Shown here: in pieces, positions 1 through 3,593 of the stretch | How the letters are laid out: each line of letters begins with the position of its first letter | Numbering within the stretch: the stretch's first letter is position 1 | Source: a virus | Lineage: Duplodnaviria; Heunggongvirae; Uroviricota; Caudoviricetes | Reading direction: 5' to 3' (one strand) | IMG/VR virus record: IMGVR_UViG_2737471853_000013 | Coordinates: 1 to 3,593 of that record | DNA length: 3,593 nucleotides | Program-made: the position numbers and the translations under genes | The notes under the pieces: model-generated | The model's database searches: none | Seen by the model: the letters and a program-made list of their open reading frames with translations, nothing else | What the model was told of the DNA's origin: nothing

Positions 1-681
1 ATGACACCGGACATTATCCTGCAGCGTACCGGGATCGACGTGAGAGCTGTCGAACAGGGGGATGATGCATGGCACAAATTACGGCTCGGCGTCATCACCG
101 CTTCAGAAGTTCACAACGTGATAGCAAAGCCCCGCTCAGGAAAGAAGTGGCCTGACATGAAAATGTCCTACTTCCACACCCTGCTGGCTGAGGTTTGCAC
201 CGGTGTGGCTCCGGAAGTTAATGCTAAGGCGCTGGCCTGGGGAAAACAGTACGAGAACGACGCCAGAACCCTGTTTGAATTCACTTCCGGCGTGAATGTT
301 ACTGAATCCCCGATCATCTATCGCGACGAAAGTATGCGCACCGCCTGCTCTCCCGATGGTTTATGCAGTGATGGCAACGGCCTTGAACTGAAATGCCCGT
401 TTACCTCCCGGGATTTCATGAAGTTCCGGCTCGGTGGTTTCGAGGCCATAAAGTCGGCTTACATGGCCCAGGTGCAGTACAGCATGTGGGTGACGCGAAA
501 AGATGCCTGGTACTTTGCCAACTATGACCCGCGTATGAAGCGTGAAGGCCTGCATTATGTCGTGGTTGAGCGGGATGAAAAGTACATAGCGAGTTTTGAC
601 GAGATGGTGCCGGAGTTCATCGAAAAAATGGACGAGGCACTGGCTGAAATTGGTTTTGTATTTGGGGAGCAATGGCGATGA
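1..681 (+). CDS. exo: Lambda-type 5'-3' dsDNA exonuclease (Red-alpha / Exo), 226 aa
   Basis: Full-length ORF starting at window position 1 with ATG. The 226-aa translation matches the phage lambda Exo sequence as I recall it along its whole length ([31 protein letters not shown]...[15 protein letters not shown]), with the same length. The stop overlaps the next start in ATGA, as in lambda. Not confirmed by a search. Confidence 0.95.
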
Positions 682-860
682 CGCATCCTCACGATAATAT
701 CCGGGTAGGCGCGATTACTTTCGTCTACTCCGTTACAAAGCGAGGCTGGGTATTTCCCGGCCTTTCTGTTATCCGAAATCCACTGAAAGCACAGCGGCTG
801 GCTGAGGAGATAAATAATAAACGAGGGGCTGTATGCACAAAGCATCTCCTGTTGAGTTAA
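678..860 (+). CDS. orf60a: Small lambdoid early-region protein, lambda orf60a-like (60 aa from ATG 678; alternative ATG at 672 gives 62 aa)
   Basis: ORF immediately after exo. ATG 678 overlaps the exo TGA stop (ATGA, 4-nt overlap), reproducing the lambda exo/orf60a junction and the 60-aa length as I recall them. No functional knowledge. Confidence 0.7.
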
Positions 861-1024
861 GAACGAGTATCGAGATGGCACATAGCCTCGCTCAAATTGG
901 AGTCAGGTTTGTGCCAATACCAGTAGAAACAGACGAAGAATTTCATACGTTAGCCGCATCCCTTTCACAAAAGCTGGAAATGATGGTGGCGAAAGCAGAA
1001 GCAGATGAGAGAGACCAGGTATGA
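833..1024 (+). CDS. orf63: Small lambdoid early-region protein, lambda orf63-like, 63 aa
   Basis: 192-nt ORF overlapping the previous gene by 28 nt in a different frame. Length and position match lambda orf63 as I recall the lambda map. Acidic C-terminal half (ETDEEFH...KAEADERDQV). Confidence 0.7.
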   Translation: MHKASPVELRTSIEMAHSLAQIGVRFVPIPVETDEEFHTLAASLSQKLEMMVAKAEADERDQV

Positions 1025-1316
1025 CAACCACGGAATGCATTTTTCTGGCAGCGGGCTTCATATTTTGTGTGCTTATGCTTGCCGACATGGGACTTGTTCA
1101 ATGACACCTCAGCAAGAAAACGCCCTTCGCAGCATTGCCCGTCTGGCTAACTCTGAAATCAAAAAAGCCAGACAGCAGTTTCCGGATAAAAACGTCGATG
1201 ACATTTGCCGTAGCGTACTGAAGAAGCACCGCGAAACGGTAACGCTGATGGGATTCACACCGACTCATTTAAGTCTGGCGATCGGCATGTTAAACGGCGT
1301 CTTTAAGGAGCGATGA
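1005..1316 (+). CDS. Small lambdoid early-region protein, orf61-like position; 103 aa from ATG 1005 (in-frame alternative starts at 1035 and 1101)
   Basis: ORF whose ATG at 1005 overlaps the orf63-like stop by 20 nt, the same overlap I recall for lambda orf63/orf61. A GAGAGAGA purine run lies upstream of 1005. The product is longer than lambda's 61 aa, so the start or the C-terminal region is uncertain. Its stop overlaps a strong AAGGAG motif. Confidence 0.55.
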   Translation: MRETRYDNHGMHFSGSGLHILCAYACRHGTCSMTPQQENALRSIARLANSEIKKARQQFPDKNVDDICRSVLKKHRETVTLMGFTPTHLSLAIGMLNGVFKER

Positions 1317-1337
1317 ACATGAAAAGCAAAATCATCA

Positions 1338-1362
1338 GGGAGCTACAGGCTCCTTTTTTATT
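1338..1362 (+). terminator. Intrinsic-terminator-like hairpin (GGAGC / 5-nt loop / GCTCC) followed by TTTTTTATT
   Basis: Seen in sequence: gggagc-tacag-gctcc then a run of six T. It lies inside a 25-codon sORF (1319..1396) and upstream of the TraR-like gene. Confidence 0.45.
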
Positions 1363-1414
1363 GTTCGCATTCACCCTCAAGCGTATTAACCAATAATTCA
1401 GGGATTAATGGAAG

Positions 1415-1636
1415 ATGGCAGACATCATTGATTCAGCATCAGAAATTGAAGAATTACAGCGCAACACAGCAATAAAAATGCGCCGCCTGAACCACCAGGC
1501 TATATCTGCCACTCATTGTTGTGAGTGTGGCGATCCCATAGATGAACGAAGACGCCTGGTCGTTCAGGGTTGTCGGACTTGTGCAAGTTGCCAGGAGGAT
1601 CTGGAGCTTATCAGTAAACAGAGAGGTTCGAAGTGA
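1415..1636 (+). CDS. TraR/DksA-family C4 zinc-finger protein (RNA polymerase secondary-channel regulator family), 73 aa
   Basis: Translation contains the family's C-x2-C ... C-x2-C zinc-finger spacing (CCECGDPIDERRRLVVQGCRTCASC) on a 73-aa scaffold. Lambda carries a 73-aa TraR-like ORF in the same region (my recall). The stop overlaps the next gene's GTG (GTGA). Confidence 0.85.
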   Translation: MADIIDSASEIEELQRNTAIKMRRLNHQAISATHCCECGDPIDERRRLVVQGCRTCASCQEDLELISKQRGSK

Positions 1637-2049
1637 GCGAAATTAACTCTCAGGCACTGCGTGAGGCGGCAGTAGCAATTGAAACAGTAGCAACGCCTCA
1701 AAAATTGCTGGCATTTCGTATGAAAGTCACACCTCAGGTTGTGCTGGCACTGCTGGATGAACGGGAAAGAAACCAGCAATACATCAAACGCCGCGACCAA
1801 GAGAACGAGGATATTGCGTTAACGGTAGGGAAGTTGCGCGTTGAGCTTGAGGCAGAAAAACAGCGGGCAAAGGATCTGTTTATGGAAAATGCTCGGCTTA
1901 AGTCAGGTATAGCCGGTCTGATACACCTCGGTATTCGATATGCAGATGTTGAGGTCATGAGAATTGCTGGAGATGCCCAGCTTTCTACCCCATGCACTGA
2001 CAGCATCATAAACAGCATTGCAACAGGCATTCGCATCAAAGGAGAGTGA
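1633..2049 (+). CDS. ea22: Ea22-like lambdoid early protein, short variant (138 aa), GTG start
   Basis: GTG start at 1633 overlapping the upstream stop, with GAGAGG about 6 nt upstream. The N-terminus (MSEINSQALREAA...LLDERERNQQYIKRRDQENEDIA) and C-terminal ...GIRIKGE resemble lambda Ea22 as I recall it. A predicted coiled-coil-like stretch (LTVGKLRVELEAEKQRAKDLFMENARLK) is present. Shorter than lambda Ea22 (about 182 aa). Confidence 0.65.
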   Translation: MSEINSQALREAAVAIETVATPQKLLAFRMKVTPQVVLALLDERERNQQYIKRRDQENEDIALTVGKLRVELEAEKQRAKDLFMENARLKSGIAGLIHLGIRYADVEVMRIAGDAQLSTPCTDSIINSIATGIRIKGE

Positions 2050-2050
2050 T

Positions 2051-2719
2051 ATGAGCGCTATAACCAAAGAACGTATCAAATTATTCATTAAAAATCCGCT
2101 TGATAACGGACTTACTCGTGGCGAACAAATGGAACTGGCACGAATTGCACTGGCATCACTGGAACGCGAACAGATTCGCCACGAGCATGCCAAATGGTCT
2201 GACTCCACATTTGGCTGCGTTGGCCCCATTGGTCCGCTGAAACATCTCTCAAAAGAGGCACTGGAAGCCGCAGCCGAACCAGACGATCTTAGCGAGTGGG
2301 CTGATATGCAGTTTCTGTTGTGGGATGCACAGCGCCGTGCTGGCATCAGCGATGCTGAAATTACCGCTGCTATGGAAGATAAATTGAAGATCAACATGGA
2401 GCGCCAGTGGCCTGAGCCAAAAGATGGTGAGCCTCGCTTGCACATTAAAGAACCCGGCAACTATCCGGTAACTCCGGATGGTTGGATAAGCTGTAGTGAG
2501 CGAATGCCAGAAATGGGAGAGCGACAATGCTATGTGTTAGCAGCTGACTTTAAAAACAACTACCCACCAAACATCCCCAACACTCAGGTCGGCGTATATG
2601 GCGACTGGTTTAATGATGGCAATCCAACTTGGGATGACGGTGATGGCGAAGACCTGTATCTCAAAGAGGTAACCCACTGGATGCCTCTACCAGAACCGCC
2701 TCGATTAAAGGAGCTATAA
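2051..2719 (+). CDS. Phage accessory protein: N-terminal MazG-like/DUF550-type predicted dATP/dGTP pyrophosphohydrolase domain fused to a C-terminal DUF551 domain (222 aa from ATG 2051)
   Basis: ATG 2051 lies 6 nt after AGGAG (2040..2044) and 1 nt after the Ea22-like stop; the longer track ORF from 2018 has no ribosome-binding site. The N-terminal half has an all-alpha, acidic-residue-rich pattern (HEHAKWSDSTFG...EALEAAAEPDDLSEWADMQFLLWDAQRR...) typical of MazG/DUF550 NTP-PPase-like phage proteins. The C-terminus ends in the DUF551 hallmark ...VTHWMPLPEPP. Domain calls are from memory of the families. Confidence 0.8.
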   Translation: MSAITKERIKLFIKNPLDNGLTRGEQMELARIALASLEREQIRHEHAKWSDSTFGCVGPIGPLKHLSKEALEAAAEPDDLSEWADMQFLLWDAQRRAGISDAEITAAMEDKLKINMERQWPEPKDGEPRLHIKEPGNYPVTPDGWISCSERMPEMGERQCYVLAADFKNNYPPNIPNTQVGVYGDWFNDGNPTWDDGDGEDLYLKEVTHWMPLPEPPRLKEL

Positions 2720-2815
2720 TAGTGAACTATTATATCTATTTGTATTAAAAGAGTTTTTATAAAATAAATCTTCCAAAGCATGTAAAAACACTGTTAATCT
2801 TAACGTGTGTGAAAC
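2720..2815 (+). promoter_or_regulatory. Very AT-rich intergenic region; candidate promoter and/or nucleoid-protein binding region for the downstream moron gene
   Basis: Hand count gives about 21% G+C over 2721..2800, against roughly 50% in flanking genes. It contains several weak sigma70-like hexamers (for example TTGTAT at 2740 and TATAAAAT at 2758) but no pair with convincing spacing, so the exact promoter is not assigned. Confidence 0.3.
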
Positions 2816-2833
2816 GTGAAGAGAGGTGTTGAA

Positions 2834-3115
2834 ATGAGCATTCATGATTTGTGTGAAGATCAAGAGCAATGGGCTATGCAGACCCTTATGGGATCAGGAG
2901 TTCTTGCAAGGTGCAGAATCCATAACGATGTAATTTTAGACAGCGGAAATGATGCTTCTTCTGCTTATAAATTAGGAACTTACCTATATCAAAAAGATAA
3001 TAGCTGCAACTTATTCAATACTCTTACTGAAGCCCGCGACGCAATAAAGGATGCATATGAATCGTATTGTGGGATCGATGATTGCCCACAATGCTCAAAA
3101 TACATTGACGATTAA
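2834..3115 (+). CDS. ea8.5: Ea8.5-like small Cys/His-rich protein (93 aa), low-GC moron gene
   Basis: ATG 2834 is preceded by AGAGGTG (2822..2828) at 5 nt; the GTG at 2816 used by the track is less likely. Size (93 aa) and position between the Ea22 region and xis match lambda ea8.5 as I recall. Cys/His pattern (C..CRIH...C...YCGIDDCPQC) fits a zinc-binding fold. Hand-counted G+C is about 39%. Confidence 0.6.
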   Translation: MSIHDLCEDQEQWAMQTLMGSGVLARCRIHNDVILDSGNDASSAYKLGTYLYQKDNSCNLFNTLTEARDAIKDAYESYCGIDDCPQCSKYIDD

Positions 3116-3135
3116 TAATATGAACAAGTAACTAT

Positions 3136-3160
3136 CCTCGCACTCGCGGGGATTTCTTTT
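3136..3160 (+). terminator. Intrinsic terminator: 6-bp stem (CCTCGC/GCGGGG, one G-U pair), ACTC tetraloop, then ATTTCTTTT
   Basis: Seen in sequence 20 nt after the Ea8.5-like stop: stem 3136..3141 pairs with 3146..3151, followed by a U-rich tract. Confidence 0.5.
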
Positions 3161-3167
3161 ATCTGAA

Positions 3168-3190
3168 CTCGCTACGGCGGGTTTTGTTTT
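3168..3190 (+). terminator. Second hairpin plus U-tract element (CTCGC/GCGGG stem, then TTTTGTTTT); tandem terminator or structured leader
   Basis: Seen in sequence: 3168..3172 pairs with 3177..3181 (one G-U pair), followed by TTTTGTTTT, immediately upstream of the GGAGA ribosome-binding site of the 55-aa sORF. Confidence 0.35.
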
Positions 3191-3203
3191 ATGGAGATGA
3201 TAA

Positions 3204-3371
3204 ATGCACTTCCGAGTCACAGGTGAATGGAATGGAGAACCATTCAACAGAGTTATCGAAGCAGAGGACATCAACGACTGCTATAACCACTGGATGATAT
3301 GGGCGCAGATAGCGCATGCAGACGTAACCAATATTCGAATTGAAGAACTGAAAGAACACCAAGCCGCCTGA
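3204..3371 (+). CDS. Small hypothetical protein, 55 aa (MHFRVTGEWNGEPFNRVIEAEDINDCYNHWMIWAQIAHADVTNIRIEELKEHQAA)
   Basis: Not in the ORF track (below the size cut-off); found by reading. ATG 3204 has GGAGA (3193..3197) 6 nt upstream. The TGA stop lies in the loop of a strong terminator hairpin. Lambda has a similarly sized unnamed ORF between xis and ea8.5 (my recall, uncertain). Confidence 0.5.
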   Translation: MHFRVTGEWNGEPFNRVIEAEDINDCYNHWMIWAQIAHADVTNIRIEELKEHQAA

Positions 3372-3386
3372 TGGCGGTTTTTTATT
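3362..3386 (+). terminator. Intrinsic terminator: 7-bp stem (AGCCGCC/GGCGGTT), TGAT loop, then a T-run
   Basis: Seen in sequence: 3362..3368 pairs with 3373..3379, loop 3369..3372 contains the sORF stop codon, followed by T-rich 3378..3387. Confidence 0.6.
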
Positions 3387-3401
3387 TCCTGGAGAATTAA
3401 G

Positions 3402-3593
3402 ATGACCGATACCAGCCTGATTCCTGAGAAAGAAGTGATGAACAAGCTCGGTGTTTCATCACGTCAGACAATCTGGAACTATACCAAACGGCACGGATTT
3501 CCGAAGCCAGTCAGAACCCACCCCAAATCATACCTTCGTGAGGCTGTTGAAGGGTGGATTCTTAACGGTGGCGTTAATCAGAAATGCTCCTGA
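3402..3593 (+). CDS. xis: AlpA-family excisionase / phage transcriptional regulator (Xis-like), 63 aa
   Basis: ATG 3402 has GGAGA (3391..3395) 6 nt upstream. The translation has the AlpA/Xis winged-helix pattern (LGVSSRQTIWNYTKRHGFPKPV...REAVEGWI) and the expected position at the int-proximal end of the operon. It is not lambda-type Xis. The ORF is complete, with TGA at the window end. Confidence 0.85.
   Translation: MTDTSLIPEKEVMNKLGVSSRQTIWNYTKRHGFPKPVRTHPKSYLREAVEGWILNGGVNQKCS

Follow-up and report, generated by a model that had tools for sequence, protein, structure and literature searches.

The window, which is the whole 3,593-nt stretch of DNA analysed here, represents the exo-xis region of a lambda-like prophage and shows approximately 97% identity to lambda 30352-31029. 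Among the few parts of lambda that are still poorly understood is the exo-xis block, which affects lysogeny and the induction of Shiga-toxin phages. In the window, an orf61-family gene is followed by a small open reading frame (sORF) and by orf73, whose TraR-like product reprograms the RNA polymerase of the host (Table 1). Lambda Orf73 inhibits rrnB P1 and raises phage yield (PMC9239242).

Table 1. Features identified around the sORF, in window coordinates
Feature	Position	Strand	Basis and remarks
orf61-family gene, 71 aa (phrog_303)	1101..1316	+	RefSeq WP_000188857.1 in a near-identical genome; phrog_303 match, E 8e-35
Shine-Dalgarno AAGGAG of the sORF	1305..1310	+	Sequence; within the last codons of the upstream gene; anti-Shine-Dalgarno duplex -8.4 kcal/mol
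sORF, 25 codons, truncated allele of a conserved 29-30-codon mini-gene	1319..1396	+	Comparative analysis
Intrinsic-terminator-like hairpin and U-tract	1337..1362	+	Terminator scan, folding; corresponds to predicted t2 (PMC4195576, Table 4)
Private C-to-T change, CAA to TAA	1394..1394	+	Allele counts; last four codons (QFRD) lost
Weak Shine-Dalgarno AGGGA for the TraR-like gene	1400..1404	+	(C/A)GGGAG kept in every clade, 9-10 nt upstream of the next ATG
orf73, TraR/DksA-like C4 zinc-finger gene	1415..1636	+	Directly downstream of the sORF; ORF list, RefSeq annotation

The 71-aa gene ends with the stop codon TGA (1314-1316), which overlaps ATG 1313 and ends 2 nt before ATG 1319. In lambda, one extra A (A7 versus A6) splits this gene and gives the annotated "orf61". 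Published orf61 mutants need to be read with this in mind, since the orf61 of reference lambda is a frameshifted allele.

The sORF encodes the peptide MKSKIIRELQAPFLLFAFTLKRINQ or, if begun at ATG 1313, a product of 27 aa. The sequence AAGGAG lies 8 nt before ATG 1319, and the stop codon TAA (1394-1396) is separated from the TraR-like ATG 1415 by 18 nt. A preliminary description of this DNA had reported the AAGGAG, both ATG codons, the frames of 25 and 27 aa, the 18-nt gap and the hairpin with its T-run, and all of these are present base for base. The window alone contains 64 open reading frames of at least 20 aa in 3.6 kb, so that the presence of the sORF there is no more than chance, and the terminator scan of the window gave 9 terminator-like sites versus 3.4 +/- 2.2 in shuffled sequences. 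Since the sORF and hairpin do not exceed chance in the window alone, their reality rests on comparison with other phages.

Conservation and origin of the mini-gene

Homologues of the sORF have been detected in 202 distinct phage contexts, comprising 193 open short forms (29-39 aa), 7 long forms and 2 forms without a start codon. The conservation of the frame across lambdoid phages, which the preliminary description had proposed to examine, is borne out by these counts, and the sORF is a genuine conserved frame rather than a chance one. Among more than 100 distinct sequences, approximately 3 have a stop or frameshift while keeping the hairpin, namely L090, L166 and the allele shared by the window and L003, which is cut after the hairpin. 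The mini-gene is carried by about half of the complete E. coli genomes, and E. coli prophages that contain it number in the thousands. A scan of genome contigs returned mostly lambda DNA contaminating unrelated assemblies, with approximately 10 informative loci.

The frame described earlier is thus real and conserved, but its length of 25 codons is due to the private change at 1394. Almost all relatives have CAA at this position, and the ancestral stop codon is the TAA at 1406-1408, 6 nt from the TraR-like start. Among 5426 complete E. coli genomes, 5 have the T allele and 2652 the C allele. The 25-codon form in the window is a rare nonsense allele of the mini-gene. The codon at 1313 is ATG in the window and GTG or GTT in many relatives, whereas ATG 1319 is invariant among lambda-like relatives. 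ATG 1319, which the preliminary description had also preferred, is the conserved start of the sORF. The AAGGAG reads AAGGAA in most close, lambda-like relatives, and in distant relatives the sequence upstream of the sORF start is entirely different.

The lambda copy is on the complementary strand and spans 30709-30620, or 30715-30620 via the upstream ATG; from the conserved (second) ATG it encodes 29 aa. The longer lambda version, MNMKSKIIRELQAPFLLFAFTLKRINQQFRD (30715-30620), is the only 31-aa open reading frame that the pL strand carries in the conserved exo-ea22 block. A 31-aa lambda ORF of this block, orf2313, is attributed to the ribosome profiling of Liu et al. (2013) in PMC8614690. Judged by length and location, the lambda sORF is very probably orf2313, and the copy in the window is then 4 codons shorter at its C-terminus. 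The same peptide is stored as a "hypothetical protein" in several phage and bacterial records, as found by exact-sequence look-up, whereas a full-text literature search with the sORF peptide sequence returned no paper.

Several measures indicate coding constraint. The entropies at the first, second and third positions of the C-terminal 14 codons are 3.41, 1.49 and 6.47, respectively. The ratio of synonymous to non-synonymous distinct codons is 24:25 in the sORF frame, versus 16:32 and 8:38 in the other two frames. Codons 2-6 vary freely, the last 18 codons have a dN/dS of 0.1-0.3, and variants with N-terminal extensions remain in frame. The dN of the sORF is 0.13, versus 0.35 in the adjacent TraR-like gene. 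The dS is also lower in the sORF than in the TraR-like gene, which shows that part of the apparent conservation of the peptide is due to nucleotide-level constraints or to recent spread. The sORF is almost certainly translated.

BLASTP aligned the sORF with residues 51-74 of a 74-aa phrog_303 protein (54% identity, E 2e-9), and phrog_303 is matched by both the 71-aa and the 74-aa proteins. A search of Pfam and PHROGs with the sORF peptide gave no family match, and neither the 29-aa nor the 30-aa peptide hit any PHROGs profile in hmmscan, the phrog_303 profile included. By sequence comparison, the sORF is a free-standing copy, truncated at the 5' end, of the C-terminal 24 residues of orf61/phrog_303 and is best classed as a fragment homologue, not a family member. 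Unlike the orf61/phrog_303 proteins, it lacks the N-terminal approximately 50 residues. The window contains a full-length member (1101-1316) and the sORF fragment in tandem. In some other phages (L041 type), the full-length gene is located directly before the TraR-like gene and carries the hairpin at the same relative position. The motif PF-L-F...IN.QFRE is common to the sORF and the full-length phrog_303 proteins, and it persists in the L042 type, in which other codons are used and the hairpin is absent.

The earlier proposal of a small membrane peptide is not upheld. The longest uncharged hydrophobic run, APFLLFAFTL, comprises 10 residues flanked by E/Q and K/R, which is too short for a membrane helix, approximately 18 or more uninterrupted hydrophobic residues being required of a small membrane protein.

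The hairpin and U-tract in the coding sequence

The arms of the hairpin are GGAGC (1339-1343) and GCTCC (1349-1353), followed by T6 (1354-1359) and ATT. The terminator scan extended this to an 8-pair stem at 1337-1355 (1337-1344 with 1348-1355) with the tail TTTTATTGTT. The stem has 4 G-C pairs and a 3-nt loop, in agreement with the G+C-rich stem of 5 or more pairs and loop of 3-8 nt expected of an intrinsic terminator, and has an energy of -10.2 kcal/mol by ViennaRNA. Folding of the surrounding 126 nt (1295-1420) gave a z-score of -1.4, which does not exceed chance, and the minimum free energy structure keeps the hairpin. The hairpin occupies codons 7-13 of the sORF, and together with the U-tract codons 7-15 (RELQAPFLL). 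A search of Rfam at this site, with E up to 1, gave no family. The hairpin was also considered as lambda tL3, and this was rejected, as tL3 is located at 742-764 of the window.

Three versions of the stem have been found among relatives (GGAGC/GCUCC, GGUCGC/GCGGCC and GGGAC/GUCCC), and they are visible in the peptide as the covarying residues E..A versus S..R (42:42). Of 56 variants, 51 have an energy of -7 to -12 kcal/mol, versus -2 to -4 kcal/mol in synonymous recodings of the same peptides. Pairs were counted per class, as the 3' arm is offset by one base between stem classes and one consensus structure does not fit them all. Within each class, 96-98% of cells are paired, with GC, GU and AU exchanged at the outer pair. 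This within-class covariation is statistically weak, the observed score being reached by 51 of 500 and 5 of 500 shuffles, and the case for conservation of the hairpin therefore rests on the between-class differences and the recoding control. All hairpin-bearing relatives carry a U-tract of four to six consecutive T adjoining the stem, within a longer T-rich tail. A clade of long forms (L042 type) has neither hairpin nor T-run, yet its gene order is unchanged. The hairpin and T-run, placed within the sORF by the preliminary description as well, constitute by these comparisons a conserved, terminator-like element inside the sORF.

A terminator termed t2 was predicted at this site by ARNold/RNAmotif in lambda and phi24B, between orf61 and orf73 (Bloch et al. 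2014, PLoS One; PMC4195576). The sequence given for t2, AAAATCATCAGGGAGCT-ACA-GGCTCCTTTTTTATTATT (Table 4 of PMC4195576), is that of the hairpin in the window, whose tail differs from it by one base (TTG versus TTA). Bloch et al. handled t2 as intergenic and looked at its conservation in two phages, and its location within a translated, conserved open reading frame is unmentioned (PMC4195576). The preliminary description had stated that, to its knowledge, neither translation-dependent termination nor a small membrane peptide is annotated here in lambda. The lack of annotation holds for NC_001416 and RefSeq, but the literature contains t2 (PMC4195576) and orf2313 (PMC8614690). Both elements are already in the lambda literature, and only a translation-gated stop is a new idea; apart from it, the gain is incremental.

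Proposed translational coupling and possible roles

The start codon of the sORF overlaps the stop codon of an upstream open reading frame of at least 45 codons, as ATGA or GTGA, in 136 of the 193 short forms, and in 42 more the upstream stop is at -5. The upstream genes are of many unrelated kinds. At the 3' end, the next ATG in the family lies 1-6 nt past the sORF stop or overlaps it, whereas the truncated allele of the window has the 18-nt gap. In the full-length sORF, the AGGGA sits within the final codons (F-R-D/E), and a ribosome-binding site is annotated there in one lambda imm21 record. In the sORF-anchored scan of 98 contexts, a TraR-like gene is immediately 3' of the sORF in 64 and within 520 nt in another 20. 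The spacing from the start codon to the hairpin is 18 nt and is never shorter. By established footprint sizes, a ribosome on the upstream stop codon or on the start codon of the sORF therefore ends just short of the hairpin, a geometry typical of ordinary terminators at the ends of genes.

The comparisons show that the frame, peptide, hairpin and coupling geometry are conserved; termination, its suppression by N and an effect of coupling are inferred. The reading favoured here, held with somewhat better than even confidence, is that the sORF is a translationally coupled "bridge" ORF in which an ordinary terminator, open to override by N, is overprinted on codons 7-15. RNA polymerase without N modification would stop at t2, and the TraR-like host-takeover gene, ea22, xis and int would thereby be insulated from upstream transcription. 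The hairpin would start one ribosome half-footprint beyond the upstream stop or sORF start, so that a ribosome parked at either site would not block its folding. On N-modified read-through transcripts, ribosomes would re-initiate at the sORF AUG and then unwind the hairpin. They would terminate on the weak orf73 ribosome-binding site, and translation of orf73 would thus be coupled to the upstream genes. The C-terminal peptide may have an additional function of its own.

Termination at t2 agrees with the lambda mRNAs of orf73, ea22 and ea8.5, which by RT-qPCR are below those of the upstream ORFs (PMC4195576). Several points count against this reading. The drop in mRNA is absent in phi24B, whose t2 sequence is identical (PMC4195576), and polymerases that reach t2 from pL must already be N-modified. 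The weak within-class covariation, the low dS of the sORF and the hairpin-free L042-type clade also count against it.

The preliminary description had suggested that termination depends on translation. In a translation-gated terminator of the pyrBI/pyrE type, a ribosome close behind the polymerase would bar the hairpin, and prompt translation of the sORF would lead to transcription of the TraR-like gene. The hairpin lies within a conserved, translated frame whichever of the three stem classes it belongs to, and within a 74-codon gene in the L041 type, which agrees with such gating, as does the supply of the sORF start by ribosomes terminating upstream, the ATGA overlap implying a ribosome already on the RNA at that start. 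The expression of orf73 and ea22 also depends on condition and phage despite identical t2, which calls for a modulating input (PMC4195576). However, the stretch between start and hairpin has no U-rich pause, being A-rich in lambda-type phages and variable elsewhere; antiterminator pairing is not conserved, the upstream sequence being mosaic; and a re-initiating ribosome would, judging from footprint sizes, have to advance at least 2 codons before the polymerase covers approximately 25 nt. Purifying selection on the peptide extends beyond the hairpin, which gating does not need, and tL3 within orf60a has no such role known. A switch in which CGGGAGC of the downstream ribosome-binding site pairs with the 3' arm of the terminator was tried and rejected, as stem class B cannot form the pairing. 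Translation-controlled termination is possible, with nothing specific in its favour, and gating of the pyrBI/pyrE type is considered rather unlikely. There is a similarly small chance that, through a gated switch in the early operon of lambdoid phages, transcription into the TraR-like gene reports the current translational capacity of the cell; the TraR-like product shuts down rRNA promoters, so that such a switch would tie the supply of ribosomes and the takeover of the host into a feedback loop. Gating, if true, could account for the phage- and inducer-dependent expression of orf73 and ea22 left unexplained by Bloch et al.

Selection may instead act on a micro-protein, such as a mimic or competitor of the C-terminal segment of the orf61 family, with the hairpin and T-run secondary or incidental. 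The low dN/dS over the last 18 codons, the dN below that of the TraR-like gene, the motif shared with phrog_303 proteins in the hairpin-free L042 type and the 31-aa product detected by ribosome profiling in lambda (PMC8614690) are in line with this. However, codons 8 and 11 switch between unlike residues (E/A versus S/R) exactly as base pairing requires, which indicates that RNA structure, not the peptide, governs that part. The last three codons double as the ribosome-binding site of the next gene, the allele of the window has lost the four conserved residues at the end, in a few relatives the start is missing or a stop comes early, and the peptide has no Pfam or PHROG family and no phenotype; a micro-protein as the main selected product is judged unlikely. 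It is very unlikely that the sORF is a functionless remnant, the leftover 3' end of a replaced orf61-family allele shared at a module boundary as a recombination linker. Mosaic junctions do lie at or just upstream of the sORF start (approximately 1281 in L023, L098, L114, L116 and L135), unrelated upstream genes of many kinds precede it, and lambda-type phages carry the full-length phrog_303 gene and the fragment in tandem. Yet a neutral piece should gather stops and frameshifts, whereas nearly all contexts are open with a fixed start position, variation falls mostly at third codon positions and hairpin stability is retained across different stem sequences. The T-rich element could also be chiefly a promoter of orf73, namely p1 of Bloch et al. 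(-35 TCATCA, -10 TTTTATTAT), a BPROM prediction that overlaps the hairpin, and phi24B orf73 and ea22 are above the upstream ORFs after H2O2 (PMC4195576). This is highly improbable as an alternative to a terminator: a sigma-70 scan of the window did not call p1, TCATCA is approximately 21 nt from the best -10-like hexamer in the window, and the -35 region is located among the variable N-terminal codons and in the clade-dependent stem classes.

The stretch before orf73 is neither an empty spacer nor a chance open reading frame but a conserved, doubly coupled mini-gene overprinted by a conserved, putative terminator. It provides a concrete cis element to mutate for questions on the expression levels of orf73 and ea22, and would be a clean natural case of a terminator written into a coding sequence through codon choice.

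Comparison with known systems

The pyrBI and rph-pyrE attenuators of E. coli have a leader or upstream open reading frame that crosses an intrinsic terminator or stops beside it, and use a close-following ribosome that blocks the hairpin directly, with no alternative RNA structure. Both depend on UTP-sensitive pausing in a U-tract, which allows the ribosome to catch up with the polymerase. The mini-gene resembles these systems in that a translated, conserved open reading frame overlaps the hairpin (codons 7-13), but unlike them it has no U-tract between the start codon and the hairpin. A U-run was sought in these 18 nt and was absent from both AAAAGCAAAATCATC (lambda-type) and AAGGCACTAATCACC (other clade). 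Tests for attenuation of the trp/his type found no repeated regulatory codon in the sORF and, as the sequence before the sORF start is non-homologous between these mosaic phages, no conserved pairing of the antiterminator kind.

A parallel is found in the same operon. The intrinsic terminator tL3 of the pL operon was reportedly characterized by Luk and Szybalski. It terminates transcription experimentally and is read through by N-modified polymerase. The stem of tL3 is longer and stronger than that of t2, with 9 pairs and -14.1 kcal/mol (table in PMC4195576), and t2 is a predicted terminator. In the window, tL3 (742-764) lies inside the small open reading frame orf60a (678-860), just as the hairpin lies inside the sORF, and the overlap of terminator and open reading frame is thus normal in the compact exo-xis region.

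The small frame and its hairpin in the window

The + strand of the window runs in the direction of the lambda leftward early (pL) operon. Lambda 30352-31029 matches window 1000-1677 at 97% identity, as do many Stx-converting phages, and E. coli strain 100181 carries a near-identical prophage (99.7%) adjoining torS. The positions given in the preliminary description for the AAGGAG motif, the two ATGs, the stop and the hairpin arms of the small open reading frame (sORF) were all correct on re-reading of the sequence. The hairpin has a free energy of -10.2 kcal/mol.

Features of the window around the sORF (window positions)
Feature	Position	Strand	Remark
exo	1-681	+	
orf60a	678-860	+	
orf63	833-1024	+	
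27-codon hydrophobic ORF	1021-1104	+	
71-codon gene	1101-1316	+	phrog_303
Shine-Dalgarno-type AAGGAG	1305-1310	+	
sORF start	ATG 1319	+	alternative ATG 1313
Hairpin arms	GGAGC 1339-1343, GCTCC 1349-1353	+	extend to 8-pair stem 1337-1355, then T6
sORF stop TAA	1394-1396	+	18 nt before orf73 start
orf73, TraR-like	1415-1636	+	next gene after sORF
ea22-like gene	1633-2049		downstream of orf73; several accessory genes follow
Excisionase gene	3' end of window		

Orf73 is a functional TraR homologue (PMC9239242). The ea22-like gene has 138 codons versus 182 in lambda and diverges in its middle and C-terminal parts; its counterpart in the near-identical genome is labelled an incomplete pseudogene in RefSeq. 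The excisionase gene is closely preceded by a 55-codon ORF (3204-3371) bracketed by three more terminator-like hairpins (3134-3184 and 3361-3380), an arrangement that looks like a moron.

On window evidence alone, the sORF and its hairpin do not exceed chance. The 3.6-kb window contains 64 ORFs of 20 aa or more, the fold of 1295-1420 is unremarkable (z-score -1.4), and the nine terminator-like sites represent only a moderate enrichment over shuffled sequences (3.4 +/- 2.2). The case must therefore rest on comparison with other phages.

Both elements, the hairpin and the ORF, are already described for lambda. The hairpin is the predicted terminator t2 of lambda and phi24B, and mRNA levels of lambda orf73, ea22 and ea8.5 lie below those of the upstream ORFs, whereas this is not so in phi24B (Bloch et al. 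2014; PMC4195576). A review (PMC8614690) credits ribosome profiling (Liu et al. 2013) with two further ORFs in the conserved block, orf2311 of 7 aa and orf2313 of 31 aa. The lambda sORF read from its first ATG is 31 aa long and is the sole ORF of such length on that strand in the block; it is very probably orf2313. A 7-codon ORF, MTFAVAY (ATG ACA TTT GCC GTA GCG TAC TGA), lies at 1198-1221, about 100 nt upstream of the sORF and in a different frame within the 71-codon gene; it would fit orf2311 and the numbering. The sORF is without annotation in NC_001416 and in RefSeq E. coli genomes, and its peptide appears in a small number of phage and bacterial records under the name "hypothetical protein". 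The new elements are the family-wide conservation, the homology to a phrog_303 fragment, the terminator overprinted on coding sequence and the double coupling geometry at start and stop.

Conservation of the frame and of the hairpin

Loci were gathered around TraR-like genes in genome and viral collections and, additionally, by anchoring on the sORF sequence itself. Homologues of the sORF were found in 202 distinct sequence contexts, of which 193 have an open frame of 29-39 codons (short forms), seven have long forms and two have lost the start. This bears out frame conservation across relatives, which the preliminary description had proposed as a check. Relatives that keep the hairpin but break the frame, which the preliminary description named as refuting evidence, come to three cases only: a nonsense change at codon 4 (L090), ATG to ATA (L166) and the window allele, which is identical in L003. 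The peptide is MKSKIIRELQAPFLLFAFTLKRINQQFRD in the lambda clade and MKALITRSL(S/K)RPFLLLAFTFNRINRQFREH in a diverged clade, whose peptides have been deposited from Enterobacter genomes. The conserved start is the ATG equivalent to 1319, upstream of which the sequence is unrelated between phages; ATG 1313 is frequently replaced by GTG or GTT, and longer N-terminal variants (32 and 39 aa) keep the reading frame.

The window copy is a rare truncated allele. Its stop at 1394 arises by a C-to-T change; in the common allele the frame continues via Q-F-R-D to a TAA at 1406-1408, 6 nt ahead of the orf73 ATG. With a 41-nt probe able to seed on the T allele only, this allele was found in 5 of 5426 complete E. 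coli genomes, and the C allele is present at 3956 places in 2652 of them. A scan of the window calls one promoter-like site on the + strand (1370-1397; TTCACC and AATAAT with a 16-nt spacer). The private T at 1394 supplies the fifth matching base of its -10 hexamer, and with AACAAT, as in the common allele, the site would drop below the scan threshold. The change could give orf73 a promoter or strengthen one.

The last 14 codons of the sORF bear a coding-sequence signature. Entropy by codon position is 3.41/1.49/6.47, and the ratio of synonymous to non-synonymous distinct codons is 24:25 in the sORF frame versus 16:32 and 8:38 in the two alternative frames. Between clades, the last 18 codons have a dN/dS of 0.1-0.3, and dN is 0.13 versus 0.35 for the adjacent TraR-like gene. 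No coding signal was found in codons 2-6, which behave as a length-preserved spacer. The Pro codon lies 33 nt after the start in 179 of the 193 short forms, which places the hairpin 18 nt after the start, and it is never nearer.

The hairpin was compared over 56 distinct 39-nt versions, 51 of which fold to -7 to -12 kcal/mol with a T run directly after. When the same peptides are recoded with random synonymous codons, the mean is -2 to -4 kcal/mol, and in most cases no more than 3% of trials reach the observed stability. Three stem versions are present (GGAGC/GCUCC, GGUCGC/GCGGCC and GGGAC/GUCCC), and unlike residues covary strictly at the protein level, where E goes with A and S with R (42:42). 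Along this stretch it is the RNA structure that is kept, not the peptide. The stem classes, taken one at a time, have 96-98% of cells paired, with GC, GU and AU interchanging at the outer pair; their covariation statistics are weak (observed score reached by 51/500 and 5/500 shuffles). The U-tract is overprinted on a conserved P-F-L-L motif through codon choice; long-form relatives of the L042 type encode P-F-T-L by a different set of codons and lack both hairpin and T-run. No Rfam family matches the site.

Origin of the sORF and its coupling geometry

The family phrog_303, of unknown function, includes the 71-codon gene and 74-codon genes located directly upstream of TraR-like genes in Citrobacter and Pseudocitrobacter phages. 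The last 24 residues of these proteins align with the sORF (54% identity, E 2e-9), which makes the sORF a free-standing copy of an orf61-family gene's 3' end. Lambda-like phages contain the full-length gene and the fragment in tandem; in other phages the fragment comes after unrelated genes, e.g., methyltransferases or an HNH-type ORF, with mosaic junctions at the sORF start or just ahead of it.

Near window 1160, lambda carries A7 in place of the A6 found in the window and in 79 other loci, which splits the 71-codon gene there. A7 is confined to 21 lambda-reference-like sequences, and annotated lambda orf61 (lambda 30839-31024) begins upstream, its frame crossing the 27-codon ORF; from these sequences the reference "orf61" looks like a frameshifted allele. 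Loci L004-L039, from short low-coverage contigs 98-100% identical to lambda in assemblies that include Shewanella, Bradyrhizobium, Streptomyces, Paenibacillus and Helicobacter, are almost certainly contaminating laboratory lambda DNA.

The geometry of the sORF is that of a gene coupled at both ends. In 136 of the 193 short forms its start codon shares bases (ATGA/GTGA) with the stop codon of an upstream ORF at least 45 codons long; another 42, the window among them, have the upstream stop 2 nt ahead of the ATG. Across the family its own stop overlaps the next ATG or sits 1-6 nt ahead of it, and its last codons contain a conserved (C/A)GGGAG, the ribosome-binding site of the next gene. Anchoring on the sORF gave 98 contexts: in 64 a TraR-like gene is directly next, in 20 more one lies within 520 nt, and in 14 none is present within 1.5 kb. 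In several loci (L161, L182, L183, L224, L040 and others) genes are inserted in between, such as a 61-codon ORF (MKRTSIALAVMA...) and a gene starting MSFEYIN...; every inserted start overlaps the sORF stop or comes 2 nt after it, so the sORF 3' end is a general docking point for the gene that comes next.

The interpretation given in the preliminary description is supported in part. Its suggestion of a small membrane peptide fails, the hydrophobic run being only 10 residues. A stronger candidate for such a protein than the sORF is the 27-codon ORF (MTTTECIFLAAGFIFCVLMLADMGLVQ), which has ATGA overlaps at both ends, a sequence nearly invariant across more than 100 loci and no annotation in lambda or RefSeq. 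A diverged homologue (MSTGECIALVIAFVACVFLSSKLGLLQ) lies immediately upstream of the TraR-like gene in locus L048.

Proposed role of the embedded terminator

With modest conviction, we favour reading the sORF as a translational bridge on which an ordinary terminator, one that yields to N, is overprinted. A ribosome at the upstream stop or at the sORF start would have a footprint ending just short of the hairpin, which would therefore be free to fold, and unmodified polymerase would halt ahead of the TraR-like gene. On transcripts that run past the site, ribosomes would start again at the sORF, open the hairpin and reach the weak ribosome-binding site of orf73. Termination, its suppression by N and the effect of coupling are what we infer from the observed conservation and geometry.

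The translation-dependent termination proposed earlier, an attenuator of the pyrBI/pyrE type, appears unlikely. The terminator does lie in a translated frame supplied with ribosomes from upstream, but there is no pause tract or alternative structure, the spacing favours folding of the hairpin and the conserved peptide after the hairpin would be left unexplained. That same peptide, with its dN/dS values, could instead point to a functional micro-protein; no partner or phenotype is known, and this explanation is rather improbable. A neutral remnant or a recombination linker is a very unlikely reading of the sORF: it agrees with the mosaic junctions but disagrees with the kept frame and hairpin. 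The overlapping promoter p1, also predicted by Bloch et al. (PMC4195576), was not called by the promoter scan and is a scarcely credible basis for the site.

The layout of the sORF and its embedded terminator has a counterpart in the same operon. The terminator tL3 is a characterised terminator of lambda. It has the same layout, a terminator inside a small ORF, located at window 742-764 within orf60a, and corresponds to t1 of Bloch et al. It is a second terminator embedded in a small translated ORF of this operon.

Follow-up and report, generated by a model that had tools for sequence, protein, structure and literature searches.

Why the last codons of a phage gene should hold the start signals of its neighbor is the question raised by an Ea22-like gene in a 3,593-nt stretch of DNA (hereafter the window; positions 1 to 3,593 of IMG/VR record IMGVR_UViG_2737471853_000013, Caudoviricetes). 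The first-pass annotation had answered it with a recombination junction inside ea22, where a downstream accessory gene was acquired and a short, possibly neofunctionalized Ea22 was left behind, an interpretation that is partly supported by our results. We found that the 138-amino-acid (aa) Ea22 gene is intact and is a widely distributed allele of a phage gene already known to be mosaic, and we think it likely that its 24-nt tail is a boundary at the nucleotide level, one that would supply both the Shine-Dalgarno (SD) sequence of the next gene and homology for recombination.

Identity and mosaic structure of the 138-aa Ea22

The Ea22-like coding sequence runs intact on the plus strand from a GTG start to a TGA stop (1633..2049). 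Its residues 2-107 match profile positions 1-139 of PF13935 (Ead_Ea22) with 77.3 bits (E=2.2e-21), above the Pfam gathering threshold of 27 that is the membership criterion for the Ead/Ea22 family, and BLASTP aligns its residues 1-78 with lambda Ea22 (182 aa) at 54/78 identities, with no BLASTP similarity to lambda Ea22 past residue 78. Both proteins end in GIRIKGE, which includes the terminal K/R-G-E tripeptide described by Dydecka et al. (2020). The gene order orf60a-orf63-orf61-orf73-ea22 is that of lambda (Pfam DUF1317, DUF1382, and TraR/DksA zinc finger upstream), and ea22 stands on the pL-transcribed strand and closes the conserved exo-xis block, after which a variable gene set has been described (PMC8614690). 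The exo gene lies at window positions 1-681, bet is also carried by the phage, and the complete prophage context around an identical sequence is visible in strain AL.H8. The orf73 homologue, a TraR/DksA C4 zinc finger (1415..1636, plus strand; PF01258, E=1.6e-8), is the last conserved gene upstream of ea22, with DNA nearly identical to lambda. Its TGA overlaps the ea22 start (AAGTGAGC), and an SD-like GAGAGG (1621..1626, plus strand) is read directly 6 nt 5' of the GTG. The profile match, the identities to lambda, and the gene position together uphold the assignment to Ea22.

Aligned with lambda, window positions 1-1860 are 95.7% identical in DNA to lambda 32028-30168 and similarity returns at 3129-3383; from ~1861 to 3128 the DNA is substituted, apart from positions 2026-2049, which are identical to lambda 29870-29847 at 24/24 and form an island between two substituted blocks. 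Breakpoints against lambda lie at nt ~1672, ~1735, ~1852-1860 (more narrowly, 1855-1860), and 2025/2026, and these are real mosaic joints. Within the gene, on the plus strand throughout, an N-terminal cap, MSEINSQALREAA (1633..1671), which lambda and the majority of Ea22 variants also have, is followed by a variable patch of residues ~14-34 (1672..1734, limits approximate) that is unlike lambda and is the shortest class seen, and then by a conserved coiled-coil core, VLALLDERERNQQYIKRRDQENEDIALTVGKLRVELE (1735..1857), with ~95% DNA identity to lambda. Next comes an alternative C-terminal module of residues ~76-131 (1858..2025), unrelated to the lambda C-terminal domain, and finally the 24-nt block GGCATTCGCATCAAAGGAGAGTGA (2026..2049), which encodes GIRIKGE and the stop codon. 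Lambda ea22 shares with the window gene the position after orf73, the GTG start, the GTGA overlap, the cap, the core, and the last 24 nt, whereas residues ~14-33 and ~76-131 of the window protein are unrelated to it and the domain formed by lambda residues 102-182 is absent. Of the lambda-like N terminus first described, residues 1-13 and 34-73 hold, but the N terminus is not lambda-like throughout, because residues ~14-33 (nt ~1672-1734) are a substituted patch; the different C-terminal segment and the retained GIRIKGE tail were both seen correctly.

An AF2 model, computed for the monomer from a shallow alignment of 15 sequences, lambda not among them, and of low confidence past residue 100, has helices at residues 6-18 and 22-31 and one long helix at 34-114, with low confidence thereafter; its pLDDT is 93-96 in the conserved core, 87-96 over residues 20-90, and below 50 for tail residues 134-138. 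A crude heptad analysis gives a single register, unbroken from ~residue 36 to 105, and together with the long helix of the model supports a central coiled coil. The alpha/beta dimeric C-terminal domain of lambda Ea22 (PDB 8DSX), matched by lambda residues 102-182, was not found in the 138-aa protein by BLASTP, phmmer against PDB, or AF2: phmmer gave the protein no PDB match at E<=1, and lambda Ea22 matches 8DSX at 1.2e-51. Searches of PHROGs returned "unknown function" families only, several covering just parts of the protein because it is mosaic. The C-terminal module is predicted mostly to continue the long helix, with a small folded or oligomer-dependent C-terminal domain possible within it. 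The allele would then consist of the cap, the shortest N-variable patch, the coiled-coil core, and a roughly 58-residue C-terminal module that would extend the helix where lambda has its globular domain. By analogy with the lambda and Stx-phage proteins, for which a pro-lysogenic effect and a tetrameric state have been found experimentally (PMC7093339, PMC10834534), it is probably a pL-transcribed oligomeric coiled coil that biases the phage to lysogeny.

Lacking that globular domain, the 138-aa ORF could be taken for a pseudogene in decay, truncated at its C terminus; the identical AL.H8 sequence is so labeled by RefSeq/PGAP ("incomplete; missing C-terminus"). However, its frame is intact from GTG to TGA in both the window and AL.H8, the conserved tail and junction are retained, and elsewhere it is annotated as a complete 138-aa protein. 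Public contigs with exactly this protein (P0001) number at least 1000, at least 12 E. coli genomes, all complete, have a 100% identical Ea22, and a homologue in Stx2a phage Stx2_EH2246 is 92.8% identical. Moreover, the C-terminal module is nearly invariant, with a pN/pS of 0.19 over only 10 unique DNA versions, in which third positions account for 8 of the 11 variable sites. We regard decay as extremely improbable and the partial-pseudogene annotation as misleading, the ORF being a genuine common Ea22 allele.

Assortment of Ea22 modules and downstream genes

One base past the ea22 stop begins a DUF550-DUF551 gene (2051..2719, plus strand; 222 aa; PF04447, E=5.5e-42; PF04448, E=2.9e-20), whose DUF550 domain is a dATP/dGTP pyrophosphohydrolase domain according to Pfam. 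By direct reading, AAAGGAG (2038..2044, plus strand), the putative SD of this gene, lies inside the K-G-E codons of ea22, as first proposed, and is followed by the stop-spacer-start TGA-T-ATG (2047..2053, plus strand; TGA 2047-2049, T 2050, ATG 2051), so that six bases separate AGGAG from ATG; the junction has the stop-start layout in which an SD complementary to the 16S 3' end, inside the upstream ORF, precedes the start by 5-9 nt. In lambda, by contrast, the stop is continued as TGA-GATCGG... and no gene starts at the junction. A TTG at 2018 was considered as the downstream start and dropped for ATG 2051, because this ATG is preceded by the SD and PGAP also begins the gene there. The RNA fold of window 1990-2090 is no better than that of shuffles (z=-0.41) and leaves the SD unpaired; in the absence of a predicted occluding structure, coupling, if any, would therefore be by re-initiation or proximity.

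The C-terminal part of Ea22 and the cargo gene are adjacent replacements relative to lambda, from ~1861 to 3128, and the window C-terminal module is the commonest partner of the DUF550-DUF551 gene in the sample (6-7 of 9-12 cases), both of which fit a single recombination event that brought in the two together and left a truncated, possibly neofunctionalized Ea22 fused to the start signals of its cargo. Yet the two substituted blocks are parted by the lambda-identical island, and module and gene assort independently. Among 95 unique contexts, 12 N-variable, 26 C-terminal, and 26 downstream classes occur in 78 distinct combinations. For example, the window C-terminal module is paired in the sample with 9 N-terminal variable classes and ~10 downstream genes, the window N-terminal patch with at least 5 C-terminal modules, and the DUF550-DUF551 gene with at least 3 different Ea22 C-terminal modules preceding it. 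In alignments the window C-terminal module stands behind many N-terminal inserts, in proteins of 138-232 aa, and stays nearly invariant over these contexts; one such protein (P0060) joins it to the complete N-terminal half of lambda Ea22.

The allele is also not the unusual Ea22 that an acquisition was thought to have left, given its occurrence on so many contigs and family lengths of 55 to 316 aa within the sample. The 138-aa form is common, and its breakpoints against lambda are real. Set against these assortment patterns, a single event appears largely refuted, and we hold it very unlikely. The exchange point for the accessory gene, which had been placed inside ea22, is probably the terminal 24-mer that separates the two substituted blocks, to judge from the sequences compared here. 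These IMG/VR samples are redundant and come mostly from Escherichia, Shigella, and Salmonella prophages, and counts from them are among the matches listed. A contig scan for diverse Ea22 loci gave mostly phage lambda from the assemblies of unrelated organisms (Streptomyces, Bacillus, Shewanella, and others), which looks like contamination, and those loci were therefore left out of the statistics.

The 24-nt block and what maintains it

Exact copies of GGCATTCGCATCAAAGGAGAGTGA number 124 in the sampled IMG/VR loci, among the matches listed, with unrelated flanks on both sides. In this sample, 15 upstream C-terminal classes end in the exact 24-mer, the majority unrelated to one another and some outside Ea22, and ~20 different genes open behind its copies, the DUF550-DUF551 gene being one of them. 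A start codon stands one base past the stop in 120 of the 124 copies (110 ATG, 10 GTG), and a 31-nt query that spans the 24-mer is matched over at least 80% of its length in ~320 phage records; thus, the fusion to downstream start signals, first taken as the mark of a recombination event at this locus, is the standard layout of the junction in hundreds of phages. Identity runs were compared pairwise over 62 unique GIRIKGE contexts picked irrespective of their tail DNA: in 893 of 1891 pairs (47%) the run to the left of the stop measures exactly 24 nt, and to the right identity breaks off at 0 nt or after 4-5 nt (N+ATG). At third codon positions the conserved core has a mean diversity of ~0.15 (up to 0.6), and the tail one of 0-0.03, although low diversity is also expected from repeated recent sharing, so selection and recombination are not told apart by this measure.

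The tail could be kept for the peptide itself, which might, for instance, be a C-terminal signal for interaction or degradation, with the embedded SD incidental. The heptapeptide is unchanged in most family members, "+GE" is kept across Ea22 proteins with unrelated C-terminal parts (PMC7093339), and the half of the 24-mer that holds no SD is conserved as well. But near-invariant synonymous sites are not predicted by peptide selection alone, identity is bounded exactly by the 24-mer on one side and by N-ATG on the other, and the same tail ends ORFs that are not Ea22, namely, an uncharacterized ORF (L007), an HNH-type ORF (L089), and a small ORF (L100). Moreover, the tail variants AACGGAGGTGAGTAG and AAAGGAGGTGAGTAA encode GIRINGGE and GIRIKGGE, altering the peptide (K to N, an added G) and yet keeping or improving a strong SD, and in the AF2 model the tail is a low-confidence, probably disordered end. 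Selection on the peptide is, in our judgment, a distinctly unlikely reason for the conservation.

Translation offers another explanation, in which the junction is kept only for its start signals while exchange is illegitimate or occurs at longer homologies and selection restores the junction. SD-containing 3' ends and ATGA overlaps are indeed general in this operon and in other tail classes, and most phage mosaic joints have no identifiable boundary sequences (PMC3029335). However, the SD needs only AAAGGAGAG, and the 5' half, GGCATTCGCATC, the 12 nt before the SD that translation does not require, is equally invariant, although this frozen half could reflect a peptide or other function instead of recombination homology. 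A need for translation alone also accords poorly with an identity block that in 47% of pairs has a sharp limit at 24 nt and whose length equals the minimal pairing segment of Red-beta, 23-27 bp (PMC3945230), in a phage that has both exo and bet, and with cassettes bracketed by two junction copies: in three loci (L007, L019, and L066), one ORF lies between copies 494 nt apart. We therefore give translation alone a minor though appreciable chance.

A nucleotide-level boundary, our preferred reading of the 24-mer, would not be an Ea22-specific protein motif. Its AAAGGAG and stop-N-start would act as a ribosome-binding site (RBS) for any gene placed downstream, probably with translation coupled to that of ea22, and its 24 nt of perfect identity, the length reported as minimal for Red-beta pairing, would let homologous recombination between lambdoid phages swap the downstream accessory genes and, independently of these, the upstream C-terminal modules. 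We infer crossovers within the block from its sharp identity limits and from the length matching the Red-beta segment. A stronger version is that GGCATTCGCATCAAAGGAGAGTGA is a dedicated, translated linker for cassette exchange at the post-ea22 slot of lambdoid and P22-like phages, Red-beta sized and bracketing cassettes in tandem, which stamps GIRIKGE on whatever ORF lies upstream; this we find attractive, but lean slightly against. If true, it would make the published "+GE" a nucleotide-level rather than a protein feature and would give the old "linker" model of phage modular evolution a well-defined test case found in nature.

Relation to known Ea22 variants, boundary sequences, and cassettes

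Ea22 is described as mosaic, with all its proteins ending in K/R-G-E "of unknown significance" (PMC7093339, section 13; PMC10834534), and variants V1-V3 have been defined in Stx phages and EHEC prophages (Goddard et al. 2024, PMC10834534; Dydecka et al. 2020, PMC7093339). As in the window allele, the published variants share an N-terminal segment and a coiled coil and have unrelated C-terminal regions. By their description, the window allele differs in having the shortest N-terminal insert, without the 63-aa segment of the Stx variants, and DUF551, which is fused to Ea22 in V2, is in the window part of a separate downstream gene. P22 EaD, HK620 hkaG, phage Gally EaD, and PhiR12_4 Ea22 belong to the same Pfam family as the window protein. 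Gally EaD and PhiR12_4 Ea22 carry the window C-terminal module (91-93% identity over residues 28-138), and the junction recurs almost unchanged (27/28 bases) between hkaG and hkaF of HK620, whereas the P22-like EaD/hkaG proteins have other N-terminal inserts and other neighbor genes. A literature text search did not find "IRIKGE", and a paper on co-transfer (PMC9836094) makes no mention of ea22 or boundaries.

Short conserved boundary sequences of lambdoid phages have been proposed as recombination foci (Clark 2001; Susskind & Botstein 1978; both as relayed by PMC3029335), and Clark et al. 2001 reportedly list seven. As PMC3029335 describes them, these sequences resemble the 24-mer in being short, conserved, and placed at a module border between unrelated, freely assorting flanks. 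In sequence, the 24-mer has their diagnostic nucleotide conservation, unrelated flanks, and free assortment of flanks; it differs from them, as so described, in lying within a coding region, being translated (GIRIKGE/"+GE"), and holding the SD of the next gene. The finding is largely ordinary and brings one modest new insight: the 24-mer fits this known idea and would explain the "+GE" motif. On sequence grounds, the K-G-E/GIRIKGE tail is most plausibly the trace left by a nucleotide element, an RBS and recombination linker, and structural or functional work on Ea22 should therefore not presume a protein motif.

In lambdoid prophages, those of Stx phages among them, the junction clearly marks out a slot of variable gene content, and whether 24 bp of identity suffices for Red-mediated module shuffling could be asked there in a small natural setting. 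As an analogy only, it recalls integron cassettes, with varied promoterless ORFs in a slot, short repeat brackets, and an upstream promoter. Unlike an integron, however, the slot has no integrase, no attC structure, and no significant fold at the junction, and exchange there would be homologous, by Red or RecA, rather than site specific. Most genes in the downstream slot have no Pfam match; the slot genes, many of unknown function, include dATP/dGTP pyrophosphohydrolase-like, queuine tRNA-ribosyltransferase-like, and DUF551 proteins.

Gene order and divergence from lambda

The window is the exo-to-xis segment of a lambdoid prophage, 3593 bases oriented along pL transcription, in which exo (1-681), orf60a (DUF1317, 672-860), orf63 (DUF1382, 833-1024), an orf61-like gene (1101-1316) and orf73 (TraR/DksA zinc finger, 1415-1636) are followed by the Ea22-like ORF (1633-2049), a gene combining DUF550 (dATP/dGTP pyrophosphohydrolase) with DUF551 (2051-2719), an ea8.5-like gene (2834-3115), orf55 (3204-3371) and an AlpA-type excisionase-like gene (3402-3593). 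Escherichia coli AL.H8 carries the arrangement of positions 1-3383 at 99.7% identity, adjoining torS and with N, cIII, kil, gam and bet upstream. RefSeq/PGAP labels two stretches of that copy as partial pseudogenes, namely the Ea22-like gene (AL.H8 locus L002 6046-6279, window 1678-1911) and the 5' part of the DUF550-DUF551 gene (L002 6419-6544, window 2051-2176). In AL.H8 both reading frames are undisrupted and translate as in the window, and the labels look like an annotation artefact due to mosaic proteins.

The short form described in the first-pass annotation is present: the Ea22-like ORF encodes 138 aa from a GTG start, as used by lambda ea22, that overlaps the orf73 stop codon, and it matches Pfam Ead_Ea22 (E=2.2e-21). 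Its first 78 residues share 54 identities with lambda Ea22 (182 aa) and no alignment extends beyond them, so the proposed lambda-like N-terminus holds except at residues ~14-33, which also differ from lambda, while the unlike C-terminal segment and the retained GIRIKGE end, identical in both proteins, were correctly recognized. At the DNA level, lambda matches cover 1-1860 (95.7% identity), exactly 24 nt at 2026-2049 (100%) and again 3129-3383. Thus, the stretch coding for the Ea22 C-terminal part and the one holding DUF550/551 with the ea8.5-like gene are two separate substituted blocks, and a 24-nt island of identity lies between them. Within this island lie AAAGGAG (2038-2044) and TGA (2047-2049), followed by one T and the ATG of the next gene at 2051, placing the putative ribosome-binding site of the DUF550-DUF551 gene inside the last ea22 codons, as had been noted.

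Other borders are visible in the window. A spacer behind the DUF551 gene and then the ea8.5-like gene occupy positions 2700-3128. Both are markedly AT-rich (33-38% GC versus ~48-54% elsewhere), and lambda similarity restarts at 3129, just 5' of two terminator-like hairpins (3134-3153 and 3165-3184); this stretch looks like a module acquired separately. At 3383, directly past another terminator-like hairpin (3361-3380), identity to both lambda and AL.H8 ends, and the AlpA-type excisionase-like gene that comes next is part of a different integration module. Between orf63 and orf61, a hydrophobic 27-codon ORF (1021-1104, MTTTECIFLAAGFIFCVLMLADMGLVQ) has ATGA overlaps at both ends and may match one of the small peptides that ribosome profiling has revealed in the exo-xis region of lambda (PMC8614690).

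A common allele in a mosaic family

The 138-aa form is not unusual: the exact protein occurs on at least 1000 public contigs, named "ead/Ea22-like family protein", and at least 12 complete E. coli genomes hold a 100% identical copy. At least 80% of the gene is present in 27 of 5426 genomes and parts of it in 2534; a Stx2a phage copy is 92.8% identical, and phages Gally (EaD) and PhiR12_4 (Ea22) have the C-terminal module (residues ~76-131) in common with the window. An alignment of relatives, proteins of 138-232 aa, shows one ~60-residue C-terminal module with many N-terminal inserts before it, including one relative with the complete lambda N-terminal half.

Sampling Ea22 loci in IMG/VR by the N-terminal half or conserved core, not by the tail, gave 70 unique proteins with a recognizable N-terminal cap (55-316 aa, median 183). 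Across 95 unique contexts, 12 classes of the N-variable patch (residues ~14-34), 26 C-terminal classes and 26 downstream classes form 78 combinations. The C-terminal module of the window is found with nine N-variable classes and ~10 downstream genes, its N-variable patch with at least five C-terminal modules, and the DUF550-DUF551 gene behind at least three. These independent pairings speak strongly against a joint acquisition of the C-terminal part with its cargo gene. The allele is common, its modules are assorted independently of one another, and the short form represents just one of many standing combinations. The initial observation is therefore confirmed but its interpretation only partly supported: breakpoints do exist inside ea22, but the exchange point for the downstream gene is probably the terminal 24-mer and not an internal junction.

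Some prophages (O145:H28; Stx2_EH2246) carry two tandem Ea22-like genes (loci L320 2500-3539 and L321 1851-2914), of which the second bears the window-type C-terminal module. If the conserved cores of such a pair crossed over unequally, new N-terminal/C-terminal combinations could arise.

An AlphaFold2 model built with 15 relatives predicts two short helices (residues 6-18 and 22-31) ahead of a long one (34-114); its confidence is high over residues 20-90, low past residue 100 and under 50 at the final five positions. A crude heptad count gives a single register over residues ~36-105, which therefore spans the core/C-terminal breakpoint. The protein shows no similarity to the lambda C-terminal domain whose structure is solved (8DSX), and in a small sample the C-terminal module has a pN/pS of 0.19, eight of its 11 variable sites being third positions of codons. 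Together, these features lead us to read the allele as a functional, almost "coiled-coil only" Ea22. If it behaves like its lambda and Stx-phage counterparts, it probably forms oligomers and biases the phage towards lysogeny, an activity for which the C-terminal domain of lambda Ea22 is reported not to suffice by itself (PMC10834534).

The terminal 24-mer as a probable translated boundary

An exact IMG/VR search for GGCATTCGCATCAAAGGAGAGTGA found at least 119 stretches of DNA, and 124 copies were analysed. Their upstream ORFs end in 15 C-terminal classes, mostly unrelated to each other, and in 120 copies a start codon (110 ATG, 10 GTG) lies one base past the stop, opening ~20 different genes; the other four have the lambda arrangement. 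Non-Ea22 ORFs ending in GIRIKGE include an uncharacterised one (L007), one with an HNH-type motif (L089) and a small ORF (L100). At L007 (3495-4012), and likewise L019 and L066, a 494-nt cassette with one uncharacterised ORF lies between two copies of the junction, AACATTGGCATCAAAGGAGAGTGA and the canonical 24-mer, spaced 494 nt from each other, and this bracketing explains why its non-Ea22 ORF also ends in GIRIKGE.

Among 62 unique GIRIKGE contexts selected blind to tail DNA, 893 of 1891 pairs have an identity run to the left of the stop that measures exactly 24 nt; to the right, identity extends for 0 nt or for 4-5 nt. Diversity at third codon positions is 0-0.03 across the tail versus a mean of ~0.15 (maximum 0.6) in the conserved core. 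Variants that alter the peptide, GIRINGGE (...AACGGAGGTGAGTAG) and GIRIKGGE (...AAAGGAGGTGAGTAA), keep or strengthen the Shine-Dalgarno sequence (SD), and many unrelated tail classes have an SD with an ATGA stop/start overlap instead. RNA structure prediction found none at the junction. In a GenBank phage set, ~320 records match at least 80% of a 31-nt junction-spanning query, often with two or three copies per genome, including HK620 (hkaG/hkaF border), Stx phages and Salmonella phages.

The best explanation for the tail is a module boundary at nucleotide level, one that is incidentally translated. Its 3' half would act as a near-consensus SD 6 nt before the next start codon, with stop, single base and start arranged as is typical for coupled phage genes, and over the entire block neighbours that are otherwise unrelated share 24 bp of perfect identity. 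This length equals the minimal efficient pairing segment of lambda Red-beta (23-27 bp, versus 31-34 bp for RecA; PMC3945230), and exo and bet lie a short way upstream in this phage. The other half (GGCATTCGCATC) is conserved to the same degree as the SD half, for which recombination homology is our preferred reason. Short conserved boundary sequences have long been proposed as lambdoid recombination foci (Susskind & Botstein 1978; Clark et al. 2001, as cited in PMC3029335). Previous work describes ea22 as a mosaic gene that closes the conserved exo-xis block, beyond which the gene set varies, and every Ea22 protein as ending in K/R-G-E "of unknown significance" (PMC7093339, PMC10834534, PMC8614690); a translated boundary offers a simple explanation for this motif. 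No mention of the GIRIKGE peptide was found in the literature searched, and the modestly new element here, the only one, is the interpretation of GIRIKGE/"+GE" as a translated boundary sequence bearing the ribosome-binding site of the next gene.

The end of the DUF550-DUF551 gene (2692-2745) also carries an SD-like AAAGGAG (…CGATTAAAGGAGCTATAATAG), followed only by an 8-codon GTG ORF, and may be the remnant of a similar junction; in related DUF551 genes the C-terminal tail reads PPQEV… and contains AGGAGGTGA. One frequent occupant of the slot past ea22 in the IMG/VR loci is a 251-aa product (downstream class D7) with a PHROG queuine tRNA-ribosyltransferase match (E=2e-103), and another occupant has a ClpX-type zinc finger; the slot seems enriched for nucleotide/DNA-modification and host-takeover genes.

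Probable lambda-like sequences under unexpected host names

A genome contig scan (L124-L155) recovered lambda-type ea22, matching 67-70% over residues 1-78, from assemblies of unrelated taxa, among them Streptomyces, Bacillus, Shewanella, Pseudomonas, Prevotella and Kingella. Some of these contigs are ~48.4-48.5 kb, as is the lambda genome, and they look like lambda DNA contamination. The record MW057783.1, "Campylobacter phage CJLB-4" (48,361 bp), has an "ea22 protein" with the lambda-type junction; judging from its content and size, this may well be lambda-like DNA recorded under an unexpected host.

Follow-up and report, generated by a model that had tools for sequence, protein, structure and literature searches.

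The closest described relatives of the gene considered here are phage enzymes of the DUF550 family (PF04447, whose present Pfam name is 'dATP/dGTP pyrophosphohydrolase'). MazZ of cyanophage S-2L, a single-domain protein of 105 aa, is (d)GTP-specific (PMC8342488) and supplies dGMP to PurZ. The enzyme of Acinetobacter phage SH-Ab 15497 (MazZ-2 type; L006:32865-34022) has an N-terminal DUF5664 domain but lacks DUF551, and is reported to convert dGTP and dATP to dGMP and dAMP with release of pyrophosphate (PMC12884076); its gene adjoins those of PurZ and DatZ, and the phage swaps adenine for 2-aminoadenine. The DUF550 proteins of Z-genome phages form a monophyletic group of their own (PMC12884076). 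A second set of relatives shares DUF551 (PF04448), described as a 'portable' domain found in an Ea22 variant of Stx phages, where Ea22-DUF551 fusions are known (PMC10834534). In the CPS-53 prophage, the DUF551 protein YfdS adjoins the HD-domain protein YfdR, and loss of yfdS results in H2O2 sensitivity (PMC4776307). DUF550 proteins of the P22 EaA type in lambdoid and P22-like prophages, including ORF25 of N7 and gp35 of ev017, belong to the same gene family and occupy the same genome position as the gene studied here; a literature search on P22 EaA turned up one passing mention and no functional data. [quoted passage not shown] A literature search found no paper joining the exo-xis region with a pyrophosphohydrolase.

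Organization of the exo-xis segment

The window, by which we mean the whole analyzed stretch of 3,593 nucleotides, covers the region from exo to xis in a lambdoid prophage, with all genes on the plus strand. It encodes a lambda-type exonuclease (1-681), orf60a (DUF1317; 672-860), orf63 (DUF1382; 833-1024), a 71-aa ORF (1101-1316), orf73 with a TraR/DksA zinc finger (1415-1636), a 138-aa Ea22-like protein (1633-2049; PF13935, E=2.2e-21), the complete 222-aa protein with a leader, DUF550 and DUF551 (2051-2719), an Ea8.5-like protein (2834-3115), a 55-aa orf55-like protein (3204-3371), and an AlpA-type excisionase (3402-3593). The start of the Ea8.5-like gene is probably ATG 2834 (93 aa, as in E. 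coli J31) and not GTG 2816 of the ORF list. The TraR/DksA-like orf73 is located 415 nt upstream of the 222-aa gene in the same operon; TraR-type proteins have been reported to act on RNA polymerase. The original prediction located the 222-aa gene at a site flanked by the Ea22-like and Ea8.5-like genes, where we indeed find it, and its account of the lambda map is also correct: in lambda, a gene-free interval of 191 bp separates ea22 (29847-30395) from ea8.5 (29374-29655). We assign the gene as P22 EaA-like on the basis of its ORF, its Pfam matches, and an identical protein present on 903 public contigs (UniProt A0A7A8GJA1).

The reading frame extends from ATG at 2051 to TAA at 2717-2719. The Ea22-like gene ends with TGA at 2047-2049, which leaves a spacer of 1 nt, and AAAGGAGAG at 2039-2047 provides a good Shine-Dalgarno site before ATG 2051. 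Given this spacing and this site, the proposed translational coupling to the Ea22-like gene is plausible, while expression as such is presumed from the position of the gene. The protein would be made early from the leftward pL operon of the lambdoid prophage, from a variable cargo slot right after ea22, and probably translated by the coupling described above. A TTG start at 2018 (233 aa) was rejected because it overlaps the Ea22-like gene, lacks a Shine-Dalgarno site, and gives no better domain matches. Family searches gave no match for two antisense ORFs, one of 185 aa at 1903-2460 and one of 92 aa at 2249-2527, and the sole Rfam match, to mir-277 (E=0.14, far under the gathering score), was dismissed as chance. 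Terminator-like hairpins number nine against 3.4 expected. Those with T-runs on the plus strand are located after the 71-aa ORF (1337-1355), as a tandem pair behind the Ea8.5-like gene (3134-3153 and 3165-3184), and after the 55-aa ORF (3361-3380), and no such hairpin was found 3' of the DUF550-DUF551 gene. In a pL operon under N antitermination these hairpins may be regulatory.

The DUF550 domain: fold, active site and predicted activity

Both domains named in the original prediction were recovered far over the Pfam cut-offs. PF04447, formerly DUF550, covers residues 42-137 (2174-2461; E=5.5e-42) and scores 142.4 bits, where the cut-off is 23, with positions 1-96 of the 97 in its profile aligned. 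PF04448 covers residues 144-217 (2480-2701; E=2.9e-20) and scores 73.3 bits, where the cut-off is 22, with positions 1-67 of 68 aligned; the protein has no match in NCBIfam. Residues 1-49 alone match separate PHROG families, an indication of a third, N-terminal module, for which no Pfam family was found. The predicted acidic character holds for the protein as a whole (pI 4.77), in contrast to its basic leader (pI 8.25 for aa 1-41). The motif VTHWMPLPEPP, taken earlier for the end of the protein, is present; however, it lies 7 residues before the end, and the protein terminates in ...KEVTHWMPLPEPPRLKEL.

An AlphaFold2 model of the full-length monomer, built on a 54-sequence alignment, reaches pLDDT values of 80-93 over residues ~20-120 and contains helices at 23-54, 62-75, 80-96, and 101-117; in this model the N-terminal two-thirds of the protein are all-alpha, as had been supposed. 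The top Foldseek match in the PDB is S-2L MazZ (7ODY; probability 1.00, TM 0.63-0.69 on the target), with a superposition of 3.1 A over 87 columns at 29% identity, followed by B. subtilis YpjD, Bacillus MazG, HisE enzymes, and Sulfolobus MazG. The E-values from Foldseek (0.02) are weak, owing to the multi-domain nature of the query. The model is thus a confident four-helix bundle of the MazG/HisE type, with MazZ as its best structural match. A single-sequence search of the PDB returned MazZ only, at E=0.56, and significance therefore required profile and structure comparison. An HMM of lambdoid-type DUF550 domains, with E-values scaled to PDB size, matched the SH-Ab 15497 enzyme at E=2.3e-5 and S-2L MazZ at E=4.7e-4, with the ExxE...ExxD motif in register in both cases. 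Both characterized enzymes are distant relatives, that of SH-Ab 15497 scoring 33 bits on PF04447 and aligning with the query by BLASTP over 42 residues only, at about 40% identity.

For comparison of individual residues, the S-2L MazZ and SH-Ab 15497 sequences from the genome records were aligned with 133 DUF550 domains from cluster representatives, using the metal-binding and substrate-contacting residues of MazZ as listed in PMC8342488. The register of the SH-Ab 15497 ExxE motif was taken from the HMM alignment, the MAFFT alignment being offset by three residues. The four acidic residues E69 and E72 (ExxE; E35 and E38 in MazZ) and E82 and D85 (ExxD; E50 and D53 in MazZ), whose conservation was in question, are each 100% conserved in the 133 representatives and correspond to E194, E197, E208, and D211 of SH-Ab 15497, in which the K, N, R, and W positions are also in register. 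W49 (MazZ W15), D92 (MazZ D60, which contacts the guanine 2-amino group), K111 (K76), N115 (N80), R118 (R83), and W120 (W85) are each 98-100% conserved in the same set. Ten metal- and substrate-binding residues thus align with MazZ, as does its C-terminal R..H pair, represented here by R129 (R94 in MazZ, 97% conserved) and H131 (H95, 95% conserved). The segment with R129 and H131, which in MazZ completes the pocket of the partner subunit, is present in the protein and is modeled with low confidence in the monomer. Four positions of the base pocket differ between MazZ and the 222-aa protein (I12/H46, I16/S50, N20/F54, and I56/F88), and specificity may therefore differ from that of MazZ.

Family membership, fold, and conservation of the catalytic and pocket residues are thus established for the DUF550 domain. 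Fold, motif, and pocket agree in favouring a catalytically competent purine (d)NTP pyrophosphohydrolase, and by sequence and model the fusion protein very probably has the activity of a MazZ-type dGTP/dATP pyrophosphohydrolase. Conservation of the DUF550 core over many domain architectures is as expected of a domain under selection. As the main explanation of the gene, we consider it likely that its enzymatic part, a member of the DUF550/MazZ family, works as a metal-dependent pyrophosphohydrolase of purine (d)NTPs. We propose that the gene encodes an all-alpha (MazG/HisE-fold) NTP pyrophosphohydrolase dependent on divalent metal, which would cleave purine (deoxy)nucleoside triphosphates to the monophosphate and pyrophosphate; dGTP/GTP would be the most probable substrates, with dATP possible. 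By analogy with MazZ, the protein would form a dimer or tetramer, in which the conserved WPEPKDGEPRLH tail would complete the pocket of the neighbouring subunit.

The biological setting differs from that of the characterized enzymes. Neither purZ nor datZ was found in the window or in the 12.7-kb J31 prophage context, both of which contain recombination, exo-xis, and integration genes only, and this absence of linked Z-cluster genes excludes a MazZ of the Z-genome pathway. Since these lambdoid phages make no 2-aminoadenine DNA and lack PurZ, the sole known biological role of the family cannot apply to the query, and neither can the supply of dGMP to PurZ described for S-2L. The original prediction named remodeling of dNTP or alarmone pools and degradation of nucleotides used in host defence as roles; all of these are speculative, and the present evidence separates none of them.

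Conservation of D92 would fit any guanine nucleotide, including (p)ppGpp, and is thus shared by an alternative reading in which the protein is an alarmone hydrolase that removes (p)ppGpp and thereby blunts stringent-response-dependent abortive infection or shifts the lysis-lysogeny decision. The presence of a TraR/DksA-like gene in the same operon and the removal of (p)ppGpp reported for E. coli MazG are in line with this reading, as is the phage MazG-like protein Atd1, which hydrolyses ppGpp, leaves rNTPs uncleaved, and gives protection from TIR effectors (bioRxiv 10.1101/2022.06.09.495361). However, Atd1 has a catalytic domain of the classical MazG type and not DUF550 (bioRxiv 10.1101/2022.06.09.495361), the 222-aa protein matches no MazG Pfam family (classical MazG, PF03819) at E<=0.1, and the nearest assayed relatives use (d)GTP/(d)ATP, so that we regard an alarmone hydrolase as improbable. 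Do the TraR/DksA-like and DUF550 genes jointly manipulate stringent-response signalling? At this point the idea is conjecture only. [quoted passage not shown]

The DUF551 domain

Alignments of DUF551 variants show near-invariant ends, PV.PDGWI.CSERMP and VTHWMPLP..P, on both sides of a hypervariable middle that is unalignable between variants. A profile search returned thousands of relatives, mostly stand-alone prophage proteins of 75-175 aa from Escherichia, Salmonella, and Enterobacter, and a few relatives fused to Ead/Ea22 or DUF550. The ends W...SERMP...THWMPLP are common to the query, YfdS, the Stx-phage Ea22 variant V2, and the stand-alone proteins; the query differs in that its DUF551 is fused to an enzyme, whereas DUF551 elsewhere mostly stands alone or is attached to an Ea22 coiled coil. 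The pairing of DUF551 with an enzyme has a parallel in CPS-53, where YfdS adjoins the nucleotide phosphohydrolase-like YfdR (PMC4776307). Both AlphaFold predictions of DUF551 are of low confidence: in the full-length run its pLDDT is about 40-60, and a DUF551-only run on 89 sequences gave a mean pLDDT of 59 and a pTM of 0.35. A DUF551 profile search against the PDB found no solved relative; its best match, LAMTOR1 (E about 0.9), was taken as chance. Our guess is that DUF551 serves as an exchangeable interaction or targeting module.

The MazG-fold superfamily includes known sanitising enzymes, which counts in favour of a further reading, namely, that the protein is a house-cleaning or counter-defence hydrolase of purine nucleotides that are non-canonical or made by defence systems, such as 8-oxo-dGTP, dITP, or viperin-type chain terminators, with DUF551 diversifying in an arms race. 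The hypervariable middle of DUF551 between its conserved ends would be in keeping with such diversification, as would a connection to oxidative stress, seen in the H2O2 sensitivity of cells without YfdS (PMC4776307) and in the action of oxidative stress on Stx prophage induction through exo-xis (PMC4699033). On the other hand, the hypervariability is also explicable by cassette recombination alone, and PADLOC, a library of defence and not anti-defence systems, assigned the 222-aa protein to no family at E<=0.1; this reading, too, appears distinctly unlikely. Elements of the alarmone and counter-defence readings can be combined: in temperate enterobacterial phages with normal DNA, the DUF550 enzyme might serve not the bulk dNTP pool but the hydrolysis of a guanine-nucleotide signal or toxin, either (p)ppGpp or modified GTP analogues made in defence, and be aimed or regulated by the hypervariable DUF551 cassette against fast-evolving host targets. 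We rate this combination as doubtful. If true, DUF550-DUF551 would be a widespread, unrecognised counter-defence or lysogeny-control module carried by about half of E. coli genomes.

Modular composition and distribution of the gene

The protein had been described as a fusion of two domains. DUF550 and DUF551 are indeed present, but the modules number three to four, with the leader (~38 aa) and the linker recombining separately; four pieces, namely leader, DUF550 core, linker, and DUF551, make up the mosaic of the gene. The basic leader (aa 1-38; 2051-2164), recognized by its separate PHROG matches, runs on into the first helix of the enzyme domain. Its sequence (nt 1-114 of the gene) matches alone in the EaA genes of other phages, and among family representatives the leader is also paired with other downstream modules. 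The enzyme core (gene nt ~112-401) forms a separate match unit among phage records. The conserved linker with the start of DUF551, GNYPVTPDGWISCSERMPE (2456-2517; gene nt 406-467), is a DNA-level recombination joint identified by isolated phage-record matches: in most of the Stx/P22-like phage records listed it is the sole match, at 88-98% identity. The longer interval of gene nt 406-650, with the present DUF551 variant, matches phage BP-4795, and ORF25 of N7 is 98.9% identical to the gene over nt 1-472. Relatives of the P22 EaA type differ from the query in the leader, a linker insert, or the DUF551 variant or other C-terminal module, and no INPHARED phage record covers >=80% of the exact combination.

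The surroundings of the gene are equally mosaic. A portable inter-gene joint, CTGGCATTCGCATCAAAGGAGAGTGATATG (2023-2053), comprises the end and stop of the upstream gene, the Shine-Dalgarno site, and the start codon. The window, Stx2a_WGPS8, and N7 share exactly this sequence, and its neighbours vary, with a different gene after it in WGPS8 and a different gene before it in N7. Outside the window, the coordinates of this ~30-nt joint are L004 3054-3084, L005 2473-2503, and, in lambda, L002 2656-2685; in lambda, its ATG is changed to ATC and no gene follows, as if a cargo gene had been lost there. The window is 95.6% identical to lambda up to nt 1860, inside ea22 and past its coiled-coil part, and from nt 1861 to 3068 DNA similarity to lambda is absent save for a 27-nt island at 2026-2052. 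The Ea22-like gene accordingly resembles lambda ea22 (182 aa) in its N-terminal and coiled-coil portion but not in its C-terminal portion (nt 1861-2025), where DNA similarity to lambda is lacking; it is a further case of the mosaic Ea22 C-terminal domains known from the literature. A prophage of E. coli J31 has the same arrangement, with 98.8% identity over nt 1-3386 of the window. The excisionase end (nt 3362-3593; AlpA/HTH_17-like, a weak Pfam match) is 96.6% identical to Stx2a-converting phages including Stx2a_WGPS8, and not to lambda xis. Thus, the window is a hybrid of a J31/lambda-type body and an Stx2a-type excisionase end. GC content falls from ~0.50 in the 222-aa gene to 0.34-0.38 in the AT-rich spacer (2720-2833) and the Ea8.5-like gene, and this drop suggests that the spacer and the Ea8.5-like gene are a separately acquired module.

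The original prediction regarded the gene as the most plausible functional novelty in the window. This view is not borne out: the identical protein on the 903 contigs already carries the same annotation in databases, under the names 'DUF550 domain-containing protein' and 'dATP/dGTP pyrophosphohydrolase domain-containing protein', and the gene is a common, already annotated E. coli prophage gene belonging to a known family. Several complete E. coli chromosomes contain the 669-bp gene at 100% identity; of 5,426 complete E. coli genomes, 49 have at least 80% of its length and 2,635, about half, have some part. A large share of E. coli genomes appears to carry a prophage MazZ-like enzyme with its catalytic residues intact. 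A HMMER search of 1.84 billion cluster representatives found 4,174 relatives at E<=0.001. Among the best 150 of these, PF04447 is present in 138, DUF551 in 49, and both in at least 37, with other partners rare, which makes DUF550 plus DUF551 a standard architecture.

In the RefSeq/PGAP annotation of E. coli J31 (NZ_CP053787.1; L001 6001-6669), the identical ORF is split in two, the first piece being a 42-aa 'partial hypothetical' pseudogene and the second a protein of 189 aa; older records annotate the full 222 aa. This split and the mosaic of modules could be taken to mean that recombination has left an inactive gene, in which part of a leader is joined to a shortened enzyme gene and which has no function of its own. 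Several observations argue against it: the reading frame is unbroken and begins with an ATG behind a Shine-Dalgarno site, the 189-aa form begins at Leu34, a CTG codon, the leader heads many other family members, and the identical 222-aa protein recurs on so many contigs. Moreover, helix 23-54 runs unbroken in the model across the leader/enzyme boundary, the supposed break, and the catalytic residues are all intact. We therefore consider an inactive product highly improbable, and the PGAP split looks like an annotation artefact arising from the mosaic N-terminus.

Longer variants of 276-278 aa (P0131; P0082, on 829 contigs) are more abundant and have a different leader; in the 277-aa variants an extra module of ~65 aa is located between duplicated GN(S/Y)PVTP linkers. 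Some sources misname the 276-278-aa variants 'dTDP-6-deoxy-L-hexose 3-O-methyltransferase'. On one ENA contig, a 361-aa protein (P0007) is a single fusion of Ea22-like, DUF550, and DUF551 parts, in which the reading frame changes ~14 codons ahead of the Ea22 stop and then continues across the junction; this suggests either a sequencing error or a natural frameshift.

Follow-up and report, generated by a model that had tools for sequence, protein, structure and literature searches.

The ea8.5 gene in the 3,593-nucleotide stretch of DNA analysed here (the window) lies in what sequence comparison delimits as an exchangeable accessory cassette, at positions 2677-3201. The best explanation for this arrangement, to which we assign a probability of roughly 70%, is that ea8.5 is an accessory gene of the exo-xis region expressed from pL under N antitermination, that little or no transcription of it occurs in the lysogen, and that the hairpins following it, equivalents of the predicted lambda terminators t3 and t4, are part of the phage backbone. 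The gene, the fold of its product, the region and the terminators are already in the literature and in the PDB and are largely ordinary, and the finding is of little consequence other than for annotation. What is new is where the cassette ends relative to an empty site and how widespread the t3/t4 element is. Three points may be of use: Ea8.5 homologues occur beyond lambda (this allele in 111 of 5426 complete E. coli genomes), the cassette has clean boundaries relative to an 'empty site', and the t3/t4 pair is a widespread, nearly invariant junction element.

The window follows the gene order of the lambda pL operon (read leftward), and its sizeable genes are all on the + strand:
1-681, + strand: exo, YqaJ-type exonuclease
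after exo in the gene order, + strand: homologues of orf60a, orf63 and orf61
1415-1636, + strand: TraR/DksA zinc-finger gene, equivalent of lambda orf73
1633-2049, + strand: Ead/Ea22-like gene
2051-2719, + strand: dATP/dGTP pyrophosphohydrolase and DUF551 gene (PF04447, E = 5.5e-42; PF04448, E = 2.9e-20)
2834-3115, + strand: 93-codon gene of the Ea8.5 family; putative zinc ligands of the product C27, H30, C84 and C87 (PDB 2M7A, PF20735, phrog_6325)
3204-3371, + strand: orf55 homologue (55 aa), a downstream neighbour also in lambda (phrog_676, E = 2e-39)
3402-3593, + strand: AlpA-like excisionase gene, next in the operon (phrog_66, E = 1.9e-8)

DNA identity to lambda is 95.6% over positions 1-1860 and 90% over positions 3069-3386; the excisionase gene, for which the Pfam AlpA match is weak (17.8 bits; cut-off 21), shows 97% DNA identity with Stx2 phage 1717. 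In an E. coli prophage 99.7% identical to the window, the upstream genes on the same strand include N, ral, cIII, kil, gam, bet and exo; sieB is likewise found upstream, and xis and int follow downstream. Judged from these comparisons, the window comes from a lambdoid E. coli prophage and represents its exo-xis region, which makes up the distal portion of the leftward, delayed-early pL operon. According to the literature, this region is under the control of pL and of the repressor cI (PMC4195576, PMC3824215, PMC8614690), and in lysogens the pL operon is kept repressed by cI (PMC3824215, PMC7093339, PMC8614690).

Several observations concern the genes to the left of the cassette. Just upstream of the TraR-like orf73 gene, a terminator-like hairpin (1337-1355) is directly followed by TTCACC-N16-AATAAT (1370-1397), the sole + strand match to the sigma-70 consensus in the window; in position, the two correspond to a terminator (t2) and a promoter (p1) for which predictions in lambda and phi24B have been published. 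The Ea22-like gene is mosaic, as its homology to lambda ends at position 1860 and returns only for the last ~27 nt (2026-2052), and its product is 138 aa long versus 182 aa in lambda. The ATG of the DUF551 gene (2051) overlaps the stop codon of the ea22-like gene (TGATATG). PADLOC and NCBIfam gave no match for the Ea8.5, orf55 and DUF551 proteins; the ea22-like protein had no PADLOC match either, nor did the AlpA-like excisionase have one in NCBIfam.

The product of ea8.5 is identical at 93 of 93 positions to chain A of PDB entry 2M7A (E = 3.9e-62), the PDB chain having 8 extra N-terminal residues. It also matches phrog_6325 (E = 5.6e-57) and Pfam family PF20735, Lambda_ea8_5 (58.7 bits, the cut-off being 27; E = 9.2e-16; residues 8-93 aligned to positions 1-90 of the 90-position profile), and it is 40.9% identical to lambda Ea8.5 across all 93 residues. 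These profile and sequence comparisons confirm the likeness to Ea8.5 noticed in the preliminary description of this DNA. In an alignment of 69 full-length family representatives, the only invariant columns are C27, H30, C84 and C87, whereas C7, C64 and C79 are not conserved. The preliminary description had also read the Cys/His pattern as suggestive of a small zinc-binding or DNA-binding fold, and this was borne out both by the four invariant residues and by the fact that the fold of this exact protein is already solved: where PMC8614690 treats Ea8.5, it presents 2M7A as a prophage homologue of lambda Ea8.5 with a homeodomain-like/zinc-finger hybrid fold, and it cites Kwan et al. 2013, Biochemistry 52:3612, for the structure. 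Because the solved sequence is identical, the homeodomain-like fold can be assigned to the product of the window, a small, helical domain of this type held together by a putative Cys-His-Cys-Cys zinc site.

As regards function, lambda ea8.5 in multicopy lowers the CII-dependent promoter paQ and, weakly, pI (PMC7093339), and yeast two-hybrid partners have been reported in a screen in which the authors rate Ea8.5 as promiscuous (PMC3224144, PMC8614690). By analogy with this 41%-identical homologue and these multicopy experiments, the product encoded in the window is most likely a regulatory binder of protein or nucleic acid, which would shift the lysis-lysogeny balance by lowering the activity of CII-dependent promoters.

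The likeness to lambda extends to the organization of the locus. Lambda ea8.5 (lambda 29374-29655) also encodes 93 aa, also lies between ea22-type genes and orf55/xis in the pL operon and is also followed by the t3/t4 hairpins and orf55; the two genes have the same G+C content (38.7%) and their products the same invariant C-x2-H ... C-x2-C ligands. However, DNA homology between the two genes is limited to the last ~47 nt, the upstream neighbour is ea22 in lambda and the DUF551 gene in the window, and the lambda leader is unrelated, with 39% G+C compared to 27% in the window.

The family comprises 89 representative clusters in an exhaustive HMMER search, which was needed to reveal it, as a word-indexed protein search returned near-identical E. 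coli proteins only. Two HMMER matches of 1784 aa and 1668 aa are not homologues: these are repetitive proteins in which a short low-complexity stretch was matched. Relatives with 34-40% identity are found in other accessory slots: two in nin regions upstream of Q (L010 3001-3279; L019 866-1147), between the replication genes and Q/RusA/NinB/NinG, one beside an Ea47-like gene (L020 2501-2794) and one before an excisionase gene (L022 2501-2779). The family is not confined to the exo-xis region; some reviews describe Ea8.5 as exclusive to lambda, yet the allele of the window is found in 111 complete E. coli genomes. A low-G+C leader together with a hairpin and T-run after the gene was found in four of six contexts, the window and lambda being counted and nin regions included. 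The layout is not universal in the family: the distant nin-region homologue of L010 lacks both an AT-rich leader and a terminator beside the gene. The recurrence of the leader-gene-terminator layout hints at a semi-autonomous unit and is the best remaining argument for one, but N-antiterminated operons, too, commonly have terminators separating their accessory genes.

To the limits of the cassette, the following two segments are relevant:
2669-2700, + strand: left recombination joint of the cassette, in the last ~30-50 nt of the DUF551 gene, coding for HWMPLPEPP (from homology breakpoints)
2701-3128, + strand: segment of 428 bp that is extra relative to the empty site of 118970_sal4 (from sequence comparison)

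Among 5426 complete E. coli genomes, 111 have the cassette allele (leader and gene, at 99% identity or more), O111 and O121 STEC strains among them, and 91 of the 111 match over 80% or more of the 400-bp query. Where a prophage has flanks other than those of the window, homology sets in at positions 2669-2677, inside the HWMPLPEPP-coding end of the DUF551 gene, and in an O111 prophage it stops at position 3201, at the Shine-Dalgarno sequence of the next gene. About 200 genomes match only positions 2520-2700, that is, the same end of the DUF551 gene and then different sequence; in the two of them that were examined, a DUF4222 cassette follows DUF551, and the one that was read (L008) is G+C-normal and tightly packed and has no hairpins. 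In Salmonella phage 118970_sal4 (L023), the DUF551 gene (coding for ...HWMPLPEPPQQ*) ends with ...CCAGAACCGCCGCAGCAATAA and is at once followed by ATCCTCGTACTCGCGGGGAT..., so that t3/t4 come directly after the gene. Compared to this empty site, the extra segment of the window comprises an alternative C-terminus of the DUF551 protein (RLKEL*), the AT-rich leader, ea8.5 and a trailer of 13 nt, a difference that fits an insertion or a deletion alike, other prophages filling the slot with other cassettes.

Decayed versions of the cassette were also found. In E. coli KSC64 (L005 3001-3234), part of a DUF2528 gene has been joined by a deletion to the middle of ea8.5, and in E. coli NC19 (L006 3001-3309) and related poultry strains, IS2 interrupts ea8.5 at a site corresponding to window position ~3029.

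Three hairpins are found downstream of ea8.5:
3134-3162, + strand: t3-equivalent terminator-like hairpin and U-tract (from folding; the predicted t3-lambda of PMC4195576 Table 4)
3165-3193, + strand: t4-equivalent hairpin and U-tract, the U-tract running into the orf55 Shine-Dalgarno sequence (from folding; predicted t4-lambda)
3361-3380, + strand: t5-equivalent hairpin and U-tract, overlapping the orf55 stop codon (from folding; predicted t5-lambda)

The t3 hairpin, ATCCTCGC-ACTC-GCGGGGAT at positions 3134-3153 followed by TTCTTTTAT, has 8 pairs and a folding energy of -12.1 kcal/mol (z = -4.3), and none of 200 shuffled sequences folds as well. The t4 hairpin (3165-3184) also has 8 pairs, with -11.0 kcal/mol (z = -3.4), and again none of 200 shuffles is as stable. 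Both have the form of a rho-independent terminator, i.e., a G+C-rich stem-loop and a U-tract with a stability above chance. The preliminary description had placed a clean hairpin with a U-tract 20 nt after the gene: hairpin and U-tract are real, but the gap between the stop codon (3115) and the hairpin is 18 nt, and the second hairpin, just outside position 3160 at which that description ended, was overlooked. In lambda's exo-xis region, t3, t4 and t5 are predicted terminators, t3 and t4 being predicted by both ARNold programs (PMC4195576 Table 4); the same sequences are found in the window (3134-3153, 3165-3184 and 3361-3380), termination being predicted in both phages. The U-tract of t3 differs by one base, TTTCTTTT in the window versus TTTATTTT in lambda. 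The t5 hairpin was found on the - strand too and may be a bidirectional terminator between orf55 and xis.

The element TAAC-n-ATCCTCGCACTCGCGGGGATTTCTTTTATCTGAACTCGCTACGGCGGGTTTTGTTTTATGGAG, which comprises t3 and t4, shows almost no variation among lambda, Stx2 phage 1717, the P22-like phage Kapi1, mEp213 and Salmonella phage 118970_sal4. It is almost unchanged across the seven phages and prophages compared (window 3129-3197; L001 4169-4237; L002, Stx2 phage 1717, 5410-5478; also L017, L018 and L023), and the only two stem substitutions, C-G to U.G in t3 and U.G to U-A in t4, keep the pairing. What precedes the element varies: the slot is occupied by a DUF4752 gene in Kapi1 and mEp213 and by the DUF551 gene itself in 118970_sal4. 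Overall, the ~66-nt element is present in 316 phage records; only 21 records, all of them lambda-type, encode a member of the Ea8.5 family. As the element is so much more widespread than the gene and is present at the empty site, t3/t4 belong to the backbone and are not the cassette's own terminator; the proposal of the preliminary description that a terminator forms part of an independent moron had to be given up for this reason. The t3/t4 element lies exactly at the cassette breakpoints and looks like a junction or insulator module before the xis-proximal genes. In the corresponding slot of Stx2 phage 1717 (L002 5294-5383), a small unannotated ORF, overlapping the DUF551 stop codon, encodes a hydrophobic peptide of ~29 aa (MPPVKVVIITLVMIVIARIMSGEIVWIW).

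Upstream of the coding sequence, the cassette has the following features:
2720-2833, + strand: AT-rich untranslated leader, 114 bp, 27.2% G+C (from composition)
2705-2733, + strand: best sigma-70-like candidate, TTAAAG-N17-TATTAT, weak (from a rough -35/-10 matrix)
2821-2827, + strand: Shine-Dalgarno sequence AGAGGTG, 6 nt before the ATG at 2834 (read from the sequence)

The G+C content of positions 2720-2815 is 24.0%, and the lowest value of any 80-bp segment in the whole window, 20%, is reached at the segment starting at 2715 (z = -6.1 relative to 80-bp windows outside 2640-3200, for which the mean is 48.9%, the standard deviation 4.7% and the minimum 33.8%). The ea8.5 gene has 38.7% G+C and a GC3 of 0.33, compared to ~49% G+C for the rest of the window and to 46-53% G+C and a GC3 of 0.42-0.62 for its neighbour genes; elsewhere, the G+C content of 282-bp windows is never below 42.6%. 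The sliding-window calculation shows that the earlier hand counts, ~21% upstream and ~39% in the gene, were essentially right. Leader and gene together thus form a low-G+C segment that is presumably of foreign origin. The AGAGGTG sequence likewise agrees with the previous statement that the gene has a ribosome-binding site of its own.

A leader of this length and AT-richness is unusual in a tightly packed operon, and this one had been described as promoter-like. A sigma-70 consensus scan returned two promoter-like sites in the window, none of them within the leader (2720-2833). With the matrix, TTAAAG (2705)-N17-TATTAT (2728) has the top + strand score in the window, 9.6 (9.9 for the lac promoter, ~13 for pL and pR, with 13.1 for pL), a score that 37% of shuffled versions of this AT-rich segment attain; this site is not above chance for the composition of the leader. 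A perfect TATAAT is present at 2715-2720, with neither a usable -35 element nor a TG extension. Comparison of the regions upstream of other Ea8.5 family members gave no common promoter signal. With no consensus match and the best matrix score at chance level, the promoter-like label reflects AT-richness only. Given the perfect TATAAT and TTAAAG-N17-TATTAT, the leader may contain a weak or conditionally active promoter. A motif scan of the cassette found no CII, CRP, IHF, sigma-54, H-NS or boxA motif; a LexA-box near-match with one mismatch lies at 2928-2943, within the ea8.5 coding sequence. The window and the three other prophages aligned with it have the leader at 100% identity, and its conservation is therefore uninformative with regard to a promoter. 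Folding of 2720-2833 showed no RNA structure above shuffles on either strand (z = 0.06), and in an Rfam scan of the whole window with permissive filters, the sole hit was a microRNA family matched by chance within the leader (E = 0.14; 20.9 bits versus a gathering score of 43).

The preliminary description had proposed an independently transcribed moron expressed from the prophage. If the cassette were a true moron, a promoter in the leader, possibly under H-NS or stress control, would drive ea8.5 without pL, transcription would end at t3/t4, and the protein made in the lysogen would alter host physiology. We consider this unlikely. By the definition of morons and the classical examples of HK97 gene 15 and lambda lom and bor (PMC3594210), the cassette resembles a moron in being extra DNA compared to a related phage, in its deviant G+C content, in its single small gene and in the terminator after it. 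These likenesses are substantial: the flanks of 2701-3128 are adjacent in 118970_sal4, the composition of the segment deviates strongly, two terminator-like hairpins follow directly, the top-scoring + strand promoter-like site of the whole window lies in this segment, and relatives in nin regions and elsewhere also have a low-G+C leader and a terminator. In addition, the product of lambda ea8.5 was reported to be up-regulated in a stressed BL21(DE3) lysogen (PMC7791884), which partial induction would explain equally well. The moron-like insertion and its deviant composition are supported, but independent transcription is not: no site passes the consensus scan and the best matrix score is at chance level, upstream regions of the family share no promoter signal, and the terminators are not carried by the element. 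Classical morons, moreover, lie in a late operon, whereas the cassette, with no demonstrable promoter and a backbone terminator, lies in the early N-antiterminated accessory region, where the position and orientation of ea8.5 fit simple read-through from pL. A related proposal is that a weak or H-NS-silenced promoter in the leader allows Ea8.5 to be produced by the repressed prophage in certain circumstances and to act on the host (e.g., on transcription or cell division); we hold this to be quite improbable. Were it true, t3/t4 would insulate xis/int from accessory-gene promoters, the accessory slots of lambdoid early regions would be the home of lysogen-expressed cassettes with a common 'insulator' terminator module, and Ea8.5 would be a tractable lysogen-expressed regulator with a structure already known.

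A different reading concerns the hairpins themselves. The t3/t4 element could be conserved mainly as a homologous 'linker' for cassette swapping, or as an RNA 3'-end or processing element, in which case its appearance as a moron terminator would be incidental. In agreement with this, ~66 nt are nearly invariant in lambda, Stx, P22-like E. coli and Salmonella phages while both flanks differ, the cassette breakpoints lie exactly at the edges of the element (3129 and 3201), and the left joint, too, consists of a short coding motif that is conserved. However, both hairpins are canonical, with a G+C-rich stem, a U-tract and z values of -4.3 and -3.4, the two stem substitutions preserve pairing, and both ARNold programs predict terminators at these sites in lambda (PMC4195576). 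The roles of terminator and linker are not mutually exclusive; we judge it very unlikely that the element serves mainly as a linker or processing site.

Expression of ea8.5 by read-through from pL, the reading that we prefer, is supported by the lambda gene order and the position of the gene in it, by the N-ral-cIII-kil-gam-bet-exo series upstream and by the lack of a convincing promoter in the leader. After infection or induction, N-modified RNA polymerase from pL would transcribe ea8.5 and pass t3, t4 and t5 into orf55, xis and int; in lambda, ea8.5 mRNA has been measured both after infection and after induction (PMC4195576). The product would then bias the lysis-lysogeny decision, acting as a zinc-stabilised regulatory binder as suggested by the analogy with lambda Ea8.5. 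In the repressed prophage, cI keeps pL off (PMC3824215), there would be little or no transcription of the gene, and any stray initiation in the AT-rich DNA would probably be stopped at t3/t4 before reaching xis and int.

Follow-up and report, generated by a model that had tools for sequence, protein, structure and literature searches.

The leftward operon of phage lambda is read by N-modified RNA polymerase. In the literature on its 'exo-xis' region, the final ORF listed is orf55, a gene that sits between ea8.5 and xis and whose coding sequence (lambdap35, 29118–29285) adjoins that of xis (28860–29078). One paper refers to earlier work implicating orf73, ea22, ea8.5 and orf55 in blocking the initiation of host replication, and a secondary source, which does not name orf55, states that the predicted exo-xis ORFs were confirmed as expressed; in a CRISPRi essentiality map of lambda, lambdap35, which is without a PAM site, was left out. 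Neither orf55 nor a terminator at the locus appears in the original GenBank record of lambda (J02459). In RefSeq the product carries the label hypothetical protein in lambda, HK140 and E. coli prophages, and the HK140 copy (HK140_031) is annotated as 'similar to lambdap35'. Bloch et al. 2014 (PLoS One, Table 4) used ARNold to predict a terminator, t5-lambda, and in HK140 t5 carries the annotation rho-independent terminator; both sources offer prediction or annotation only, and pass without comment over the stop codon that lies in the hairpin loop.

Most termination sites in E. coli are located 25–75 nt past a stop codon, and terminators overlapping the upstream gene are a recognised minority arrangement. 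The effect of a nearby ribosome has been measured at lambda tR2, where a stop codon 5 bp before the terminator lowered termination from about 90% to under 10%, removal of translation restored termination, and hairpin folding needed about 10–15 nt of free RNA from the ribosomal A site (Li et al. 2016, NAR, PMC4824070).

We analysed a 3,593-nt stretch of viral DNA (the window), which its ORF list and sequence identify as the exo-to-xis stretch of a lambdoid phage. The exo gene (1–681) is followed by three small ORFs at positions matching lambda orf60a, orf63 and orf61 (the orf60a-like ORF spans 672–860), a TraR/DksA zinc-finger ORF (1415–1636), an Ead/Ea22-like ORF (1633–2049), a dATP/dGTP pyrophosphohydrolase-DUF551 ORF (2051–2719), an Ea8.5-like ORF (2834–3115), the orf55 homologue (3204–3371, plus strand, 55 aa, with an ATG start and a TGA stop) and, in the position of the excisionase, an AlpA-type HTH gene of 63 aa (3402–3593, plus strand). 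An AT-rich 110-nt spacer (2720–2833) lies ahead of the Ea8.5-like gene, and the genes upstream of it are tightly packed or overlapping. A consensus scan found no promoter in this spacer, and sigma-70 promoter-like sites number only two in the whole window, at 1370 and 581 (minus strand). Since the window contains neither an N gene nor a nut site, antitermination is assumed from relatives.

The first-pass annotation of this DNA had described a 55-codon ORF with a GGAGA ribosome-binding site 6 nt upstream, which the sequence bears out: the ORF runs from 3204 to 3371, and the Shine-Dalgarno GGAGA (3193–3197, plus strand) stands six bases (TGATAA) ahead of the ATG. It had also called the ORF unlisted, which is true of the ORF track it worked from and not of the databases, where the gene is an annotated CDS in lambda RefSeq, HK140 and RefSeq E. 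coli. The statement that the protein has no recognisable family does not stand. The protein has a full-length match to phrog_676 (residues 1–55 on profile positions 1–55, E 2e-39, 134.5 bits) and is 96% identical to lambda lambdap35 (NP_597778), from which it differs by two amino acids, D22N and N28D. With no Pfam or NCBIfam model available, orf55 looked family-less: the sole Pfam hit of the protein is a sub-threshold one to DUF3303 (E 0.14), the NCBIfam search returned nothing, and PADLOC returned nothing for Orf55.

The window and lambda genes are both 55 aa in length, share the ribosome-binding site, the hairpins t3 and t4 upstream and the terminator over the stop codon, and are each the last ORF ahead of xis. 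Also, the Shine-Dalgarno sequence is conserved as GGAGAT in lambda and in Klebsiella homologues. Judged by its sequence, the window ORF is orthologous to lambda orf55, with which the 'exo-xis' accessory block of the leftward early operon ends. Both the gene and the t5 terminator are already in databases and literature, and the observation is correct but ordinary. What had seemed an unlisted gene without a family is lambda orf55, carried by prophages in a large proportion of complete E. coli genomes; a 494-nt query (3100–3593) covering orf55 and the xis-like gene had matches in 2,698 of the 5,426 genomes.

The hairpin over the orf55 stop codon

The end of orf55 lies within the predicted intrinsic terminator t5 (plus strand), in which a stem (3361–3368 paired with 3373–3380) encloses a TGAT loop (3369–3372) and runs into a T-tract of six Ts (3378–3383). 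The orf55 stop codon TGA (3369–3371) makes up the first three bases of the loop, and the last two alanine codons (GCC GCC) together with the stop form the 5′ arm and loop. The arms CCGCC/GGCGG contribute five G-C pairs; one G.U and two A-U pairs lengthen the stem, with these outer pairs drawing on the first Ts of the tail. This agrees with the earlier description of a TGA in the TGAT loop of a hairpin followed by a T-run; of the '7-bp GC-rich' stem in that description, the hairpin holds, and the stem is really five G-C pairs plus weaker outer pairs. RNA folding of t5 gave -13.0 kcal/mol versus -5.2 +/- 2.2 for shuffled sequences (z = -3.6; 0 of 200 shuffles as stable), and terminator-like sites in the window number 9 versus 3.4 +/- 2.2 expected. 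In t5-lambda and the HK140 terminator the hairpin is identical to that of the window (AAGCCGCC-TGAT-GGCGGTTTTTT), whereas the sequence beyond the T-tract differs. A tRNA fragment after t5 in some prophages (GGTTCGATTCC) was considered and is unsupported by ARAGORN.

Four further terminator-like hairpins stand upstream on the plus strand. The strongest of them, t1 (742–764), has nine pairs and lies inside the orf60a-like ORF; we presume that it may be lambda tL3. Searching the literature for tL3/tL4, named lambda terminators, in the vicinity of xis gave nothing relevant. Next come t2 (1337–1355), t3 (3134–3153; eight pairs, five of them G-C, then TTCTTTTAT; -12.1 kcal/mol, z -4.6), which is placed 19 nt past the stop of the Ea8.5-like gene, and t4 (3165–3184; eight pairs, four of them G-C, then TGTTTTAT; -11.0 kcal/mol, z -3.8). 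The five plus-strand hairpins of the window are the t1 to t5 predicted for lambda (Bloch et al. 2014). As t3 and t4 stand in tandem in the interval from the Ea8.5-like gene to orf55, the latter has three such predicted terminators around it within 250 nt.

The family comprises two subfamilies. Genes of subfamily 1 are always the last ahead of the excision/integration module, and the modules that follow contain lambda Xis, an Exc-type Xis (Klebsiella L104), a DUF1233 excisionase (L105) or, in the window, the AlpA-type gene; other subfamily 1 loci have further small ORFs in front of other xis genes. Subfamily 2, with ~50% identity, was found in Enterobacter, Leclercia, Atlantibacter, Erwinia and one metagenomic bin (L106–L113, L023). 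It carries the motif FRCTG...RVIEAED..DARDHW, which retains the family motif F-x-RVIEAE-D...DHW, and is sited early in the leftward operon, with the repressor/N region on one side and kilR-gam-recT on the other. There too, a hairpin is present upstream, and a terminator lies over the stop codon.

We compared 114 sequences (113 fetched loci and the window), in which the stop codon has 36 distinct contexts; of the hairpin, 12 distinct variants were folded. A hairpin and T-run over the stop codon were seen in 12 of 12 variants, subfamily 2 included, and the T-run directly after the hairpin always has 5–7 Ts. The layout spans loop sizes of 3–11 nt and the stops TGA, TAA and TAG. Klebsiella L104 has a CACTGA loop, and hairpins of subfamily 2 read AGCCGC-CTAACCA-GCGGCT (TAA), GGCTGCC-TGAC-GGTGGCC (TGA) and GGTCGC-CTAG-CGCGGCC (TAG), with the stop codon of L110 (subfamily 2) spanning the loop and the 3′ arm. 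Some variants of the lambda-type group keep the pairing, with a compensatory G-C to U-A change in L093 (GCCTCC...GGAGG) that is also an Ala to Ser change, and with the G.U pair of t5 turned into A-U in L040 and into G-C in L058. In others, the stem is weaker: L048 and L049, also lambda-type, have lost one stem pair, with an A.G mismatch in L049, and the L105 hairpin reaches only -6 kcal/mol. In every homologue examined, including those of the ~50%-identical subfamily, the ORF ends within a terminator-hairpin loop or at it, an observation that is new here.

The C-terminal tails of Orf55 vary (HQAA, HQTA, HKNA, EAAH, TEAA, QVA and others). Because the terminator-over-stop layout is conserved through the family, the tail would be shaped by RNA structure, and the last six residues of the protein appear to be dictated by the RNA stem. 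As far as sequence can tell, t5 is a conserved terminator-type structure, at which we infer that transcription terminates in vivo. Its core stem is short, with five G-C pairs, and is weakened in some natural variants, which counts against a functional terminator.

The end of orf55 is within a ribosome footprint of t5: its stop is in the loop, and its final two to three sense codons form the 5′ arm. The distance from A site to hairpin is negative, and a closely following ribosome should suppress t5; the analogy with tR2 suggests that t5 is weakened by the ribosome at the orf55 stop codon. The first-pass annotation had held that a stop codon within a terminator couples translation termination to 3′-end formation, and by this analogy the tR2 data (PMC4824070) would point the opposite way. 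A ribosome finishing orf55 would cover the 5′ arm of t5, and termination would be efficient on untranslated or loosely coupled transcripts only, and leaky on tightly coupled ones. No competing antiterminator pairing around t5 stood out in the folds of the 12 variants.

The overlap of stop codon and hairpin may instead have no regulatory meaning, with t5 a redundant element of an inherited compact cassette that antiterminated polymerase ignores; we put the chances of this a little below even. Four other predicted terminators (t1–t4) stand upstream in the same operon, the overlap of a terminator with the upstream gene belongs to a known minority class, and in phages 2851 and Sf101 the hairpin ahead of xis has no stop codon in its loop. 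Arms of the GCC GCC type are common to the family, consistent with common descent, and conservation of the stop in the loop could reflect descent of one compact cassette and not selection for ribosome sensitivity. However, the layout is kept at about 50% identity with other stems, other loops, other stops and another genome position, and such persistence is more than simple inheritance of one sequence predicts.

A second alternative, that the hairpin is mainly a 3′-end stabiliser or processing barrier for the orf55 message, seems unlikely to us. It would fit the stability of the tetraloop hairpin and its place at the extreme end of the ORF, and there is a precedent in mccA, where a terminator hairpin and a bound ribosome give an exceptionally stable short transcript; but the 5–7 Ts that always come directly after the hairpin are a signature of release, and no orf55-specific promoter was found, so that there would be no short message worth stabilising.

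Mosaic joints and the border with the excision module

In 96 of 105 alignments, homology between the window and other loci stops at 3382–3395, in or just past the T-tract; no fewer than five unrelated modules are found downstream of this joint. The left-hand ends of homology are grouped ahead of t3, in the interval separating it from t4, past t4 and at the ATG. In other phages the homologous blocks begin at 3124–3129, just ahead of t3, and mosaic joints at 3149–3157 and 3189–3190 flank t4. The cassette 3129–3386, comprising the orf55 region and t5, occurs beside many different neighbours.

Phages 2851 and Sf101, in which orf55 is absent or reduced to about 50 nt, are informative about the hairpin itself. 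Phage 2851 has kept t3 and t4 and has a 114-aa ORF in place of orf55, and Sf101 retains, as a separate remnant, the terminal ~50 nt of orf55 together with t5. Both have AGCCGC-TATA-TGGCGGTTT(C/A)TTTTT ahead of the AlpA-type xis and leader that they share with the window (L114 1060–1085; L115 945–972). This hairpin (AGCCGC-TATA-TGGCGG and a T-run) has the arms of t5, unrelated sequence upstream and no stop in its loop, and joints at hairpins of this type lie in the loop or right after the T-tract. Since the hairpin is shared ahead of xis in phages without orf55, a terminator before the AlpA-type xis is conserved independently of orf55. The t5 hairpin thus behaves as a shared linker of ~20 nt, common to modules that are otherwise unrelated, at which lambdoid modules have probably recombined.

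Additionally, many database proteins (P0048, P0068, P0071, P0091 and P0093 among them) have only the C-terminal half of Orf55, fused to unrelated N-termini. Such fusions indicate recombination joints inside orf55, near 3270–3325, which spare the 3′ end and the terminator.

The gene downstream of t5 is a xis-like AlpA-type HTH gene, so the earlier placing of the ORF directly upstream of an excisionase is upheld. It matches phrog_66, 'excisionase and transcriptional regulator' (E 1.9e-8), and Phage_AlpA at E 0.003, below the Pfam cut-off, and its product is named 'AlpA family regulatory protein' in RefSeq. The gene begins 18 nt past the T-tract, and its leader is conserved with HK140, phage 2851 and Sf101. 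Its Shine-Dalgarno GGAGA (3390–3394, plus strand) begins 7 nt past the T-tract, which leaves no room for a promoter, and no sigma-70-like promoter was found in orf55 or in the gap to xis. In lambda, by comparison, the T-tract abuts CTTGCGTGTAATTGC, with a TTGC-N6-TTGC box upstream of the xis ATG that we take to be the cII-binding box of promoter pI. The integrase gene following the AlpA-type xis lies on the other strand and converges on xis, the two overlapping by 20 nt at their 3′ ends (HK140; L001 1946–3124), and the minus strand of the window at 3574–3593 encodes ...RSISD* of Int. As int is convergent, early transcripts reading through t5 and xis would be antisense to int.

We think it likely that t5, at the end of this orthologue of orf55, acts as a border terminator that gates xis and is weakened by the ribosome, with its hairpin serving as a linker between modules. 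In this explanation, t5 would halt unmodified RNA polymerase where the accessory block meets the excision/integration module. Without a promoter of its own, the xis-like gene would be expressed only by read-through of t5, from transcripts that in lambdoid phages would be the antiterminated early ones, and t5 would be the final barrier in a series that makes Xis depend on antitermination and keeps it silent in the lysogen. The suggestion in the first-pass annotation that the terminator could gate xis is hence plausible, given that there is no room for a promoter and that the hairpin precedes xis also where orf55 is missing, although t5 would not be a dedicated switch, as four other predicted terminators come before it in an operon that is N-antiterminated in lambda.

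A stronger version, in which t5 is a selected translation-sensing valve that moves with the orf55 family, Xis requires both antitermination and orf55 translation, antisense transcription of int is limited and the hairpin doubles as a recombination linker, strikes us as decidedly improbable. What is added here is small: the terminator-over-stop layout is family-wide, a t5-type hairpin stands ahead of the AlpA-type xis with or without orf55, and the hairpin marks the exact joints of mosaic modules. If it is true that t5 sets Xis levels or that Orf55 binds RNA polymerase, this would bear on prophage excision in Shiga-toxin phages.

Fold and selection of the Orf55 protein

The AlphaFold2 model of Orf55 has a strand-strand-helix-strand topology with a pLDDT of 90; residues 50–55 (pLDDT 54) are disordered and are the most variable part of the protein. 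Orf55 is acidic, with a pI of 4.9 (4.3 in subfamily 2). A Foldseek search of the PDB returned candidates that had already been published: T7 Gp2 in its holoenzyme complex ranked first (4lk0_M, E 0.053; TM 0.59–0.62, 23% identity over 48 columns), ahead of YkzG, the RNA polymerase epsilon subunit, and then of phage p56. Similarly, the top 35 viral structural matches include three 'RNA polymerase inhibitor' proteins of the Gp2 family. No Foldseek match of Orf55 reached E 0.001, a profile comparison with an approximate Gp2 sequence gave 3.5% probability, and a PDB sequence search with the Orf55 family profile returned noise only (E about 0.7). In these models, the resemblance to Gp2 is reproducible and not significant.

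At the positions equivalent to the critical arginines of Gp2, numbered R56/R58, Orf55 has N43 and R45, and R45 is replaced by E in subfamily 2, the arginine not being conserved family-wide. In Gp2 this pair is on strand 3 (PMC8614690). Orf55 has been proposed as a Gp2-like binder of host RNA polymerase (Donaldson et al. 2021), and such a protein would engage the beta' jaw and sigma70 region 1.1 and damp early host transcription. The ranking of Gp2 first and YkzG second among PDB structures, the three Gp2-family viral matches and the small size and acidity common to both proteins would speak for this, and from the modelling we still regard it as doubtful. Our best guess is that Orf55 acts early, as a small protein with a host protein as its binding partner; RNA polymerase is one candidate for that partner, though an unlikely one.

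That orf55 is a real gene is evident from its divergence. It differs from lambda by 5 synonymous and 2 non-synonymous changes, and from Klebsiella prophage homologues (76% protein identity) with a pS of 0.73–0.88, near saturation of the synonymous sites, and a pN of 0.16–0.17. The differences from the Klebsiella homologues fall on the three codon positions as 11/4/29 and 12/4/33, and dN/dS is 0.07–0.1. The ORF is intact in 110 of 114 sequences (113 loci and the window), the remaining four being partial contigs or homologues with a GTG start. The first-pass annotation had named codon-level conservation and that of the reading frame as checks: divergence is biased towards third positions, with a dN/dS of about 0.07–0.1, as in a real gene, and the frame is intact in all complete loci. 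orf55 is under strong purifying selection, which is also new here.

A chance frame, with the real feature non-coding or on the opposite strand, is exceedingly improbable: minus-strand ORFs do occur at 3189–3362 and 3281–3445, and one antisense frame is open in the window and the Klebsiella homologues, but substitutions follow plus-strand codon positions (11/4/29) with pN far under pS, the motif F-x-RVIEAE-D..DHW is kept at 50% identity, the structure prediction is confident, the PHROG match is full-length and a match in Rfam is absent. The codon-position differences and the excess of pS over pN mark the minus-strand ORFs over orf55 as a shadow of the sense frame, and no relevant Rfam family was found in the window.

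Lambda-identical 'homologues' of Orf55 (L004–L022) are recorded under Shewanella, Pseudomonas, Kitasatospora, Oceanobacillus, Chromatium, Bradyrhizobium and others, and several of these contigs are about 48.4–48.5 kb long and of low coverage. These matches look like lambda DNA contamination or spike-in in public assemblies. A scan of genome contigs likewise returned mostly lambda contamination and few diverse homologues.

Comparison with known systems

Lambdoid 'morons' are cassettes of promoter, gene and terminator. Like them, orf55 is small and accessory, carries a terminator, varies in presence between close relatives and has sharp joints; whereas morons carry their own promoter, orf55 is preceded by terminators and embedded in an early operon. 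A moron-type orf55 with its own sigma-70 promoter was considered and rejected, as no promoter-like site is present at 3100–3203. At the protein level, T7 Gp2, YkzG and phi29 p56 are like Orf55 in size, topology and acidic character, but sequence homology to Orf55 is not detectable and the fold scores are not significant.

In mccA (Zukher et al. 2014 NAR) and leader-peptide attenuators, translation of a short ORF bears on an adjacent intrinsic terminator, as we propose for orf55. In mccA, however, the bound ribosome relieves an attenuating structure upstream and in this way induces termination, and the product of orf55, unlike a leader peptide, is a conserved protein with a predicted fold. The tR2 reporter system has its stop codon within the ribosome footprint of the hairpin, and t5 would share this steric logic; that system is engineered, with the stop 5 bp upstream, whereas the window has its stop inside the loop of a natural predicted terminator. 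Beyond t5, the window continues into an AlpA-type xis and a convergent integrase, in contrast to the pI-xis-int arrangement of lambda.
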